Positions 1 through 45,557 of a stretch of 45,557 nucleotides of DNA are shown here, piece by piece (within the stretch, counting starts at the first letter, position 1; each line of letters starts with the position of its first letter). The notes beneath the pieces are model-generated. The model saw only the letters and a list, made by a program, of their open reading frames with translations, did not search any database and was not told where the DNA came from. Position numbers and translations under genes: made by a program. The stretch is from Promethearchaeota archaeon (GTDB lineage Archaea > Asgardarchaeota > Lokiarchaeia > Sigyniarchaeales > SOKP01). The stretch spans positions 1 through 45,557 of the forward strand of contig RDOA01000024.1 in NCBI GenBank assembly GCA_011364925.1. The letters run 5' to 3'.

Positions 1-1
1 C

Positions 2-61
2 TTTCATGAGATTATTGAATTATCCTTAGAAGCCCTTGAAGATCTATTTGAAGATCTATAA
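2..61 (+). CDS. 3' end of an SCP2 sterol-carrier-domain paralog (truncated by the window edge)
   Basis: The frame from nt 2 reads FHEIIELSLEALEDLFEDL-TAA, closely matching the C-terminus of the next ORF (FQEIIELALEAYEDLAEDL). Not in the ORF track. Confidence 0.8.
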   Translation, partial: FHEIIELSLEALEDLFEDL

Positions 62-363
62 AAATAGAACATCTTTATTAACGGTAAAGAAAAATCTACC
101 TTTCTTTCTTAAATCTTCAATTTTTCGCTCTTTTTTTTTATTTATAACTTTTCTAAGAATTATAAAATGCTTCAAATTCGACAAATTTTGTTGAATTATT
201 GTGGTAATAGATTACAGTAATTTTAGAAATCGCTTTCTAACAAATGAAGGAAATATAACCTTTTTATATAGTAATAAGTTATACATAATAGTATTTATTT
301 AATCGATCAAAATCGTAAATTAAATACTTAATCATCGAAATATAAAAAAAAGGTTGAAAAATC

Positions 364-798
364 ATGGTTGATGAAGCATTATTAAAAGAAATGAAATCAA
401 AATTTGATGCCGGAGCTGCCGCCTCGGATGTAATGGATACATTAAAAGTATTCGAGATGTTCAGACAGATCGCCGAAGAGAACGAAGATTTGAAAGAAGA
501 GTTAGAAGATATGGATATTGCTATCCAAATGAATATCACCGATGCCGATAAAAAGTTTTGGCTTAAGGCACACGATGGTACAATGGAATTTGGCGAGGGT
601 GAGGTTGACAATCCATCGTTTACCTTCTCTGCTACAAAAGAAGTTGGCTCTGGTATGTTATTTGGCGAGGTTGACGCCACTAGCGCTTATATGGCTGGTG
701 ACATTACCGTAGAAGGCAATCTTCAAGACGCAATGGCCTTTCAGGAGATTATCGAGTTAGCCTTAGAGGCTTACGAAGATTTAGCCGAAGATTTATAG
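364..798 (+). CDS. SCP2 sterol-binding/lipid-transfer domain protein
   Basis: SCP2-type signature 'GEVDATSAYMAGDITVEGNLQDAMAF'; acidic, 144 aa. Confidence 0.88.
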   Translation: MVDEALLKEMKSKFDAGAAASDVMDTLKVFEMFRQIAEENEDLKEELEDMDIAIQMNITDADKKFWLKAHDGTMEFGEGEVDNPSFTFSATKEVGSGMLFGEVDATSAYMAGDITVEGNLQDAMAFQEIIELALEAYEDLAEDL

Positions 799-884
799 TA
801 AAGCTAAATTAAATCCGTGGAAAACCTTATACTAAATCTCTTTACTCTTTTTTTTATTTATTTTTTATAATAATTTCAAAAATA

Positions 885-2138
885 TTACTTATTCACTTCA
901 AGTTTAAAGATTTTATCGTTTTTTTTTACAGCGTCATCAACCAAGATACCAACGGTAATTCGGTCTTTTTTTGTTCTAACAAGGGGAGTTTCGGTTAGAT
1001 TTTTCTTTTGTTTAATTTGTATTGAAGTGATTTTTTGAGCCAAGTAAGTATCTGTGTGGGTTCCAATGATAAAAACTTCGTCGTTGAGTTGTAATTTTCC
1101 TTTTGATAGGAGTATTTTTGCAGCTTTTTTATCAGGGAAATAAGAGAGAACTTTCCCAATTTCAACTTTTTTATAGTCTGAGATATTTCCGTCGAGTTCT
1201 CGTTGAATTTCGCTTCCCTTCGGTAACCCAAAGTAAAAGCCTGTTGAAAAACCCCTATTGTACACTTTATTTAAACGATCAAGCCACATCCGAACTTTTT
1301 CTGGGGTAAAAGTGTTGTTATAGTAAGCATCTATGGCTTCTTTATAGCAAGCGGTTGTTTCTTCGATATAAATAGGATCTCTCATTCGACCCTCGATTTT
1401 AAAGGCATCGATCTTGGCTTCAATCAGTTTGGGGATGTGTTCAATCATGCATAGATCCTTCGAATTAATGAAAAACACCCCGTCGTAAAGAAAATCGTTG
1501 GATTGTTCATCGTAGACTCTCCAACTTCTGCGACAAGGTTGGACGCATCTACCTCGATTAGCGGAATATTCCTGGGACCCACAGATTTCCGCTGAGAAGT
1601 AGCAACGCCCTGATACAGACGTACATTGAGCTCCGTGTACAAAAGTCTCGATTTCAGCTTTTTGAATCTCGTTTTTAATTTCCTTAATTTGTTCCAAGGA
1701 TAACTCTCTTGCGAGAATTAATCGATCGGCGCCTAAATTTTCATAAAATTTGGCTGTCTGGGAATTTGAGATATTGGCCTGAGTCGATACGTGGAACGGC
1801 AGCCCTTTTTTCTTAACAACTTCTATTACGCCGATATCATGGATAATAACGGCGTCGATTTCTGCTTCTACTGCTTTATCAAGCACAGTATTGAGAAGAT
1901 CAAATTCATTTTCGTATACAATGATATTCGTTGTAAGATACGCTAGGATATTGTTATCGTGGCAATTTCTTACGATCTTGCTAAGTTCGTCTAATTTGAA
2001 GTTATCACTAAACATTCTCATGTTGAAAGCTTCCACGCCAAAATATACCGCGTCTGCTTTATCTTTTATCGCGTTGAAAGACTTTAAGTTTTTCAAAGGA
2101 GTCATTAGTTCGACTTTTTTTTCATAATTGATTGGCAT
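885..2138 (-). CDS. Peptidase U32 family Fe-S protein (TrhP/RlhA-like RNA hydroxylase)
   Basis: ADAVYFG, HVSTQAN, RLILARELS, ETFVHGAQCTSVSGRC, NRGRCVQPCR (4 Cys), KDLC and FKIEGRMR motifs. Confidence 0.92.
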   Translation of the reverse strand: MPINYEKKVELMTPLKNLKSFNAIKDKADAVYFGVEAFNMRMFSDNFKLDELSKIVRNCHDNNILAYLTTNIIVYENEFDLLNTVLDKAVEAEIDAVIIHDIGVIEVVKKKGLPFHVSTQANISNSQTAKFYENLGADRLILARELSLEQIKEIKNEIQKAEIETFVHGAQCTSVSGRCYFSAEICGSQEYSANRGRCVQPCRRSWRVYDEQSNDFLYDGVFFINSKDLCMIEHIPKLIEAKIDAFKIEGRMRDPIYIEETTACYKEAIDAYYNNTFTPEKVRMWLDRLNKVYNRGFSTGFYFGLPKGSEIQRELDGNISDYKKVEIGKVLSYFPDKKAAKILLSKGKLQLNDEVFIIGTHTDTYLAQKITSIQIKQKKNLTETPLVRTKKDRITVGILVDDAVKKNDKIFKLEVNK

Positions 2139-2303
2139 ATTTCACTCGACTTTTTAATGAATATACTTAGGAAATAAAAGTTGAAAAATTACCTTCTTGA
2201 ATTAGATTAATGTCAAAAAGAATAAAAAAAAATTGTTTCATAAATATTAAGTTACAATTTCGAAAAGCATAAAATAAATAACTTTTATTAAAAAATAGGT
2301 GGT

Positions 2304-2933
2304 TTGATAATCGATACTGAACTGAAGCGTTTATACGACGCAACAGACAACCTTATTAAACAGCAGTTTTATAAGAGCGGGAGTGACACGATTATAGGCA
2401 GAACGCCTGAAATTTCAGTAAAAATAAAAAATTCGGGTCAAATCGTCAAAAAATTCCAAGATCTGTGTAATCAGAACCTTCAGTATTTCTTAGAGGGTGA
2501 TTATATGAAATTTTTTGAACCTTTTAAAAAAATTAAAGGAGTAGACACTAATCATTTAAGTGAAATTTATCAGGACATTCAAATCAAATTGGCGGCGATA
2601 CACGGAACTGATTTTGACAGAGTTCTTATGTATACCATAGTAATTAGTTCTTTAACTACAAGTATCCGCGAAATTCAATTTAACAACTCAATGAAAGAAA
2701 TAATCGCAAGAACAAAAAATCAATCGAACGCTTTAACCGAGAAACAAATCAAGAAGGGGTTAGAAACATTGTTCATGAGAAACGATAAGAATGTGTCAAT
2801 TTTATACAACCTCTCTTATCTTACCGCATTAGCGGAATCTTTTAATTTCATGAAAACTGCTCGAACCTGTAAGATTCAAAAAAGTAAATATATTAACCTG
2901 ATTGTGAACTCAATCCTTTTTTCTCTTGATTAA
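2304..2933 (+). CDS. Hypothetical protein (209 aa, helical)
   Basis: Long ORF with an AGGTGG RBS before the TTG start; no recognisable motif. Confidence 0.7.
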   Translation: MIIDTELKRLYDATDNLIKQQFYKSGSDTIIGRTPEISVKIKNSGQIVKKFQDLCNQNLQYFLEGDYMKFFEPFKKIKGVDTNHLSEIYQDIQIKLAAIHGTDFDRVLMYTIVISSLTTSIREIQFNNSMKEIIARTKNQSNALTEKQIKKGLETLFMRNDKNVSILYNLSYLTALAESFNFMKTARTCKIQKSKYINLIVNSILFSLD

Positions 2934-2981
2934 TTCTTCTTATAAAGGTGTTAACAAATTCTTATAACAGAATTTCATCAA

Positions 2982-3812
2982 TTGTACAAGAACGAAGGAT
3001 TAAGTCAGAAAGTTGTTAAAACGTTCCAGAACATAATTTATTCGTATTTTAAACAATACGGTAGAGAATTTCCCTTTCGAAAGGAGATAAGTCCCTACAA
3101 TGTCGTTATATCTGAGATGATGCTTCAGCAGACTCAGACTAATAGGGTAGCAGAGAAGTTCCAGCAATTCATTCGAGCGTTTCCCGATTTTCAAGCGCTA
3201 GCGAATGCACCCTTTAACGATGTTTTAAAAGCTTGGCAAGGTTTGGGATATAACCGTAGAGCAGTAGCGTTAAAAGCTATAGCTGAAAAAGTTATTAGCG
3301 AATTTGATGGAGTGTTACCTGCTGATGTTGAGGTCTTAAAAACATTTCCTCAAATTGGACACAATACTGCGTCATCAATCGTCGCTTTTGCTTTTAATAT
3401 TCCCACCTTTTTTGTGGAAGTGAATATCAGACGCGTTTACATCTATTTCTTTTTTCCTGGCAAATCCTCGGTTCGAGATAACCTTATTATACCGATCGTA
3501 AGAAAAACTTTAGATCGTTCCAATGTACGGAAATGGTATTATGCTCTTATGGATTATGGAGTAATGTTGAAAAAAACTCACCCTGAATTGACAAAAAAGA
3601 GTGCTCATTATAGAAAACAATCGAAGTTTAAGGGATCGACTCGAGAGATCAGAGGGAACATTTTGAAACTTCTTCTTGAAAATAAAAGTTTAATGGAGTC
3701 TGAGTTAATAAAGAAATTAAAAATCAACCCAGAACTATTATCAGAAATCTTAAGCTTATTAATCAAAGAAGGTTTTATTAAGCAAGAAGATAATCAATAT
3801 TCAATTGCTTAG
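2982..3812 (+). CDS. mutY: A/G-specific adenine glycosylase (MutY-like HhH-GPD), without the Fe-S cluster, with C-terminal winged helix
   Basis: PYNVVISEMMLQQTQ, WQGLGYNRRA, HhH 'FPQIGHNTA', ALMDYG; no Cys-X6-Cys-X2-Cys-X5-Cys motif. Confidence 0.85.
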   Translation: MYKNEGLSQKVVKTFQNIIYSYFKQYGREFPFRKEISPYNVVISEMMLQQTQTNRVAEKFQQFIRAFPDFQALANAPFNDVLKAWQGLGYNRRAVALKAIAEKVISEFDGVLPADVEVLKTFPQIGHNTASSIVAFAFNIPTFFVEVNIRRVYIYFFFPGKSSVRDNLIIPIVRKTLDRSNVRKWYYALMDYGVMLKKTHPELTKKSAHYRKQSKFKGSTREIRGNILKLLLENKSLMESELIKKLKINPELLSEILSLLIKEGFIKQEDNQYSIA

Positions 3813-5087
3813 TTTTCCAGTTTTAAAATAATTGGAAATTTTCTTAGCAAATTTTTCTTGTTTTCTCCAATTTCCGTAAATTAATCCTCTTGAGTTTAAT
3901 TCTAGTATTCGTGTTCTAATTTTTTCGTCTATGGTTGTTACTTCTTCATGTGCAAAAACTGTAAGAGGCAAGGGTATGAAAGTGTGTGCATGGATTTTTG
4001 CTCCCATTTCTGATAATTCTTCCATACAATTGAAAGTTTGATTTATATCTTCTTCTGTTTCATTTGGTAAGTTGAAAATGAAGTCAACAATTACAAGAAG
4101 TCCATGGTTTATTGTTAACGATACAGCTTTATAAACATCTTCAACTGTATGCCCTCTATTACACGAATCAAGTATCCGTTGACTACCTGATTGAGCTCCA
4201 ATTACAATGTTGTCGTTAGCAGCGTAGTCTAGTACTAATCTTAAAGCTTCTTTAGTTACATGTTCAGGTCTAACTTCAGAAGGAAACGTACCAAAAAAAA
4301 TTCTACCATTAGGTTCAATTATTTGTTTAACGTTAATTAAAAGCTTTTCTAACATTGGAATGTTAAGCGTTTTCCCGTCGTATGAACCGTAAGAAAAAGC
4401 GCTGGGAGAAATAAATCTAATATCTGTTTTATCATATGATTTCATAATCCTAACAGCATCGCAAATAGAATCGATACTTCTATGTCTTGGAGTAGTCCCT
4501 AAAATGTATGGTGTTTGGCAAAAATAGCATACATAGGGACAACCTCGAGTGATTTCAATCGCACCATATTTAACATGTTTACTAGGTAAGGGAGGATATT
4601 TATCTAAATCTATCCAATTCCTCCGTTTAGTTGAGATCAAGTTATTACTTTGATCTAAGTACGAGATTCCCTTTATATCGCTGAAACCTTTATTATCTAT
4701 TACATTTTTAAGTATCTCTATTAGAGTTTCTTCGCCCTCTCCTCTAACTACTAAATTAAAGCCCAAGTTAAGCGTACCTTCGGGATCTCCAGTAGGATGC
4801 GGTCCACCCGCAATCATGAGTATGTCGTTTTTATATTTCTTTCGTAGGGATTTGACTAACTTTCTTATTTCCCATAACTGAGTAGTGAAAAATGAGACTC
4901 CCACAATAATTGTTCCGTGTGATTCTCTAATTTGTTCTAAATTGTTGTGAAGATTTTCCTGTCCACGAGCAAAGTAAAGATCGATATCATCCAATTGATG
5001 TTCTGTTTCTATCGCAGCTGTTAAAGCATTGAAACTGTAGATATTTGGTTTTTGATAATAAATAACAAATGCAATTTTTCTCTGCAT
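3801..5087 (-). CDS. B12-binding domain radical SAM protein (TIGR04013-like)
   Basis: AGGPHPT, VVRGEGE, EITRGCPYVCYFCQ (CxxxCxxC), FPSEVRPE, GAQSGS. Overlaps the convergent mutY by 12 nt. Confidence 0.9.
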   Translation of the reverse strand: MQRKIAFVIYYQKPNIYSFNALTAAIETEHQLDDIDLYFARGQENLHNNLEQIRESHGTIIVGVSFFTTQLWEIRKLVKSLRKKYKNDILMIAGGPHPTGDPEGTLNLGFNLVVRGEGEETLIEILKNVIDNKGFSDIKGISYLDQSNNLISTKRRNWIDLDKYPPLPSKHVKYGAIEITRGCPYVCYFCQTPYILGTTPRHRSIDSICDAVRIMKSYDKTDIRFISPSAFSYGSYDGKTLNIPMLEKLLINVKQIIEPNGRIFFGTFPSEVRPEHVTKEALRLVLDYAANDNIVIGAQSGSQRILDSCNRGHTVEDVYKAVSLTINHGLLVIVDFIFNLPNETEEDINQTFNCMEELSEMGAKIHAHTFIPLPLTVFAHEEVTTIDEKIRTRILELNSRGLIYGNWRKQEKFAKKISNYFKTGKLSN

Positions 5088-5214
5088 ATTTAGAATATAG
5101 AATCAATCTTAAATTAAGATTAAATACTTCTTGTTTTATTTAGATTATAGAATCTATTCTAAATTAAAATAGTAATTAAAAAATGAATTATCAATAACAA
5201 AATGTGAAGAATTT

Positions 5215-5664
5215 ATGCTTTTTGTGGATTTATTTGCAACAGATCCCTCTATGGTGGGCATCGCTTGGTTCGACTTTTATTCGATTGGGCACTTCTGCTT
5301 TGGAATCGGCATGTTTCTATTTTTCAGTTTGTTTTACACAATCCCTAAAAATAACGGTAAAACTCCCATATTTTCATTACTCTTTGTATTCATTTTAGTT
5401 GTATTAGTCTTAGTGCTATGGGAAGCCTTAGAAAATTTAGTTTTTATCAATCTCGGTTGGAAATTTGAGAATCGTCTTGATAGCTGGGAAAACATAACCA
5501 CAGATCTTTTAATTGGAGCACTTGGAGGGATCGTATCTTGGATTTTCTGTCATTTAGTATTTGTGCGAGAAAAGAATATTTGGGCTTATTACATTTTTGG
5601 GATTATAGGTTTTGTATTATGGCTTGTGGTATTCATTATTCTACGCGCACTTACGATAACTTAA
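5215..5664 (+). CDS. Integral membrane protein with H/E/D motifs (DUF2585/VanZ-like)
   Basis: About 4 hydrophobic helices; DFYSIGH, LWEALEN and DSWENITTD motifs. Confidence 0.65.
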   Translation: MLFVDLFATDPSMVGIAWFDFYSIGHFCFGIGMFLFFSLFYTIPKNNGKTPIFSLLFVFILVVLVLVLWEALENLVFINLGWKFENRLDSWENITTDLLIGALGGIVSWIFCHLVFVREKNIWAYYIFGIIGFVLWLVVFIILRALTIT

Positions 5665-5731
5665 TACATCTTAACTTATTTTTTTATATTTTATTTCTTT
5701 TTTACTCAATAGAGTACTACTTGCATTAAAA

Positions 5732-6499
5732 GTGATTAATATAAATCTTCAAGATTATATTGAATGTAGACGAGGAACAATCCCTTTAATTTTCTCAGTT
5801 CCCCACGGAGGTACAACTGATTTTGAAAATATTCCTGATAGGAAAAGCGGTGTTCTTGGAGTAGATAAAGATACAATCCAATTAACACGAGATTTAATCA
5901 AGAATGTTGATGAGCTTTTTCATTTTGCCAGAAAAGACGGAAAAATGCCTTCTTATCTAATTTCAAAAATAAAGAGAGTTAAGATTGATTTTAATAGAAA
6001 GGAATCGGAGGCTTTCTTTTCTAAATCAGACTTAGCTAGACAAGTATACCATTATTATCACAATCAAATTCAAGAACTAATTTCATACAATTTGGATAAG
6101 TTCAATCGATCCTTACTAATAGACATTCACGGTTTTGAAAAATCTAAGCGACCAATGGGATACCGAGATGTTGAAATAGTCTTAGGAACAAATAATCTGG
6201 AATCTTTGAATCCTAATAAATTACCTAAAAGAGAATGGGGAAATAATATCCGCGGAAAAATAATAAGGGCGTATAATAGATTAAATATTCCTATTGCTCC
6301 AGGGATTCATACCAGAAAAGAGTATGTCTTAACAGGAGGATACATAATAAAAAAGTACGGAGCAGGCCAGATTGAAAACAGTCAAGCAATTCAAATTGAA
6401 TTTTCTGATGCTATTCGTATCTATAATAAACAATTGAGGGAATTATCATTAAAAACCCTTGCTCAGCTACTTTTTGAAGAATATCTCCAAGAGAGTTAA
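5732..6499 (+). CDS. N-formylglutamate amidohydrolase-like Zn hydrolase
   Basis: SVPHGG, IDFNR, YHYYH, LIDIHG, GGYI and AIQIEF motifs. Confidence 0.8.
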   Translation: MININLQDYIECRRGTIPLIFSVPHGGTTDFENIPDRKSGVLGVDKDTIQLTRDLIKNVDELFHFARKDGKMPSYLISKIKRVKIDFNRKESEAFFSKSDLARQVYHYYHNQIQELISYNLDKFNRSLLIDIHGFEKSKRPMGYRDVEIVLGTNNLESLNPNKLPKREWGNNIRGKIIRAYNRLNIPIAPGIHTRKEYVLTGGYIIKKYGAGQIENSQAIQIEFSDAIRIYNKQLRELSLKTLAQLLFEEYLQES

Positions 6500-6621
6500 A
6501 GAAATCAATGTATCTCTAGAACTGCGTCTCGTAAGAATCGCATTTAAATATGAAGAATTATAAATAATAGAACTCTTTCTAGGATATATAAAAATTAAAC
6601 GTGACATTTTGACAAAATTTC

Positions 6622-6957
6622 ATGAGCGACGATAAGATTGAGATTAGTGATTTAGAATCATTTATCAGTGGCTTACAAACATCGCTAGATATGCTTGATG
6701 GCGCTGATCCAACTCAATCAAAGGGTTTTCAGGCTCAATTGGCAAAAATAATCTCCGCGTTAAGAATAAAAAAAACTGAACAATTTGAACCATTGCCTAA
6801 AATTTTGGGGAATGCGACTAAAGAAGATTTAAAAAATTATTTACTAAAAGAACTGGAACAATTAATGCATTATTTAGACGCCCAAGAGTATCCTAAGAGT
6901 AAGTTTGATTTAGTAAAAAAAATCGTTCATTTAAGAGCTGAAATAAATAGAATTTAA
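6622..6957 (+). CDS. Hypothetical protein (111 aa)
   Basis: ATG-started ORF with typical composition; co-directional with tatD. Confidence 0.65.
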   Translation: MSDDKIEISDLESFISGLQTSLDMLDGADPTQSKGFQAQLAKIISALRIKKTEQFEPLPKILGNATKEDLKNYLLKELEQLMHYLDAQEYPKSKFDLVKKIVHLRAEINRI

Positions 6958-6996
6958 TATCCTTTAAGTTCCTTTCCTCATTTTATTATTGTATAG

Positions 6997-7761
6997 GTGG
7001 TTATAATTTTAATCGATGTTCATTGTCATATCAATCTGTATCTTGCGCTCGATATAGTTATTAAAAATGCTTTGGATGTAGGTGTTGAAAAAATTATTGC
7101 TGTGGCAATGAGTTCTATGAGCCAAGAAAGAGTTTTAGAGATTGCTAGTAAAAATAGTAATGTTTTCGCTTCTTTAGGAATCCATCCAGAAGAGGTAAAA
7201 GCGAACGATAAGATAGAGCATCAATTAGATTCGGTAATAACATTCATCGAGAATAGTAAAGAGAGTATATGCGCTATTGGTGAAATTGGGTTAGACCATT
7301 ATTTCGTTAAAGATAAAGAGTTATATCCTCTTCAAAAAACTATTTTTGACAAAATGTTAACGCTTGCACAAGATTTGAAACTTCCTGTAAATCTTCACAC
7401 AAAAGGAGCTGAAAAATTAGTTTTTGATACATTGCTCTCCTATAAGATTCCCAATGTCAACATTCATTGGTATTCGGGACCAGAAGAGTTTTTAAAAATT
7501 GGTATCGATAGAGGGTATTATTTTTCAATAACTCCCGCAATTAGTTATTCACCAGCCGTTAAAAAAGTTGCCTTGGGTGTAGATATGGAACATATTCTTT
7601 TGGAAAGCGATGGTCCAGTTGAATATTCTGGAGAAATGGGTGTTCCAGCAATGATAAAGAATGTTTTACATTCTATATCAAAATTAAGAAATGTTAAAAC
7701 AGAAGAATTAGAAAAGCAAATTGAAGAAAACACGAGAAAGATTTTTTCGAAGATATTTTAA
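6997..7761 (+). CDS. tatD: TatD family hydrolase/nuclease
   Basis: IDVHCH, LGIHP, AIGEIGLD, VNLH, IHWYSG, LLESDGP. Confidence 0.93.
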   Translation: MVIILIDVHCHINLYLALDIVIKNALDVGVEKIIAVAMSSMSQERVLEIASKNSNVFASLGIHPEEVKANDKIEHQLDSVITFIENSKESICAIGEIGLDHYFVKDKELYPLQKTIFDKMLTLAQDLKLPVNLHTKGAEKLVFDTLLSYKIPNVNIHWYSGPEEFLKIGIDRGYYFSITPAISYSPAVKKVALGVDMEHILLESDGPVEYSGEMGVPAMIKNVLHSISKLRNVKTEELEKQIEENTRKIFSKIF

Positions 7762-7954
7762 TTCAGAATACCCAAAATTTAACTTTTAATCTCTGATTAC
7801 AAAAAACTATTGAATAAGTAAATCTTCAAAAATACTGAAATGTATAATCCTAGAATTTTATAAATTTAACCTTTTTAGATACTTCTAGTTGATTTGAATA
7901 AGGATTAATTTTAATAACGATTTTTTATTAACTTCCATAATATAAAAAAAAGAA

Positions 7955-10312
7955 GTGAAATGGTTGAGTAAAAAAGGAGCAAGATTAAAAATTGACGAAT
8001 ATAAAGGCCCTCTAGGTTCCATCAAAGGATTCGAATTAACTACGGGTAAAATAAGCTGGGGAGACGAAACAGAATGGGAACCAATGGGACCCCACCCAAA
8101 ACCTCACATTCCAACATTGCGAGACTGGTTTTTTAAACTTATGAAAAGATATCCTCCCTATTACATGCCTATCTGTGACATGTGCTGTCTTTGCACATAC
8201 GGAAAGTGTAATCTTTCGAAGGGTAGGACAGGTGCTTGCGGTATTAACATGGAGACTCAACAAGCTAGAATCGTAGAAATTGCATGTTGTATAGGTGCTT
8301 CTTGCCATTCTGCTCATGGAGATCATTTACTTCACTGGCTTAAAGAGAAATATGGAAATGTCCCGATAAATTTTGGCAACAATATTGCGGTTGAAATGCC
8401 TCATACTCGATTAGTTGTAGGTATGAAACCTGAAAATTTAGAAGATTTAGAAACAGCAATGGAATGGGTACATTACACCATTACCCATTTACTCGCTTCA
8501 GGGCACACGGGACAAGAATCATCTCATTTAGATTATGAAGCTAAGAGTTTCCTCGCAGGATTAGCAGATTCTGTAGGAATGGAGATATCAGATGCTGTTC
8601 AAATTGCTGCTTACGGGTTCCCTGCAGGAGAGCCTGATGTTCCGGTTGTAGAATTAGGTATGGGAACAATGGATGTTGAGAATAAGGCAACGATATTAAT
8701 GATTGGTCATAATGTCGCTCCGGGAGTAGAGTTAGTAGATTATGTTAGAGAGAAGGGAATTGAAGATAAAGTTGATATTGGAGCAATATGTTGTACTGCG
8801 CACGATTTAACTAGGTATTATGATGGTGCTAAAGTTATTGGATCAATGTCTAGACAAATGCACTTTATTCGGTCTGGTTTAGCAGATGTTGTCATGGTCG
8901 ATGAACAGTGTGTTAATCTACGAAGTTTTGAGCAAGCTCAATTAGTCGGTTCTCCATTTATTGCCACTAATGAAAAAAACATGGGAGGGTTACCTAATCG
9001 GACAGAGGATCCAGTAGAAGAAATAGTCGATGATTTAGTTAGTGGAAATGTACCAGGAGTGCTTATATTAGATCCAGTTAAAGCTGGTATGGTTGCCACT
9101 GAAACAGCGATCAAAGTCCATCCCTTAAGAAAATCTCGAAGCGCCATTCCTGATGAGGATGGCTGTATCCAGATGGCTTATAATTGTAATGGCTGTGGAA
9201 ATTGTCAACGCAATTGTCCAAATGATTTACCCCTTGTTGAAGGAGTCAGATTAGCAAAGGAAGGAGACTTCTCTGTCTTGGAGAATGTTTTTGATGATTG
9301 TTTAGATTGCGGGAGATGTGAAGCTGATTGCATGAAAAATGTGTCTCCATTAACTCTTATTATGTATGCGGGACGAGATAAAATTCGAAACGAAAAGTTT
9401 AATGTTCGAGTTGGAAGAGGTCCAATTCAAGATACTGAAATAAGAAATGTTGGAGCTCCCATTGTACTTGGAGAAATACCGGGAATTGTTGCAATCATAG
9501 GGTGTGCAAGCTATGGTCATGACATCCAAGAGTTATATAAACTCGCAGAAGAATTTTGCGTACGAAATTATATTGTTGTAGTCTCTGGATGTGGAGCAAT
9601 GGATATCGGTTTAGTAAAAGATGAAGATGGTAAGACACTTTATGATAGATTTCCGGGAGATTTTGATAGAGGTGGATTAGTTAATGTTGGTTCTTGCGTT
9701 TCAAACCCTCATATTACGGGAGCTGCCATAAAAGTGGCAAATATTTTCGCAAGACGTCCGTTAAGAGGAAACTTTGAGGAAATCGCTGATTACATATTAC
9801 ATAGAGTAGGAGCTGTGGGTGTAGCGTGGGGAGCAATGTCACAGAAAGCCGCAAGCATAGCCAGTATGGCAAATGGATTAGGTGTTCCTGCGGTCGTAGG
9901 ACCACATGCAGCAGAATATCGACGCGCTTATATAGGCCGATCTGATAACGAAGATGCTTGGAAAGTTTATAATGCAAGAGATGGAACAGCCAATCATCTA
10001 GTTGGACCAGGACCTGAACATTTACTTACTACTGCAGAATCGATAGAACAAGCGATTTGCTTAGTAGCTAAAATGTGCTTGAGGCCTGCAGATAACTCAA
10101 AAGGTAGAATGATAAAATTATCGCATTGGATTGACCTCGAACGTAAATATAAAGGCGTAGATTTCCCAAACGATTTAGAAAAATTCATTCGAGTAGACGC
10201 GGATATTCCTATTAACATGAAAGACGAAATTTTGGAATACTTAAAAGAGAAAGGTTGGGAACCAAAAGAGATTGTAGATCCAACTTTGCTTAAACGACTT
10301 TGTCACGCGTAA
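7955..10312 (+). CDS. cdhA: CO dehydrogenase/acetyl-CoA synthase complex alpha subunit (archaeal ACDS)
   Basis: CDMCCLCTYGKC, GHN, ICCTAHD, DEQC, two extra 4Fe-4S motifs (CNGCGNCQRNC, CLDCGRCEADC), GRGPIQDTEIRNVG, SGCG, GSCVSNPH. True start may be TTG at 7964. Confidence 0.96.
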   Translation: MKWLSKKGARLKIDEYKGPLGSIKGFELTTGKISWGDETEWEPMGPHPKPHIPTLRDWFFKLMKRYPPYYMPICDMCCLCTYGKCNLSKGRTGACGINMETQQARIVEIACCIGASCHSAHGDHLLHWLKEKYGNVPINFGNNIAVEMPHTRLVVGMKPENLEDLETAMEWVHYTITHLLASGHTGQESSHLDYEAKSFLAGLADSVGMEISDAVQIAAYGFPAGEPDVPVVELGMGTMDVENKATILMIGHNVAPGVELVDYVREKGIEDKVDIGAICCTAHDLTRYYDGAKVIGSMSRQMHFIRSGLADVVMVDEQCVNLRSFEQAQLVGSPFIATNEKNMGGLPNRTEDPVEEIVDDLVSGNVPGVLILDPVKAGMVATETAIKVHPLRKSRSAIPDEDGCIQMAYNCNGCGNCQRNCPNDLPLVEGVRLAKEGDFSVLENVFDDCLDCGRCEADCMKNVSPLTLIMYAGRDKIRNEKFNVRVGRGPIQDTEIRNVGAPIVLGEIPGIVAIIGCASYGHDIQELYKLAEEFCVRNYIVVVSGCGAMDIGLVKDEDGKTLYDRFPGDFDRGGLVNVGSCVSNPHITGAAIKVANIFARRPLRGNFEEIADYILHRVGAVGVAWGAMSQKAASIASMANGLGVPAVVGPHAAEYRRAYIGRSDNEDAWKVYNARDGTANHLVGPGPEHLLTTAESIEQAICLVAKMCLRPADNSKGRMIKLSHWIDLERKYKGVDFPNDLEKFIRVDADIPINMKDEILEYLKEKGWEPKEIVDPTLLKRLCHA

Positions 10313-10319
10313 AGAAAAT

Positions 10320-10356
10320 TCTTTTTTTTCCTTTTTATTTTACTTTTGAAATTGTT
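10320..10356. terminator. T-rich probable terminator between convergent cdhA and thyA
   Basis: Oligo-T tracts (cttttttttcctttttattttactttt) directly after the cdhA stop. Confidence 0.5.
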
Positions 10357-11364
10357 TTATTTGTTTTTTATTAACTCGAGTATTTCATCAGGAATTTCTT
10401 CTCCTCTTGTTAACATTCTGTTAAACATGTCTTTAACTTCTGATATTGTGTTACCGTAAATATGTAAAGAATTGCTAAAATCTAAGTAATGTCCCATTTC
10501 CAGACCTAGTTGATCGGCAACATACTTTTGGATTCGAATCATTCCATTAACATTTGCTTCCCACGCTCTGAATAAATCTCTACTCCTCCAGGTTGTTTGC
10601 ATAATTAACTTATCATCCTTTACTCGCATATAAATTCTTTGAAGACAGGGGGGATCAATGTGAAAAGGATCGACAAGAGGTCGCCAAGTTATAGCCTGAG
10701 CTCTTCGTGAATAAGGTTTTTCTTTTAATTTCCTAATTATATATTCTATTTGATCTATTTTCGGGAATTTTATTACTTCTATTGGTATTTTTTGAATTCC
10801 GATTTGGTCTGATATTTTTTTATTCAGATTAAAATCAACTAAATTTTTAAGTTTCCAGAAAGTACCCTCCTCGGAAGTTTGAATCTTCCCCGCTTTCAAA
10901 AGCTTTTTGTGCTTCTTTATAAATGCACTATCAACTAACTCTAAATCGTAATTGACATGAATAGAATCTTCCAAGGAAAATGGAGTGTAACTAAAGATTC
11001 GATCGTGATACGAATATGGAAAGCTCGTATCAGATTCCCATATATAATGATCGTTTGCTCCCTCCATGATTTCTTCAATGTAACCACTTTGTATAGAACC
11101 AATTAGATAAGTGTCAGCTATACAACCATACACCTCGAAAGAATTTCCGTACTTCGATTTAATTTTCAAAACCCTACCTTTCCGAGATATGGGCTCGCTC
11201 ATCGGGTTTTCTACTTCAATTAGTACGGTAGCATCTTTAGATGGAGGGTCTTGCTTTTTATCGTATTCTGTTCTAATGTCATCACCTTTATATAGAACTT
11301 GTGCTACGGCGGAGAGCCAAGCTTCCCCAACTGTTTTTTTGGAAATAAAGAATACTTGAGCCAT
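10357..11364 (-). CDS. thyA: Thymidylate synthase, archaeal ThyA type, with internal insertion
   Basis: YSYHDR, DQIEYII, SRRAQAITW, catalytic PPCLQ, WRSRD, SLHIY. Confidence 0.88.
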   Translation of the reverse strand: MAQVFFISKKTVGEAWLSAVAQVLYKGDDIRTEYDKKQDPPSKDATVLIEVENPMSEPISRKGRVLKIKSKYGNSFEVYGCIADTYLIGSIQSGYIEEIMEGANDHYIWESDTSFPYSYHDRIFSYTPFSLEDSIHVNYDLELVDSAFIKKHKKLLKAGKIQTSEEGTFWKLKNLVDFNLNKKISDQIGIQKIPIEVIKFPKIDQIEYIIRKLKEKPYSRRAQAITWRPLVDPFHIDPPCLQRIYMRVKDDKLIMQTTWRSRDLFRAWEANVNGMIRIQKYVADQLGLEMGHYLDFSNSLHIYGNTISEVKDMFNRMLTRGEEIPDEILELIKNK

Positions 11365-11601
11365 ATTTCTAAGCCTTTATGAAATCATTAAAAAACTTGT
11401 TTTTATAATATTAGAACCTAATTGTTAAAACCTTAACAAATTTGTTTTAATTATTTGCTAAAACCTTTATCAAATTAAAGGCAGTTAATTAAATCTACAT
11501 AATTAAATATTCAATTATTTATTTAAAATTACCATCAAAATTTAATAATGGTAATTATTTAATCTTCTTAGAGTTTTTAAAAGATCGAAAGTAAATTAAA
11601 A

Positions 11602-11895
11602 TTGATATCGTTAAACTTTAGATTTGAACCTCCATTTAACGAAATTACTAAAGGCACAAATAAAATCATCAAATTCGAAAATGAATTAACACTTAGGGAG
11701 CTATTAGAATTTTTTAAAGACCATTTTGGTGATAAATTCTATGAATTGCTATGGGATAAAAAAAATAACAAGGAATTCAGTTCCTTTCTTTCAATCATCA
11801 TAAATGGAAGGAGTTATAGAGACGAAAATTTCTTGAAAACAATTTTAAAGGATGGAGACGATATTGCTTTTTTGTACCTTTATTTTGGCGGATAA
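11602..11895 (+). CDS. MoaD/ThiS/SAMP ubiquitin-like protein
   Basis: TLRELL, IIINGR, LKDGDDIAF and C-terminal GG. Confidence 0.88.
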   Translation: MISLNFRFEPPFNEITKGTNKIIKFENELTLRELLEFFKDHFGDKFYELLWDKKNNKEFSSFLSIIINGRSYRDENFLKTILKDGDDIAFLYLYFGG

Positions 11896-11909
11896 CCTTA
11901 AAAAATAAA

Positions 11910-12941
11910 TTACAATATTAAGATCATCCACATACCAAAACCAGTTAAAATTGGATTTAAAACATTATCCGAAACATGTTTTGCAAATAAATCAACTAAT
12001 AAAAACAATACGGTTGCTACTGTTGCCATAAGGAAGATTTTTGCGAAACTTATCGGCATCCAAACATGATAAAGAATTACTATTACTACTACAATTAAAA
12101 ATGTAGTTATACCTCCAGTTATAAATCCTTCTATTGTTTTCTCAGAATTTCTTCTAAGTCTATGAGTTCCGTATTTTTTACCAACAAGACAAGCAACCGC
12201 ATCAGCTCCCGTAGTTATAAACGCAACCGATGCTAAAATGGGAAACGGAGCAAAAATGAATGGGATTAGAGACAAAACTAAAGGTGTAGAAGCTACGAAA
12301 GTATCGAGTTCTTCAGGTCTCATCGATAAAAACCAGCGTTTTGCCCAATTAGGAAGCATATAGAATTTGTTTAAACGAGCGAGATCAGCTACTTGAAACA
12401 TAATTACAAACCCAAATCCTATTGTTACGATTAGCCAGTAAGAGAAGCTATAATTATCTAAATTGAGTTTGCTTAATACGCCTAGATTCTCAAGAATGGT
12501 TCCTAAAGACCAACAAAAAAGTATCACGAATGATGTAAATAAATGTAAAAATTTCCTCCCAAACTCTCCCTTAAAATCGTCAACCCATCTATCCAGCACT
12601 ATCTTACGATAATCATTGTAGTCCCTCTTAGCCATAACTTCTGGATTTCTTTTGGATATAATCGTGTTATAAATTATAGTTGCAATCAATACGATCATTT
12701 CGATTAAAAAGATAGAAGATGTCCAAAGCCATAAGAAACTTAATGTTTCTAACTGCAAATGAGGAGAGTTGTGTTGAATCATAAATGGAAAAAGAATTCC
12801 CGCAGCAAAAAACAAGATAACAATAATCAATTCGTTCAAAATTAAGCGGTTCTTAATTTTTTCAGTTCTATTCTTAATTACATATATAAAAGTTATAATG
12901 GAATAGCCAATGAAAATTAATGAGGTTGGTAAAAAGTTCAT
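11910..12941 (-). CDS. CTP-dependent diacylglycerol/polyprenol kinase family membrane protein
   Basis: RKFLH, MRPEE, GADAVACLVGKKYG, KTIEG, SDNVLNP; many TM helices. Confidence 0.82.
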   Translation of the reverse strand: MNFLPTSLIFIGYSIITFIYVIKNRTEKIKNRLILNELIIVILFFAAGILFPFMIQHNSPHLQLETLSFLWLWTSSIFLIEMIVLIATIIYNTIISKRNPEVMAKRDYNDYRKIVLDRWVDDFKGEFGRKFLHLFTSFVILFCWSLGTILENLGVLSKLNLDNYSFSYWLIVTIGFGFVIMFQVADLARLNKFYMLPNWAKRWFLSMRPEELDTFVASTPLVLSLIPFIFAPFPILASVAFITTGADAVACLVGKKYGTHRLRRNSEKTIEGFITGGITTFLIVVVIVILYHVWMPISFAKIFLMATVATVLFLLVDLFAKHVSDNVLNPILTGFGMWMILIL

Positions 12942-12970
12942 CTCTAATCCTTAAAATCCATTCTCTAGAA

Positions 12971-14077
12971 TTAAAACCATATTAAAATTATTGTATAATA
13001 ATCAAGGTTAAATAAAAATCGTATAAATATGAAAATTAAGCTACTACCAAACGGAATTAATAAATTATCTGTTACATTGAGAGGTTTGTTAGTAAAAACA
13101 TCAAAAACGAAGAAAGCAATTGTGAAAATCAAAGCCCAGAAAATTCCTAAAAATAATATGCATATAATAAAGCACACGATTACTCCCGCGATGCTTCCTT
13201 CCCAAGATTTATCGTTGTTCCATTTAATTTTATTCTTACCAATTCTAATACCTATTTGACTAGTTGCCAAATCTGCAAGAGAACTAATTCCTAAAATCGT
13301 AAAAAACACCATTGGTGGAGTCATTAAAGCAGCAACCATTTGGCCGATAGCAAAAAAGAGATAAGTTCCGTAACTTCGTTTTTCTTCTTCGCAAAGAAGA
13401 ACTCTGCAAAGGAAGTTAAACGGAAATCCGGACCATTTGGATTTCCGCGTGAATTCGTTTGCTAACATAATAAAACAAAATCCATAGAAAAAGAAGAAAA
13501 GAAGATAATAAAACCATCCTAGCGAATACAAAACTGGCTTAATACTATTTGGCTCCGTTAATAGTGTTAGAAACAAAAGAAGCATGTTATTATTTGTTGG
13601 AATCATTCCACTAATTGATCCTGCTATATCTTTAACAATAATAACACTTATATACCATACGAGGAGCAGGCCAAGAAAAATTAAAACATGTGGGATTTTT
13701 CTATAAGTATCGGCTCTTAATTTACTTCTCTTATTAGATTTTTCTTCTAACAAAGACCAAAACTTTGTAAAATCTTTATTTTTAAAGATTTTTTTAAATA
13801 CAAAAAATAGAACTGAAGAAATTATAATTATTGCTTCAATAATAAGCAAGGGGAGTCCGAACGATAGCGTAAATATAGGAATTATTGTGCTATATAATGT
13901 TATGTCTTGGAACATTAGCAATACAACTATTATACTAACAATGAAAGTCAAAAATAAAGCGCTAAATCCTAAAAAATTATTATATTGGTCCTTTTTGTAC
14001 GAAAAATGCATAAAACAAAATAAAACAACGAAATAAGAAAATAATATTAATAAAAACCAATAGAAAAACACTGTCAT
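12971..14077 (-). CDS. CTP-dependent diacylglycerol/polyprenol kinase family membrane protein (paralog)
   Basis: RKIPH, LADLATSQIGIRIG, KSWEGS, TDNLLIP; many TM helices. Confidence 0.82.
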   Translation of the reverse strand: MTVFFYWFLLILFSYFVVLFCFMHFSYKKDQYNNFLGFSALFLTFIVSIIVVLLMFQDITLYSTIIPIFTLSFGLPLLIIEAIIIISSVLFFVFKKIFKNKDFTKFWSLLEEKSNKRSKLRADTYRKIPHVLIFLGLLLVWYISVIIVKDIAGSISGMIPTNNNMLLLFLTLLTEPNSIKPVLYSLGWFYYLLFFFFYGFCFIMLANEFTRKSKWSGFPFNFLCRVLLCEEEKRSYGTYLFFAIGQMVAALMTPPMVFFTILGISSLADLATSQIGIRIGKNKIKWNNDKSWEGSIAGVIVCFIICILFLGIFWALIFTIAFFVFDVFTNKPLNVTDNLLIPFGSSLIFIFIRFLFNLDYYTIILIWF

Positions 14078-14157
14078 TTATAGTTCGAATTTATAAATTA
14101 ATTCTATATATTAATGATAGTGGTTTCATTCCTTAAATAAACTCTTTTAGGAGTATA

Positions 14158-14763
14158 GTGATGAAAAAAATTATTCTAGCATCAAAATCTTACGACCGGT
14201 CAGAGCTTTTTAATAGATTAAATATTCCCTTTGAAGTTCTCGATACAAATTTTAACGAAAACGATTATAAAGGGCGCTATTTTGAACCAATTAAATTAGT
14301 TAAAGAATTAGCTAAGGCAAAAGTGATGAAAGCAAAAAAAATGTTAGCCAATGAAGAGAAAGGGACAGTGATTATAGCTGCTGACACGATTGTTGAATTA
14401 AATGGTGAAATCATTGGAAAAGCTCATAGTGAAGATGAAGCTTTTAATATGCTAAAAACTCTAGCAAATCGTTCTCATAATCTTATTACAGGCATAGCGA
14501 TAACAGAAATAGGTGATAGTAAAATCATAATTGATTACGATGTAACCAATGTTTCTCTTCTAAATTTAACTGATGATGATATTAGGAATTATGTTAGAGT
14601 TGGAGAGTGGAAGGGTAGAGCAGGTGCTTATTCAATTAGAGATAGAGCTAGTTTATTCATCAAAAGAATCCAAGGTTCTCCTTCAAACGTTATAGGATTA
14701 CCTATGCAAAAGCTTTTTGAAATACTAAAAAACGAATTTAATTTGAATTTATATGACTGTTAA
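14158..14763 (+). CDS. maf: Maf family nucleoside triphosphate pyrophosphatase
   Basis: IILASKS, IAADTIV, IIGK, GRAGAYSI, NVIGLP. ATG 14161 is the likely start. Confidence 0.92.
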   Translation: MMKKIILASKSYDRSELFNRLNIPFEVLDTNFNENDYKGRYFEPIKLVKELAKAKVMKAKKMLANEEKGTVIIAADTIVELNGEIIGKAHSEDEAFNMLKTLANRSHNLITGIAITEIGDSKIIIDYDVTNVSLLNLTDDDIRNYVRVGEWKGRAGAYSIRDRASLFIKRIQGSPSNVIGLPMQKLFEILKNEFNLNLYDC

Positions 14764-14848
14764 GTTATAAAAAAAAAATTAAATGCTTTTATTGGTTACC
14801 TTCTTAATACACTTATCAAAATTTATTAACTAGAAGAATTGATGTATA

Positions 14849-15193
14849 ATGGTTAAAAAATACAAAAATGAACAAATAATGAAAATCTTGACTGTCCTTG
14901 GAGCTTTAGTAGGATTAGTCTACATTATTAATGGTTTTGCTAGCTTAGGGGGTTATGGTTTTTTACCTACCATAGTTGTTCTTCAGCTACTAGACACAAT
15001 CATTATGTTGATTATAGGACTTGTAGTTGTTATTCTAACATTTTTAGTAGCCTTAAAACCAAATAGGCCCCTCCCTTTCCACTGGCTTATCTTGTTTATC
15101 CTAGCGATATTACTGGTGATTTTTAGAGGGGGCATCTGGGCTTGTGTATTAGTTGTTATCGCAGCTTTAATAGGTTTGATAGAAGAATTCTAA
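14849..15193 (+). CDS. Small integral membrane protein
   Basis: 114 aa, 3-4 hydrophobic segments. Confidence 0.65.
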   Translation: MVKKYKNEQIMKILTVLGALVGLVYIINGFASLGGYGFLPTIVVLQLLDTIIMLIIGLVVVILTFLVALKPNRPLPFHWLILFILAILLVIFRGGIWACVLVVIAALIGLIEEF

Positions 15194-15235
15194 CTTAATT
15201 TTTTTTCAAAGATTTTTTTTTATTTTTTTTCACCA

Positions 15236-16114
15236 TTAAACTTTTACATTATCTAAGAAATACGATACAATTTCATTAGCTATGTTAATATCTGTCACTT
15301 TTTGAAGAGCTTTAAATCCTGGGATGGAATTAACTTCCAGGACTTGTAAGCCATTCGCAGTTTCTACAATATCAACACCGGCAATTTCTGTTTTCGTAAT
15401 TTCAGCTGCTTTTATCGCTAACTCTGTTAACTCCTTCGTTAACTCTAAAGGTTCAACTCTCGCTCCAGCGGCAACATTTGTTTTCCAATTATCACTTACC
15501 CTATACATTCCTGCTATCGCTTTTTTACCAAGAACTATTATTCTAATATCTCGATTTGAATGTTCGACAAACTCTTGAAGATAAAAGATTTCATTTAATT
15601 GACCTAAACTATAGAAAACATTTTCAGCAAAACCTCTATCGCTTATCCGAGTAACTCCAATACCTTTCGAACCGTATAACGGTTTCAATACGATATCTCC
15701 ACCTAGATCCTCGAACGAGTCGAGAGCATCTATAGGATTTTCGCACACTATTGTTTTAGGTGTCGGGATTTTATACCGTTCTAGAAAAACTGAAGTAAGA
15801 AACTTGTCGCTTGCTATTTCTAAAGATTCTCTCGAGTTGATCAGTTTAATTCCGTACTCTTCAATTGCGTTGAGTAAATCAAGTCTGAAGAAAATCTTTT
15901 GAGTGGGTGCAACACCAAATCCTCTTACAAGGGCGCCATAAGGATCAAGCTCTTCAAACTGTTTTTGAAATTGATCAATGCCTATTCTAACCTTACTTAT
16001 CGACGGGATAAAATACTTGACTTTATACCCTCTCAATTCAAACGCTCTAGTTAAGGATTGAACTTCAAAATCGTCTGGTTTGGGTGTAATTATCATTGAA
16101 AACATATTGTTCAC
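15236..16114 (-). CDS. RimK/LysX/MptN family ATP-grasp alpha-L-glutamate ligase
   Basis: DKF, IPTPKT, VLKPLYGSKGIG, YLQEFV, DIRI, WKTNVAAGA, AGVDI, LEVNSIPG. Confidence 0.9.
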   Translation of the reverse strand: MNNMFSMIITPKPDDFEVQSLTRAFELRGYKVKYFIPSISKVRIGIDQFQKQFEELDPYGALVRGFGVAPTQKIFFRLDLLNAIEEYGIKLINSRESLEIASDKFLTSVFLERYKIPTPKTIVCENPIDALDSFEDLGGDIVLKPLYGSKGIGVTRISDRGFAENVFYSLGQLNEIFYLQEFVEHSNRDIRIIVLGKKAIAGMYRVSDNWKTNVAAGARVEPLELTKELTELAIKAAEITKTEIAGVDIVETANGLQVLEVNSIPGFKALQKVTDINIANEIVSYFLDNVKV

Positions 16115-16178
16115 TCTAATAAAAATTACATAATTCTACTAACACTTAATAAATAAATTTAAGTTTTTTAAAAATATA

Positions 16179-16787
16179 TTGAAGTCAATGGATTCTAACA
16201 GTAAAGAAGACGATACAGAAAAATTAACACAGATACTTTCAGTAATTCAAAACCTATACTACAAAAAAAAAGAACAGCTGGAAGATTTAGAACTAGAAAT
16301 CTCAGAGATTCAATCAGTTTTAACCCAAATTAACTCGTTAATTTCAAACCAATCATTCTCTAGCGCAGACGAGTTATACTCAAAATTACATTCTCCAGAA
16401 AAAAAATCCATTGAAGATTATTTTAACGAAGAAATCTCTGAAGAAAAGTTCAAAGGCACCAATATTAAAAGAAAAATATTCTCCAATCAAAATCAAGAAG
16501 AAGAAAACTTGCTATGTGTCCTAAACCTTTACGATTTTAAAAAAGTTGAAATTAAGTTTATAGATCCTGAAAGAAGAGGGATACAAGAAACTTCTGAAAA
16601 TTTTATTAATATCTTTCTCAAGGGAGCTCTAATTAAAATTAAAGAAAATAACCCTAATCTGAGTATAAGTTATCGGTTCAAGAATGTCGATAAAATTGAA
16701 TATATAAACATCTCAAATTTAAGCTCGATCGACGATTACGATTTAATTACCGCAAAAATCCGAGAATTATTAGCTTATGAGCACTAA
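16179..16787 (+). CDS. Hypothetical protein with N-terminal coiled coil
   Basis: Heptad-like 'KKEQLEDLELEISEIQSVLTQINSLI'. Start is probably ATG 16188. Confidence 0.65.
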   Translation: MKSMDSNSKEDDTEKLTQILSVIQNLYYKKKEQLEDLELEISEIQSVLTQINSLISNQSFSSADELYSKLHSPEKKSIEDYFNEEISEEKFKGTNIKRKIFSNQNQEEENLLCVLNLYDFKKVEIKFIDPERRGIQETSENFINIFLKGALIKIKENNPNLSISYRFKNVDKIEYINISNLSSIDDYDLITAKIRELLAYEH

Positions 16788-16929
16788 TCCCGTAAGAAGA
16801 AAAGTGCGTTTGATAAAGTTTGAATAGAATCTATTATATAACGATATTATATTGATTAATTAAAATACAAAGTATTAATTATTCAAATTTTCTTATTAAA
16901 GTTAATTAGTAATTTCGAGCGTGTGAACA

Positions 16930-17742
16930 ATGGCAAAGAAAAAAATTTTAATGATGCCCGTCATTCATTCAAAGTTTAACGATAAAGATTTAGAAGCTAT
17001 ACTATTAAATAAGTCAAAAACTCTCTTAACAGAGAAAAATGGCTCCCCTCCTTCTTTTATCTTTCTGTCTGGAAGCTTTTTCGATGTTAAAGGATTCGTA
17101 TACACAGGACTTCGAGCATGGAAGGGTGCCGTAAAACCTACTGATTCTGAAGAAGGAAAAAGACCTCTACTTGAAGCTACTTTTGCATCTCTTTCAGTCT
17201 ATTTAAGTTCATTACTTGCGCTTCAAGCTGATTTTTATTTCGCACATGAAGAAATCAAAGAAATCTTATTAGAGAAGAAACGGGAAGATCTGTGGGCTAT
17301 AGTTTCAGAAAAGTTACCCTTTATTTCACTTCCTCCAAAGGAAATGTATGGAAGTCAAGTATCTCCAATATCTCCTTATTTTGTAATCGAACAGGACGAC
17401 GAACTAATTTTGGGAGAGATTTATCCTTCAGCTTATTTAACTAAAGTAATTTCAAATATTAAAACGAGATTTTTTGTGTTTTTTCAGTATCAAGGATATT
17501 CCGCTTTTGGATTTTTTGATGTTTTACCTGAACGAGCCAATTTTGGATTTGAAGAAAAAGCTCGAGAGTTTGATAAGGAGCCAACGGTGGAAAACCTGCA
17601 AAAGTATGCAAATGATGCAAAAAATTTAAAGGAAGTTCTTATTGCACTCATCGAAGCGCACAATAACGCTTATCTAGGGCAATATCTAATTGAGGACTAC
17701 GAATTATTGTTAAACAAACTACTAGAATCGGAGGAGTTCTAA
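16930..17742 (+). CDS. Hypothetical protein coupled to a small GTPase
   Basis: 270 aa ORF whose stop lies 1 nt before the GTPase ATG. Confidence 0.75.
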   Translation: MAKKKILMMPVIHSKFNDKDLEAILLNKSKTLLTEKNGSPPSFIFLSGSFFDVKGFVYTGLRAWKGAVKPTDSEEGKRPLLEATFASLSVYLSSLLALQADFYFAHEEIKEILLEKKREDLWAIVSEKLPFISLPPKEMYGSQVSPISPYFVIEQDDELILGEIYPSAYLTKVISNIKTRFFVFFQYQGYSAFGFFDVLPERANFGFEEKAREFDKEPTVENLQKYANDAKNLKEVLIALIEAHNNAYLGQYLIEDYELLLNKLLESEEF

Positions 17743-17743
17743 G

Positions 17744-18376
17744 ATGGTAAACATTGGATTGCTTGGAGATATTAGCGCCGGTAAAACGAGCATTCTTAGG
17801 CTTTTTGTTCGATATCTTAAAGTCGGAGAAATTGAAAATGTGAAAGGTGGTATAAAGTGTACTGTCGTTAAAACTGATTTTTCGGGAGAAGCGACGGTTC
17901 CGGGAGGAGAAAAAGAAGATTCGCTAAACCAGAAAGAAACCAAAACCATTCATCCTAACCGCGTGGTCTTTAGAGAAGATAGTTCGGGAAGAGCTCACAC
18001 CATCTTCGCACCTGGAGGGGATCGTGCTAGAAGCGTAATCCGTATGGGGATTATAACTATATCTCGTATCGCTACGCAGATTATAGCGGTATTTTCGTGT
18101 GACCGAGCTTTAGAAACCCAGTTTGAGTTTTTCCGCGATGTTAGGTTCTTTCCAGATAATATATATGTATGTATAAATAAGATCGATTTAATCGAAAAGG
18201 ATGCGGAGAAGAAGGTTGAAGAGTTAAAAACTAAAATCGTGGACTTTTTTAAGCAGAGGAAGATAACAGTTAAGGAGTTTTTTATAACGTGTGCTGAAGC
18301 AGTGGAGGGTTTTGAAGATGTTCAAACCTATAATGACCATACAGCAGAAATGATACTTAGTATATCTACTTCTTAA
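17744..18376 (+). CDS. Ras-superfamily/MglA-like small GTPase
   Basis: G1 GDISAGKTS, G2-like TKT, atypical G3 FAPGG, G4 NKID, G5-like TCA. Confidence 0.82.
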   Translation: MVNIGLLGDISAGKTSILRLFVRYLKVGEIENVKGGIKCTVVKTDFSGEATVPGGEKEDSLNQKETKTIHPNRVVFREDSSGRAHTIFAPGGDRARSVIRMGIITISRIATQIIAVFSCDRALETQFEFFRDVRFFPDNIYVCINKIDLIEKDAEKKVEELKTKIVDFFKQRKITVKEFFITCAEAVEGFEDVQTYNDHTAEMILSISTS

Positions 18377-18655
18377 TCTTCTTTATTTTCCATAGTTGAA
18401 ATAAAGCTTCTCCTTTTTAAAAGAGAGAAAACCAGATTTTAATATTGGGTTAGCTGTTTTTAATAATCTGTCATGGATAATATTATGGTTTCTGTGTTCT
18501 TCGTAAACTCTTAAATTTTCTATCCAATTGGCGTATTTATACGCATATTTATAATTTTTACGCCAAATTATTATAAAAGTAATTAGCTTATAATTTACTA
18601 ATATATTGATTAAAATGTGAGAAAAGAAATAGCTAAGAAGTGATTTCACAAATCT

Positions 18656-20020
18656 ATGAAAAATTTTTTTATTGTTATTGTTGCGATGGTATCCGGAATT
18701 AGTGGGATGTTATTTGGTTATGATACTGGTGTTATCTCGGGGGCTATTTTATTTATCAAGCAAGAGTATCCTCTTTTACTTCTTTTACCATTTTTACAGG
18801 AATTAGTTATTAGTGCTGTTTTAATTGGAGCAATAATCGGAGCAATTATAGGTGGATCGTTAGCTGATCGTTATGGACGAAGAAAAATGATTATTATTGC
18901 CGCAATTATTTTTGCTGGAGGTGCTATTGGAACATCATTAACATTTAATATAATATTCCTGATCATAGGAAGAGTAATTGTAGGAATTGCTATAGGGATG
19001 GCATCGTTTATTGCCCCGCTCTATATTTCTGAAATGTCTCCACCAAGGATTAGAGGATCGTTAGTGTCTTTAAATCAATTATTTATTACTATAGGAATTG
19101 TGATCTCTTACTTGGTAGATTATGCTTTAACTCCTATAAGTGGATGGCGTTATATGCTTGGTTTAGCGGCAATTCCCGCTATTATATTATTAATTGCAAT
19201 GATCTTTATGCCAAGTAGTCCGCGATGGTTAGTTAATAATGGAGAGATGGAAAAAGCACGCTCTACCTTGATTGAGATTCGAAGGACAAATGATATCAAT
19301 AATGAATTGAATGAAATTAGCACTAGTCTTGATAAGCAAAAAGGAGGGAGAAAAAACCTGTTTAATCCTTTAATAAGACCTGCAATGATTGTAGGTATAT
19401 CACTAGCGATTTTCCAACAAGTAACTGGAATTAATACCGTGATATATTATGCTCCAACCATTTTTGAATTTGCGGGATTTCAATCAGCTGCAGCAGCTAT
19501 CTTTGCTACAATCTTCGTTGGAATTGTTAATGTACTCTTTACTCTTGTTGCGATCTTTTTGTTGGATCGCGTCGGTCGGCGTAAATTGTTGTTACTTGGT
19601 TTAACTGGTATGAGTGGGATGCTTATAATGTTAGGGATCGTATTCTTTTTACCTAGTTTATTAAATCAATTAGGAACATTAGCTGCAATTAGTTTAATTT
19701 CTTATGTTGGCTTTTTTGCTATTGGGTTAGGTCCAGTTTTTTGGTTATTAATTTCCGAAATATATCCTCTAAAAGTTAGAGGTCTTGCGATGAGCATTGT
19801 GACTGTGGCTAATTGGGGATCTAATTTAATCATTGCGTTAACCTTTTTAACTCTAATTCAACTTATGGGACGTACAGGGACGTTTTGGCTTTATGCTGTT
19901 GTAGGAATATTAGCGTTAATTTTTACATATACTTATGTTCCAGAAACGAAGGGTAGAACCTTAGAAGAGATTGAAGAACATTGGCGTGGTGGAAAACATC
20001 CACGAGAATTGGGGAGATGA
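18656..20020 (+). CDS. MFS sugar porter
   Basis: FGYDTGVISGA, DRYGRR, YISEMSP, QQVTGINTVIYY, DRVGRR, GLGPVFW, VPETKGRTLEEIE. Confidence 0.95.
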   Translation: MKNFFIVIVAMVSGISGMLFGYDTGVISGAILFIKQEYPLLLLLPFLQELVISAVLIGAIIGAIIGGSLADRYGRRKMIIIAAIIFAGGAIGTSLTFNIIFLIIGRVIVGIAIGMASFIAPLYISEMSPPRIRGSLVSLNQLFITIGIVISYLVDYALTPISGWRYMLGLAAIPAIILLIAMIFMPSSPRWLVNNGEMEKARSTLIEIRRTNDINNELNEISTSLDKQKGGRKNLFNPLIRPAMIVGISLAIFQQVTGINTVIYYAPTIFEFAGFQSAAAAIFATIFVGIVNVLFTLVAIFLLDRVGRRKLLLLGLTGMSGMLIMLGIVFFLPSLLNQLGTLAAISLISYVGFFAIGLGPVFWLLISEIYPLKVRGLAMSIVTVANWGSNLIIALTFLTLIQLMGRTGTFWLYAVVGILALIFTYTYVPETKGRTLEEIEEHWRGGKHPRELGR

Positions 20021-20026
20021 TATTTT

Positions 20027-22447
20027 ATGAATCAAAAAGAAGCTTTGTCTGATGTTGAGGCACCAGGACATCCTGGAAAAGATCCCACTTGGACATCAAG
20101 TGCAAAAGATGGAGTAGGAACATCTATATCTCATGAAAGTTTAACTTGGTTTACATTATCTAACGGTATCGTTGATGAAGTATATTATCCCCGTATCGAT
20201 AAAGCAAACATTCGAGATTTTCAATTTCTTATAACTAGCGGTGCTGACTTTTTCGAAGAAGAGAAAACTGACTGTGATCATAAGATTTCAATGTTAGAAG
20301 AAGGAGTTCCTGCATATAAGATCACGAACACATCGCATAAAAAGAGGTATACGATAGAAAAAACAATTCTAACTGATCCTAGAAGGGATGTACTCTTATT
20401 AAAAGTAAAATTTACACCATTAAAAGGAAGTTTAGATGATTACCATCTCTATGCAGTTTTGAATCCTCACATCAAAAACTTCGGTTATGGAAACGATAGC
20501 TGGGTTGGTGATTATAAAGGTATCCCAATGCTTTTTGCGCAGAGAGAAGATATTGTTCTGGCATTAGGATGTTCTATACCTTTTATTAACATGAGCTGTG
20601 GATTTTATGGTATAAGCGACGGATGGCAAGATATTAATAAAAATCATATCTTATCACATCACTATTCTCGTGCTTCAAATGGAAATGTTGTTATCACTGG
20701 AGAAATTGATTTAAAAGCTAGTAATGGAAACTTTATTTTAATCGTCGCATTTGGAAATAATTCGGCAGAGGCAGGTCAACTTGTCCGTGCAGCTTTATTT
20801 AATGATATTGATCAAATAATTAAGGCTTATACGTCATCTTGGTTAGAATTTCAACAAAAATGTATGAACTTAGGCCAAATTGGAGAAAATGGTTTCAATC
20901 TTTACCGATTGAGTATTATAGTCTTGAAGACTCATATGGATAAATGTCTTTCAGATGGCACAATAGCTAGTTTATCGATCCCATGGGGATTTGCTAAAGG
21001 TGACAATGATTTAGGAGGTTATCACCTAGTGTGGCCTAGAGATCTTGTCGAGTCTGCAGGTGGGCTTTTTGCAGTGGGAGCAAATATCGAAGCTTCACAA
21101 ATCATGATTTATTTGATGAGTACTCAGAATGAAGATGGACATTGGCCTCAAAATATGTGGTTAGATGGGACTGAATATTGGCATGGTATACAAATGGATG
21201 AAACTGCTTTTCCAATATTACTTGCATATACTCTAAAAAAAAATGGTTATCTTAAAAAGATCAATATTTGGCCAACTATAAAAAAGGCTGTGAGTTATAT
21301 AGCACATAACGGCCCAGTCTCTCAAGAGGACCGATGGGAAGAAGATTCAGGTTATTCTCCATTTACTTTAGCAGTAGAAATTGCTGCTCTACTTTTAGCA
21401 TCAGAGTTTGCTAAAGAAGCAGGGGAATCTTTAATTGCTAAATATTTAACAGAGTTAGCGGACTATTGGAATTCTAATATTGAAAAATGGACATATGTTA
21501 AGAATTCACAACTTGCCAAGAGGTTGAATGTTGAAGGTTACTATGTTCGAGTAAGTCCTCCTGATGTTTCAGATGCCGCTTCTCCCAAGGATGGTTATGT
21601 TCCTATTAAGAATAGACCTCCTAGTGAAAGTAGAGCACTTTTTGAATATATTGTTAGTCCAGATGCATTAGCTTTGGTACGATTTGGATTACGTGCTGCT
21701 GACGACCCTAGAATCGTTAACACAGTAAAGATTATTGATTCCATCTTAAAAACAGAAACTTCTACAGGGCCAGTATGGCATCGTTATAATAAAGATGGAT
21801 ACGGGGAACATTTAAATGGAGATCCTTTTGATGGCACTGGAATTGGTAGGGGATGGCCTCTATTAACCGGTGAACGCGCCCATTATGAACTGGCGAAGGG
21901 TAATATTGATGGAGCAAAAAAACTTTTAAAAGTAATTGAAGCGCAAGTTGGTTCGGGAGGACTCATTCCTGAACAAATTTGGGATGCAGAAGATATACCT
22001 CACAAAAATCTTTTTAACGGTCATCCTTCAGGTTCTGCCATGCCTTTAGTCTGGGCGCATTCTGAATATGTAAAACTAGTACGGTCAATTGAAGATAACA
22101 AAATTTTTGATATGCCGTCTCAAACTAAACAGAGATATCTAAAAGAAAATCATCCTTCACACCTAAAAATATGGAAATATAATCATAAATGTTCACAAAT
22201 GAATGTAGGAAAGATTCTGCGAATCGAACTTAGAGCTGATGCCATGGTTCGATGGTCCATCGATGATTGGATAACATTTCAAGAATCTGAAACAATTGAC
22301 ACAGGTTTAGGTATCTATTACGTAGACTTACCAACTAAAGATTTAAGCGAAAAAACAAAGTTAAGTTTCACATTCCATTGGCTAGCTCGAGATCAGTGGG
22401 AAAATATTAATTATGAAATCGAATTGACTTCTAAGAATATTGGCTAA
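20027..22447 (+). CDS. GH15 glucoamylase/glucodextranase (glucan 1,4-alpha-glucosidase)
   Basis: WTSSAKDG, EVYYP, IASLSIPWG, YHLVWPRD, QMDETAFP, DRWEE, IPEQIWD, GSAMPLVWAHSEY. Confidence 0.93.
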   Translation: MNQKEALSDVEAPGHPGKDPTWTSSAKDGVGTSISHESLTWFTLSNGIVDEVYYPRIDKANIRDFQFLITSGADFFEEEKTDCDHKISMLEEGVPAYKITNTSHKKRYTIEKTILTDPRRDVLLLKVKFTPLKGSLDDYHLYAVLNPHIKNFGYGNDSWVGDYKGIPMLFAQREDIVLALGCSIPFINMSCGFYGISDGWQDINKNHILSHHYSRASNGNVVITGEIDLKASNGNFILIVAFGNNSAEAGQLVRAALFNDIDQIIKAYTSSWLEFQQKCMNLGQIGENGFNLYRLSIIVLKTHMDKCLSDGTIASLSIPWGFAKGDNDLGGYHLVWPRDLVESAGGLFAVGANIEASQIMIYLMSTQNEDGHWPQNMWLDGTEYWHGIQMDETAFPILLAYTLKKNGYLKKINIWPTIKKAVSYIAHNGPVSQEDRWEEDSGYSPFTLAVEIAALLLASEFAKEAGESLIAKYLTELADYWNSNIEKWTYVKNSQLAKRLNVEGYYVRVSPPDVSDAASPKDGYVPIKNRPPSESRALFEYIVSPDALALVRFGLRAADDPRIVNTVKIIDSILKTETSTGPVWHRYNKDGYGEHLNGDPFDGTGIGRGWPLLTGERAHYELAKGNIDGAKKLLKVIEAQVGSGGLIPEQIWDAEDIPHKNLFNGHPSGSAMPLVWAHSEYVKLVRSIEDNKIFDMPSQTKQRYLKENHPSHLKIWKYNHKCSQMNVGKILRIELRADAMVRWSIDDWITFQESETIDTGLGIYYVDLPTKDLSEKTKLSFTFHWLARDQWENINYEIELTSKNIG

Positions 22448-22523
22448 TTGATAATTAATTGAAAAACATATCAAAAAAATCATTTGGAAAGAAACTAGTG
22501 ATTGAATCAATTAATCAATCAAT

Positions 22524-23048
22524 TTAGATCTTGGATTCTTTTAATTTTAAAGATAAATTTATTAGTAATTTATGTAAATCTAATTTATAACCGATAAGGG
22601 GTGTTAGGTGGATTTGGTATGTCGTTTTGTCGATTATTAGGTATCCCTCCTTCTCAAGTTCTTTTAAATCACTCATTATATCTTTTTTATTTCTTAAGTT
22701 TCTAATTTCTTGAATTGGAGCACTCCCAGAATTTTTAAGGCAAGAAGTTAGTGTACACAATAAAGTTGCTGCTAAACTGGGCTTCCCCTCAAAAGGATTA
22801 GCTGAGATCAATTCTGTTATCTCTTTATCAGAGCTCAAATACCAATGTAAATTTAGAGAGTTAAATTTAATTTGAAGTCCTAAGGGTATGAGATAATTAG
22901 ATAATCCAACAATTAAATTCTGGAAATAAATCGACTTGTTTTTGTTTTTCACGTTTAGGATATCGAGTATCTCTTCTTCTGTAGCCCCGATTTGATATGC
23001 ACTTCTTTTTTTGCTAAGTAAGTGCATTAAAATTGACATCTCATTCAT
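22524..23048 (-). CDS. KITE subunit (tandem winged helix; Nse1/ScpB-like)
   Basis: 'LSNYLIPLGLQIKF..HWYL' and 'LKELEKEGYL..IHLTP' resemble the two wH modules of Nse1/ScpB; last gene of the SMC-kleisin operon. Confidence 0.68.
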   Translation of the reverse strand: MNEMSILMHLLSKKRSAYQIGATEEEILDILNVKNKNKSIYFQNLIVGLSNYLIPLGLQIKFNSLNLHWYLSSDKEITELISANPFEGKPSLAATLLCTLTSCLKNSGSAPIQEIRNLRNKKDIMSDLKELEKEGYLIIDKTTYQIHLTPLIGYKLDLHKLLINLSLKLKESKI

Positions 23049-23061
23049 AATTTCAAAAACC

Positions 23062-23709
23062 TCAAATATATAAACTATTAGTTTCTCTTTGGTACTTAAT
23101 TTTGCCTAATTGAAGCAAATGCAATAAATAAACAAATTTTTCGTAAATGTTTATTTGATCAATTTCATTTTCGAACACTTCTTCAAAATTACAGGGAAGT
23201 ATGTTCTTAATTTCCTCAAAAAATTCGTTAACTTTCTCAGTGAATTTAAGCTTTGGGATTTCTAATAAAAATTGGTAGTCACTTTTCTCTTTATCCAAAT
23301 GTTCAATCGCAAAATCTAAATCTTTCTCTTTACAGAAACGATCTAAAGCGTATTCTAAAAAATTGTAAGATAAAGGTTCTATTTCAAAATTAAAATTCCA
23401 GCAACCAGTAAAAATATCGTACATTTCTTTTTCATTTGGGTTTTTTTTCATAAATTCAATAAATCTCTTTTCAATATCTAATGAATTAAGCAGATTCCTC
23501 AATTCCTCGAATTTACGGTCTAATAGTTCACATACATTAATGAAACTTTTAGAGTAATTCTTAATATTGAAAGTGTTAAGTGAATCCTTTATGTCGCTGA
23601 ATATTGGCAATAATTCAAATTCTAATAAGTTAATTTTACCTAAAAGAACTTCTTCTTTAATATCTTCAATTTTTTTGTTAATCTTTTCTGAAAAATCGAT
23701 TTCTTCCAC
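23062..23709 (-). CDS. Kleisin (ScpA/Nse4-like)
   Basis: N-terminal 'VLLGKINLLEFEL' (cf. ScpA 'GEIDPWDIDI') and C-terminal wH 'EKFVYLLHLLQLGKIKYQ'; starts 2 nt after the SMC stop. Confidence 0.75.
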   Translation of the reverse strand: MEEIDFSEKINKKIEDIKEEVLLGKINLLEFELLPIFSDIKDSLNTFNIKNYSKSFINVCELLDRKFEELRNLLNSLDIEKRFIEFMKKNPNEKEMYDIFTGCWNFNFEIEPLSYNFLEYALDRFCKEKDLDFAIEHLDKEKSDYQFLLEIPKLKFTEKVNEFFEEIKNILPCNFEEVFENEIDQINIYEKFVYLLHLLQLGKIKYQRETNSLYI

Positions 23710-23711
23710 AA

Positions 23712-26700
23712 TTAATTCTCTTTTATAATTTTCGGTTTAAATATAGTAGACACTTCTTTTTTCCCCACTCTCGCAACCCCTATTAGTTTATCTGCAAGAG
23801 AGTACAATGCATTTGAAGATTTTGGGAGGAACATCAATAATTGTATAGAATTTTCTTCTAAAGTTGATTTTATCATTTCATACGAGGCTTCTGAATTCTT
23901 GTCGTCTAAAAACATACCTGCCTCGTCAAACATACATAATGGTGAAGGGTTAATTTCCTGCAGAGATAAAATTAAGCTGATTGAAATCATTGAAATTTGA
24001 CCTCCACTTAATGCAGTACAGGATTTTAATTGGTCTTTTGAAATCGCAGCTTTAATGTCTACACCCAATTCTTCAAAATCGCCTATTAACTCAAGAGTAC
24101 AATACGCCTTAATATTGGCAGAGCTAAATTTTTGGTTGATTTTAGAATTTAACTTCTTAAGAACTAATTGAAACTTATTGAAATATGTTGTTTCTAGTTT
24201 TTTTTCTGTCTTAATAGCTTCTTTTATATCTTGTTCTATATCGTTCTGATTTTTTGTGATTTCTTTTAAACCTGTGATGATTTGTTCTTTTTCTAATAAA
24301 AGTGAATCGTCCACATCTAAATAATTTAGAAGTTTTTTATCAATTTTTAATATATCTTGATTGATTTCTTCAATTGGTCGAATAACTATTTCCTCTTCTA
24401 TAATAAGCTTACCAATCTCTGAAATTATGCGCTTTAAATCAACTTTCTTCATTCCTAATTCGTGTTGTATTGAAGATTGCTTGAAGATTTCTTGCTCTAA
24501 CCTAATTTTTACTTGAATGTGAACTTTTTCAATCTCACTCTTTTCTTTTTGAATGTTAAATTTTTTTCCTTGCAATTCAGAGATGCTTGAATTAATAGAG
24601 TGAATGCCATCCTCCACATTCTCTAAGCGTCTATAAATTTCAAATGCTTTTTTATCTGAATTTTGAAATGCAGACTTTTTCTCATTGTAGTTCGCTTTAA
24701 TTGTTTTTAAATTACTTTCATTAGAATTGATATGAGTATTGATATCTTTTAGCGATTCTAAATGTTCGTTTAATTTATTTTCCCATTTCTTCAATTCTAC
24801 ATTTGTATTAGTTAATTCGTTTGGAATTTCCTTGATTCTTTTGTTCCAACTAAAGAATTCGGGCTCTTTCTGAGATTCGAAATCTTCGATTTTAGTCGAA
24901 AGTAAGTTGAGTTTTTCTTTAAATTCTATGTTTCTTTGTTCTAATGAATAAATATTATCATATAATTGATTTTTCTTTGAAGTTAATCTTTCTTTTTGTT
25001 TGAAATTAAACAAAAGGTCAGTAAACGATTCTTTTTTTCTAAATATCTCGCTCTGCGTCTTGTCATATTTAGCCTGGTTGACCTTTAGTTCTAATATCCT
25101 ATCATTTAACGAGTTAATCTCTCTTTCCAATAGTTCAGATTGTTCTTTTTGAGTACCTGGACTTAACAACCCTTTAAGCCGTTTTATATGGGGGCTTTCA
25201 TACGCATATTTATACGATATAATCTGTTTACCTTCTAAAGTAACACATTTCCCCTTGAAAGCGTTTGTTTTATAGAGTTCTTTTGCGCTAATATTATCCT
25301 TAACCACAAGACAGTTTTTAATTTTTGAATAGATAACTTTCTGAACATTCACATTGTTATTAATAATTTTAATTAACTCTACTAAGTAACCTATTACTCC
25401 AGAGGCCGTAATTTTTGGATAGGGAGTAATGTTGACCTTCTTTGGGATGTAAATATTACAATACGCATTATATTTCTTTTTTAACCTCTCTAGTAAATAT
25501 AAAGTGTCCCAGTCACTAACAATAAAACTATTGAGTAAGCGTTCTCCTAAAACCGATTCAATCGCGTAACTCAATTCGTCATTATAATTTAAATATTCGA
25601 TGATCGGACCTATTACCCGATCCTCTAATTCTCTTTTCTTAATTTCCTCTTTTAGAATGCTAATATTAGGCGACAAAACGATTCTACGTTCTCTTAATGC
25701 CATTTGCAGCGTTTTAAACTTTTGCATCTTTTTCGATTTTTCGTACCCTAATCGCTCGATTTCAGTTCCACATTTTAAAATGTTAACAGTAATACTCTTT
25801 AGATCCTTATCTAATTGTTTTAATAAATCGTTAGATGGATTTTCTAAGAACCATTTATTTTTTTCTAATTTATGATTGATGTCCATCAAACTCTGGAATA
25901 TATCGTTAATATCTTTTTTAGTGTTTTCAATGCTGTTTTCATTCTCTTTGACACTTTTTTTGTGTCCTTCTCTTTCATTGATCAACTCGTTATATTTCGC
26001 TAAGAATTCTTCATTCTCCTTAATTATCCTTATAAGATCGTTTTGTTCCTCAATAAGTTTGTCAATTTTACTCTTTACAATTTGCTTTTTATTTTTTACT
26101 AATTTGATTTCTTCATCGAACTTTTTTTTTTGGGCTTTAATTTTTTTTAATAAATTCTCTTGTTCAGAGATTTTTACTGATATTTCATCCAATTCTTGCT
26201 TTGCAATAATTTTCTCTTTTTGCCATGTGTCAATTTTTTTTATTAATTCGTTTTTCTTATATTCTAACTCGCCTATTTTTTTTGATAGGGTGTTCAGATC
26301 GCTATCAATATCAACTACCACTTTTTCTTTCTCTAAAATTAAGTTTCGATAATTATCAACCTCATTAGTAATTGAATCTATTTTTTTTTGGCTTTCCTGG
26401 AATGATATCTCGAGATTTTCAATCTCTTTTTCTAATAAATCTCTATTAGCCCATAATAATTCGTCCGTGAACTTTTTTCTCACACCCAATAGTTCTTTTT
26501 TCTCGTTTAATCTTTCTAATTTTGGTGTTAATAAATCCAAGTTGAAATTTAATGTGTTTTTTCTCGTTACTAATGATCGAAGTTCAGTGTCTAAAGATAA
26601 TACTCCATACTTTTGTTGAAGTATCTCCTCTCTTAGTCCCTTTAGCCCTATACCCTCTTCTAAGAAAGAACACAGCTCAAAAGGTTTCAAGCTCTTGATG

Positions 26701-27203
26701 GCATCGATTTTACCTTGACTCACAAATGCGAATTGGTTGTCTGGATTAATTTTTAACTCATTTACCAGTTTTTGAATTTCATTAACATGGATTTTCTTAA
26801 AATCTGGGTCATGTTCGCGTTGAATTTCAAAAAAAGGGGATTTTCCTCTTATTACTGTCCTTCGAACTTTTACAATCTCACCATAATGTTGAATATGAAG
26901 CTCGACCATAGCGTGATCTTGGTCATTTCTAATGAAATCCGACCACTTTTTATATCTTTCATCTCTCTCATTGCTTCCCAAAGCGAATTTAATTGCTTGG
27001 AAAATTGATGTTTTTCCACTCCAATTCGGTCCAATGATTAAAATAAACCTAGGAAATTCTTTTTTTTGTGGTATTGAAAAATCAATTTCGTCTCTTTGGA
27101 AAGATAAAAAGTTTTCTAAAAGAACTTTGCGAAGGAATGTATCCTTTTCCATTATTTGATTCTTCGAAACTTTTTTTTCTTTATTTTTAGACGAAATTGC
27201 CAT
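23712..27203 (-). CDS. smc: SMC ATPase, Smc5/6-like
   Basis: Walker A GPNWSGKT, Q-loop 'NPDNQFAFVSQG', two long coiled coils, hinge 'VIGPIIEYL..AIESVLG..LNSFIV', signature LSGGQ, Walker B/D-loop 'SPLCMFDEAGMFLD'; AGGTGA RBS. Confidence 0.9.
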   Translation of the reverse strand: MAISSKNKEKKVSKNQIMEKDTFLRKVLLENFLSFQRDEIDFSIPQKKEFPRFILIIGPNWSGKTSIFQAIKFALGSNERDERYKKWSDFIRNDQDHAMVELHIQHYGEIVKVRRTVIRGKSPFFEIQREHDPDFKKIHVNEIQKLVNELKINPDNQFAFVSQGKIDAIKSLKPFELCSFLEEGIGLKGLREEILQQKYGVLSLDTELRSLVTRKNTLNFNLDLLTPKLERLNEKKELLGVRKKFTDELLWANRDLLEKEIENLEISFQESQKKIDSITNEVDNYRNLILEKEKVVVDIDSDLNTLSKKIGELEYKKNELIKKIDTWQKEKIIAKQELDEISVKISEQENLLKKIKAQKKKFDEEIKLVKNKKQIVKSKIDKLIEEQNDLIRIIKENEEFLAKYNELINEREGHKKSVKENENSIENTKKDINDIFQSLMDINHKLEKNKWFLENPSNDLLKQLDKDLKSITVNILKCGTEIERLGYEKSKKMQKFKTLQMALRERRIVLSPNISILKEEIKKRELEDRVIGPIIEYLNYNDELSYAIESVLGERLLNSFIVSDWDTLYLLERLKKKYNAYCNIYIPKKVNITPYPKITASGVIGYLVELIKIINNNVNVQKVIYSKIKNCLVVKDNISAKELYKTNAFKGKCVTLEGKQIISYKYAYESPHIKRLKGLLSPGTQKEQSELLEREINSLNDRILELKVNQAKYDKTQSEIFRKKESFTDLLFNFKQKERLTSKKNQLYDNIYSLEQRNIEFKEKLNLLSTKIEDFESQKEPEFFSWNKRIKEIPNELTNTNVELKKWENKLNEHLESLKDINTHINSNESNLKTIKANYNEKKSAFQNSDKKAFEIYRRLENVEDGIHSINSSISELQGKKFNIQKEKSEIEKVHIQVKIRLEQEIFKQSSIQHELGMKKVDLKRIISEIGKLIIEEEIVIRPIEEINQDILKIDKKLLNYLDVDDSLLLEKEQIITGLKEITKNQNDIEQDIKEAIKTEKKLETTYFNKFQLVLKKLNSKINQKFSSANIKAYCTLELIGDFEELGVDIKAAISKDQLKSCTALSGGQISMISISLILSLQEINPSPLCMFDEAGMFLDDKNSEASYEMIKSTLEENSIQLLMFLPKSSNALYSLADKLIGVARVGKKEVSTIFKPKIIKEN

Positions 27204-27224
27204 TCTTCTTCACCTAATTTGGCA

Positions 27225-28478
27225 TCATTTCCCAAATGCTCGTTTTAAATTATCTACGCGTTTTTTTGCTTTTTCTAAGTTAACTTGAGCCATTTTAGGG
27301 CTATCGTTTAAAATGAATGCGTATTGCGCAATTAACTTTCTATCATTTTCTTCCAACTTCTCTTGCTTATTTAACTTATCAATAACGAGTATTAATTCGC
27401 TATAATTTTTCGAAACTGCATTTTCGTATAGTTGATCGCGCATAAATTCAGAAAATCTTTCCTCTTTTATCATATTGAGCAGTTCAGTTGAAATGGTACT
27501 TTCCGAACTCTCACTCTTTCCTTTTTTGAAAGCTTTATTTTGTACTTTTTGATTCTCATCAACATCATTATACAATAATTTCTGTTCTCCTTGTTCTCGT
27601 GAAATGGAAGGAATATATTCTCCTGATTCTATTAAATCAATCAATATATCTGTAATTTCGTTGCTAGAGTCGTTTAACTCAGAATTAAGAAACTGCTTAA
27701 AGATACCAATTTTTAATAATTGATTAATGTCTTTCACTTCCCATTTATCTGTATATTCCACCAGGGTTTTAATTTCAAACGAAATTTTTGGATTTTTCTC
27801 AGCAAAGTTTCTGAAAATGGTTTCCCTCTCAATTTTGTCAAGTAAAGGGATTTTTATAAATAGATCAAAAACTTCAAAGATTAATCTCGAATTTACTTCG
27901 ATCTCTTTGATATTGTTGTTAATCCAGATGAATAATAAACCCGCTTTGATCATCATCTTCTTGTCTTTGACCGATGTCATAAATAATTCCAAAAGGTTTC
28001 TCTTGTATGGTTGTATGTTAGAAAAATTCTCTTGGTTAATTAAGAATATTCCCCCAATTTTACCTTCTCCTTGTTGTTCCTCTGTTGTTTGAGAACTTTT
28101 TTTATGAGACTCCTCAAATTGAATCAAAGAGTCCAAAATGAATGAAAAGTTGTTGTAAAACTCATCGGGGGTTTTAATTATCTCTTCATGATTCAGTTCA
28201 TAAAAGTTTAAATAATAATTTTTAGAAATTAGCTTTAAATAATCAACTACATCTGTTCCTACACTAATATTAATGATAATAGCTCCGTTTGGTTGAATAA
28301 ACTTGTTATAACTCTGTACGATTGTTTCTTCGTGGTTAGTTAACATTATTTTCAGATAGTTAATAATATCGTTATACTTATCGCGATAAAAAATCTCCTC
28401 CCTATCAATTTCAATTTCATTAGGTGTAATTATCCGATAGTACTTAGAAAGATCAATATCGTTATCTATATCTGCCAT
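27225..28478 (-). CDS. Degenerate (probably ATPase-dead) classic AAA+ domain protein
   Basis: Looks like a CDC48/FtsH-type AAA scaffold ('PNGAIIINISVGTD', 'FYELN', 'FDLFIKIPLLDKIERETIF', 'LVEYTDKWEVKDINQL') but lacks GKT, DE and the Arg finger. Confidence 0.62.
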   Translation of the reverse strand: MADIDNDIDLSKYYRIITPNEIEIDREEIFYRDKYNDIINYLKIMLTNHEETIVQSYNKFIQPNGAIIINISVGTDVVDYLKLISKNYYLNFYELNHEEIIKTPDEFYNNFSFILDSLIQFEESHKKSSQTTEEQQGEGKIGGIFLINQENFSNIQPYKRNLLELFMTSVKDKKMMIKAGLLFIWINNNIKEIEVNSRLIFEVFDLFIKIPLLDKIERETIFRNFAEKNPKISFEIKTLVEYTDKWEVKDINQLLKIGIFKQFLNSELNDSSNEITDILIDLIESGEYIPSISREQGEQKLLYNDVDENQKVQNKAFKKGKSESSESTISTELLNMIKEERFSEFMRDQLYENAVSKNYSELILVIDKLNKQEKLEENDRKLIAQYAFILNDSPKMAQVNLEKAKKRVDNLKRAFGK

Positions 28479-28834
28479 AGAGAATTTCCTTTTAATGATA
28501 TTTATTTTTTTCTAACATTATTTCCATGTCAATTCTCACATATATATTTAGCGTTTGATTACTTACCGACAAAAACTCAATCATTTATATATCTTGATTT
28601 AAAATATCAAGATCTTAATTAAGTAATTTAGAACAAAATTTAATGTAAAAAGAGTTGTCTAGTTTTCAAAATTTAATTGATTATAACAATTAAAGAGCAT
28701 AAGGTTATAGTTTTCCAATAAATAATACAACATTATATTGCGTTTAAGAGAAAAATGCCTAAAACTCATTTAGAAATTATTATGATTAAAAGGTAAAAGA
28801 TTTAATAGCTTAATTTCTGAATGTGCGAGAATCT

Positions 28835-29233
28835 TTAAAGCGATAAAATTTCATTAAGGATTTCTAAATTTTGGTCTACTTCTTCCCTAAACAAGTGATA
28901 ATAAGTGAATTTTTGTTTTTTATACCCCTGTATAATGCCAGCTGCGACTAATTTTCTTAAATGATGAGATATGGTAGATTGGGACTTATTTAAAATGGCT
29001 TCTAATTCACAAACGCACCTATCTTGATCCTTTAAAGCTTTTATTATGATTAATCGCTCCTTAGATGAAATCGCAGATGTAAACCTTTCAATCGTATTTA
29101 AATTTGTATTTTCTTCTAAATTATTTCCCAATTTTAATAAATTTTCAAATACAATATCTGAATTTGATAGATTTCTACAAGAGCATAACTTTTTTTTTAT
29201 TTCTAATGTTTTTCTTTGTGTTATAAGAACCAC
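28835..29233 (-). CDS. arsR: ArsR/SmtB family metalloregulator
   Basis: RLIII, DRCVCEL (As-binding CVC), SQSTISHHL; extra N-terminal CSC; divergent from acr3. Start codon uncertain. Confidence 0.9.
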   Translation of the reverse strand: MVLITQRKTLEIKKKLCSCRNLSNSDIVFENLLKLGNNLEENTNLNTIERFTSAISSKERLIIIKALKDQDRCVCELEAILNKSQSTISHHLRKLVAAGIIQGYKKQKFTYYHLFREEVDQNLEILNEILSL

Positions 29234-29270
29234 CTTTATGTTTTCAATATTAATCTCTCTATATTAAAAA

Positions 29271-29344
29271 AATGTATCGATAAATATAAATCTATAGCAT
29301 TTAAAGCTTTACATTCATACAAATCGATAAGTATAAATATGAAT
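29271..29344. promoter_or_regulatory. Probable ArsR operator region of the divergent promoter
   Basis: Two 16-nt near-identical boxes, ATCGATAAATATAAAT (29276-29291) and ATCGATAAGTATAAAT (29323-29338); the second is flanked by the inverted repeat ATTCATA/TATGAAT. Confidence 0.65.
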
Positions 29345-29390
29345 CTCAAACTTTCTCTATCAACTAATCACGATAAAAAAAGGAATAATA

Positions 29391-30494
29391 GTGGTAGAAG
29401 AAGATATTGAGTATAAAACTATTCATAATGTAAATAAAGCGGAAGAGGAAAAACAACAATCAAGGAAGATCAATTACTTTGAGAAATTGCTTCCAATTTG
29501 GGTAGTGTTATGTATTGTTTTAGGGATAGTTCTTTCTCAATTTGTCCCAGAAATAAGTGAAACCATAAATTCGTTACAAATAGGGAGTATATCCATTCCA
29601 ATCGGTATTTGTCTATTTCTCATGATGTATCCTGCAATGTTGAATTTACAAGGTTCGGAATTAAAGAAATTAGGTCGAAATCCAAAACCTATAATCTTAA
29701 CGCTTGTATCAAACTGGCTCGTGGCTCCCTTTGTAGGTTTGGCAATGGTCAATATTTTTTTACCCGGCACTACCGAAGATATAGAGCAATTAAAGGTAGC
29801 AATAATCCTTCTCTCAAGTTCTCCGTGTACCGCAATGGTTTTAGTATGGGGTTGGATGGCAAAAGGAAATCAAGAGCAAAATGTTGTTAATACCAGTGTA
29901 AACACTATAACGATTATTTTCCTATATGTTGGCATGGTTTCATTATTGACAGGTATTCAAAATATTTCTATTGATCCTTGGTTGTTACTGATTTCTTTAG
30001 TCTTCTTCATAGGAATCCCACTATTGTTAGGAATTTTAAGTAAAAAACTTATTGTCTCCTCAAAGGGATTGAATTGGTTTAATGATAAGTATAAACCATT
30101 TGTTGGTAAAATTTCAATAATCGCATTATTGACGACCCTCGTAGTTTTATTTTCATTAAATGGAGATGTATTAATACATAATCCAGATTTACTTTTGATA
30201 GTCTCAATTCCTCTCTTAGTTGGTTTTGTAATTGTAGTTGGCTACAATGTTTTTGTTACAAAGATCTTCAAATTGAGGTACAGAGAGGCAGTCATTACAG
30301 TTATTATAGGATCTTCAAGCCATTTTGAAATTGCTATCGCAACTGCTATAGCTATATATGGCATTGGTTCAGTCGCAGCATTGGGAACAACAATGGGACT
30401 CTTCTGGGAAGTACCAGTGATGTTATCAATTGTATATTTAGGAAAATATCTTGGAAAACGGGGTTTTTGGAAATCATACCCTTCTTCAAAATAA
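29391..30494 (+). CDS. acr3: ACR3 family arsenite efflux transporter
   Basis: LFLMMYP, NWLVAP, catalytic SPCTAMVLVW, SSHFEIAIATAIAIYG, LFWEVPVM; about 10 TM helices. Confidence 0.93.
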   Translation: MVEEDIEYKTIHNVNKAEEEKQQSRKINYFEKLLPIWVVLCIVLGIVLSQFVPEISETINSLQIGSISIPIGICLFLMMYPAMLNLQGSELKKLGRNPKPIILTLVSNWLVAPFVGLAMVNIFLPGTTEDIEQLKVAIILLSSSPCTAMVLVWGWMAKGNQEQNVVNTSVNTITIIFLYVGMVSLLTGIQNISIDPWLLLISLVFFIGIPLLLGILSKKLIVSSKGLNWFNDKYKPFVGKISIIALLTTLVVLFSLNGDVLIHNPDLLLIVSIPLLVGFVIVVGYNVFVTKIFKLRYREAVITVIIGSSSHFEIAIATAIAIYGIGSVAALGTTMGLFWEVPVMLSIVYLGKYLGKRGFWKSYPSSK

Positions 30495-30521
30495 ATTTGA
30501 TTAAAAAAAGGAGTATTAATA

Positions 30522-32189
30522 ATGGCAGTCGTATATATGCGTAAATTAGAGCAAGAACCTGATACCTACGATGAAAAATTTACAGCATTGACAAAAGGGG
30601 TAAATTTAGAGGTAAGACAATGGATTCTTGATCGAATTGGAACATCCAATTCTATCTTAGAACTAGGATGTGGAACAGGAAATTTCGCCACCCAAATGGC
30701 ATTTCAACAAAATAATGTCTTAGCTGTTGATATTAATTTTCAAATGATAAATTATGCTATGCAGAATTATCCTTCTGATTTAAAAGGTGGGACTCTTGTC
30801 TACCAAACTGGTTCCTTTACTAACATGCCAGTTGACGAGAACTCCCAAGATCTAATAGTCAGTACTTTTATGCTTTCTGAACTCCGTCCTTTCGAGCAGC
30901 AAATATTCCTTAGAAACGCTTGGAAGGTCCTAAAACCGAACGGTCGTTTAATTTTGGCAGCTGAATTTGTACCAAATGGATTCTGGAAATTCATATTTAA
31001 GATTAAAAGATGGAGATATAAGAAAAAACTTAGAAGACTCAAATTAAGAAGCACATTTCTCTTGAAATGGTTTTTCAATTATATCGAACCAATAGGATTT
31101 AAGATAAAAGCCAGGAAAGCTTGGAAGCATGGAACTATTCAAGCTCTTGAACTAGTTAAAACAGAAGATCAAGGAAAAAGCGAACCCGGATATTACAGAC
31201 CTGCACCTAAAAAATACAAGGGATTAATCTCACAGTTAAGAATATATCGATGCATCTATACTGGACAAATTGATCTCGTTCCTATAGACCCCGGTCTTTA
31301 TAAATCCGGAACTCCTGACGAGAAATCACCAGTAATAGTTACCGCAAATTATGAGTTTACATTTATAAAAGTAATGAGAAATCTAAAAGGTCTTGACGCT
31401 TGGGTCTTATGTGTTGACTCTAATGGGATAAATGTATGGTGTGCCGCAAGAGGAAACGACTTTGGGAACAATCAATTAATTGAAGCCGTTGAGGCTACGG
31501 GATTAGAGAATATTACTGAAAGAAAGTCCTTGATTCTTCCACAATTATCTGCGGGCGGTGTGGCTACACCAGAATTACAAAAGAAATCCAAAAATTTCCC
31601 ATTTCGAGTAGTATTTGGACCAATATGGTCCAAAGATTTACCAGAATTTATAAACAATAGACCTGCTCGAAAGCCGGACAAGATGAAACTTGCTAAATTC
31701 ACGCTAAAACATAGGTTCCGCGCATTTATTACTCATACAACTTTTCTAATTAGAAAAATATTCGCACTCCCCTTAATTGCGCTGTTTTTAATTTCACTTG
31801 TCCTAAGTTTATTTGGTTTATTCGATAAATTGTGGTGGGCTGGTGAACTCTTACTATGGATTATTCTTTCAAACTTTTTAATAACATTTTTACTCCCCCT
31901 ATCTAAGTTTACGCGGAGATTCATATATAAGGGAATATTCTTTGGTATATTAAACACTCTTGCTTTGGGAGCTTTGACCTATTTTCTGCATAATTCGATT
32001 CTTTACATCCTTTGGAACATCGCCTTCTTATTTTGGGTTTCATTTTTTTCTACTATGTCTTTGAGCGGTTATACAATGGATACAAGTCCAAGAGAAATTC
32101 AAGAAGAATATCCAATTTTTAGAATTATAAATATGGTCTTGTTAGCAATTAGTTTAATTTCGATGGTAGTAGGAATTATTCTACTGTAA
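30522..32189 (+). CDS. Fusion of a class I SAM-dependent methyltransferase and an HgcA-like corrinoid-binding/membrane protein
   Basis: N-terminal ILELGCGTG, AVDIN, DLIVSTFMLSEL. Central PGLYKSGTPDEKSPVIVTANY, GINVWCAARG (nt 31431-31448 for NVWCAA), LILPQLSAGGV, FGPI. About 5 C-terminal TM helices. Confidence 0.88.
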   Translation: MAVVYMRKLEQEPDTYDEKFTALTKGVNLEVRQWILDRIGTSNSILELGCGTGNFATQMAFQQNNVLAVDINFQMINYAMQNYPSDLKGGTLVYQTGSFTNMPVDENSQDLIVSTFMLSELRPFEQQIFLRNAWKVLKPNGRLILAAEFVPNGFWKFIFKIKRWRYKKKLRRLKLRSTFLLKWFFNYIEPIGFKIKARKAWKHGTIQALELVKTEDQGKSEPGYYRPAPKKYKGLISQLRIYRCIYTGQIDLVPIDPGLYKSGTPDEKSPVIVTANYEFTFIKVMRNLKGLDAWVLCVDSNGINVWCAARGNDFGNNQLIEAVEATGLENITERKSLILPQLSAGGVATPELQKKSKNFPFRVVFGPIWSKDLPEFINNRPARKPDKMKLAKFTLKHRFRAFITHTTFLIRKIFALPLIALFLISLVLSLFGLFDKLWWAGELLLWIILSNFLITFLLPLSKFTRRFIYKGIFFGILNTLALGALTYFLHNSILYILWNIAFLFWVSFFSTMSLSGYTMDTSPREIQEEYPIFRIINMVLLAISLISMVVGIILL

Positions 32190-32242
32190 TAATTAATAAT
32201 GTAAAAAAATAAAAACAAATTAAAATATAAGAGGTATGTATA

Positions 32243-32602
32243 ATGACAGAATCGGAATTTAAAAGAAGTTTAGAAAGTTTATCAATTAAAGATTTTAAAA
32301 TCTTTATAAATGAAGAAAAATGCAATGGTTGCGGATTGTGCGGCGAAGTATGCCCCTTTGGGCTTCCACAACCTCTCGATAACGGAAAATACGATATCCC
32401 AAATCCAAAACTTTGTACTGAGTGTAGTGCTTGTAAACGTAACTGTCCCGTGGATGCTATAATTATGAACGAGAATAAGGGATGCGGGTGCCTATGGAAC
32501 GCGAGAGCAAAAGCTAAAAATACAAGATCAGGTAATAAAGATATTAACAGCTGTGCTTGTGGTACTGAAGGGAATGAATCAAATACAAGTTGTTGTGGCT
32601 AA
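32243..32602 (+). CDS. HgcB-like 2[4Fe-4S] ferredoxin with Cys-rich tail
   Basis: CNGCGLCGEVCP and CTECSACKRNCP, then GCGC, CAC and terminal CCG; immediately downstream of the hgcA-like gene; GAGGT RBS. Confidence 0.85.
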   Translation: MTESEFKRSLESLSIKDFKIFINEEKCNGCGLCGEVCPFGLPQPLDNGKYDIPNPKLCTECSACKRNCPVDAIIMNENKGCGCLWNARAKAKNTRSGNKDINSCACGTEGNESNTSCCG

Positions 32603-32661
32603 TCAATTCACAGACTATTGAATACGAATGAATAAAAATTCTATTTAAAAAGGTTTAAAAT

Positions 32662-33060
32662 ATGGTTAAAGAAGATATAAATGTTGAAGTAAGAGATGAT
32701 CGTAATCCACCAGCAAGTTCTTGCTGTGAAAATTCAACTGTAGAGAAAAAAGCTGAGATCGGGAGCCTTGAATTATCAGAAGAAAAAACAAAAGACAATA
32801 ATAAGCTTTATGTTGATGTATATGTTCCGTTAAACGCTTGCGAATGTGTTTGGTCTCAATTTATGAACCTTGTGTTTACTGCACTTGCTCCCTATATGAA
32901 ATACATTAAATTTGAAACGAAAAACTTAGATTCTGAAGAAGCACATAAGCTTAACCTAACAGGTAATTGTGTAGTAGTTGATGGTAAAAAGAAATTTATA
33001 ACATCCTTCGCTTTAAAAAAAGAATTACCTAATCTTCTTAAAGAAAAAGGATTATTATAA
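32662..33060 (+). CDS. Cys-rich thioredoxin/ArsD-like putative metallochaperone
   Basis: SSCC in a disordered N-terminus, 'DVYVPLNACEC' after a beta-strand, 'CVVVDGK' hairpin typical of the thioredoxin fold. Confidence 0.55.
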   Translation: MVKEDINVEVRDDRNPPASSCCENSTVEKKAEIGSLELSEEKTKDNNKLYVDVYVPLNACECVWSQFMNLVFTALAPYMKYIKFETKNLDSEEAHKLNLTGNCVVVDGKKKFITSFALKKELPNLLKEKGLL

Positions 33061-33101
33061 TTGCACAAATTATTTTTTCTTAACAGATAGGGTGAGAATA
33101 G

Positions 33102-33443
33102 ATTAAAAAAGTAAAAATAACAATCTTTGGACCTGAAAAGGCACTCGCTAACGGAGTTGAATATAATGTAGAAATAAACGATGATGGAACTATAATCAAC
33201 GCCTTAGCTACTATTGATAAAGAGTTGGTTCAAAACCCTGAGAAATCACTATTTCCTATGTATAAAGGTTTAATTCAGAGTTATCTCCAGCTGATTTGGG
33301 ATCCCCAAAAAAATGTAATTTACGAAGATTGCGCTAGTAACGCTTACGGGCCTAACAAAGAATTTATACCGCTGTTAGATGATGTCAATTTTAATCTCTA
33401 TCCGGATAGCGAGATTACTTTAATTGTACACGCTGATTGATGA
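33102..33443 (+). CDS. Candidate selenoprotein with beta-grasp (MoaD/ubiquitin-like) fold; non-canonical ATT start
   Basis: The frame of the tracked ORF 33225-33440 is open upstream to ATT 33102 (IKKVKITIFGPEKALANGVEYNVEINDDGTIINALATIDKE), with GGTGA at 33091-33095. It ends ...SEITLIVHAD-TGA-TGA, and a SECIS-like hairpin lies at 33569. Confidence 0.6.
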
Positions 33444-33568
33444 GCTGATAACATGCGAGAGCGATTAGATTTTGGAACATTTAAACGAATTATTATGAAA
33501 AGCTACGGAAAAGAACACAAAACTTTTGCTCATTATTTCGTGCAGAAACTGAACCCGAATAAGTGAGA

Positions 33569-33604
33569 ATGACATCTTTCAAAAAATATTAGTGAAAGAT
33601 TGAC
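33569..33604 (+). promoter_or_regulatory. Eukaryote-type (Lokiarchaeal) SECIS-like element
   Basis: ATGAC-ATCTTTCA-AAAAATATTAG-TGAAAGAT-TGAC: AUGA/GA non-Watson-Crick core, perfect 8-bp helix, A-run on the 5' side of the apical loop. Confidence 0.65.
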
Positions 33605-33834
33605 AAAGGGAATGCTTCCCTTATACTTTATTGAAGTTAAAAATATTAAATTTTAGAAAAACAGTTCTTAAATTAGTTAAACAGCTCCTCCTCGTTTTTC
33701 TTCTTTCTTAACTTTGAAGTTGATAAGTTGTTCTTTAGTAGACAAAGTTTAAATATATGTTTATCAGAAATAGTATTAATTTAAATTTGAATAAAAAAAG
33801 AAGTCCTTTAATAAAAAAAAGTGATTAAAAAAAT

Positions 33835-35277
33835 ATGGAAAAAAATGCAAAAAGAATTATCGCTATTGTAGTTGTAGCCGCTATCATTGTTGGTGGTGGA
33901 TTAACAGCGTATTTCCTTCTCTTAGCACCAGAGGCTGGACAATATGTCTGGAGCGCTAACGATGCTCCAGGAGCCCCAGCAGGAATTAGTTCTAGTCAGA
34001 TTATTAAAATAGGATGCGCTGGAGATACGGGAGAAATTCAAGGAGACGCTAACTATGAGGGCGCATGGTTTGCAGCAAAAACCATAAATCAAGCAGGTGG
34101 AGTTGTAGTCAATGGAACAACATATTATGTTGGAGTAACAAGAGAAGATACCGACGAATCTAATACTCAATTAGTTACATCCAGAGGAATCGCTGCTGCC
34201 GAAAGATTAGTGTACAATAAAAAAGTTCAATTTGGTGTAGGTGGCTTCCGTTCAGAAGCACTATTAGCATACCAAGAAGTATTCATGGATAATAAAATTA
34301 TTTTTATTGATACCGGTGCAGCAACAGATATCTTCTGCGATAATGTTGCCAACTTTTATGAGAGATATCAATATTTCTTCAGATGGATGCCTATTAATTC
34401 GACGAGTTTAGGTGGAGAAATTTTAACTACTTTAGCAGGATATGTAATGGCGTTAAATACAACTTATCCAAATCACGATGTTAAACAAGTTGGAATTCTA
34501 GCAGAAGATCTTACCTGGACAGGTAGTTTAATAGCTGCTATACAAAGTTACCTCTCTCTTTTCACAAATTTCTGGGTACAACTTTTAACTCCGATATTAT
34601 ATGACATTAGTCTTGATGCTGCGGACATGAATACTCATTTACAGACATTAGCTAGTCAAGGATGCGACTTTTTAATTCCAGTAATTTCCGCACAAGGAGG
34701 AATTTTGATGATGCAACAATACGATCAGTACCACTACCCATTCCAAATATTTGGTATTGATGTACAATCGCAACTCGATACCTTTTGGGGAGATAGTGGT
34801 GATGCTTGTGCCTACGAGACAGTAATGCAAACCCTACATAGAACTAACAAAACAACGAAGTCTATTGCGTTTTGGGACGCATTTAGAGCACAATTTGGCC
34901 ATGATCCGCTTTATATTGCGATAGGAGCTTACGATGCCGTGAATGGAATTATCGACGCAATTAATGCGACTCAATCTTTTGATGCTCTCGATATTATTCC
35001 GGAATTTGAATCCTGGACTAAATCAAACCCTAATCCTGGCGTTAGTGGAGGTGGTGCTTGGTGGCCTGGTACTCACGATCTTGTCGAAGGATATCCTTAT
35101 GGATATACTTTATGGTGTCAATGGCGAGATGATGGAACAAAAGTAGTAGTACCTGCACCAAGATGGGCATATGTTGGAGCTCTTGGATATGCTATCCCAA
35201 TATCCGATCTTTATCCAGCTACATTAGCAACTGGTGCTTATGAAGTTGCTCCTTGGGTTAACACCGCTTGGTCTTAA
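33835..35277 (+). CDS. ABC transporter substrate-binding protein (LivK/HAAT family)
   Basis: N-terminal TM anchor, IKIG, INQAGGV, GGFRSE, YFFR, AYDAV. Confidence 0.88.
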   Translation: MEKNAKRIIAIVVVAAIIVGGGLTAYFLLLAPEAGQYVWSANDAPGAPAGISSSQIIKIGCAGDTGEIQGDANYEGAWFAAKTINQAGGVVVNGTTYYVGVTREDTDESNTQLVTSRGIAAAERLVYNKKVQFGVGGFRSEALLAYQEVFMDNKIIFIDTGAATDIFCDNVANFYERYQYFFRWMPINSTSLGGEILTTLAGYVMALNTTYPNHDVKQVGILAEDLTWTGSLIAAIQSYLSLFTNFWVQLLTPILYDISLDAADMNTHLQTLASQGCDFLIPVISAQGGILMMQQYDQYHYPFQIFGIDVQSQLDTFWGDSGDACAYETVMQTLHRTNKTTKSIAFWDAFRAQFGHDPLYIAIGAYDAVNGIIDAINATQSFDALDIIPEFESWTKSNPNPGVSGGGAWWPGTHDLVEGYPYGYTLWCQWRDDGTKVVVPAPRWAYVGALGYAIPISDLYPATLATGAYEVAPWVNTAWS

Positions 35278-35295
35278 AAAATTAATCCTAAACTA

Positions 35296-35325
35296 ATTTT
35301 TTTTTTAAATTTATTTTTTTTTTCA
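35296..35325 (+). terminator. Oligo-T terminator/attenuator after the substrate-binding gene
   Basis: Two T9-10 runs shortly after the stop codon. Confidence 0.5.
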
Positions 35326-35467
35326 AAAAATTTCTTTAATGAAACACTATCGACTTCAATAAATCAGATAATAATTAGACAGAAATATACAAAAAAAGAT
35401 TAGTTTTATAAGAAATGAGATAAAAATATAATTTAATTAGAAAAAAATACCTTTCCGTAGAAAAATT

Positions 35468-36349
35468 ATGATTGAAGATATAATGAACATGTTATTTAAT
35501 GGAATTTTGAATGGTGCTGTTCTGGCTCTAATTTCTCTAGGATATTCTTTAGTTTATGGAGTAGGAGGTATTATGAATATGGCACATGGAGCATACTTCA
35601 TGTTGACAGGATATTTGCTTTTATGGGGAATGCGAATTTTTCCTGGTATGTTATTCTTGACTGTAATTTTTGTAATAATTATTATAACAATAATAGGTGG
35701 ACTCACTTATATTTTACTTATCAAACCTCTACAAGATACTCATGTAGGTGTCGTTTTAATAACCTTTGGCTTAGCGTTTCTAATTGAACAATGGATTTTG
35801 ATAGTATCTGGTACTACGTCTGCCTCTATTAATGATTATGTTTTATTTCCAGGTACGACAGAATTTTTAGGGTACTCCATGTTTAATCAATACATATTTT
35901 TTATAATCGCATCATTGGTTATAGTTTCATTATTTGCATTATTTATTAGTAAATCAAAATTAGGGAAATCGATTCGAGCAGTCTCTCAAGATCGTGAAGC
36001 TGCGGTTTTGATGGGAATTAATGCTAATCGTGTACTCTTATATACTGTTATGATTTCTGCATTTCTTGCAGCGATAGCAGCAAGTCTCTATTTACCTGGT
36101 GCAGCTTTGACTGGTCCTGGTATGGGATGGACATATTTAACAAGTTCTTTTGCCGTCATAATTCTTGGAGGGATGGGAAGCCTTGTAGGAAGCGTAGTGG
36201 GAGGCTATATTATGGGTTTCGTAACTAGTTTTACTTCAATTTTTCTTCCCAACGGTCCATCCTGGGCTCACGTAGTCCCATTAATTGTCATCTTAATCGT
36301 GTTGATTATAAGACCACGAGGGTTATTTGGCAAAAAGAAGTTAAGATAA
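35468..36349 (+). CDS. livH: Branched-chain amino acid-type ABC permease
   Basis: LGYSLVYGV, NMAHG, GKSIRAVSQDREAA, ILGGMGS, RPRGLFG. Confidence 0.92.
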   Translation: MIEDIMNMLFNGILNGAVLALISLGYSLVYGVGGIMNMAHGAYFMLTGYLLLWGMRIFPGMLFLTVIFVIIIITIIGGLTYILLIKPLQDTHVGVVLITFGLAFLIEQWILIVSGTTSASINDYVLFPGTTEFLGYSMFNQYIFFIIASLVIVSLFALFISKSKLGKSIRAVSQDREAAVLMGINANRVLLYTVMISAFLAAIAASLYLPGAALTGPGMGWTYLTSSFAVIILGGMGSLVGSVVGGYIMGFVTSFTSIFLPNGPSWAHVVPLIVILIVLIIRPRGLFGKKKLR

Positions 36350-36375
36350 AAAAAATAGGAAGGTGGATATAAAAT

Positions 36376-37401
36376 TTGTTGAAAAATGAAATTGAGGAAA
36401 AAGTTAAACAGTTCCCTACTTATTTAAAGTCTTGGGTAAAAACATTTTTAGGGGGATTAACACTCTTCTGCATAATATCATTGATAGCACTACCATTTCT
36501 CTCTCAAAATCAAAATTTCACGCATGTCTTCTTACGCCAGTTTACGCTTGCAATGATATTTTCTATATTTGCTGCGAGTTGGGATTTATTAACTGGGATT
36601 TCAGGTCAAATAAGTTTTGGTCACGCTATTTTTTTTGGTATCGCGGGGTACATATGTGCTTATCTTATAAGCTATCAGAATTTCCCGCCATGGATTGCAA
36701 TATTTATTGGTGCTATAGGTGCTGTTTTTTTTGGTTTGATTATCGGAATTCCTTGTCTAAGGTTAAGAGGGCCCTATTTAGCTTTAGGTACTCTCGCGTT
36801 TAGCTTGGTATTGTTAAAACTGTTTTTAATGGGCTCGCTTTCAGATGTACTCTTTGGTTCGGAGGGTATCTCAGATTATAGAATTCAAATATCTGATAAC
36901 CCTGTTGTTGAGTATATAATCATATTAATGTTTATGATAGTATCGTTTATTACCATCATACAAGTTTCAAAATCAAAATTTGGAACTATTTTAAAATCCA
37001 TCCGTGATGATGAAGTTAGTGCTGATGCGTCGGGTATCAACACAACCAGGTTTAAAGTATATGCATTTATGTTAAGTGCTTTATTCGCAGGTATTGCCGG
37101 AGCTTGTTATGCAACATATGTTGGTGCAGTAAATCCGACTGGGAATTTTGGTGCTACTATTTCATTCTACGCGATTTTAATGGCTTCTTTAGGCGGATTG
37201 ACTACTATTAGAGGATCAGCGTTAGGAGCATTCTTCTTTATTTTTTTAGAATATTCTCTTATTGTAGCTGGGGCAGAAATTTATGTGAATTTAATTTTTG
37301 CACTTATTCTTATAGTTGTAGTCAGGTTCTCAGAACATGGGATTTTAAAGCCAATTTTGGAGCGTATAAAAGATTTATGGGACTTATTATTAGGAAGGTA
37401 G
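36376..37401 (+). CDS. livM: Branched-chain amino acid-type ABC permease
   Basis: GISGQISFGHAIFFG, LRLRGPYLALGTLAF, SIRDDE, GIN. Confidence 0.92.
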   Translation: MLKNEIEEKVKQFPTYLKSWVKTFLGGLTLFCIISLIALPFLSQNQNFTHVFLRQFTLAMIFSIFAASWDLLTGISGQISFGHAIFFGIAGYICAYLISYQNFPPWIAIFIGAIGAVFFGLIIGIPCLRLRGPYLALGTLAFSLVLLKLFLMGSLSDVLFGSEGISDYRIQISDNPVVEYIIILMFMIVSFITIIQVSKSKFGTILKSIRDDEVSADASGINTTRFKVYAFMLSALFAGIAGACYATYVGAVNPTGNFGATISFYAILMASLGGLTTIRGSALGAFFFIFLEYSLIVAGAEIYVNLIFALILIVVVRFSEHGILKPILERIKDLWDLLLGR

Positions 37402-37439
37402 ACATTAGATAGAAAGATAAAAATTAGGTGAAGTAAAGA

Positions 37440-38180
37440 ATGGGCACTATATTAGAAGTTAAAAATTTGACAAAAAAATATGGTGGTTTGACTGCAGTTA
37501 ACGATTTTAGCTTTGAGATTAAGCGTGGCGAATTTATTGGGTTAATTGGTCCAAATGGAGCTGGTAAAACTACAGTATTTAATTTGATATCTGGATTTGA
37601 AAAACCTAACTCGGGTTCAATACGTTTCGATGGCATGAATATAACCGGATTAAGACCTTATAAAATTGTAAACAAGGGTATAGCTCGAACTTTTCAACTT
37701 GTAAGATCGTTTAAATTTCTAACACTCCTCCAAAATGTTTCTGTTGCATGTCAATCTAAAAGAGGAAGAGAAGCTTCTAAAAGTGCTGGAATTGACGCTC
37801 ACGCAAGTTCAATTCTCGCTGCAGTAGGTCTTGTAGATAAAGCGAGAATACCACCAGTAGTCTTACCACATGGTGATTTAAGAAAATTGCAGATAGGTAA
37901 AGCTCTTGGTACAAATCCAGAACTACTCCTTCTTGATGAACCATTCAGTGGGTTAACGCATGAAGAACAACAAACTTTGACAGATTTAATATTGAAACTA
38001 CACGATGATGGATTGACGATCTTTATGACTGGCCACGTTTTACGTGAATTAATGAACTTAGTACCAAGAGTTATCGCGATGCATCAAGGTAAGTTCATTG
38101 TAGATGGACCTCCTAAAGAGGTTGCTAATAATAAAATAGTGCTTGAAGCCTATTTAGGTGGAGGTGAAGCATTTGCTTGA
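37440..38180 (+). CDS. livG: ABC ATP-binding protein
   Basis: GPNGAGKTT, GIARTFQ, LLLDEP, EAYLG. Confidence 0.92.
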   Translation: MGTILEVKNLTKKYGGLTAVNDFSFEIKRGEFIGLIGPNGAGKTTVFNLISGFEKPNSGSIRFDGMNITGLRPYKIVNKGIARTFQLVRSFKFLTLLQNVSVACQSKRGREASKSAGIDAHASSILAAVGLVDKARIPPVVLPHGDLRKLQIGKALGTNPELLLLDEPFSGLTHEEQQTLTDLILKLHDDGLTIFMTGHVLRELMNLVPRVIAMHQGKFIVDGPPKEVANNKIVLEAYLGGGEAFA

Positions 38181-38877
38181 AATGAAAAAAATTTATCATT
38201 ATTATGGAAAAGCGAGAGCCCTTGAAGAAATAAACTTAAAAATTGAAGAAAAAGCTCTGGATGTAGTTATTGGACCAAATGGTGCGGGGAAATCAACACT
38301 TCTCAGAGTAATCTCAGGATTAGAAGAACCCGATCGAGGAAAAATAGAATTTTTAGGAGAGCGAATAGATGGGTTAAAACCTCATAAAATTACTAAAAAA
38401 GGAATCTCTCATTGTCCTGAGCGTCGAAGGTTATTCTACGATATGACTGTCGAGGATAACCTCAAAATGGGGGCATATGTTCAAAAAAATAGATCAATCT
38501 ATAATAAGCAGTTAGAATTTATATTTGAACTTTTTCCACGTCTTAAAGAAAGGCGAAAGCAAAGAGCTGGAACCCTGAGTGGAGGTGAACAACAGATGCT
38601 TGCTATCGCACGTTCATTATTGTCAAATCCAAAATTATTGTTAATGGACGAACCCTCATTAGGGTTAGCTCCAAAAGTAAAAAAGAAAATCTTTGAAGCT
38701 ATTGAACAAATTAAAAATGAAGGAACAACAACTTTATTAGTTGAGCAAGATGCTGTTTTAGCAATGGAAGTTGGGGAAACCATACACTTACTCGAAGAGG
38801 GAAAGATTGAAATGAGAGGTACATCTGAAGAATTGAAAAGAGAACCTCGTATTAAAAAAGTATATTTAGGTATCTAA
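38158..38877 (+). CDS. livF: ABC ATP-binding protein
   Basis: GPNGAGKST, PERRRLF, LSGGEQQM, MDEPSLGLAP, LVEQ. Confidence 0.93.
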   Translation: MEVKHLLEMKKIYHYYGKARALEEINLKIEEKALDVVIGPNGAGKSTLLRVISGLEEPDRGKIEFLGERIDGLKPHKITKKGISHCPERRRLFYDMTVEDNLKMGAYVQKNRSIYNKQLEFIFELFPRLKERRKQRAGTLSGGEQQMLAIARSLLSNPKLLLMDEPSLGLAPKVKKKIFEAIEQIKNEGTTTLLVEQDAVLAMEVGETIHLLEEGKIEMRGTSEELKREPRIKKVYLGI

Positions 38878-38919
38878 AATAAAAGGTGAATTAAAATTTC
38901 CGCTACTTTAGAACAATTA

Positions 38920-40488
38920 TTGAGAGATGCTCGAATTGATCTTGTCCTTGCCCGAATTGAAAAAAATCCAGAAGTTATCAATGAAGTAATAAGAAATATC
39001 GATAGTGAAATAAGATCTATCCGGTTTAACTCAATTTATGTCTTAGGAGAACTGGGGGATAAATCAGGCAAAGATGCTGTTGGTAAAATTACATATTGTT
39101 TAGAAGACAACGATTGGAGTATTTGTCGTGAAGCTGCTCGATCTTTGGGAAAAATAGGGGGTCTAGCAGAAGAAGCTGTTTCATCTCTTAAAAATCTCAC
39201 CTCAAATCAGGAAGTTTCTATTAGAATTGCTGCAATTCAAGCACTTGGGAAAATAGGTAAAGCCTCACCTGAGTCTATTCAAGCTCTTCGAACTGCTTTA
39301 AAAGATAGTAACGAAGAAGTTAGAGCAGAAGCAGCTCAATCGCTAGGATTGTTAGGTCCAAATGCTTTTACAGCAATTCAAGATTTAATGTATAGTCTTA
39401 AAGATGCAAATTGGAATGTAAGGACGCAATCAGCTCAAGCAATTAGTAATATTGGAAAACATTCAGCTGAAGCAATTCCTACTCTAATAAATGCTCTGGG
39501 CGATAATGATTGGAGAGTAAGATATAGAGTTGTAAATACTTTAGCTCAAATAGGAGAAGCTTCCATTCCTTATTTATTGGAAACATTAAATAAGAAAGAA
39601 ATGAAAACGGAATCAAAAATTGGAAATGTAAATAAAGTTACGAATTTAGGTCTTAATATCTTTCTCTTACTCCTTTCTCCTATAGCATATATAATCAGCC
39701 TGATATTTCTATTCTTGAATGTATTCCTCAATGGGGATTTTTTCTATTTTTGGGTTTATTCATCGATAATTTCAATTATCATTTTTACTTTAGGAGCGTT
39801 AACTTTTATTATAGGTATTTTTATTCAAAATAAAAATTTTCTTAAAAAAAGCACCATTGATGCTTTAGGAGAACTAAAGATACCTGATCCAGAAGTTATA
39901 AAGCAATTATCCATGATGTTAAAGGATAGAGACGAAGCGATTAGGGGAAAAGCAGCAGATTCTTTGCGAAGTCTTGGTGAAAAATCAGTAGAAGCCCTCG
40001 TTAATGCCCTTACTGATGCGAGTACAAAAACCAAAATCTTAATCATAACCGCGCTTGGAGGAATTGGAGCTGAGGCGAAAGATTGTATCCCGTATTTAAG
40101 TAATATGTTACTCGACAGTAATACTAATACTAAAGTTAGAGTAGAGATAGTAAGAACATTGGGAAATATTGGAGTATACTCGGATGAAACTCGATCTTCA
40201 TTAATTACAGCATTAACGGATCCTAAAAGCATTGTTAGAAGAGCAGCAGCGCTTTCATTAGGCAAATTTGGACAAAAAGCTATAGATACAGTACCACACT
40301 TGTTAAAAGCCTTACAAGATAAAAAGCCAGATGTAAGATGGAGATCCTCAGAAGCTCTTGGCAAGATTAAATTGAATACTCCTGAAATTATAGACAGTTT
40401 AAAAGGTTTAATTCACGACGAATGTGATTACGTTTGCGAATCTGCTGATGTCGCAATAGACAATATCACAAATACAGAGACGATATGA
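38920..40488 (+). CDS. HEAT/PBS-lyase repeat protein with a central two-TM insertion
   Basis: Many 'L.D....VR..AA..LG.IG' repeats interrupted by a hydrophobic hairpin at about aa 243-302. Confidence 0.88.
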   Translation: MRDARIDLVLARIEKNPEVINEVIRNIDSEIRSIRFNSIYVLGELGDKSGKDAVGKITYCLEDNDWSICREAARSLGKIGGLAEEAVSSLKNLTSNQEVSIRIAAIQALGKIGKASPESIQALRTALKDSNEEVRAEAAQSLGLLGPNAFTAIQDLMYSLKDANWNVRTQSAQAISNIGKHSAEAIPTLINALGDNDWRVRYRVVNTLAQIGEASIPYLLETLNKKEMKTESKIGNVNKVTNLGLNIFLLLLSPIAYIISLIFLFLNVFLNGDFFYFWVYSSIISIIIFTLGALTFIIGIFIQNKNFLKKSTIDALGELKIPDPEVIKQLSMMLKDRDEAIRGKAADSLRSLGEKSVEALVNALTDASTKTKILIITALGGIGAEAKDCIPYLSNMLLDSNTNTKVRVEIVRTLGNIGVYSDETRSSLITALTDPKSIVRRAAALSLGKFGQKAIDTVPHLLKALQDKKPDVRWRSSEALGKIKLNTPEIIDSLKGLIHDECDYVCESADVAIDNITNTETI

Positions 40489-40581
40489 AATTTAATTTAA
40501 ATAAAATTTAATTTTGTATCTCTTTTTTAAATTAATACAAAATTATGAATACAAATAAAAATAATAAAAGGTTAACGAAAA

Positions 40582-42267
40582 ATGAGTGAAAATCCATATG
40601 CTGCTAAACCTTGGGTAAAAAATTACGATGAAGGAGTTCCTGAACATATAGATTACCCAAATATGAATGTGTATGAATTCTTAGACAACGCAGCAAAAAA
40701 TTATGGCAGTCGTACAGCAATTTGGTTTACTAAGAACAAAATTACATATAAAAAGTTCAAAGAAATCGCTGAAAGTTTAGCAACCGCTCTTGTGAATTTA
40801 GGCGTAAAGAGAGGAGATGTAGTAGCAATAATGATTCCAAACTTTCCCCAATTTATTTTAAGTTATTATGGAATATTAAAAGCGGGGGCAATCGTAACTG
40901 CATGTAGTGTACTTCACACAGAGCACGAGTTAGCGTACCAACTAAATGATTCGGGCGCAGAAGTCCTTATCGCTTGGGATAACCAAGTAGAAAAGATAAA
41001 TAAAATACGAGATAGAACTCGACTAAGACACGTAATTATAACAAATGTGTTTGATTATTCACCGATGGCTCCAAGAAATCCCCCTGAAATATCCGGTACG
41101 ATACAATTTCTTAATCTAATTGCTAATACTAAACCTAATCCTCCAAAATTCGAGACAAATGCTAAGGAGGATATAGCTTGCTTACAATATACTGGAGGTA
41201 CAACAGGACTCCCTAAAGGAGCTATGCTTACGCATCATAACCTTGTTTCTAATTGCCATGCGGTCGTTACATGGGCAGGAAATGAAATGCGTGAGGGAAA
41301 AGAGACTATAATTACCAATTTGCCACTCTTTCACATATATGGGCAAACTGTTTGTATGAATCTACATGTGATGATTGGATCTACAATAGCTCTAAATCCT
41401 GATCCTCGCGATCAAAAATCTCTCTTTGAAATTATAAAAGCTACTAACCCCACGATGTTCCCTGGAGTCCCCACAATGTATATGAGATTGTTGGAAAGAG
41501 ATGATCTCGAAGATTACGCAAAAGACTTAAAATCAATTAGAGTCTGCAATACAGGTGCGGCTCCCATGCCTCCAGAAGTAATGAAAGAGTTTGAGGAGAG
41601 GACTGGTTCAATAATATTAGAAGGATACGGTATGACGGAAGCCTCCCCCGTAACGCATACTAATCCCTTTATCGGTACTAGAAAGATTGGTTCAGTTGGT
41701 ATGCCTATTCCAGATACAGAAGTTAAAATCGTAGATATTGACGACTATAATAAAATTATGCCTCTTGGCGAAGCTGGGGAAATCATGATTAAAGGTCCTC
41801 AAATAATGAAAGGTTATTGGAACAAACCAGAAGCTACTGCCAATCAGATAAAAGACGGTTGGCTTCTAACGGGAGATATAGGTAAAATGGACGAAGATGG
41901 ATATTTCTATATTGTTGACAGAAAGAAAGACATGATTAATGTTAGCGGATTTAAGGTATACCCAAGGGAAGTCGAGGATGTGCTTTTTGAACACGAAGCT
42001 ATAGAAAATGCTGCCGTTATTGGAATTCCTGACCCTAATATTCCTGGAAGCGAAAAAGTTAAAGCCTATATCGTTCTAAAGGATGAATATAAAGAATCTG
42101 AGGAACTAGAGGCTGAAATTAAAGAGTTCTTAAGACAAAATGTAGCGCCTTATAAGGTTCCAAAGTTTATAGAATATCGTAAAGAACTTCCTGAAACACT
42201 AGTCGGTAAAGTCTTAAGAAAAGATTTAAAAGATATCGAAGCTCGAAAACGCGGAGAAGAGGTCTAA
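40582..42267 (+). CDS. fadD: Long-chain fatty acid--CoA ligase
   Basis: QYTGGTTGLPKG, LPLFHIYG, EGYGMTE, TGDIG, DRKKDMI, VGKVLRK. Confidence 0.92.
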   Translation: MSENPYAAKPWVKNYDEGVPEHIDYPNMNVYEFLDNAAKNYGSRTAIWFTKNKITYKKFKEIAESLATALVNLGVKRGDVVAIMIPNFPQFILSYYGILKAGAIVTACSVLHTEHELAYQLNDSGAEVLIAWDNQVEKINKIRDRTRLRHVIITNVFDYSPMAPRNPPEISGTIQFLNLIANTKPNPPKFETNAKEDIACLQYTGGTTGLPKGAMLTHHNLVSNCHAVVTWAGNEMREGKETIITNLPLFHIYGQTVCMNLHVMIGSTIALNPDPRDQKSLFEIIKATNPTMFPGVPTMYMRLLERDDLEDYAKDLKSIRVCNTGAAPMPPEVMKEFEERTGSIILEGYGMTEASPVTHTNPFIGTRKIGSVGMPIPDTEVKIVDIDDYNKIMPLGEAGEIMIKGPQIMKGYWNKPEATANQIKDGWLLTGDIGKMDEDGYFYIVDRKKDMINVSGFKVYPREVEDVLFEHEAIENAAVIGIPDPNIPGSEKVKAYIVLKDEYKESEELEAEIKEFLRQNVAPYKVPKFIEYRKELPETLVGKVLRKDLKDIEARKRGEEV

Positions 42268-42354
42268 CTTTAATAAATATTCAATTTTTCAAAATATCCA
42301 TTTTATTTATAATATTTTTTTATCTGATTTTTACATAATTCCATACACTATAGA

Positions 42355-42939
42355 ATGAATAATAAAGATATAATTACAAAAGTAAGGAACTTTGCGTATG
42401 ATAAATCTTCCAAAGACGATGTTCATGGATTTCAACATGTACAACGAGTCTTAAAAACAAGTTCAGAATTAGGAGTTAATTTAAACGCAAATTTACTAGT
42501 GATTACAATTTCTGCTCTACTTCATGATGTTGGGAGAGGAAATGCAAAGGAAAACCACGCCAAAATTTCTGCTGAAATCGCAAGAGAATTTCTTATTAAA
42601 AACAAATTTGAAATTCCCATAGAAGATTTTGAAAATATTATACACTGTATTTCAACGCATTCCTTTTCTAACGACTTGGAACCTATGACACTCGAAGCTA
42701 AAATATTGTCTGACGCTGATAAATTAGATGCATTAGGGGCTATAGGTTTATATAGAACAATTGGGTTCACGATCAAAAACGGTGGAGGAATAGAACAAGT
42801 GATTACCCATCTAGAAAATAAAATCTTGCGTTTAAAAGATAAATTACATTTGGATGAATCTAAAAAAATAGCTGAGCAAAGATATAACATAATCTCTGAT
42901 TTTTATACTAAAATTAAAGAACAGATTAAAATTAAATAA
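42355..42939 (+). CDS. HD domain metal-dependent phosphohydrolase
   Basis: HGFQHVQRV, ALLHDVG, DADKLDALGAIG. Confidence 0.9.
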   Translation: MNNKDIITKVRNFAYDKSSKDDVHGFQHVQRVLKTSSELGVNLNANLLVITISALLHDVGRGNAKENHAKISAEIAREFLIKNKFEIPIEDFENIIHCISTHSFSNDLEPMTLEAKILSDADKLDALGAIGLYRTIGFTIKNGGGIEQVITHLENKILRLKDKLHLDESKKIAEQRYNIISDFYTKIKEQIKIK

Positions 42940-43079
42940 ATCAAGAACTAAATAATGAAATCGTTCTGAAAATACAATATTTCATGATATAATGGTAAGC
43001 ATTATAATTTAATAAAAAATAAGGTATCTAATGAAAGCCACAAAAGTGAAAAATTTTACCTTAAAACTTTTTCAACCAT

Positions 43080-43661
43080 TTGGAAGTGATTTTACGGAAA
43101 TTCATAACAATCATGAAGGTGACCTGGATAATGAAGAATAAAAAGCATTCAAATTTAGATTTCAGAATTATGTCTTTTTTCTTTAAAATTCGAGATATGT
43201 TGCATCCTCCAATAAAAAAAATCATAAATGCTGATATTAAACAAGGAGAAAAAGTATTGGATTATGGATGCGGTTCAGGAAGTTATTCTATAGTAGCTGC
43301 AGAAAAAATAGGTCCAATGGGGAAACTTATTGCTGCAGATATCCATCCATTAGCATTGAAAAAAGTAAGAAAAAGGGCAAAAAAAATGGGCTATAACAAT
43401 ATTGAGACTATTCAAACAGATTGTGATACTAAATTAAATGATGAAAGTATTGACAGAATAATTTGTTTTGACGTACTTCATGGCATCTCGAATAAAAATA
43501 ATATCATAAACGAATTTTATCGAGTTTTAAAGCCAAATTCGATCCTCAGTCTTGACGATCATCATTATAATAAAGACCAAATAATTGATTTCATAACTTC
43601 CGACGGACTCTTTAAATTAGCTAATAGTAATGATAAGCAATATAATTTTATCAAAATTTAA
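43080..43661 (+). CDS. Class I SAM-dependent methyltransferase
   Basis: VLDYGCGSG, AADIH, RVLKP. True start is probably ATG 43131. Confidence 0.88.
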   Translation: MEVILRKFITIMKVTWIMKNKKHSNLDFRIMSFFFKIRDMLHPPIKKIINADIKQGEKVLDYGCGSGSYSIVAAEKIGPMGKLIAADIHPLALKKVRKRAKKMGYNNIETIQTDCDTKLNDESIDRIICFDVLHGISNKNNIINEFYRVLKPNSILSLDDHHYNKDQIIDFITSDGLFKLANSNDKQYNFIKI

Positions 43662-43691
43662 AATTTGAGAATTTCTCTAACATCAGTATTT

Positions 43692-44258
43692 TTAATAGAG
43701 AAACTCAGACCTTTTTTTTTCTATTTTTTTATAATTCAAAACAGTCCCTTCTTCAATCCAGCTCCAATGAAACATTGGTTTTTCAAATTGTTCTTTATAG
43801 CCAAATCCAGCTTTTTTTATTTGTTCTTGGACATTGTTTAATTGTATTCCATAAGAACCTATATGAGTAGCATAATAAGATAAAAATCCAGAATCAGCTT
43901 TTAAAATTCGATATATTTCATTCAATAGTTTGATTCTATCACTTTTATCGAGTAAATGATACACATCATACATTAATACTATATCTATATAATTATTCTT
44001 TAATGGAATCGATATCTCTTTTGAAGTTTTTATGATTTCAATATTTTTAATATTTTGATTTTTAATTTTATTAGATAATTCCTTCAAGACATTCTCATCA
44101 TAATCAAGAGCGTAAATTTTACCTTCATCTCCGACAATTTTTGAAGCAATTACAGAATATACACCTGATCCACATCCAAAATCTAATAGATTATGACCAC
44201 TTTTTATACCATAACCTCTAAGTATACTCTCTCCCTTTGAATTTAGCCATTCTTCCAT
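43692..44258 (-). CDS. Class I SAM-dependent methyltransferase
   Basis: LLDFGCGSG, YALDY, EIYRILK. Confidence 0.88.
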   Translation of the reverse strand: MEEWLNSKGESILRGYGIKSGHNLLDFGCGSGVYSVIASKIVGDEGKIYALDYDENVLKELSNKIKNQNIKNIEIIKTSKEISIPLKNNYIDIVLMYDVYHLLDKSDRIKLLNEIYRILKADSGFLSYYATHIGSYGIQLNNVQEQIKKAGFGYKEQFEKPMFHWSWIEEGTVLNYKKIEKKRSEFLY

Positions 44259-44318
44259 GTGAAAATCTCTATTGTATGTTTATTAAAAATAGCTATAAGT
44301 TTTAAGATTAAATCTTTT

Positions 44319-45557
44319 TTATCCAATTTTCATAATCATATTAACTAAAAGAGTGAATTTTTCTTTAGACCCCCAAATAACATAAATTTTGTTATCAATT
44401 GGTATAGTTACTAATTTTATGATAGTTATAAAATCATTACCTAAATTTTTTGCTGAATTACTTCCTTCTTTAAATTTTATTGCAATTTCTGCTCCTAAAT
44501 AATTCTTTATCGTACTTTCTGTTACTTTTACTTGATCTAAATCTGGATGATCTATAATTCTACTTTTAAGTTTTTCTGTATAAAGTCTAAGTTTTACGCG
44601 ATCTAGGTTTTCTTCATCCTTTATTATTCTATCATATTCAAAGATAACAATTCCACAATCTTTCTCAAAACCTATGATCTCATATATATCAATATCAAAT
44701 TGCATTTTCAAATCTTTATCAGCAGAAGATATTACATGCCATCCATTTTCAGGGGTCTCACTTAAGATTAATCTTATCCCCTTTATGATCCTTAATTCAT
44801 CTTCCTTTTCTTTTACTATCTTTTCAATCATATCAGATAAAGGTCTTGCAGAAAAATGTTGGGCGCTCTCGGGCAGAACTGTAGATTTTTCTACCCAACC
44901 TTTTTCCGTTAGCCTCTCAATAATTCGATATATGTGAGTTCTTTTTAACTCAAGTTCTCTATCCAATATTCCGACTTTTTCTCCTTTAACACCTTTCCTT
45001 AATAGAGATAGATAGACTTTTGCATCTGCTTCACTTAAACCAATACTTCTTAGTCCTAGCCTCTCTAGAATATTTGAGGTTTTAGATAGTATTTTCGGTG
45101 TAAGATCAGCTTCTTTTTCTTGTATTTCTTTTTGCTCTTCTTTAACTAAATAAGGTTTTTTAGATGTAAGTTCTCTTATTATTTCAGCTGTTTTGGGAAC
45201 TGCTAATATTATATATTGACCAGAGGGATCTTTAGGGATTTTACAAATTATCATCCTTTCATTATCTTTAAACCCGACAATACTTTCTTGACTTACAATT
45301 TTTTTCTTAGTTTTACTTAGAGATACAGCAATCAGTCGTTCTATTGTATTTTGTAATATTATATATTTATTTCCTGAGATATATAGATACCTTTCATTTT
45401 TAGAACCCCAAACAGACCTAATCTGATTTAAATCTTCACTAATTTCCCAGTTATCTGTCGTATAGACAATTTTATCTTCACCTTCAATTATAGCGGCAGC
45501 AATAATTTCTGGATCATTTTTAATGTCATAATCAATTTTTGATAATATTTCTTCCAT
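44319..45557 (-). CDS. Profilin-like N-terminal domain fused to a TrmB-type winged HTH regulator
   Basis: N-terminal 'IIAAAII..IVYTTDNW..W..ISGNKYIIL..ERLIA..IVG'; central 'IGLSEADAKVYLSLL..RTHIYRIIERLTEKGWV'. The ATG is at the window edge, so the ORF may extend further. Confidence 0.65.
   Translation of the reverse strand: MEEILSKIDYDIKNDPEIIAAAIIEGEDKIVYTTDNWEISEDLNQIRSVWGSKNERYLYISGNKYIILQNTIERLIAVSLSKTKKKIVSQESIVGFKDNERMIICKIPKDPSGQYIILAVPKTAEIIRELTSKKPYLVKEEQKEIQEKEADLTPKILSKTSNILERLGLRSIGLSEADAKVYLSLLRKGVKGEKVGILDRELELKRTHIYRIIERLTEKGWVEKSTVLPESAQHFSARPLSDMIEKIVKEKEDELRIIKGIRLILSETPENGWHVISSADKDLKMQFDIDIYEIIGFEKDCGIVIFEYDRIIKDEENLDRVKLRLYTEKLKSRIIDHPDLDQVKVTESTIKNYLGAEIAIKFKEGSNSAKNLGNDFITIIKLVTIPIDNKIYVIWGSKEKFTLLVNMIMKIG

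Follow-up and report, generated by a model that had tools for sequence, protein, structure and literature searches.

The window analysed here, a 45,557-nucleotide stretch of DNA from a Promethearchaeota archaeon, contains four closely spaced genes on the minus strand (Table 1), which in the order of reading encode a protein derived from AAA ATPases, an SMC protein, a putative kleisin and a predicted kite. Their ORF coordinates give intergenic gaps of 21, 2 and 13 nt, in agreement with a previous interpretation made from the letters alone (the sequence-only reading), which described them as a Smc5/6-like same-strand unit and advised checking for a separate canonical set. Such a set, smc-scpA-scpB, is indeed present in the same genome on a different contig (C49). 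An ArsR regulator, transporters, a methyltransferase and a glucoamylase are the neighbours of the operon. An archaeal operon composed of SMC, kleisin and kite genes has been published as “SMC5/6-related” (Yoshinaga & Inagaki 2021, PMC8665677; van Hooff et al., bioRxiv 10.1101/2024.01.07.573240). Like the locus described here, the published operons supply an Asgard genome with a second SMC, kleisin and kite beside the canonical ones, and their SMC is non-canonical, while the kleisin and kite give no ScpA/ScpB Pfam match. They comprise three genes, whereas here a gene derived from classical AAA ATPases is a constant fourth member. The idea of a “proto-Smc5/6” complex is thus already published, and it is the AAA partner that is the undescribed part: none of the papers found describes such a partner of an SMC operon, and “AAA” is absent from the text of van Hooff, Raas, Tromer & Eme (10.1101/2024.01.07.573240).

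Table 1. Features of the four-gene operon and its upstream region (window coordinates)
Feature	Position	Strand	Remarks
Predicted pseudo-AAA gene (gene 1)	27225..28478	-	417 aa
Parts of the pseudo-AAA protein			classical-clade AAA fold; disordered linker, aa 295-339; conserved C-terminal helical domain
Degenerate Walker A position VGTDVV, aa 73-78	28245..28262	-	alignment; PGTGKT in intact orthologues
Degenerate Walker B position IFLINQEN, aa 144-151	28026..28049	-	alignment; ILFLDEFD in intact orthologue
C-terminal helical domain of pseudo-AAA, aa 340-417	27228..27461	-	alignments; helices 344-370, 377-391 and 394-415 in model
SMC gene (gene 2), non-canonical “SMC-II” type	23712..27203	-	1163 aa
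SMC Walker A GPNWSGKT, aa 58-65	27009..27032	-	family-invariant
SMC Q-loop region FAFVSQGK	26709..26732	-	Q163 family-invariant
SMC hinge, aa 529-643	25275..25619	-	Pfam PF06470 SMC_hinge, 25.5 bits, E 1.9e-5, above cut-off
SMC signature LSGGQ (aa 1065-1069) to Walker B/D-loop LCMFDEAGMFLD (aa 1089-1100)	23904..24011	-	alignment
Putative kleisin gene (gene 3)	23062..23709	-	215 aa, GTG start
Predicted kite gene (gene 4), tandem winged helix	22524..23048	-	174 aa
AT-rich intergenic region, presumed promoter	28479..28834	-	read from sequence

Judged by its sequence, gene 2 is an SMC protein with intact ATPase motifs and a hinge. Pfam SMC_N (PF02463) covers residues 23–1148 with 67.8 bits; the head motifs (Walker A, Q-loop, signature, Walker B) are in place, and S1066, G1068, D1093 and E1094 are invariant in the family alignment. 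The SMC identity proposed earlier is therefore secured, and the strings quoted then, KINPDNQFAFVSQGKI, GPIIEYLNYNDELSYAIESVLGERLLNSFIV and SPLCMFDEAGMFLD, were all found in the translation. The D-loop FDExxxFLD and the GK[ST]S following the P-loop presumably resemble those of Smc6/Smc5. For gene 4, the AF2 model (pLDDT 86.9) consists of two winged-helix domains. Its top Foldseek matches are almost all kites (ScpB, JetB, Nse1/3, MAGE and MukE), those to ScpB, Nse1, JetB and MukE being full-length. As modelled, gene 4 is thus the kleisin-adjacent tandem winged-helix kite that had been expected. Gene 3, positioned between the smc and kite genes, can with moderate confidence be regarded as a predicted kleisin, as was also anticipated. 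By hhalign its family aligns with canonical ScpA over the full length (196 columns, E 1.6e-4), and the closest named Atlas clusters retrieved with a protein language model carry Nse4_C, ScpA or Rad21, all of them kleisins. The protein has a conserved C-terminal helix FVYLLHLLQLG, and a weak PDB match was registered with the C-terminal fragment of Pyrococcus ScpA (4i99_C, E 0.65).

The affinity of these three proteins is less straightforward, and an alternative has to be weighed here, according to which the operon is a fast-evolving, Asgard-specific duplicate of the Smc-ScpA-ScpB condensin having no special tie to Smc5/6, while the AAA gene is an Asgard innovation. We consider this improbable but worth serious attention. 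In a maximum likelihood tree of prokaryotic SMC head domains (30 taxa, 323 columns), a check of the kind proposed earlier, all canonical Smc of archaea and bacteria group together to the exclusion of the gene 2 protein (support 91.9/90). The latter scores 177.3/157.4 bits on TIGR02168/TIGR02169, well under the equivalog cut-offs of 567/729, while a canonical Loki SMC scores 828 in this comparison. The SMC-II clade itself is supported by 98.6/95, and its sister position to TACK mini-SMCs, whose partner proteins show Nse4_C and MAGE hints, has weak support (47.9/66) with long-branch attraction being possible. The N-terminal head profile points in the same direction (90–115 bits on TACK mini-SMCs versus 55–81 on canonical SMCs), but in its C-terminal half the head is closest to Pyrococcus Smc. 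The gene 2 protein is about equidistant from Smc5/6 and Smc1–4, whereas a canonical Loki SMC is 4–5 times nearer to Smc1–4. In absolute terms, however, it scores 182/179 bits on Smc5/6 and 220–248 bits on Smc1–4, and its profile scores higher on Smc2/3/4 than on Smc5/6. Of the previous suggestion that this SMC is more similar to Smc5/6 than to canonical Smc, the non-canonical position therefore stands, while the absolute scores go the other way; sequence comparison supports placing the protein outside the canonical clade and gives indirect support to a specific affinity with Smc5/6.

At the level of kite and kleisin there is also evidence for the condensin duplicate. The structural comparison (VIA) of gene 4 with ScpB gave Z 12.2 over 150 aa at 3.3 Å versus 8.9 for Nse1, Nse1 and Nse3 being ranked under ScpB among the structural matches. 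The gene 4 family aligned by hhalign with a probability of 85% to ScpB versus 64% to the MAGE-hinting kites of TACK, and the Pfam ScpB model was matched by two of 13 family members (best E 1.2e-6), while none of the 13 matched Nse1 or MAGE models. A specifically Nse1-like character, ascribed to this kite in the sequence-only reading, is therefore not supported, and the published Nse1/3-type assignment was not confirmed by these comparisons. For the kleisin, the probability was 50% with canonical ScpA versus 2.7% with the Nse4_C-hinting kleisins of TACK, and Pfam Nse4_C gave no match in 15 members of the family. Against the duplicate stand the top named Atlas cluster for gene 3 (score 0.91), in which 18% of the members bear Nse4_C and which can serve as a lead only, and the published trees, which group the second SMC, kleisin and kite of TACK and Asgard archaea with Smc5/6, Nse4 and Nse1/3 (PMC8665677; 10.1101/2024.01.07.573240). 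Because the kleisin and kite resemble ScpA/ScpB at least as much as Nse4/MAGE, the label “SMC5/6-related” rests here on the literature and indirect tests and is less secure, at the level of these two subunits, than a summary of the literature suggests.

The product of gene 1 has no match in Pfam or NCBIfam, although its orthologues P0206, P0211, P0215, P0220, P0231 and P0232 pass Pfam AAA (PF00004). Searched against the PDB, the family profile matched p97 D2, Vps4 and CdvC (E about 1e-10), and the AF2 model (pLDDT 77.6) found p97, FtsH, PAN and Vps4 by Foldseek (E about 1e-8), so that both profile and Foldseek indicate the alpha/beta core and lid of a classical AAA protein. Its catalytic motifs (Walker A GxxGxGK[ST], Walker B hhhhDE and arginine fingers) are absent, VGTDVV, IFLINQ and FEVFD standing at the aligned positions. 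Since these motifs are replaced, gene 1 is predicted to be a pseudo-ATPase, a CDC48-type homologue of the classical clade, which is in line with its earlier designation as pseudo-AAA+. With the ATPases of this clade (Cdc48/p97 D2, Vps4/CdvC, FtsH, PAN) it shares the fold and the lid domain, but it is a single AAA module lacking an N-terminal substrate domain and supplied with a family-specific C-terminal helical domain. This domain is the most conserved portion of the family: matches in distant genomes lie mainly over residues 335–414, and an Odinarchaeal orthologue with intact motifs has it too. Degeneration of the active site is common among close homologues, as GxxxxGK[ST] is missing in 118 of 119 of them and G[ST]D is present in 115. 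Across Asgard lineages a series can be traced. Odinarchaeal orthologues retain all catalytic motifs (GPPGTGKT, ILFLDE and RRFD), family f20 has an intact Walker A and a Walker B ending in DN, Helarchaeales keep Walker A only, and the Loki and Thor proteins have neither.

Nineteen loci of the genus share these four genes in one and the same arrangement, as do seven more that belong to three further families of the order, though two of the seven stop within the SMC gene; the gene order is kept at all loci examined in four Lokiarchaeal families and is likewise conserved in Thor-like contigs, Odinarchaeota and Helarchaeales. Because it recurs across the loci of relatives, the arrangement cannot be ascribed to chance. 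Within the genus the operon is present in 22 of 24 genomes, and it is near-universal and syntenic in genus and order. When AAA and kite profiles were searched against the same 121 Asgard genomes, the kite was found in 52, and in 34 of these the AAA and kite genes lie 4–7 kb apart on one contig. Four apparent exceptions were inspected: three have an AAA-family gene immediately upstream of smc and the fourth is at a contig edge, and wherever a kite locus of this sample has sufficient flanking sequence, an AAA-family gene adjoins smc upstream. One may still suppose that the AAA-like gene is a mere conserved neighbour, for instance a co-regulated chaperone-like protein that is neither component nor regulator of the SMC complex. 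The linkage is genomic, and no fusions of AAA with other operon proteins were found, which is weak evidence. Yet the gene lies directly 5′ of smc on the same strand in at least four Asgard classes, often overlapping it (by 4–11 nt in relatives), while all other flanking genes differ. Moreover, the family spans hundreds of sequence clusters in which the dead-motif protein is kept intact, and it therefore should have a selected non-enzymatic, probably binding, role. We regard simple neighbourhood as hardly probable.

A set of SMC, kleisin and kite with one additional protein is also characteristic of Wadjet (JetABCD) and MksBEFG, and JetB is among the structural matches of the kite; together with the restriction of extrachromosomal DNA by eukaryotic Smc5/6, reported in PMC10586767, and with G+C of 0.28–0.30 across the operon versus about 0.34–0.35 in the flanks, this could suggest a Wadjet/Lamassu-kind immunity against plasmids or viruses instead of chromosome organisation, with the AAA-like protein as sensor or effector adaptor, but such a role is very improbable, as the Pfam scan revealed no nuclease, JetD-like Toprim, LmuA-type or other effector gene in the operon or ten neighbouring ORFs, the additional protein is a dead AAA instead of a Toprim nuclease, the genes are arranged differently, the low G+C may reflect Lys/Glu/Asn-rich coding of coiled coils, and presence in nearly all genomes of the genus with order-wide synteny fits vertically inherited housekeeping better than patchy defence islands.

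Based on these data we assume, with a probability of roughly 0.6, that the locus encodes a second, non-canonical Asgard SMC-kleisin-kite complex provided with a dedicated accessory protein that originated from a classical AAA ATPase. Gene linkage suggests that this protein probably belongs to the complex as a fourth subunit or regulates it. The folds, the state of the motifs, the linkage and the distribution across lineages are observed, whereas physical binding, a part played in loading or unloading, and the way the complex acts on DNA are what we infer. Since there is a single SMC gene and a single kite gene, both proteins presumably form homodimers. By analogy with the family, SMC would dimerise via the hinge and its heads would engage on ATP. 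The kleisin would bridge them, contacting one neck by its N-terminal helices and the other cap by its C-terminal winged helix, the kite dimer would sit on the kleisin middle, and DNA could be entrapped or extruded by the ring. The AAA-derived gene appears translationally coupled to smc. In Lokiarchaea its product is expected to lack usual ATP binding or hydrolysis, because the Walker A lysine, Walker B glutamate and arginine fingers are all lost in gene 1 of this genome. It retains the AAA shape and the strongly conserved helical domain on a flexible linker. Through this domain it may attach to the SMC complex or DNA, and the AAA body may serve as a regulator or loader devoid of catalytic activity. 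Since Odinarchaeal orthologues retain all motifs, the ancestor of the family probably remodelled the SMC ring as an active enzyme. A more elaborate version can be put forward only tentatively: the AAA protein would be a subunit, stoichiometric or regulatory, of a Smc5/6-related complex present across the Asgard archaea, ancestrally an unfoldase-type (un)loader opening the ring, a state preserved in Odinarchaeota, and in Loki and Thor an ATP-independent gatekeeper.

The proposed complex has the SMC, kleisin and kite architecture of eukaryotic Smc5/6 with Nse1-Nse3-Nse4, and its SMC resembles Smc5/6 and Smc1–4 to about the same degree, which canonical archaeal Smc does not. It differs in having one SMC and one kite gene, in the lack of a RING, the Nse2 SUMO ligase and Nse5/6, and in a kite structurally nearer to ScpB. 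The three-part architecture is common to prokaryotic Smc-ScpA-ScpB as well, from which the operon is set apart by the non-canonical SMC. To our knowledge, neither Smc5/6 has an AAA-type subunit nor Smc-ScpAB an AAA partner. Loading and release of SMC rings on DNA is a central open question, and the regulators we know of (Scc2/4, WAPL-Pds5, Nse5/6, ParB, MatP) are each lineage-specific. A conserved AAA-derived partner, if true, would be a new kind of accessory factor for SMC, found in archaea that stand nearest, of all known lineages, to the host cell of eukaryotes and whose SMC complex is believed to be akin to Smc5/6. Being active in some lineages of Asgard archaea and dead in others, it would provide a natural experimental series. 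Upstream of the operon in this genome, a palindrome ATCTTGAT...ATCAAGAT was read near positions 28585–28612, inside the presumed promoter region.

The four genes follow one another head to tail on a single strand with spacings of 21, 2 and 13 nt, exactly as the sequence-only reading described them, and the motif strings quoted there were found in the translated ORFs. Their SMC-kleisin-kite core belongs to an already published type: a second, "SMC5/6-related" operon of this composition is known in TACK and Asgard archaea, and eukaryotic Smc5/6 was proposed to derive from it (Yoshinaga & Inagaki PMC8665677; van Hooff et al. bioRxiv 10.1101/2024.01.07.573240). What is new is a fourth gene of AAA descent that accompanies this core constantly and forms an active-to-dead series from one Asgard lineage to another. 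Neither PMC8665677 nor bioRxiv 10.1101/2024.01.07.573240 mentions the AAA gene (the term is absent from the preprint text), and no paper that pairs archaeal SMC operons with an AAA protein came up in full-text literature search. The original observation was confirmed, while its interpretation was borne out in part only.

Coordinates of the operon, its surroundings and related loci (window positions unless a locus, L, or a contig, C, of a genome, G, is named; G000, source genome)
Feature	Position	Strand	Basis
Gene 1, pseudo-AAA, 417 aa	27225-28478	-	ORF reading
Gene 2, SMC, 1163 aa	23712-27203	-	ORF reading
Gene 3, kleisin, 215 aa, GTG start	23062-23709	-	ORF reading
Gene 4, kite, 174 aa	22524-23048	-	ORF reading
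Palindrome ATCTTGAT..ATCAAGAT in spacer ahead of gene 1	28585-28612		sequence read directly
ArsR-family HTH gene, 5' of spacer, operon's strand	28835-29233	-	
Rad50 homologue, tree outgroup	G000:C38:19970-22075	-	
Canonical-type SMC (1488 aa), ScpA-like and ScpB genes	G000:C49:17660-25580 (L048)		
Loci listed with L048 for SMC paralogue comparison	G025:C3 (L046); G027:C182 (L047)		
Variant operon, Asgard family f20 (G078)	L132:6694-11701		
TACK mini-SMC operons (Bathyarchaeota, Thermofilales)	L052:4929-8257; L055:5028-8351; L056:294-3982		
HEAT-repeat protein gene (G038)	L022:2229-5759	+	
MoxR-like AAA_5 gene and partner beside operon	L039:4394-7822; L133:1323-4804; L135:1978-5290		
MoxR-like AAA_5 pair of source genome	G000:C25:27288-30753		

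Linkage of the four genes is strict and phyletically broad. By tblastn with the four proteins the same order was registered in 19 loci within the genus and in 7 loci from three further families within the order; two of these 7 loci break off within the SMC gene. ORFs 1 and 2 overlap in several relatives, which suggests translational coupling of the AAA and smc genes. Exhaustive search with a gene 1 profile gave 398 representatives; in the distant ones (approximately 356-374 aa) a gene for an SMC of about 1120 aa lies directly downstream, followed by genes for about 215-245 and about 170 aa. L039-L042, on Thor-like contigs, are such distant four-gene loci, as are L043 in a MAG of Odinarchaeota and L045 in one of Helarchaeales. 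When AAA and kite profiles were both applied to the same 121 Asgard genomes, the kite was present in 52, and in 34 of these the two genes were 4-7 kb apart on a single contig, while in 6 they fell on separate contigs of fragmented assemblies. Among four apparent exceptions that were inspected, three have an AAA-family gene immediately 5' of smc and one is cut by a contig end. The operon of family f20 is a variant, encoding an AAA protein of 459 aa, a shortened SMC of 835 aa and then products of 218 and 172 aa.

The gene 1 protein has no match in Pfam or NCBIfam; a profile of 20 family members matches p97/VCP D2, Cdc48, Vps4 and CdvC with E-values from 1e-10 to 1e-6, and Foldseek search with its AlphaFold2 model (pLDDT 77.6) retrieved p97 D2, FtsH, PAN and Vps4 (E ~1e-8). 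Positions of catalytic motifs were read from an alignment with orthologues passing Pfam AAA: GPPGTGKT of an intact orthologue corresponds to ISVGTDVV at Walker A, ILFLDEFD to IFLINQEN at Walker B, and RRFD to FEVFD in the arginine-finger segment. The AAA fold combined with alteration of all three segments upholds the pseudo-AAA+ assignment made from the sequence. The P-loop lysine motif is absent in 118 of 119 close homologues, with G[ST]D found in 115 of the 119. Across lineages the motifs form a series: all are intact in Odinarchaeota; family f20 has an intact Walker A (GRSGTGKT) and a Walker B, ILFIDN, ending in DN; Helarchaeales keep Walker A only; Thor and Loki proteins have none. The most conserved region of the family is the C-terminal helical domain (aa 340-417), which is joined to the AAA body by a linker of about 45 residues modelled with low confidence. 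A search for longer, fused proteins with this domain returned none, which is weak evidence.

Based on what is known for these protein families, one can assume that an SMC homodimer would form a ring that the kleisin closes and a kite dimer decorates, and that this ring may entrap or extrude DNA under the control of ATP. Linkage, coupling and conservation of a non-catalytic protein suggest that the AAA-like protein works with this ring, docking probably via its C-terminal domain, and that it probably descends from an active remodeller. Complex prediction for the kleisin, the pseudo-AAA (aa 9-417) and both halves of the SMC head (aa 21-215 and 985-1163) gave ipSAE 0.00 in both runs, a value that bears neither way on binding.

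The operon may be related to Smc5/6, as its published label has it, or, less probably, represent a divergent copy of Smc-ScpA-ScpB. Gene 2 is an SMC, as was recognized before: it matches Pfam SMC_N and hinge, and its Walker A and Walker B motifs, Q-loop and signature are all intact. It scores far under canonical Smc equivalog cut-offs. The head-domain phylogeny that had been proposed as a check was built by maximum likelihood for 30 archaeal and bacterial taxa (323 columns, LG+F+R4), and rooted on the source genome's Rad50 homologue, which is short (701 aa) and has head matches at the N and C termini only. SMCs of the gene 2 type, with an AAA gene upstream, formed a single clade of Loki, Thor and Odin sequences (98.6/95), and all canonical archaeal and bacterial Smc proteins formed a separate one (91.9/90), leaving gene 2 outside it; TACK mini-SMCs appeared as a weak sister (47.9/66) to the AAA-linked clade. 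Against solved eukaryotic SMCs the profile of the AAA-linked family (alignment A5) scored 248 bits with Smc4, 235 with Smc2, 220 with Smc3, 179 with Smc1, 182 with Smc5 and 179 with Smc6, whereas a canonical Lokiarchaeal SMC taken as control scored 227, 229, 227 and 211 with Smc4, Smc2, Smc3 and Smc1 and 48 with Smc6, Smc5 not being among the matches listed. Gene 2 SMC is therefore approximately equidistant from Smc5/6 and Smc1-4, while canonical Smc is much nearer to Smc1-4. This equidistance of profiles fits a position outside the canonical and Smc1-4 lineage without proving affinity to Smc5/6. Of the Smc5/6-like nature claimed for this SMC, the position outside canonical Smc stood; a particular affinity to Smc5/6 received indirect support, and in absolute terms the bit scores were higher with Smc2, Smc3 and Smc4. 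Its H-loop FLPK may compare with TPK of Smc5; the short H-loop segment gave no matches in PDB.

The two smaller subunits lean partly to the canonical side. Gene 3 encodes a probable kleisin, as anticipated: its profile aligns over the full length with canonical ScpA (50%, E 1.6e-4) and poorly with TACK kleisins hinting at Nse4 (2.7%). By language-model features its nearest named clusters, to be taken as leads only, were a Bathyarchaeota cluster (0.91; Nse4_C on 18% of members), eukaryotic Nse4 (0.83) and ScpA (0.82). The kite model (pLDDT 86.9) has the expected tandem winged-helix fold and nearly all its top structural matches are kites, ScpB being the best (Z 12.2 and 11.9, about 150 residues, 3.3-3.6 A) ahead of Nse1 (8.9) and JetB (7.9). 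The kite looks intermediate, since its family matches both canonical archaeal ScpB (85%, E 6e-6) and TACK kites hinting at MAGE (64%, E 6e-5), which barely match each other (2.5%). The description "Nse1-like without RING" thus received no specific support, and the Pfam Nse1 model had no match in the whole source genome. Run by hhalign against the genome's own ScpA and ScpB as single sequences, the kleisin and kite profiles matched nothing, so that alignment-based comparison was needed; PDB profile searches with both alignments gave no significant match.

A separate canonical smc-scpAB, also suggested for checking, is present on contig C49 of the source genome (3.9 Mb, 112 contigs, G+C ~33%), which the names carried by its homologues assign to Lokiarchaeota/Promethearchaeota. 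The "canonical" SMC of this genus is unusually long and passes only the TIGR02168 cut-off. In other Lokiarchaeal families a third SMC, of 1200 aa and fully canonical, occurs with ScpB, so the number of SMC paralogues varies within the order. TACK mini-SMC loci came from the A5-based locus search; this relied on generic P-loop patterns, and most of its matches were bacterial and canonical SMCs. Their operons consist of three genes, for a hinge-poor mini-SMC (639-676 aa), kleisin and kite, with sub-threshold Nse4_C in two of three kleisins (E 0.003 and 0.008) and sub-threshold MAGE in one of three kites (E 3.6e-4). No AAA gene lies upstream in any of these operons, three loci being too few to call this absence TACK-wide. 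The L052 operon has an Lhr-type helicase gene (~945 aa) on either side, and the L056 operon has on one side a 945-aa ORF likened to these by size alone.

Gene 1 is preceded by an AT-rich spacer of 356 nt containing a palindrome. The ArsR-family gene keeps its position upstream of the operon in 10 loci of the genus, and together with the palindrome may provide local regulation. G+C content falls to 0.28-0.30 across window positions 22501-29000 from approximately 0.34-0.35 on either side, which is likely a composition effect of coding for Lys/Glu/Asn-rich coiled coils rather than a trace of recent transfer.

In another Lokiarchaeal family, a gene two positions 5' of the operon (L022) encodes a HEAT-repeat protein of 1176 aa matching Pfam Cnd1, condensin subunit 1 (7.5e-10, above cut-off), and the stromalin SCD domain (1.9e-5). 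By these domain matches it is hawk-like; no hawks were found in prokaryotes by van Hooff et al. (bioRxiv 10.1101/2024.01.07.573240). Similar ORFs (1154-1213 aa) occur in L021 and L026, and the source genome has only a weak match, on contig C42. In Thor-like and other Asgard lineages a MoxR-like AAA_5 gene with a partner of about 570 aa (MoxR/VWA) adjoins the operon. The corresponding pair of the source genome is unlinked to it, and in L135 the pair shares the operon's strand, making a six-gene string.

Follow-up and report, generated by a model that had tools for sequence, protein, structure and literature searches.

A catalytically degenerate AAA+ protein, probably a fourth partner of the SMC5/6-related operon of Asgard archaea

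Introduction

SMC rings organise chromosomes across all domains of life. In archaea, an operon encoding an SMC protein, a kleisin and a kite subunit has been published as "SMC5/6-related" (van Hooff et al., 10.1101/2024.01.07.573240; Yoshinaga & Inagaki 2021, PMC8665677), and its SMC was placed as sister to eukaryotic SMC5/6 (10.1101/2024.01.07.573240). Among prokaryotic complexes, the SMC5/6-related one of Asgard archaea is the nearest relative to eukaryotic Smc5/6. In a 45,557-nucleotide stretch of a Lokiarchaeial genome (hereafter the window), such an operon opens with an additional gene, P0001. What does this gene encode, and does its product work with the ring? A preliminary description, made from the sequence alone, had taken it for a catalytically dead AAA+ protein and knew of no comparable subunit in any SMC complex. 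Indeed, no SMC complex with an AAA+-fold subunit was found in the literature searched, and none of the papers described the AAA gene of the SMC5/6-related operon. The SMC-kleisin-kite operon is thus already published, and the AAA gene ahead of the SMC gene is probably an undescribed fourth partner.

Results

Organization of the operon

The operon is encoded on the reverse strand, and its features are as follows.

28479..28834, (-) strand: AT-rich intergenic stretch preceding the operon, presumed promoter region, as judged from the sequence only
27225..28478, (-) strand: P0001, first gene of the operon, encoding a 417-aa pseudo-AAA+ protein (open reading frame and translation)
27204..27224, (-) strand: spacer of 21 nt with AGGTGA, preceding the SMC start codon
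23712..27203, (-) strand: P0002, second SMC paralogue of 1163 aa, SMC5/6-related type (SMC_N, AAA_23 and SMC_hinge matches)
23062..23709, (-) strand: P0003, kleisin-like gene, 215 aa (conserved operon position, weak profile match)
22524..23048, (-) strand: P0004, kite-like gene, 174 aa (conserved position)

As had been claimed, P0001 heads the SMC operon: the short AGGTGA-containing gap leads to the SMC start, and the kleisin-like and kite-like genes follow. P0001 and the ring subunits may share one transcript. The open reading frame is more than a chance one, since 545 homologues are free of stops and the dN/dS is about 0.1. The ArsR gene at 28835-29233 was considered as a further operon member and rejected; it partners a divergent arsenic cassette.

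P0002 possesses all of the Walker A, signature and Walker B motifs and scores far under the canonical SMC cut-offs; the canonical SMC and ScpB are encoded on a separate contig of the same genome. The P0002-P0003-P0004 operon is orthologous to the Promethearchaeum syntrophicum operon of 10.1101/2024.01.07.573240, whose SMC, kleisin and kite bear the gene numbers 495-497. P. syntrophicum MK-D1 has the same four-gene order, with 25-39% identity gene by gene, and its counterpart of P0001 is DSAG12_00496, annotated as hypothetical. Matched by gene number, this locus appears to be the published operon itself. In a PDB search, the P0003 kleisin profile (A6) gave a weak, sub-threshold match (E 0.054) to the C-terminal winged helix of Pyrococcus furiosus ScpA (4i99_C), and the kite profile (A5) gave only MAGE-B1, also sub-threshold (E 1.2). 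Pfam showed no PF04079 ScpB match in P0004. We term P0003 kleisin-like and P0004 kite-like on the basis of their positions, these very weak profile matches and the published assignment in P. syntrophicum.

Overall structure of P0001

The AF2 model of the single P0001 chain (pLDDT 78) presents an α/β core and a helical lid. Structural similarity search using Foldseek revealed p97 D2, VAT, FtsH and Vps4 as the best matches (E ~1e-8). A VIA search of the model, covering residues 6-310, yielded Z scores of 16.4-15.4 to bacterial Trip13, VAT, 55LCC, NVL, Vps4, Pex1/6 and spastin, with an rmsd of 3.8-4.1 over 251-258 residues for the match at Z 16.4. Chains of Ycf2-FtsHi were also among the fold matches of these two programs.

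P0001 alone had no match in Pfam, NCBIfam or PDB sequence searches, and Pfam returned no AAA match for ten distant relatives from a representative search, nor for seven orthologues of two more Lokiarchaeial families, one containing P. syntrophicum and the other a lineage of higher GC. The homology to AAA proteins is visible only via structure and via profiles that include orthologues from outside Lokiarchaeia. An Asgard-wide profile of P0001 orthologues (A3) matches Cdc48/p97 at E 1e-51. The orthologues of Thor- and Freyrarchaeia and those labelled f30 pass the cut-off of PF00004, and those of Jord- and Baldrarchaeia match PF17862 (AAA_lid_3). A Loki-only profile compared by hhalign with the Cdc48, PAN and other AAA modules of the same genome gave E 4.9e-4, and this profile-profile alignment stays in register for 177 columns. 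Altogether, model and profiles assign P0001 to the AAA+ fold and, within it, to the classical (Cdc48/PAN/Vps4) clade.

Along the chain, the following segments are distinguished.

28245..28271, (-) strand: degenerate Walker A motif (P-loop), NISVGTDVV, residues 70-78 (in-register alignments and column counts)
28029..28049, (-) strand: degenerate Walker B motif, IFLINQE, residues 144-150 (in-register alignments and column counts)
27864..27884, (-) strand: second region of homology, LIFEVFD, residues 199-205 (alignments and column counts)
27603..27848, (-) strand: AAA lid domain with the classical-clade pattern, residues ~211-292 (orthologues match PF17862 AAA_lid_3)
27465..27602, (-) strand: fast-evolving, low-confidence linker, residues ~293-338 (pLDDT 31-50, dN/dS 0.2-0.4)
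27228..27464, (-) strand: C-terminal helical domain, residues 339-417, hallmark of the family and the most conserved part of P0001

The strings that form the lid pattern lie at residues 204-222 and 239-254, where Arg218 and Trp246-Glu247 are invariant in Lokiarchaeia. The preliminary description had read from the sequence a Cdc48/PAN/Vps4-type AAA fold with the corresponding lid pattern and a helical C-terminal domain. The fold was borne out by the Foldseek and VIA searches and the A3 profile, the lid pattern by the residues just given, and the helical domain by models of both the whole protein and the domain alone.

Loss of the catalytic residues

The three motif positions had likewise been assigned earlier, together with the absence of the catalytic residues from them. 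Both the profile-profile alignment and A3 place NISVGTDVV, IFLINQE and LIFEVFD at Walker A, Walker B and the second region of homology, the latter alignment giving an identical register of GTGKT in Freyrarchaeia, GTDFE in Thorarchaeia and GTDVV in the window. Column counts over 26 Loki sequences agree that the Walker A Lys and Thr, the Walker B Asp-Glu and the Arg fingers are absent from P0001. In Walker A, Val77 takes the place of the Lys and Val78 that of the Thr; the Lys column is Ile, Val, Leu or Phe in 26/26 Loki sequences of alignment A1, and Asp76 in the P-loop is invariant across the same 26. In Walker B, Asn148-Gln149 stands where Asp-Glu is expected, with Asn, Asp or Glu at the first position of the Loki sequences (Asp in 9/26) and Gln, Glu or Asp at the second. 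Ile200 and Val203 occupy the two Arg-finger positions, and none of the Loki sequences aligned has an Arg in either column. The adjacent Phe204-Asp205 is invariant in all 26 sequences, and a sensor-1-like Asn is often retained at position 187/188. The aromatic residue of pore loop 1 is also missing: the MWYG/MWFG of Cdc48 aligns with non-aromatic residues of the family consensus, P0001 itself having KTPDE in this stretch. These alignments show that P0001 has lost the residues that bind and hydrolyse ATP as well as those of the pore loop.

The intact P-loop (GxxGxGKT) was found only in Freyrarchaeial and Borrarchaeial relatives and in those of another Lokiarchaeial order (f6), and in these the Walker B Asp-Glu is replaced by Asp-Asn or Glu-Asp. 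The motifs form a series from GRSGTGKT with IDN in Freyarchaeum, through GPPGTD with IER or IDQ in Thorarchaeia, to SVGTD with INQ in the window. As Freyr- and Borrarchaeial relatives retain the GKT P-loop, the family decayed from an ATP binder; from the combination of a kept GKT with an altered Walker B, the ancestral partner was probably an ATP-binding, slow-hydrolysing switch that the Loki- and Thorarchaeial lines then fixed as a scaffold free of nucleotide.

The C-terminal helical domain

The C-terminal domain is confidently modelled on its own (pLDDT 91.5). For this domain of ~80 residues modelled alone, structural search of the PDB gave no convincing match, the best being at Z 5.5 in VIA and E 0.85 in Foldseek. 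The P0001 gene is under purifying selection, which is strongest on this domain: the dN/dS is 0.10-0.13 overall, 0.09-0.14 in the AAA body and 0.03-0.05 in the C-terminal domain. As the domain resembles nothing known, its partner is a guess.

Linkage to the SMC operon

At 83/83 testable loci, a P0001-type gene immediately precedes the gene of one SMC paralogue, after which come the kleisin-like and kite-like genes. These loci are from Loki-, Thor-, Hermod-, Jord-, Baldr- and Freyrarchaeia, with two related variants adding Borrarchaeum, and comprise 14/14 loci of Lokiarchaeia, 13/13 of other Asgard families, 54/54 from GTDB (those not cut by a contig end) and the two variant operons. The SMC linkage anticipated for related genomes therefore holds throughout Lokiarchaeia and extends well beyond. 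The four-gene adjacency persists while the outer genes vary. The median gap between the stop codon of the P0001-type gene and the SMC start is 7 nt, with ≤25 nt in 65/67 loci and 4-nt overlaps in some, a size typical of translational coupling. The sole locus labelled Thermoproteota comes from a genome that is grouped in the Asgard phylum.

The profile of the C-terminal domain (A7) finds one copy per genome in 85/200 Asgard genomes. P0001 has no match in five Loki genomes: in two of them a contig end truncates the operon, and the other three also miss the SMC paralogue and the kite. The P0001-type gene thus shows obligate operon linkage and is co-lost with the SMC paralogue. Fused (Rosetta-stone) forms of P0001 were absent among the longer proteins, a negative that is weak as evidence.

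Discussion

Proposed function and alternative explanations

We propose, with moderate confidence, that P0001 descends from a Cdc48/VAT-type classical AAA module, has lost catalysis and now serves the SMC5/6-related SMC-kleisin-kite complex of Asgard archaea as a dedicated fourth subunit or regulator. That it precedes the SMC5/6-related operon in every Asgard lineage where it is found makes it probably a fourth partner of the ring, and we infer a role as ring regulator or adaptor. Operon membership is by itself no proof of complex membership. In the proposed mechanism, P0001 would dock on the ring, at the SMC head or neck, the kleisin or the kite, using the highly conserved helical domain at its C-terminus. 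The AAA body, rigid and dead, may then offer a platform for protein or DNA contacts and thereby control how the heads engage or how the ring is loaded or released, in a role analogous, not homologous, to that of Nse5/6 in eukaryotic Smc5/6.

Extended to the ancestors of eukaryotes, this proposal becomes tentative. The SMC5/6-type ring of Asgard archaea might have had an AAA+-derived fourth subunit that first acted as an ATP-binding, slow-hydrolysing switch, as it may still do in Freyr- and Borrarchaeia, and was later fixed as a nucleotide-free scaffold in the Loki- and Thorarchaeial lines; it would gate loading or release, a job possibly passed on to the unrelated Nse5/6 in eukaryotes.

Other explanations differ in what P0001 is thought to act upon. 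It might be an adaptor to a live classical AAA protein, for example one of the three Cdc48/VAT paralogues, with the C-terminal domain holding the SMC ring for extraction or unloading, comparable to LAP1/LULL1 of Torsin or the inactive FtsHi. Cdc48/VAT proteins are the nearest relatives of P0001 in fold and sequence, and the genome encodes three Cdc48-like, two PAN-like and other AAA proteins. However, no live AAA gene, whether MoxR-VWA or other, lies beside the operon in the window or among the neighbours scanned in three other lineages, the finger positions have no conserved Arg that could activate a neighbouring subunit, and hexamer contacts in the classical clade usually need bound nucleotide, so that we consider such an adaptor rather improbable. 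Still less probable is that P0001 is co-transcribed yet independent, a scaffold or chaperone that has nothing to do with the ring and sits in the operon via shared regulation only. A C-terminal domain with no known partner would fit this, but the adjacency holds at all testable loci of at least six Asgard classes despite changing flanks, the gaps are of the size usual for translationally coupled genes, and the single-copy gene disappears along with the operon.

Two further readings carry small weight. Loki P0001 could still be a nucleotide-binding switch, holding ATP or ADP by a non-canonical mode and signalling the nucleotide state to the SMC; the GxxGxGKT kept in the Freyr-, Borrarchaeial and f6 relatives, the Asp at the first Walker B position of a third of the Loki sequences (9/26) and the frequent sensor-1-like Asn point in this direction. 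Against it, all 26 Loki sequences have a hydrophobic residue for the Lys, no Thr and an invariant P-loop Asp, a residue likely to repel phosphate, and they lack Arg fingers; we regard it as very unlikely. The least probable reading makes the operon part of an SMC-based defence system akin to Wadjet or Lamassu, which would act on foreign DNA and use the AAA-like protein as its sensor or effector. It draws on the generic similarity of the SMC head to the LmuB and JetC models, and on the restriction of extrachromosomal and viral DNA by eukaryotic Smc5/6 that is stated in PMC9458440. PADLOC models, however, match none of P0001, P0003 and P0004, the SMC matches are to a generic ABC head only, the locus is single-copy with neighbours conserved family-wide, and domain searches found no nuclease or other effector domain in the operon proteins. 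Defence was rejected as a leading idea on the missing PADLOC matches and the generic SMC matches.

If P0001 is a ring partner, a conserved single-copy protein that is co-lost with the operon would enter models of ring loading and regulation as a new component and would inform the reconstruction of the eukaryotic ancestor. Relatives that range from an intact P-loop to a fully dead site form a natural set of matched proteins for probing the role of the former nucleotide site. As the gene is present in the cultured P. syntrophicum, the question is experimentally reachable.

Comparison with known systems

P0001 shares with Cdc48/p97/VAT, Vps4, spastin, FtsH and PAN the α/β core and helical lid (Z ~16) and homology at the profile level, and it retains two features of classical AAA proteins, the FD...P...R at the core-lid junction and the T-x-x-W/F-x-x-x-D motif of the lid. 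Unlike Cdc48-type proteins, it is a single module that has no N domain. The Lys and Thr of Walker A, the Asp-Glu of Walker B, the two Arg fingers and the aromatic of pore loop 1 are all missing. P0001 also carries, at its C-terminus, an additional helical domain unmatched in the PDB, and its gene is tied to an SMC operon.

Naturally inactive AAA+ partners, such as LAP1/LULL1 with Torsin, FtsHi/Ycf2 and the δ and δ′ subunits of the clamp loader, pair with live AAA+ subunits. P0001 resembles them in being an AAA+ fold kept under selection in the absence of catalysis, a fold that they put to structural or regulatory use. It differs in having no linked live AAA+ partner and no conserved Arg to complete the active site of a neighbour.

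The complex of Nse5 and Nse6, which are α-solenoid proteins, is reported to inhibit the Smc5/6 ATPase (PMC8327961). The preliminary description had suggested an Nse5/6-like loader or adaptor, or else a partner that helps an active AAA unfoldase to unload the ring. P0001 might share with Nse5/6 the role of a non-SMC, non-kleisin, non-kite accessory that regulates ATPase and loading; as an α-solenoid and an AAA+ fold have no homology, "Nse5/6-like" refers to role only, not to kinship.

Finally, the published SMC5/6-related operon has the same three downstream genes, with canonical SMC and ScpB likewise elsewhere in the genome. It is presented as three subunits with no AAA gene mentioned, whereas here a fourth gene precedes the SMC gene at every testable locus.

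The pseudo-AAA+ gene heads an SMC operon in several Asgard lineages

The 417-residue pseudo-AAA+ protein (P0001) is encoded by the first of four consecutive minus-strand genes.

27225-28478, minus strand: pseudo-AAA+ gene, an ORF of 417 residues
23712-27203, minus strand: SMC gene (1163 aa), starting 21 nt past the AAA-like gene
23062-23709, minus strand: kleisin-like gene (215 aa)
22524-23048, minus strand: kite-like gene (174 aa)

The 21-nt spacer in front of the SMC gene contains AGGTGA, and 76 nt separate the 3' end of the operon from a glucoamylase gene in convergent orientation. On the 5' side, a 356-nt AT-rich spacer is followed by an ArsR gene (28835-29233, minus strand) that belongs to a divergent plus-strand arsenic cassette. 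An ArsR-family gene occupies the equivalent position at four loci of the same family (L037, L038, L047 and L048), indicating that the operon neighbourhood is conserved within the family, although the two functions look unrelated.

The SMC of this operon is a second, divergent paralogue, scoring 157 bits against the 729-bit cut-off of TIGR02169; the canonical SMC and a Pfam-recognisable ScpB of the same genome reside on another contig (C49). In Promethearchaeum syntrophicum, genes 495-497 were described as encoding an SMC related to SMC5/6, a kleisin related to Nse4 and a kite related to Nse1/3, such archaeal operons encoding three subunits (10.1101/2024.01.07.573240). The designation of the ring as SMC5/6-related follows this published work and the orthology with the P. 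syntrophicum genes. The AAA gene is mentioned neither in that paper or its supplements nor by Yoshinaga & Inagaki (PMC8665677), and a full-text literature search for its accessions and for an AAA+ or pseudo-ATPase accessory subunit of Asgard SMC found nothing relevant. The MK-D1 member, DSAG12_00496, is annotated as a 'hypothetical protein'. Hence the SMC-kleisin-kite operon is already known, whereas its AAA-derived fourth gene appears undescribed and would add to the known range of SMC-complex architectures.

The same gene order (AAA-like, SMC, kleisin-like, kite-like) recurs at all 14 Lokiarchaeial loci retrieved (three families), at all 13 loci retrieved for a further five Asgard families, and at 54 of 57 Asgard loci in the GTDB species set, the remaining three stopping at a contig edge. 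The preliminary description had placed the gene at the head of the SMC operon, a linkage that thus holds in Lokiarchaeia and extends to other Asgard families. The AAA-like gene and the SMC gene are closely spaced: the median gap between stop and start is 7 nt, 65 of 67 loci do not exceed 25 nt, and at several the genes overlap by 4 nt. A profile of the C-terminal domain matches 85 of 200 Asgard genomes, always as a single copy, and the gene is present in 106 of 121 Lokiarchaeia genomes. Among five match-less Lokiarchaeial genomes checked, two begin a contig with the kite gene, the operon having been cut by assembly, and three have neither the kite nor the SMC paralogue. Single copy, constant adjacency and joint absence together indicate that the gene was gained, kept and lost with the operon. 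By source names, the carriers comprise Lokiarchaeia, Thorarchaeota, Hermodarchaeota, Jordarchaeales, Baldrarchaeum and Freyarchaeum; the named species among them include P. syntrophicum MK-D1 and Ca. Harpocratesius repetitus. One locus (L119, JAPDJY010000061.1) is titled 'Thermoproteota archaeon'; the phylum sample around its genome, G278, contains Asgard genomes already searched, so the submitter's title is probably at odds with the GTDB placement.

The linked SMCs show several peculiarities. In the C-terminal head of the window SMC, Pro replaces the H-loop His of the canonical SMC (QFLVISHRE). The window SMC and its orthologues in L043, L052, L057, L059, L134 and L135, seven lineages in all, read FLPK, IMPD, FTPA, VTPL, LVPD, VTPK or ITPR at this site; eukaryotic SMC5/6 may have a similar TP motif. 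The SMC of Ca. Freyarchaeum deiterrae (L057:10070-12577, plus strand) has only 835 aa, compared to ~1120-1180 aa in other lineages, and its coiled coil is thus likely to be much shorter. The SMC of one Thorarchaeota genome (L055/L083) is split into two ORFs of 797 and 239 aa, and the AAA-like gene of L119 into ORFs of 116 and 172 aa, both of which could be frameshifts or assembly errors.

The protein adopts a classical AAA+ fold

On its own, P0001 has no sequence match in Pfam, NCBIfam or PDB. Its 545 relatives in a set of 5.8 billion proteins are all unnamed or 'hypothetical', and those whose organism is named are nearly all Lokiarchaeota/Promethearchaeota. An AlphaFold2 model built with 26 relatives as input has a mean pLDDT of 78 and a pTM of 0.64. 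Foldseek search with this model retrieved p97/VCP D2, VAT, FtsH and Vps4 at E ~1e-8. Independently of Foldseek, VIA matched residues 6-310 to bacterial Trip13, VAT, 55LCC, NVL, Vps4, Pex1/6, ATAD2 and spastin with Z-scores of 16.4-15.4, and ranked clamp loaders, ClpB, Orc and Cdc6 lower (Z ~12).

Sequence-level proof came via orthologues outside Lokiarchaeia. An Asgard-wide profile of 16 sequences (A3) matched Cdc48/p97 at E 1e-51 (1e-24 per domain); Thor, Freyr and f30-family orthologues score above the PF00004 gathering threshold, while Jord and Baldr orthologues match AAA_lid_3. The Loki-only profile also hits the Cdc48, PAN and other AAA modules of the same genome (E 4.9e-4 over 177 columns). 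Altogether, these matches confirm an AAA+ fold of the classical clade, in agreement with the preliminary description.

The catalytic motifs are lost

The motif register is consistent between alignments.

Classical motifs and their counterparts in the window protein
P-loop: G-P-P-G-T-G-K-T; I-S-V-G-T-D-V-V
Walker B: Asp-Glu; Asn148-Gln149
Arg fingers: two Arg; Ile200 and Val203
Pore loop 1: MWYG in Cdc48 D2; no aromatic residue

The Walker A Lys is replaced by Val77, a position occupied by I/V/L/F in all 26 Lokiarchaeial sequences, across which the P-loop Asp76 is invariant. The Loki family has N/D/E and Q/E/D at the two Walker B positions and no Arg at either finger column. MWYG of Cdc48 lines up with non-aromatic residues in the Asgard-wide family consensus. 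None of the seven orthologues in Lokiarchaeial families f2 and f3, MK-D1 included, has a GKT. Judged by these motifs, the window protein is predicted neither to bind nucleotide canonically, nor to hydrolyse it, nor to thread a substrate. The preliminary description, which had read a catalytically dead AAA+ protein from the sequence, is therefore upheld in both fold and missing motifs; the strings it quoted lie at residues 70-78, 144-150, 199-205, 204-222 and 239-254.

The orthologues form a graded series. The Freyarchaeum protein (459 aa) keeps GRSGTGKT and one Arg before the FD motif and has Asp-Asn at Walker B; the sensor-1 Asn is kept in one of two Freyr sequences. Thor orthologues have GPPGTD, corresponding to the classical GPPGTGKT minus Lys, with ER, DQ, RH, EK or GT at Walker B. 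The Loki proteins are more degraded than Thor, and in those of Jord and Baldr (271-315 aa) a large part of the AAA core is gone. In addition, two genomes have a related, variant AAA gene at the front of an SMC-kleisin-kite operon that is more divergent.

L134:6034-7656, plus strand: variant of G010, a genome from another Lokiarchaeial order
L135:6273-7292, minus strand: variant of Ca. Borrarchaeum

The G010 variant has GPEGNGKT, a Walker B Asp-Asn and an N-terminal coiled-coil-like extension, and the Borrarchaeum variant has an intact GKT with a Walker B Glu-Asp. Their C-terminal region lacks the hallmark motifs of the window family and, by eye, looks like a winged helix. Downstream come a more divergent SMC, which matches the window SMC at E 1e-10 to 1e-13, and kleisin-like and kite-like genes. 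As GKT-bearing proteins are encoded beside such SMCs, the partnership appears to predate the loss of the nucleotide site.

Two neighbouring genes yielded weak matches. The gene directly 5' of the G010 variant (L134:5500-6030, plus strand) has a sub-threshold match to the E2-like UFC1 (E 1e-4; 22.3 bits, cut-off 25). A Freyarchaeum gene ~340 nt upstream of the operon (L057:7610-8350, plus strand) matches Peptidase_M48 over 28 residues (24 bits, cut-off 20.3) and, below threshold, a RING finger. The UFC1 and RING-finger matches are curious, since eukaryotic Smc5/6 has ubiquitin and SUMO ligase subunits.

Purifying selection is strongest on a private C-terminal domain

Compared with the closest congeners (dS ~1-1.7), the gene as a whole has a dN/dS of 0.10-0.13. 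The AAA body gives 0.09-0.14, a low-confidence linker (residues 293-338) reaches 0.19-0.43, and the C-terminal domain (residues 339-417) has the lowest values, 0.03-0.05. The gene is not decaying, and its C-terminal domain is the family's hallmark. A separate model of this domain is a confident helical bundle (pLDDT 91.5), for which the PDB gave no convincing counterpart (best VIA Z 5.5; best Foldseek E 0.85).

A putative accessory subunit of the SMC ring

The family joins a private C-terminal domain to an AAA+ fold that is conserved and under selection yet non-catalytic, and it is encoded only with this SMC paralogue. We propose that the protein is probably a subunit or regulator physically associated with the SMC ring. 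It would dock on the ring through the C-terminal domain, while the rigid AAA body might serve as a platform influencing head engagement, loading or release.

It is unlikely that the protein acts instead as an adaptor for an active AAA machine, as no live AAA gene is linked to the operon here and the protein has no Arg to complete a partner's active site. That it is co-transcribed yet functionally independent is somewhat less probable again, and residual non-canonical nucleotide sensing is doubtful still further. Least credible is a defence role of the operon: no PADLOC model fits the three non-SMC proteins, and the PADLOC matches of the SMC are generic.

The interpretation as a ring-associated subunit or regulator is plausible, and the proposed role would be analogous to that of Nse5/6 in eukaryotic Smc5/6. 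By contrast, the folds are unrelated: Nse5/6 is an α-solenoid, whereas the window protein is built on AAA+.

Follow-up and report, generated by a model that had tools for sequence, protein, structure and literature searches.

A methyltransferase domain, an HgcA-like corrinoid-binding domain and a membrane domain are joined in a single protein of a Promethearchaeota archaeon, encoded in the 45,557-nucleotide stretch of DNA analysed here (the window). This fusion is a third lineage of the HgcA family and is HgcA-like rather than canonical HgcA. Its gene lies between those for an Acr3 arsenite efflux permease and an HgcB-like ferredoxin, next to a divergent arsR and upstream of a candidate selenoprotein, a context that the original prediction overlooked and that points to arsenic rather than mercury. 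With a confidence slightly short of an even chance, we propose that the protein may be a membrane-bound corrinoid methyltransferase that loads itself, is induced by arsenite and acts on a trivalent metalloid. As(III) is the likeliest one, although Sb(III) is not separable from it. Both acceptors are suggested because of the gene context.

Architecture and conserved residues of the fusion protein

The fusion ORF (30522-32189, + strand) translates into 555 aa with no internal stop, and Pfam, NCBIfam, AlphaFold2 and hydropathy agree on the order first read from it, i.e., methyltransferase, corrinoid domain and transmembrane (TM) bundle. The N-terminal CpaM-like class I SAM methyltransferase domain (30522-31166, +; about aa 1-215) matches Pfam Methyltransf_11 over aa 46-145 (E 5e-17). 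Among NCBIfam families, CpaM (NF043040) is the best match for aa 3-210, ahead of other methyltransferase families by about 80 bits; the suspected resemblance to CpaM holds to this extent, at a score below the cut-off of the family (130.9 vs 180 bits). Motif I (ELGCGTG; G49, G51 and G53), D70 and D110 are invariant in an alignment of 37 homologues, and a joint alignment shows that the domain shares the invariant class I SAM residues with CpaM. It holds a single Cys, as do the corresponding domains of 111 of 120 homologues.

The HgcA-like corrinoid-binding domain (31224-31700, +; about aa 235-393) was delimited with Pfam CdhD, NF040863 and profile alignment. Pfam CdhD (PF03599) matches aa 235-344 (E 1e-15), and aa 255-549 score 190.9 bits against HgcA NF040863 (cut-off 275), a model on which a positive control reached 424 bits. 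The scores against the HgcAB-like family NF043039 (183.5 bits, cut-off 285), CdhE (71.3 bits, cut-off 306) and ArsM NF008823 (38.5 bits, cut-off 263) are also below the cut-offs. Profile alignment to canonical HgcA gave a probability of 100 at 32% identity with the cap motifs aligned, placing Cys307 (codon 31440-31442) of the cap-helix motif NVWCAARG (31431-31454, +) on the cobalt-ligating Cys of HgcA; by this alignment, Cys307 would ligate cobalt. The cap residues N304-G311 are invariant in the 37 aligned homologues, and the query shares NVWCAARG with each of the 120 top homologues, with no match to the canonical N(V/I)WCA(A/G)GK motif. The replacement of GK by RG with retention of the Cys, first noticed in this one protein, is therefore a feature of all of them.

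The five-helix HgcA-type TM domain (31704-32189, +) was identified from the AlphaFold2 model, profile alignment and hydropathy, with five TM segments in the hydropathy profile and five C-terminal helices in the model. Three parts are visible in this model (mean pLDDT 76, pTM 0.69), which resembles the HgcAB model 9a0b more than any other PDB fold; the cap-helix stretch has a pLDDT below 50 in this cofactor-free prediction.

An assembly artefact or chance read-through, the danger foreseen for such a fusion, is ruled out by its recurrence. The junction is crossed in frame without a stop in 102 of 151 genomes sampled from the class, and 95 of the matches are nearly complete. Among these genomes is that of the cultured Promethearchaeum syntrophicum MK-D1, which is closed and in which arsR, acr3 and the ferredoxin accompany the fusion (WP_147664869.1). 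A protein search returned 411 relatives, the best 120 of which are near full length, at least 63% identical and from Asgard archaea where named. Similarly, 43 loci from GTDB genomes all belong to Asgard or unnamed archaea except one labelled Nanopelagicaceae. On this contig (Candidatus Nanopelagicaceae bacterium), the genes follow the Asgard order in full, at 79% identity; it is probably misbinned, since its flanking genes are the same as those of the Asgard loci.

Position in the HgcA family and partnership with CpaM

A maximum-likelihood tree of the corrinoid and TM regions (45 rows, LG+G4), with canonical HgcA rows picked by motif rather than tested activity and two CdhE rows as root, separated canonical HgcA (100/97), the RG fusions (100/98) and the CdhE outgroup (100/100) into clades of their own. 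HgcAB-like proteins, triple fusions and some other fusions form a further clade (99/94), separate from the RG fusion clade. The sister of the fusion clade was canonical HgcA in a quick tree (support 46) and the other CpaM-partnered lineages in a careful tree (80/49), so any branching order among the HgcA-family clades is tentative. The assignment to HgcA in the original prediction is thus narrowed: the protein is HgcA-like and lies outside the canonical clade. Its corrinoid domain groups with HgcA-like proteins and not with CdhD/E, an identity that is ruled out by the low CdhE score and the separate CdhE clade; the true CdhE of this genome is encoded elsewhere. In the available part of an earlier study, Asgard sequences appear solely as a clade in the fused-HgcAB subtree (PMC10083202).

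At 29 of the best 30 Asgard CpaM loci, CpaM is joined to an HgcA-like gene or lies beside one, and the remaining locus ends at a contig edge. No CpaM-level match was found at 80 canonical hgcA loci (490 kb, with only 26 loci of at least 8 kb), where the best score was 66 bits vs at least 177 bits in fusion loci, and none was found in viral contigs. A profile search of 1.84 billion representatives recovered more CpaM-HgcA-like fusions, from Hodarchaeales, Heimdallarchaeota and an Anaerolineae-labelled protein, as well as triple CpaM-HgcA-HgcB fusions; some of these proteins have already been named CpaM or HgcAB-like by NCBI. The triple fusions occupy at least three places in the tree, suggesting that the modules fuse and split repeatedly.

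The proposed pairing of the methyltransferase with a corrinoid protein is real, and it is already curated, as NCBIfam names NF043040 "corrinoid protein-associated methyltransferase". It also occurs unfused in the same genome, where contig C77 carries a cpaM and HgcAB-like pair (L046:750-2529) with the cap NVWCGACG; both proteins exceed their cut-offs, the stand-alone CpaM paralogue with 250 bits vs 180. A second unfused pair, likewise above both cut-offs, is present in MK-D1, and neither ars genes nor the operator motif described below (scores up to 8.7 bits) were found near these paralogous loci. Complex prediction for the unfused CpaM and HgcAB-like pair scored 0.54 (best control 0.00), with at least 70% agreement of contacts and a partner pLDDT of at least 77. 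The mark for a complex was reached by 58 of 80 solved and 2 of 110 mismatched pairs, with only 7 solved pairs and both mismatches at or below 0.60, and passes at such scores are more often wrong than right unless the complex is likely beforehand; the support is weak. Combined with the invariant SAM motifs, this weak support suggests the CpaM-like domain as the SAM site.

The arsenite-efflux operon and its predicted regulation

The operon runs acr3, fusion, ferredoxin, CxC protein and TGA-TGA protein, followed by a SECIS-like hairpin, and arsR is divergent; the first five genes are separated by gaps of 27-59 bases. The ArsR/SmtB repressor (28835-29233, -; Pfam HTH_5 E 2e-17; NF033788 68.3 bits, cut-off 55) has an N-terminal CxC and a CVC motif, and its Cys motifs are conserved. 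The Acr3 arsenite efflux permease (29391-30494, +) reaches 273.7 bits on TIGR00832 (cut-off 282.8), retains the PCTAM Cys motif and is the one acr3 match in this genome (3.9 Mb).

The HgcB-like 2x[4Fe-4S] ferredoxin (32243-32602, +) possesses the clusters, the Cys73-equivalent and the terminal Cys of HgcB, with a score below the cut-off (NF040864, 48.8 vs 99 bits) and one extra Cys. Its Cys81 lies 13 residues past the last cluster Cys, a spacing shared with Cys73 of HgcB, and a Cys pair is present at the C-terminus. The extra Cys83 completes a GCGC (CxC) motif that is invariant in 25 of 25 ferredoxins, in contrast to a single Cys in 64 of 64 canonical HgcB. Cys73 and the terminal Cys pair of HgcB are needed to methylate Hg (PMC7305189). 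With the cap-helix Cys, the five-helix TM domain, the Cys73-equivalent spacing and the C-terminal Cys pair, the fusion system has counterparts of all residues known to be necessary for this reaction, and canonical hgcAB is also flanked by acr3, arsC, arsM and arsR (PMC7438021); the fusion might thus be a functional mercury methylase equivalent to HgcA, making Lokiarchaeia unrecognised methylmercury producers. We regard this as quite improbable, considering the position outside the canonical clade, the scores below the HgcA and HgcB cut-offs, RG instead of GK in the cap, and the fused HgcAB of P. furiosus, a tested non-canonical relative that made no methylmercury (PMC4646819). In addition, mer genes are not among the recurring neighbours. 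Searches for canonical HgcA in the 151 class genomes and for MerB in this genome and MK-D1 gave no match, a negative without weight because their controls gave none either. A side activity of the fusion on Hg is possible.

Next in the operon, a Cys-rich protein with a conserved CxC (32662-33060, +) has no Pfam or NCBIfam match, and its Atlas neighbours are thioredoxin-like at 0.81-0.88, a weak lead. It is followed by a putative Sec-Sec selenoprotein (33102-33566, +; start probably ATT), also without a Pfam or NCBIfam match, whose reading frame contains TGA twice (33438-33443). At the same position, TGA ends each of the 24 homologous ORFs examined, TGA-TGA appearing as DUU, CUU or UGUU, and about 35-40 residues past it are conserved in the homologues. 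A eukaryote-type SECIS-like hairpin (ATGA...AAAA...GA; 33569-33604, +) is conserved behind the homologues, with a folding z-score of -1.5 that is weak alone. The strict SECIS pattern has 5 matches in the genome, of which two lie behind VhuD/MvhD-like frames and one behind a TGA-containing frame with a UxxC motif. The candidate selenoprotein trails acr3, arsM or arsC even in fusion-less genomes. A survey of the Asgard selenoproteome covers seven known families, and its available part names none like the TGA-TGA protein (PMC11227280).

Across the 43 loci, the ferredoxin is directly downstream of the fusion in 35, with arsR in 25, acr3 in 23, the CxC protein in 20, the TGA protein in 20, arsC in 4 and an arsM-like gene in 4; DUF166 also recurs in fusion loci. 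An SMC-like 1163-aa ATPase with 215-aa and 417-aa neighbours (23062-28478, -) forms an upstream flank conserved in about 20 loci. A small Cys-rich DUF2769 protein is encoded downstream of arsR in another locus (L001:6469-6723) and in 7-9 more; the window has no such ORF of at least 50 aa. In 47 of the 95 genomes that carry acr3 as well as the fusion, the two lie no more than 6 kb apart; these 47 come from 7 genera and 2 families and include MK-D1 (29/30 in the genus of the window, 4/4 in the MK-D1 genus and 5/38 in the largest other genus), although the relatedness of these genomes overstates their independence. That roughly every second fusion locus has no acr3 beside it speaks against the metalloid reading.

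A shared upstream motif supports the metalloid reading. A weight matrix derived from 21 sites that precede acr3- or DUF166-led operons describes a putative ArsR operator, an imperfect palindrome with the consensus TTCAAAT-N12-ATTTGAA. Its site at 29318-29343 (+), conserved in related loci, is the best in the 3.9-Mb genome (26.9 vs 19.7 bits for the next), this locus being part of the training set. Upstream of 8 fusion-first loci with acr3 elsewhere, most of which still adjoin a divergent arsR, the motif reaches 20.5-23.6 bits (shuffled sequences: 99th percentile 11.3, maximum 16.0). Of 20 distant acr3 regions, 16 carry it at 16-29 bits. In five genomes, it occurs at both the separated fusion and acr3 regions. 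It is absent from MarR-led loci and several distant fusion loci, which likewise counts against the metalloid reading. A MarR with three conserved Cys pairs (CC, CxC and CC) replaces ArsR in about a quarter of the fusion loci and is reminiscent of the Cys-dependent As/Sb-sensing MarR proteins known to exist (10.1101/2021.08.12.456183). One such gene (L040:7208-7672) and nine similar loci have their own upstream palindrome-like motif, and in a further locus MarR leads arsM, DUF166, fusion and ferredoxin.

These contexts also bear on the idea that the CpaM/HgcA-like module methylates a non-metal acceptor (e.g., a membrane lipid, quinone or thiol) and that the ars linkage in Lokiarchaeia reflects secondary regulatory recruitment. 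The paralogous cpaM-hgcAB-like locus, with the same modules but without ars genes or operator, fits this idea, as do the Hodarchaeales and Anaerolineae-type fusions, which lack ars neighbours in the loci examined, the RG-clade loci without a nearby acr3, and an essential TM domain pointing to a membrane process. The RG clade, however, has a separate ferredoxin with a multi-Cys tail that is missing from the fused HgcAB-like paralogues, the operator is retained after separation from acr3, and all cassette neighbours are Cys- or Sec-rich; a non-metal acceptor is therefore improbable in our judgement.

ArsM methylates As(III) directly from SAM and requires several Cys. In three fusion-less genomes, the cassette reads acr3, arsM and TGA protein, and three others show the same arsM-after-acr3 arrangement in part, suggesting that arsM takes the slot of the fusion. 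In one locus, arsM and the fusion both follow acr3. Mutual exclusion of the two genes is ruled out by their free co-occurrence in 31 genomes, arsM being present in 31 of 102 fusion genomes vs 15 of 49 fusion-less genomes; no ArsM match was found in this genome or MK-D1. The class I fold, the weak ArsM match and the ars operon could be taken to mean that the methyltransferase domain alone is an ArsM-like enzyme, merely co-localised with the corrinoid part. With one Cys, the fused domain cannot work as ArsM, and its resemblance to CpaM, a family linked to HgcA-like genes almost throughout, is much greater, so this explanation is very improbable.

Proposed function and comparison with known systems

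For the methylation of As(III) or Sb(III), the two [4Fe-4S] clusters of the ferredoxin would reduce the bound corrinoid to Co(I), to which the fused CpaM-like domain, binding SAM, would offer a methyl group, with Cys307 ligating the resulting methyl-Co(III). The ferredoxin GCGC and terminal Cys pair may bind the metalloid in a thiolate complex and carry it to cobalt, where the methyl would be handed over in radical or carbanion form, in line with the proposal for Hg in HgcAB. ArsR would bind the operator and de-repress the operon together with Acr3. The SAM-to-Co(I) transfer and the cobalt-thiolate bond are known from HgcAB and would apply here by analogy. With purified HgcAB, Co(I) receives its methyl group from SAM, methyl-Co(III) is ligated by the Cys thiolate and the electrons come from HgcB, with no need for a separate methyltransferase (PMC11588087). 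SAM as the methyl donor, which the fusion had been thought to reveal, is hence corroborated by it, having already been established in vitro for HgcAB. Methylcobalamin can also methylate As(III) non-enzymatically in the presence of thiols (review PMC6950371). CobS was found in neither this genome nor MK-D1, and thus cobamide must be scavenged. MK-D1 has no CdhE above the cut-off, yet two HgcA-family corrinoid systems are retained.

The ars linkage is no proof of an arsenic substrate, since canonical hgcAB is ars-flanked as well and, although arsenic-induced, its deletion in ND132 leaves the mutant as As(III)-resistant as the wild type (10.1101/2022.10.17.512643). A costly corrinoid route beside the direct ArsM route is unexplained and also counts against the metalloid reading. 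The protein could instead be an arsenic-linked non-methylase, in which the Co(I) corrinoid reduces As(V) or methylarsenicals, demethylates or forms a hydride, with the SAM domain serving just to return oxidised cobalt to activity, as methionine synthase does. SAM-dependent reactivation is established for MetH, the ars linkage would be the same, the cassette has no arsC, and the presence of arsM alongside the fusion in 31 genomes suggests a different step. Moreover, loss of hgcAB in ND132 raises sensitivity to As(V), not As(III) (10.1101/2022.10.17.512643), and HgcAB can dehalogenate halomethanes (preprint 10.64898/2026.04.26.720869). We nonetheless consider a reductive or C-As-cleaving role unlikely, because SAM is a catalytic methyl donor in HgcAB (PMC11588087), a dedicated ferredoxin and a strictly kept SAM domain fit a methylation that consumes two electrons per turnover, and arsM takes the same operon slot in fusion-less relatives.

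NCBIfam already covers the individual modules and how they pair, and SAM as the donor is published (PMC11588087). In an incomplete literature library, we found no paper on the clade of methyltransferase-HgcA-like fusions or on its ars regulon or selenoprotein, nor one on CpaM with corrinoid or on hgcA-like genes with Asgard archaea. Taken jointly, these features might mean that corrinoid-dependent, ArsM-independent As/Sb methylation is common in Lokiarchaeia and linked to an unlisted Sec-Sec cassette, that the CpaM partnership is ancestral in the HgcA family, and that Hg methylation and SAM use are a derived side activity of a metalloid-methylating enzyme; this reading is doubtful as a whole. 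A sister clade that bears a SAM domain touches on both the native function of HgcAB and its SAM binding mode. A widespread clade in an arsenite-efflux regulon, together with the cultured MK-D1, makes the arsenic hypothesis directly testable. If the fusion methylates arsenic, methylarsenicals would have a second enzymatic origin in anoxic sediments, in which Lokiarchaeia are often found. Fusion genes should not be counted as mercury methylators in hgcA surveys until tested; if they do methylate Hg, current surveys miss them.

HgcA/HgcB of Pseudodesulfovibrio mercurii ND132 shares with the fusion system the corrinoid domain with a cap-helix Cys, the five TM helices, a separate downstream 2x[4Fe-4S] ferredoxin with the Cys73-equivalent and terminal Cys pair, the ArsR/ars neighbourhood and SAM as the likely donor. 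The fusion system differs from it in the N-terminal SAM methyltransferase, the NVWCAARG cap, the ferredoxin GCGC in place of a single Cys, and its own clade below both cut-offs (NF040863 and NF040864). CdhE/AcsC, the corrinoid iron-sulfur protein's large subunit, has a homologous PF03599 corrinoid-binding domain but is soluble, with neither a cap Cys nor a TM domain. ArsM (NF008823) is likewise SAM-dependent and occupies the same operon slot after acr3 in relatives, whereas it has several As-binding Cys and no corrinoid, in contrast to the one Cys and sub-cut-off ArsM score of the fused domain. CpaM and HgcAB-like proteins (NF043040/NF043039) comprise the same three modules, occurring as pairs, CpaM-HgcA-like fusions and triple fusions. 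In the pairs, the ferredoxin is fused to the HgcA-like part, whereas in the fusion system it is the methyltransferase that is joined to it, and the separate ferredoxin bears a Cys-rich tail that the HgcAB-like paralogues lack. Both domains of the fusion fall below the cut-offs of these families and the protein forms a separate clade, and among the CpaM-partnered lineages compared, ars genes and the operator occur only in the RG fusion clade.

Follow-up and report, generated by a model that had tools for sequence, protein, structure and literature searches.

Positions 33102-33566 on the forward strand of a 45,557-nt stretch of DNA from a Promethearchaeota archaeon (contig RDOA01000024.1; the whole stretch is called the window here) most likely form one gene. 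As read from sequence conservation, it would encode a 154-residue protein in which two consecutive in-frame UGA codons are both decoded, as a pair of adjacent selenocysteine (Sec) residues, and we put the probability of this reading at about 85%. The existence of a hidden selenoprotein gene at this site, proposed in an initial annotation of the window, is supported by the following: 1) an invariant TGATGA; 2) a tail that is conserved as coding sequence; 3) a lokiSECIS element; and 4) the presence of Sec machinery in the genome.

A reading frame that continues beyond two in-frame UGA codons

With translation table 11, the ORF list gives just a 71-aa ORF at 33225-33440 with a TTG start. As the initial annotation had pointed out, no stop interrupts the frame from ATT 33102 on, for 112 codons, up to TGA 33438 and a second TGA at 33441. 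The ATT lies directly 3' of a TAG (33099-33101), and a Shine-Dalgarno-like GGTGA (33091-33095, forward strand) is located 6 nt before it. The GGTGA-N6-7-ATT layout is also found in other loci of the family (L024, L025, L026, L036, L047, L050 and L069). In seven loci besides the window, ATT is the first codon past the upstream stop with the same GGTGA ahead of it, and in two more it lies two codons in. An ATG occupies the exact position of the ATT start in L053. The remaining homologues start mostly with GTG, with an apparent ATA in three loci. The occurrence of ATT at the same site behind GGTGA in other loci, and of ATG in L053, makes the unusual AUU start credible.

Codons 1-112 (33102-33437, forward strand) contain a single Cys (C77) and would constitute a beta-grasp domain, judging from the translation, more than 140 homologues, an AlphaFold2 model and fold matches. 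The tandem UGA-UGA, read as Sec113-Sec114, follows at 33438-33443 of the same strand. Beyond it, the frame runs on for 40 further codons (33444-33563, forward strand), a predicted helical tail that is kept as protein in all loci, and it ends at the true stop, a TGA (33564-33566, forward strand). At this terminal position the stop codons of homologues vary (TAA in 40, TGA in 12 and TAG in one). The initial annotation had placed Sec at the C terminus. This has to be revised, since both UGAs are internal and are followed by the conserved 40-residue tail, and two adjacent Sec residues would result. The 40-codon open extension past TGA-TGA was absent from the summary of that annotation.

Conservation of TGA-TGA and of the codons behind it

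A word-index search for homologues found 142 sequences, every one from Asgard metagenome-assembled genomes (MAGs). Most have been called as proteins of 107-118 aa ending in ...HAD, and those called under a code with TGA as Trp run on for about 35-40 residues, which form a conserved tail. Database entries of the family end early, at residue 112-118. We fetched 55 loci from species-representative genomes, which makes 56 with the window counted in. TGATGA follows H-[AV]-[DE] in 56 of the 56 loci; zero variation was seen at its six positions among 55 aligned loci, and the adjoining codons wobble. All family matches listed from 127 of 400 Asgard genomes have two to three in-frame TGAs. TAA or TAG, which the initial annotation had regarded as the sign of an ordinary stop at this site, never takes the place of TGA-TGA in the 56 loci or in the listed matches from the 127 genomes. 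In the window's genome, 1056 of the 1529 ORFs of at least 300 aa end in TAA (69%), 266 in TAG and 207 in TGA (14%); this is a standard genetic code in which TGA is the least used stop. Judged from these alignments, chance does not explain the TGA-TGA pattern.

The codons behind the pair vary in the manner of the upstream domain: mean entropy at the three codon positions is 0.47/0.38/0.94 in the tail and 0.46/0.27/1.19 in the domain. All four Ala codons are in use across loci right behind the Sec pair, and one tail Arg is written with six codons and remains a single residue. Alternatively, TGA-TGA could be a reinforced double stop of a 112-aa protein, with the next 37-40 codons being a separate small ORF or conserved non-coding sequence. 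An ATG at 33453, which places a Met four codons past the Sec pair in 53 of 55 loci, would suit such an ORF. However, L053 has Leu and L069 has Phe at this residue, so this Met is not a start codon, and the three codons between the pair and the ATG are kept as amino acids with synonymous changes. It also speaks against a double stop that TGA is never swapped for TAA or TAG in a genome so rich in TAA, and that one subfamily (U-G-U-U, described below) has a third in-frame TGA. A general reassignment of TGA (code 4 or 25-like) or a pseudogene is exceedingly improbable: some public gene callers do place Trp-Trp at the UGA site of homologues, but long ORFs are intact under table 11, with TGA terminating the 207 counted above, and the gene is under purifying selection, with both TGAs kept in 127 genomes.

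A Cys homologue aligned to the UGA is the usual bioinformatic criterion for selenoproteins, although not an obligatory one. The initial annotation had looked to homologues for a Cys at the first UGA. No Cys form aligned to the UGAs was found among the 142 close homologues, the matches from the 127 genomes, or the 20 family representatives that are the only ones among 1.84 billion proteins, where Cys-Cys does not occur in any; we consider that the other evidence compensates. Because there is no Cys form, homology-based selenoproteome surveys miss the family.

A lokiSECIS element behind the true stop codon

The initial annotation had described an AUGA-stem-AAA-stem-UGA hairpin about 130 nt downstream and had taken it for a eukaryote-like SECIS. 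Its core lies at 33569-33603 (forward strand). The AUGA (33569-33572) is 131 nt past the first TGA and 2 nt past the true stop, a 9-bp stem pairs 33573-81 with 33593-601, and the A-rich 11-nt loop has AAAAA at its start and AG at its end. GA comes next at 33602-03, and a UGA (33601-33603) closes the hairpin. The element fits every feature listed for lokiSECIS, namely an AUGA, a 9-bp stem, an 11-nt loop that opens with five A and closes with (A)G, and then GA, located in the 3'UTR (PMC4989117). Right behind the core is a second conserved hairpin (33606-33622, forward strand), which has a seven-bp stem in the minimum-energy fold and shows changes on both sides in four of six pairs across loci.

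In 55 loci the conserved element begins 1-24 nt past the true stop; the stop codon of a few doubles as the UGA of the AUGA core. In the 55-sequence alignment, 89% of cells pair and 11 of 17 pairs have changed on both sides, so that the core is conserved with compensatory changes. The observed covariation score was reached by 0 of 500 shuffles, and slid controls pair at 40-52%. Fold stability is unremarkable (z = -1.54). The expectation that the SECIS would be kept together with the UGA is thus borne out in all 55 complete aligned loci (L074 is cut off), and its position after the tail in these loci is a further point against a double stop.

We built a covariance model (R1) from the elements of the selenoprotein family alone and searched the 3.9-Mb genome with it. 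Besides the window element (78 bits), R1 matched a second copy on contig C39 (60 bits), which sits after a paralogue reading ...GC, TGA-TGA and a homologous tail. The third match (28 bits) lies 3' of a VhuD/MvhD-type gene, which has two in-frame UGAs and encodes a Loki selenoprotein already known. An AUGA ... UGA element is also found directly past the stops of the two SelD genes of the genome, with an extra hairpin that resembles the second hairpin of the window. Rfam, which is without a model matching lokiSECIS, returned nothing for the window at gathering thresholds and nothing around the Sec-machinery loci at permissive thresholds. The fit to the lokiSECIS features, the covariation and the recovery of the VhuD SECIS by R1 agree with the eukaryote-like character first proposed for this hairpin. 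As a kink-turn hairpin acting with archaeal/eukaryote-type Sec machinery, the lokiSECIS would direct decoding of both UGA 33438 and UGA 33441.

Sec machinery and distribution of the family

The genome encodes SepSecS (473 bits, which exceeds its cut-off) and, on the same contig, an EFSec-like GTPase (228 bits). It also has a gene for a PSTK-like kinase (169 bits) and two SelD genes with one in-frame TGA each. A search for tRNA-Sec gave sub-threshold matches only (tRNA-Gly and tRNA-Leu) in this MAG with few detectable tRNAs, and ARAGORN, run with and without introns, reported 12-13 tRNAs for the MAG as a whole, and a UCA anticodon was not among them. Of the Sec machinery that the initial annotation had expected, the protein components are therefore present and tRNA-Sec was not found in the assembly. 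This latter result is in favour of a double stop, but with only 12-13 tRNAs detectable in the MAG the absence says little.

Of 400 Asgard genomes, 127 have at least one family member. In the taxonomic family to which the window belongs, which is the main Lokiarchaeial one sampled, 116 of 134 genomes (~87%) are positive, and by these sequence matches the protein family is carried by most Loki-type Asgard archaea. A SepSecS gene occurs in 243 of the 400 genomes and in 124 of the 127 that are family-positive, the three exceptions being G253 (79% complete), G258 (500 contigs) and G130 (66% complete). Lineages without SepSecS had zero family members among the 400 genomes. More distant C-U-U members were picked up by a profile search in sister lineages, including the closed genomes G135 and G143. 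With the family confined to Sec-using lineages, the double-stop explanation is left very improbable.

A predicted beta-grasp fold with the Sec pair at the Gly-Gly position

AlphaFold2 was run on the 55-row alignment with Sec written as Cys, and the resultant model has a pLDDT of 90.9 and a pTM of 0.87. Its beta-grasp elements comprise strands 2-9, 19-25, 77-82 and 103-109 and a helix at 31-44. Residues 113-114 are in a less confident loop, followed by a confident helical tail (helices 115-120, 124-135 and 143-146; pLDDT ~95). The best Foldseek matches, with weak E-values (~4e-3), were SAMP1 (4hro, probability 1.00), Urm1 and MoaD-like proteins, and VIA-align returned CysO (Z 7.8), the transcobalamin beta-domain (Z 7.8) and SAMP1 (Z 7.3), Z values of 7-8 being within the range that the tool calls common. 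The fold assignment is based on the consistent run of beta-grasp matches spanning the whole domain. On this model the domain is a beta-grasp (ubiquitin/MoaD-like) fold, and the best matches (SAMP1, Urm1, CysO and MoaD) are in line with the MoaD/SAMP-like domain that had been recognized from the residue pattern.

Since residues 1-112 of the model align to the sulfur carriers up to their C-termini, the Sec pair is at the carriers' Gly-Gly position, where the initial annotation had located the UGA. The selenoprotein itself is outside the MoaD/ThiS/SAMP/Urm1 family, having neither a free Gly-Gly end nor a sequence-model match. Searches of Pfam and NCBIfam assigned no family to the selenoprotein, to its paralogue or to the 132-aa product of the neighbouring gene, and the ThiS and MoaD models were unmatched at E up to 1.

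Three Cys/Sec residues are maintained among subfamilies

A Cys/Sec scan of the loci and the genome covered 65 members. Among the 54 window-type members, 51 have a Cys at -36 (C77) and the Sec pair only, and three have one extra Cys. Ten GC-UU members have a Cys only at -1. In L075, a frameshift upstream makes the upstream Cys not scorable. A third subfamily, U-G-U-U, has a further in-frame TGA (Sec at -2) and usually zero Cys. All three subfamilies (C...UU, GCUU and UGUU) thus possess at least three Cys/Sec residues, and exactly three with few exceptions; the third ligand shifts among them from Cys -36 to Cys -1 or Sec -2. C77 opens a strand expected to be antiparallel to the last strand before the Sec pair, and as these two strands should pair, C77 is plausibly near the Sec residues.

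Three-coordinate As(III)-S3 sites are known in ArsR and ArsD. A third soft residue that shifts in position and yet is kept suggests a trigonal As(III) site of this kind. As a pattern of residues in sequence, however, the three chalcogens fit a three-residue redox relay equally well.

The UU gene resides in an ars context

The selenoprotein gene (UU gene) is co-located with, and on the same strand as, a gene for an ACR3-type arsenite efflux permease, in an ars context with ArsR. The ArsR/SmtB regulator (28835-29233, reverse strand; Pfam HTH_5, NF033788) has a CVC motif, is divergent and is found in 32 of the 56 loci. The ACR3 gene (29391-30494, forward strand; TIGR00832, Pfam SBF) is the first of the operon and is found in 43 of the 56; its product scores 273.7 bits on TIGR00832, slightly below the cut-off of 282.8. 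It is followed by two optional genes. One encodes a 555-aa CpaM-like SAM methyltransferase fused to an HgcA-like corrinoid membrane protein (30522-32189, forward strand; NF043040, NF040863; 17/56 loci), with 190.9 bits on NF040863 against a cut-off of 275 and thus below it. The other insert encodes an HgcB-like 2x[4Fe-4S] ferredoxin with a Cys-rich tail (32243-32602, forward strand; 13/56 loci). HgcAB-like genes are thereby found in just 13-17 of the 56 loci.

Between these genes and the UU gene lies the gene of a 132-aa partner (32662-33060, forward strand), which consists of a Cys-rich N-terminus and a thioredoxin-fold domain with an invariant CxC (C60 and C62). The core of its AlphaFold2 model has a pLDDT above 90, and its Foldseek matches are all thioredoxins or glutaredoxins. 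A homologue is present in 44 of the 56 loci, and in nearly all 44 it is directly upstream of the UU gene. We also considered this neighbour as a selenoprotein in view of in-frame stops that some loci have between the Cys-rich N-terminal part and the thioredoxin domain. This was rejected: in three of the four loci with an in-frame split the stop is TAA or TAG, so these are separate ORFs.

The dominant gene order is thus a divergent ArsR gene, ACR3, optionally the methyltransferase-HgcA-like and HgcB-like genes, the thioredoxin-fold gene and the UU gene. Other neighbours, from ORF clustering of the 56 loci, are an HD-domain protein (28) and a membrane hydrolase (20), and no arsC was found among the conserved neighbours. 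Some loci (L063, L065, L066 and L069) have no ars genes within 4 kb. The neighbours of the GCUU paralogue on C39 are short-chain dehydrogenases, an ABC permease pair and a TPMT-like methyltransferase, with no ars link.

Possible roles of the Sec-Sec protein

As the gene usually follows an arsenite pump, arsenic-like metalloids are probably what the protein handles. The initial annotation had listed As, Hg and methyl-metal species as potential cargo, among which the conserved ArsR-ACR3 context favours arsenic. In the mechanism that we propose, the UU gene would be the last member of an ArsR-controlled operon starting with ACR3, and Sec113, Sec114 and Cys77 would form a three-ligand soft site for As(III), or for a metalloid or methyl-metalloid related to it. 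The protein would then buffer the bound species, or hand it on to, or receive it from, the thioredoxin-fold partner and the pump. Based on gene context and the three-chalcogen pattern, we give binding and hand-off of As(III) or a metalloid roughly even odds as the function; the placement of the GCUU paralogue outside an ars context and the loci that have no ars genes count against an arsenic function.

A bolder form of this proposal is offered only tentatively, as a possibility that is less likely than not. The protein may be a selenium counterpart of the ubiquitin-like carriers, in which Sec-Sec and a third Cys or Sec would hold As(III) or methyl-arsenic covalently and shuttle it between the thioredoxin-fold partner, the corrinoid methyltransferase and ACR3. 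If true, it would be the first archaeal selenoprotein dedicated to metallochaperone work, its site would be the first natural protein site made of vicinal selenocysteines, and the ribosome would have to decode two consecutive or near-consecutive UGAs (three of four codons in UGUU) from a single 3'UTR SECIS.

Alternatively, the protein could be a redox enzyme that runs a diselenide or selenenylsulfide relay with the third Cys and is re-reduced by the CxC of its thioredoxin-fold neighbour; variants of this reading could make it an arsenate reductase analogue or a reductant for the corrinoid protein. Trx-coupled ArsC of the pI258 type uses three thiols in a relay of Cys10, Cys82 and Cys89, and the Sec-Sec protein has three chalcogen residues as well as, in most loci, a thioredoxin-fold partner with an invariant CxC directly upstream. 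The conserved neighbours include no arsC, and a Grx-type ArsC was not found in the genome, which also favours such a role. However, four LMWPc/ArsC-type genes are present elsewhere in the genome (three in tandem on C38), so a reductase may already exist. The beta-grasp fold is without an oxyanion-binding P-loop, and organisms of anoxic sediment mostly encounter As(III). These points make a redox enzyme rather doubtful.

A role as a selenium or sulfur carrier like MoaD, ThiS, CysO or Urm1, in which the Sec pair would bear a per-selenide or As-Se species instead of a C-terminal thiocarboxylate, is unlikely. Although the fold is closest to that of sulfur carriers and UU falls exactly at the Gly-Gly position, the 40-residue tail leaves no free C-terminus, no E1-like adenylyltransferase or sulfurtransferase is encoded among the conserved neighbours, and the ThiS and MoaD models do not recognize the sequence.

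Returning to metalloid binding and hand-off, the ACR3/ArsR link suggests the use of selenium for metalloid handling and not for redox catalysis, a use that is undescribed in archaea. The adjacent Sec residues also test the efficiency of the eukaryote-like Sec machinery of Asgard archaea, and bear on the evolution of multi-Sec decoding (SelP). For annotation, the lesson is to look for a lokiSECIS wherever an Asgard ORF ends in TGA-TGA.

Comparison with known systems

Seven selenoprotein families have been reported in Asgard archaea, each recognized as homologous to a family already known (Huang et al. 2024; PMC11227280), and a 2026 review lists 11 archaeal families without a beta-grasp entry. 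Mariotti 2016 (PMC4989117), Sun 2021 and the Atabeyarchaeia paper include HdrA, VhuD, VhuU, PrxL and SPS only. A full-text literature search turned up no relevant account of Sec residues that are adjacent or in tandem in Asgard archaea. The family is thus absent from the searchable published lists of Asgard and archaeal selenoproteins, as the initial annotation had suggested, and undescribed in the searchable literature, and it would add one member to a short archaeal list.

The genes decoded through lokiSECIS (HdrA-VhuD, VhuU, PrxL and SelD; PMC4989117, PMC11227280) resemble the UU gene in having an AUGA/GA kink-turn hairpin in the 3'UTR near the stop, one SECIS for several UGAs and the same Sec machinery. 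They differ in that their Sec residues are in UxxC/UxxU redox boxes, whereas here Sec residues are adjacent (UU, CUU and UGUU). Their folds are thioredoxin-like or Fe-S, in contrast to a beta-grasp protein in ars operon context for which no Cys homologues were found.

MoaD, ThiS, CysO, SAMP1 and Urm1 share with the Sec-Sec protein the beta-grasp fold and the placement of reactive residues at the C-terminal Gly-Gly site of the carriers. Here, however, Sec-Sec and a 40-residue helical tail replace Gly-Gly and the free C-terminus, and the E1-like partner of sulfur carriers is absent among the conserved neighbours.

The As(III) sites of ArsD and ArsR offer an analogy: a small soluble protein of an ars operon, encoded beside the pump, with what may be three soft ligands. 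ArsD has a thioredoxin fold, uses Cys12, Cys13 and Cys18, and works with the ArsA ATPase. Unlike ArsD, the protein described here would have two selenols and one thiol as ligands; the thioredoxin fold belongs to the product of the neighbouring gene, and no ArsA is present.

The precedent most similar in kind is the set of metal-linked bacterial selenoproteins described by Haft and Gwadz, which comprises SaoL (MerB-like), SaoC, HgcA and HgcB with CU/CC motifs and whose members are truncated by databases at the CU sites (bioRxiv 10.1101/2022.07.06.499078). Those proteins are bacterial, have the SECIS inside the coding sequence, carry CU instead of UU on unrelated folds and mostly have Cys homologues. 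Like the Sec-Sec protein, they place Sec beside another chalcogen residue and are tied to heavy-metal or organometal genes, including those of the HgcAB type.

Paralogues of the UU gene and other selenoprotein genes

The source genome (G000) carries a second, divergent member of the UU family of predicted tandem-UGA selenoproteins (L078/L083; contig C39:19295-19768, minus strand), in which GC precedes the TGA-TGA. This GC-UU paralogue possesses a lokiSECIS of its own (C39:19225-19290), has two short-chain dehydrogenases, an ABC permease pair and a convergent TPMT-like methyltransferase as its neighbours and, unlike the window gene, lies outside any ars operon. A third subfamily, U-G-U-U, with a predicted three Sec in four residues, was found at five loci (L088, L091, L093, L094 and L095) from Asgard genomes G151, G152, G154, G155 and G157. 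Its genes often form tandem arrays with a GC-UU paralogue, and every gene comes with a SECIS of its own.

The UU-family covariance model also matched the lokiSECIS (C5:1054-1125, minus strand) of a VhuD/MvhD-type gene of G000 with two in-frame UGAs. In the same genome, two tandem SelD genes (C94:2995-5290, minus strand) contain an in-frame UGA each; directly 3' of either stop lies a type-II-like SECIS that includes an extra hairpin.

Operon neighbours and genome context

In the window, a fusion of a CpaM-like SAM methyltransferase with an HgcA-like corrinoid membrane protein precedes an HgcB-like ferredoxin (30522-32602). The HgcA-like domain bears the cap-helix motif NVWCAARG, and the ferredoxin ends in a long Cys-rich tail. 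Only 13-17 of the 56 loci have this pair as an insert between acr3 and the thioredoxin-fold gene. The latter gene (32662-33060) encodes an unannotated 132-aa protein, in which a disordered, Cys-rich N-terminus precedes a thioredoxin-fold domain whose CxC is invariant; some relatives have the Cys-rich part as an upstream ORF of its own.

Far away from the ars operon, G000 has three tandem LMWPc (low-molecular-weight phosphatase/ArsC-type) genes (C38:133565-135014, plus strand). ARAGORN detected only 12-13 tRNA genes in the whole genome, though the MAG is rated 100% complete; either tRNAs were left unassembled or their introns were missed by ARAGORN. Among the other records, Asgard-type ars/UU loci (L022 and L036, record DATKTW01...) occur on two contigs labelled 'Candidatus Nanopelagicaceae bacterium', a MAG that is probably mislabelled or mis-binned.

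Termination and initiation of UU-family genes

At L026, L034, L056 and L068, the coding sequence ends in a UGA that also forms part of the AUGA core of the SECIS, so that termination and SECIS recognition use common nucleotides. At L036 and L054, the first A of this core is shared with the stop codon.

Judged by sequence, AUU appears to be the translation start in a subclade comprising the window gene (33102-33104), L024, L025, L026, L036, L047, L050 and L069, and AUA appears to serve in three further loci (L028, L046 and L051). A well-placed GGTGA lies 5' of each of these AUU and AUA codons, and L053 has ATG where its AUU-start relatives have AUU. Conserved near-cognate starts may lead to low expression. 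To our knowledge, it is unusual in archaea for such starts to be kept across species.
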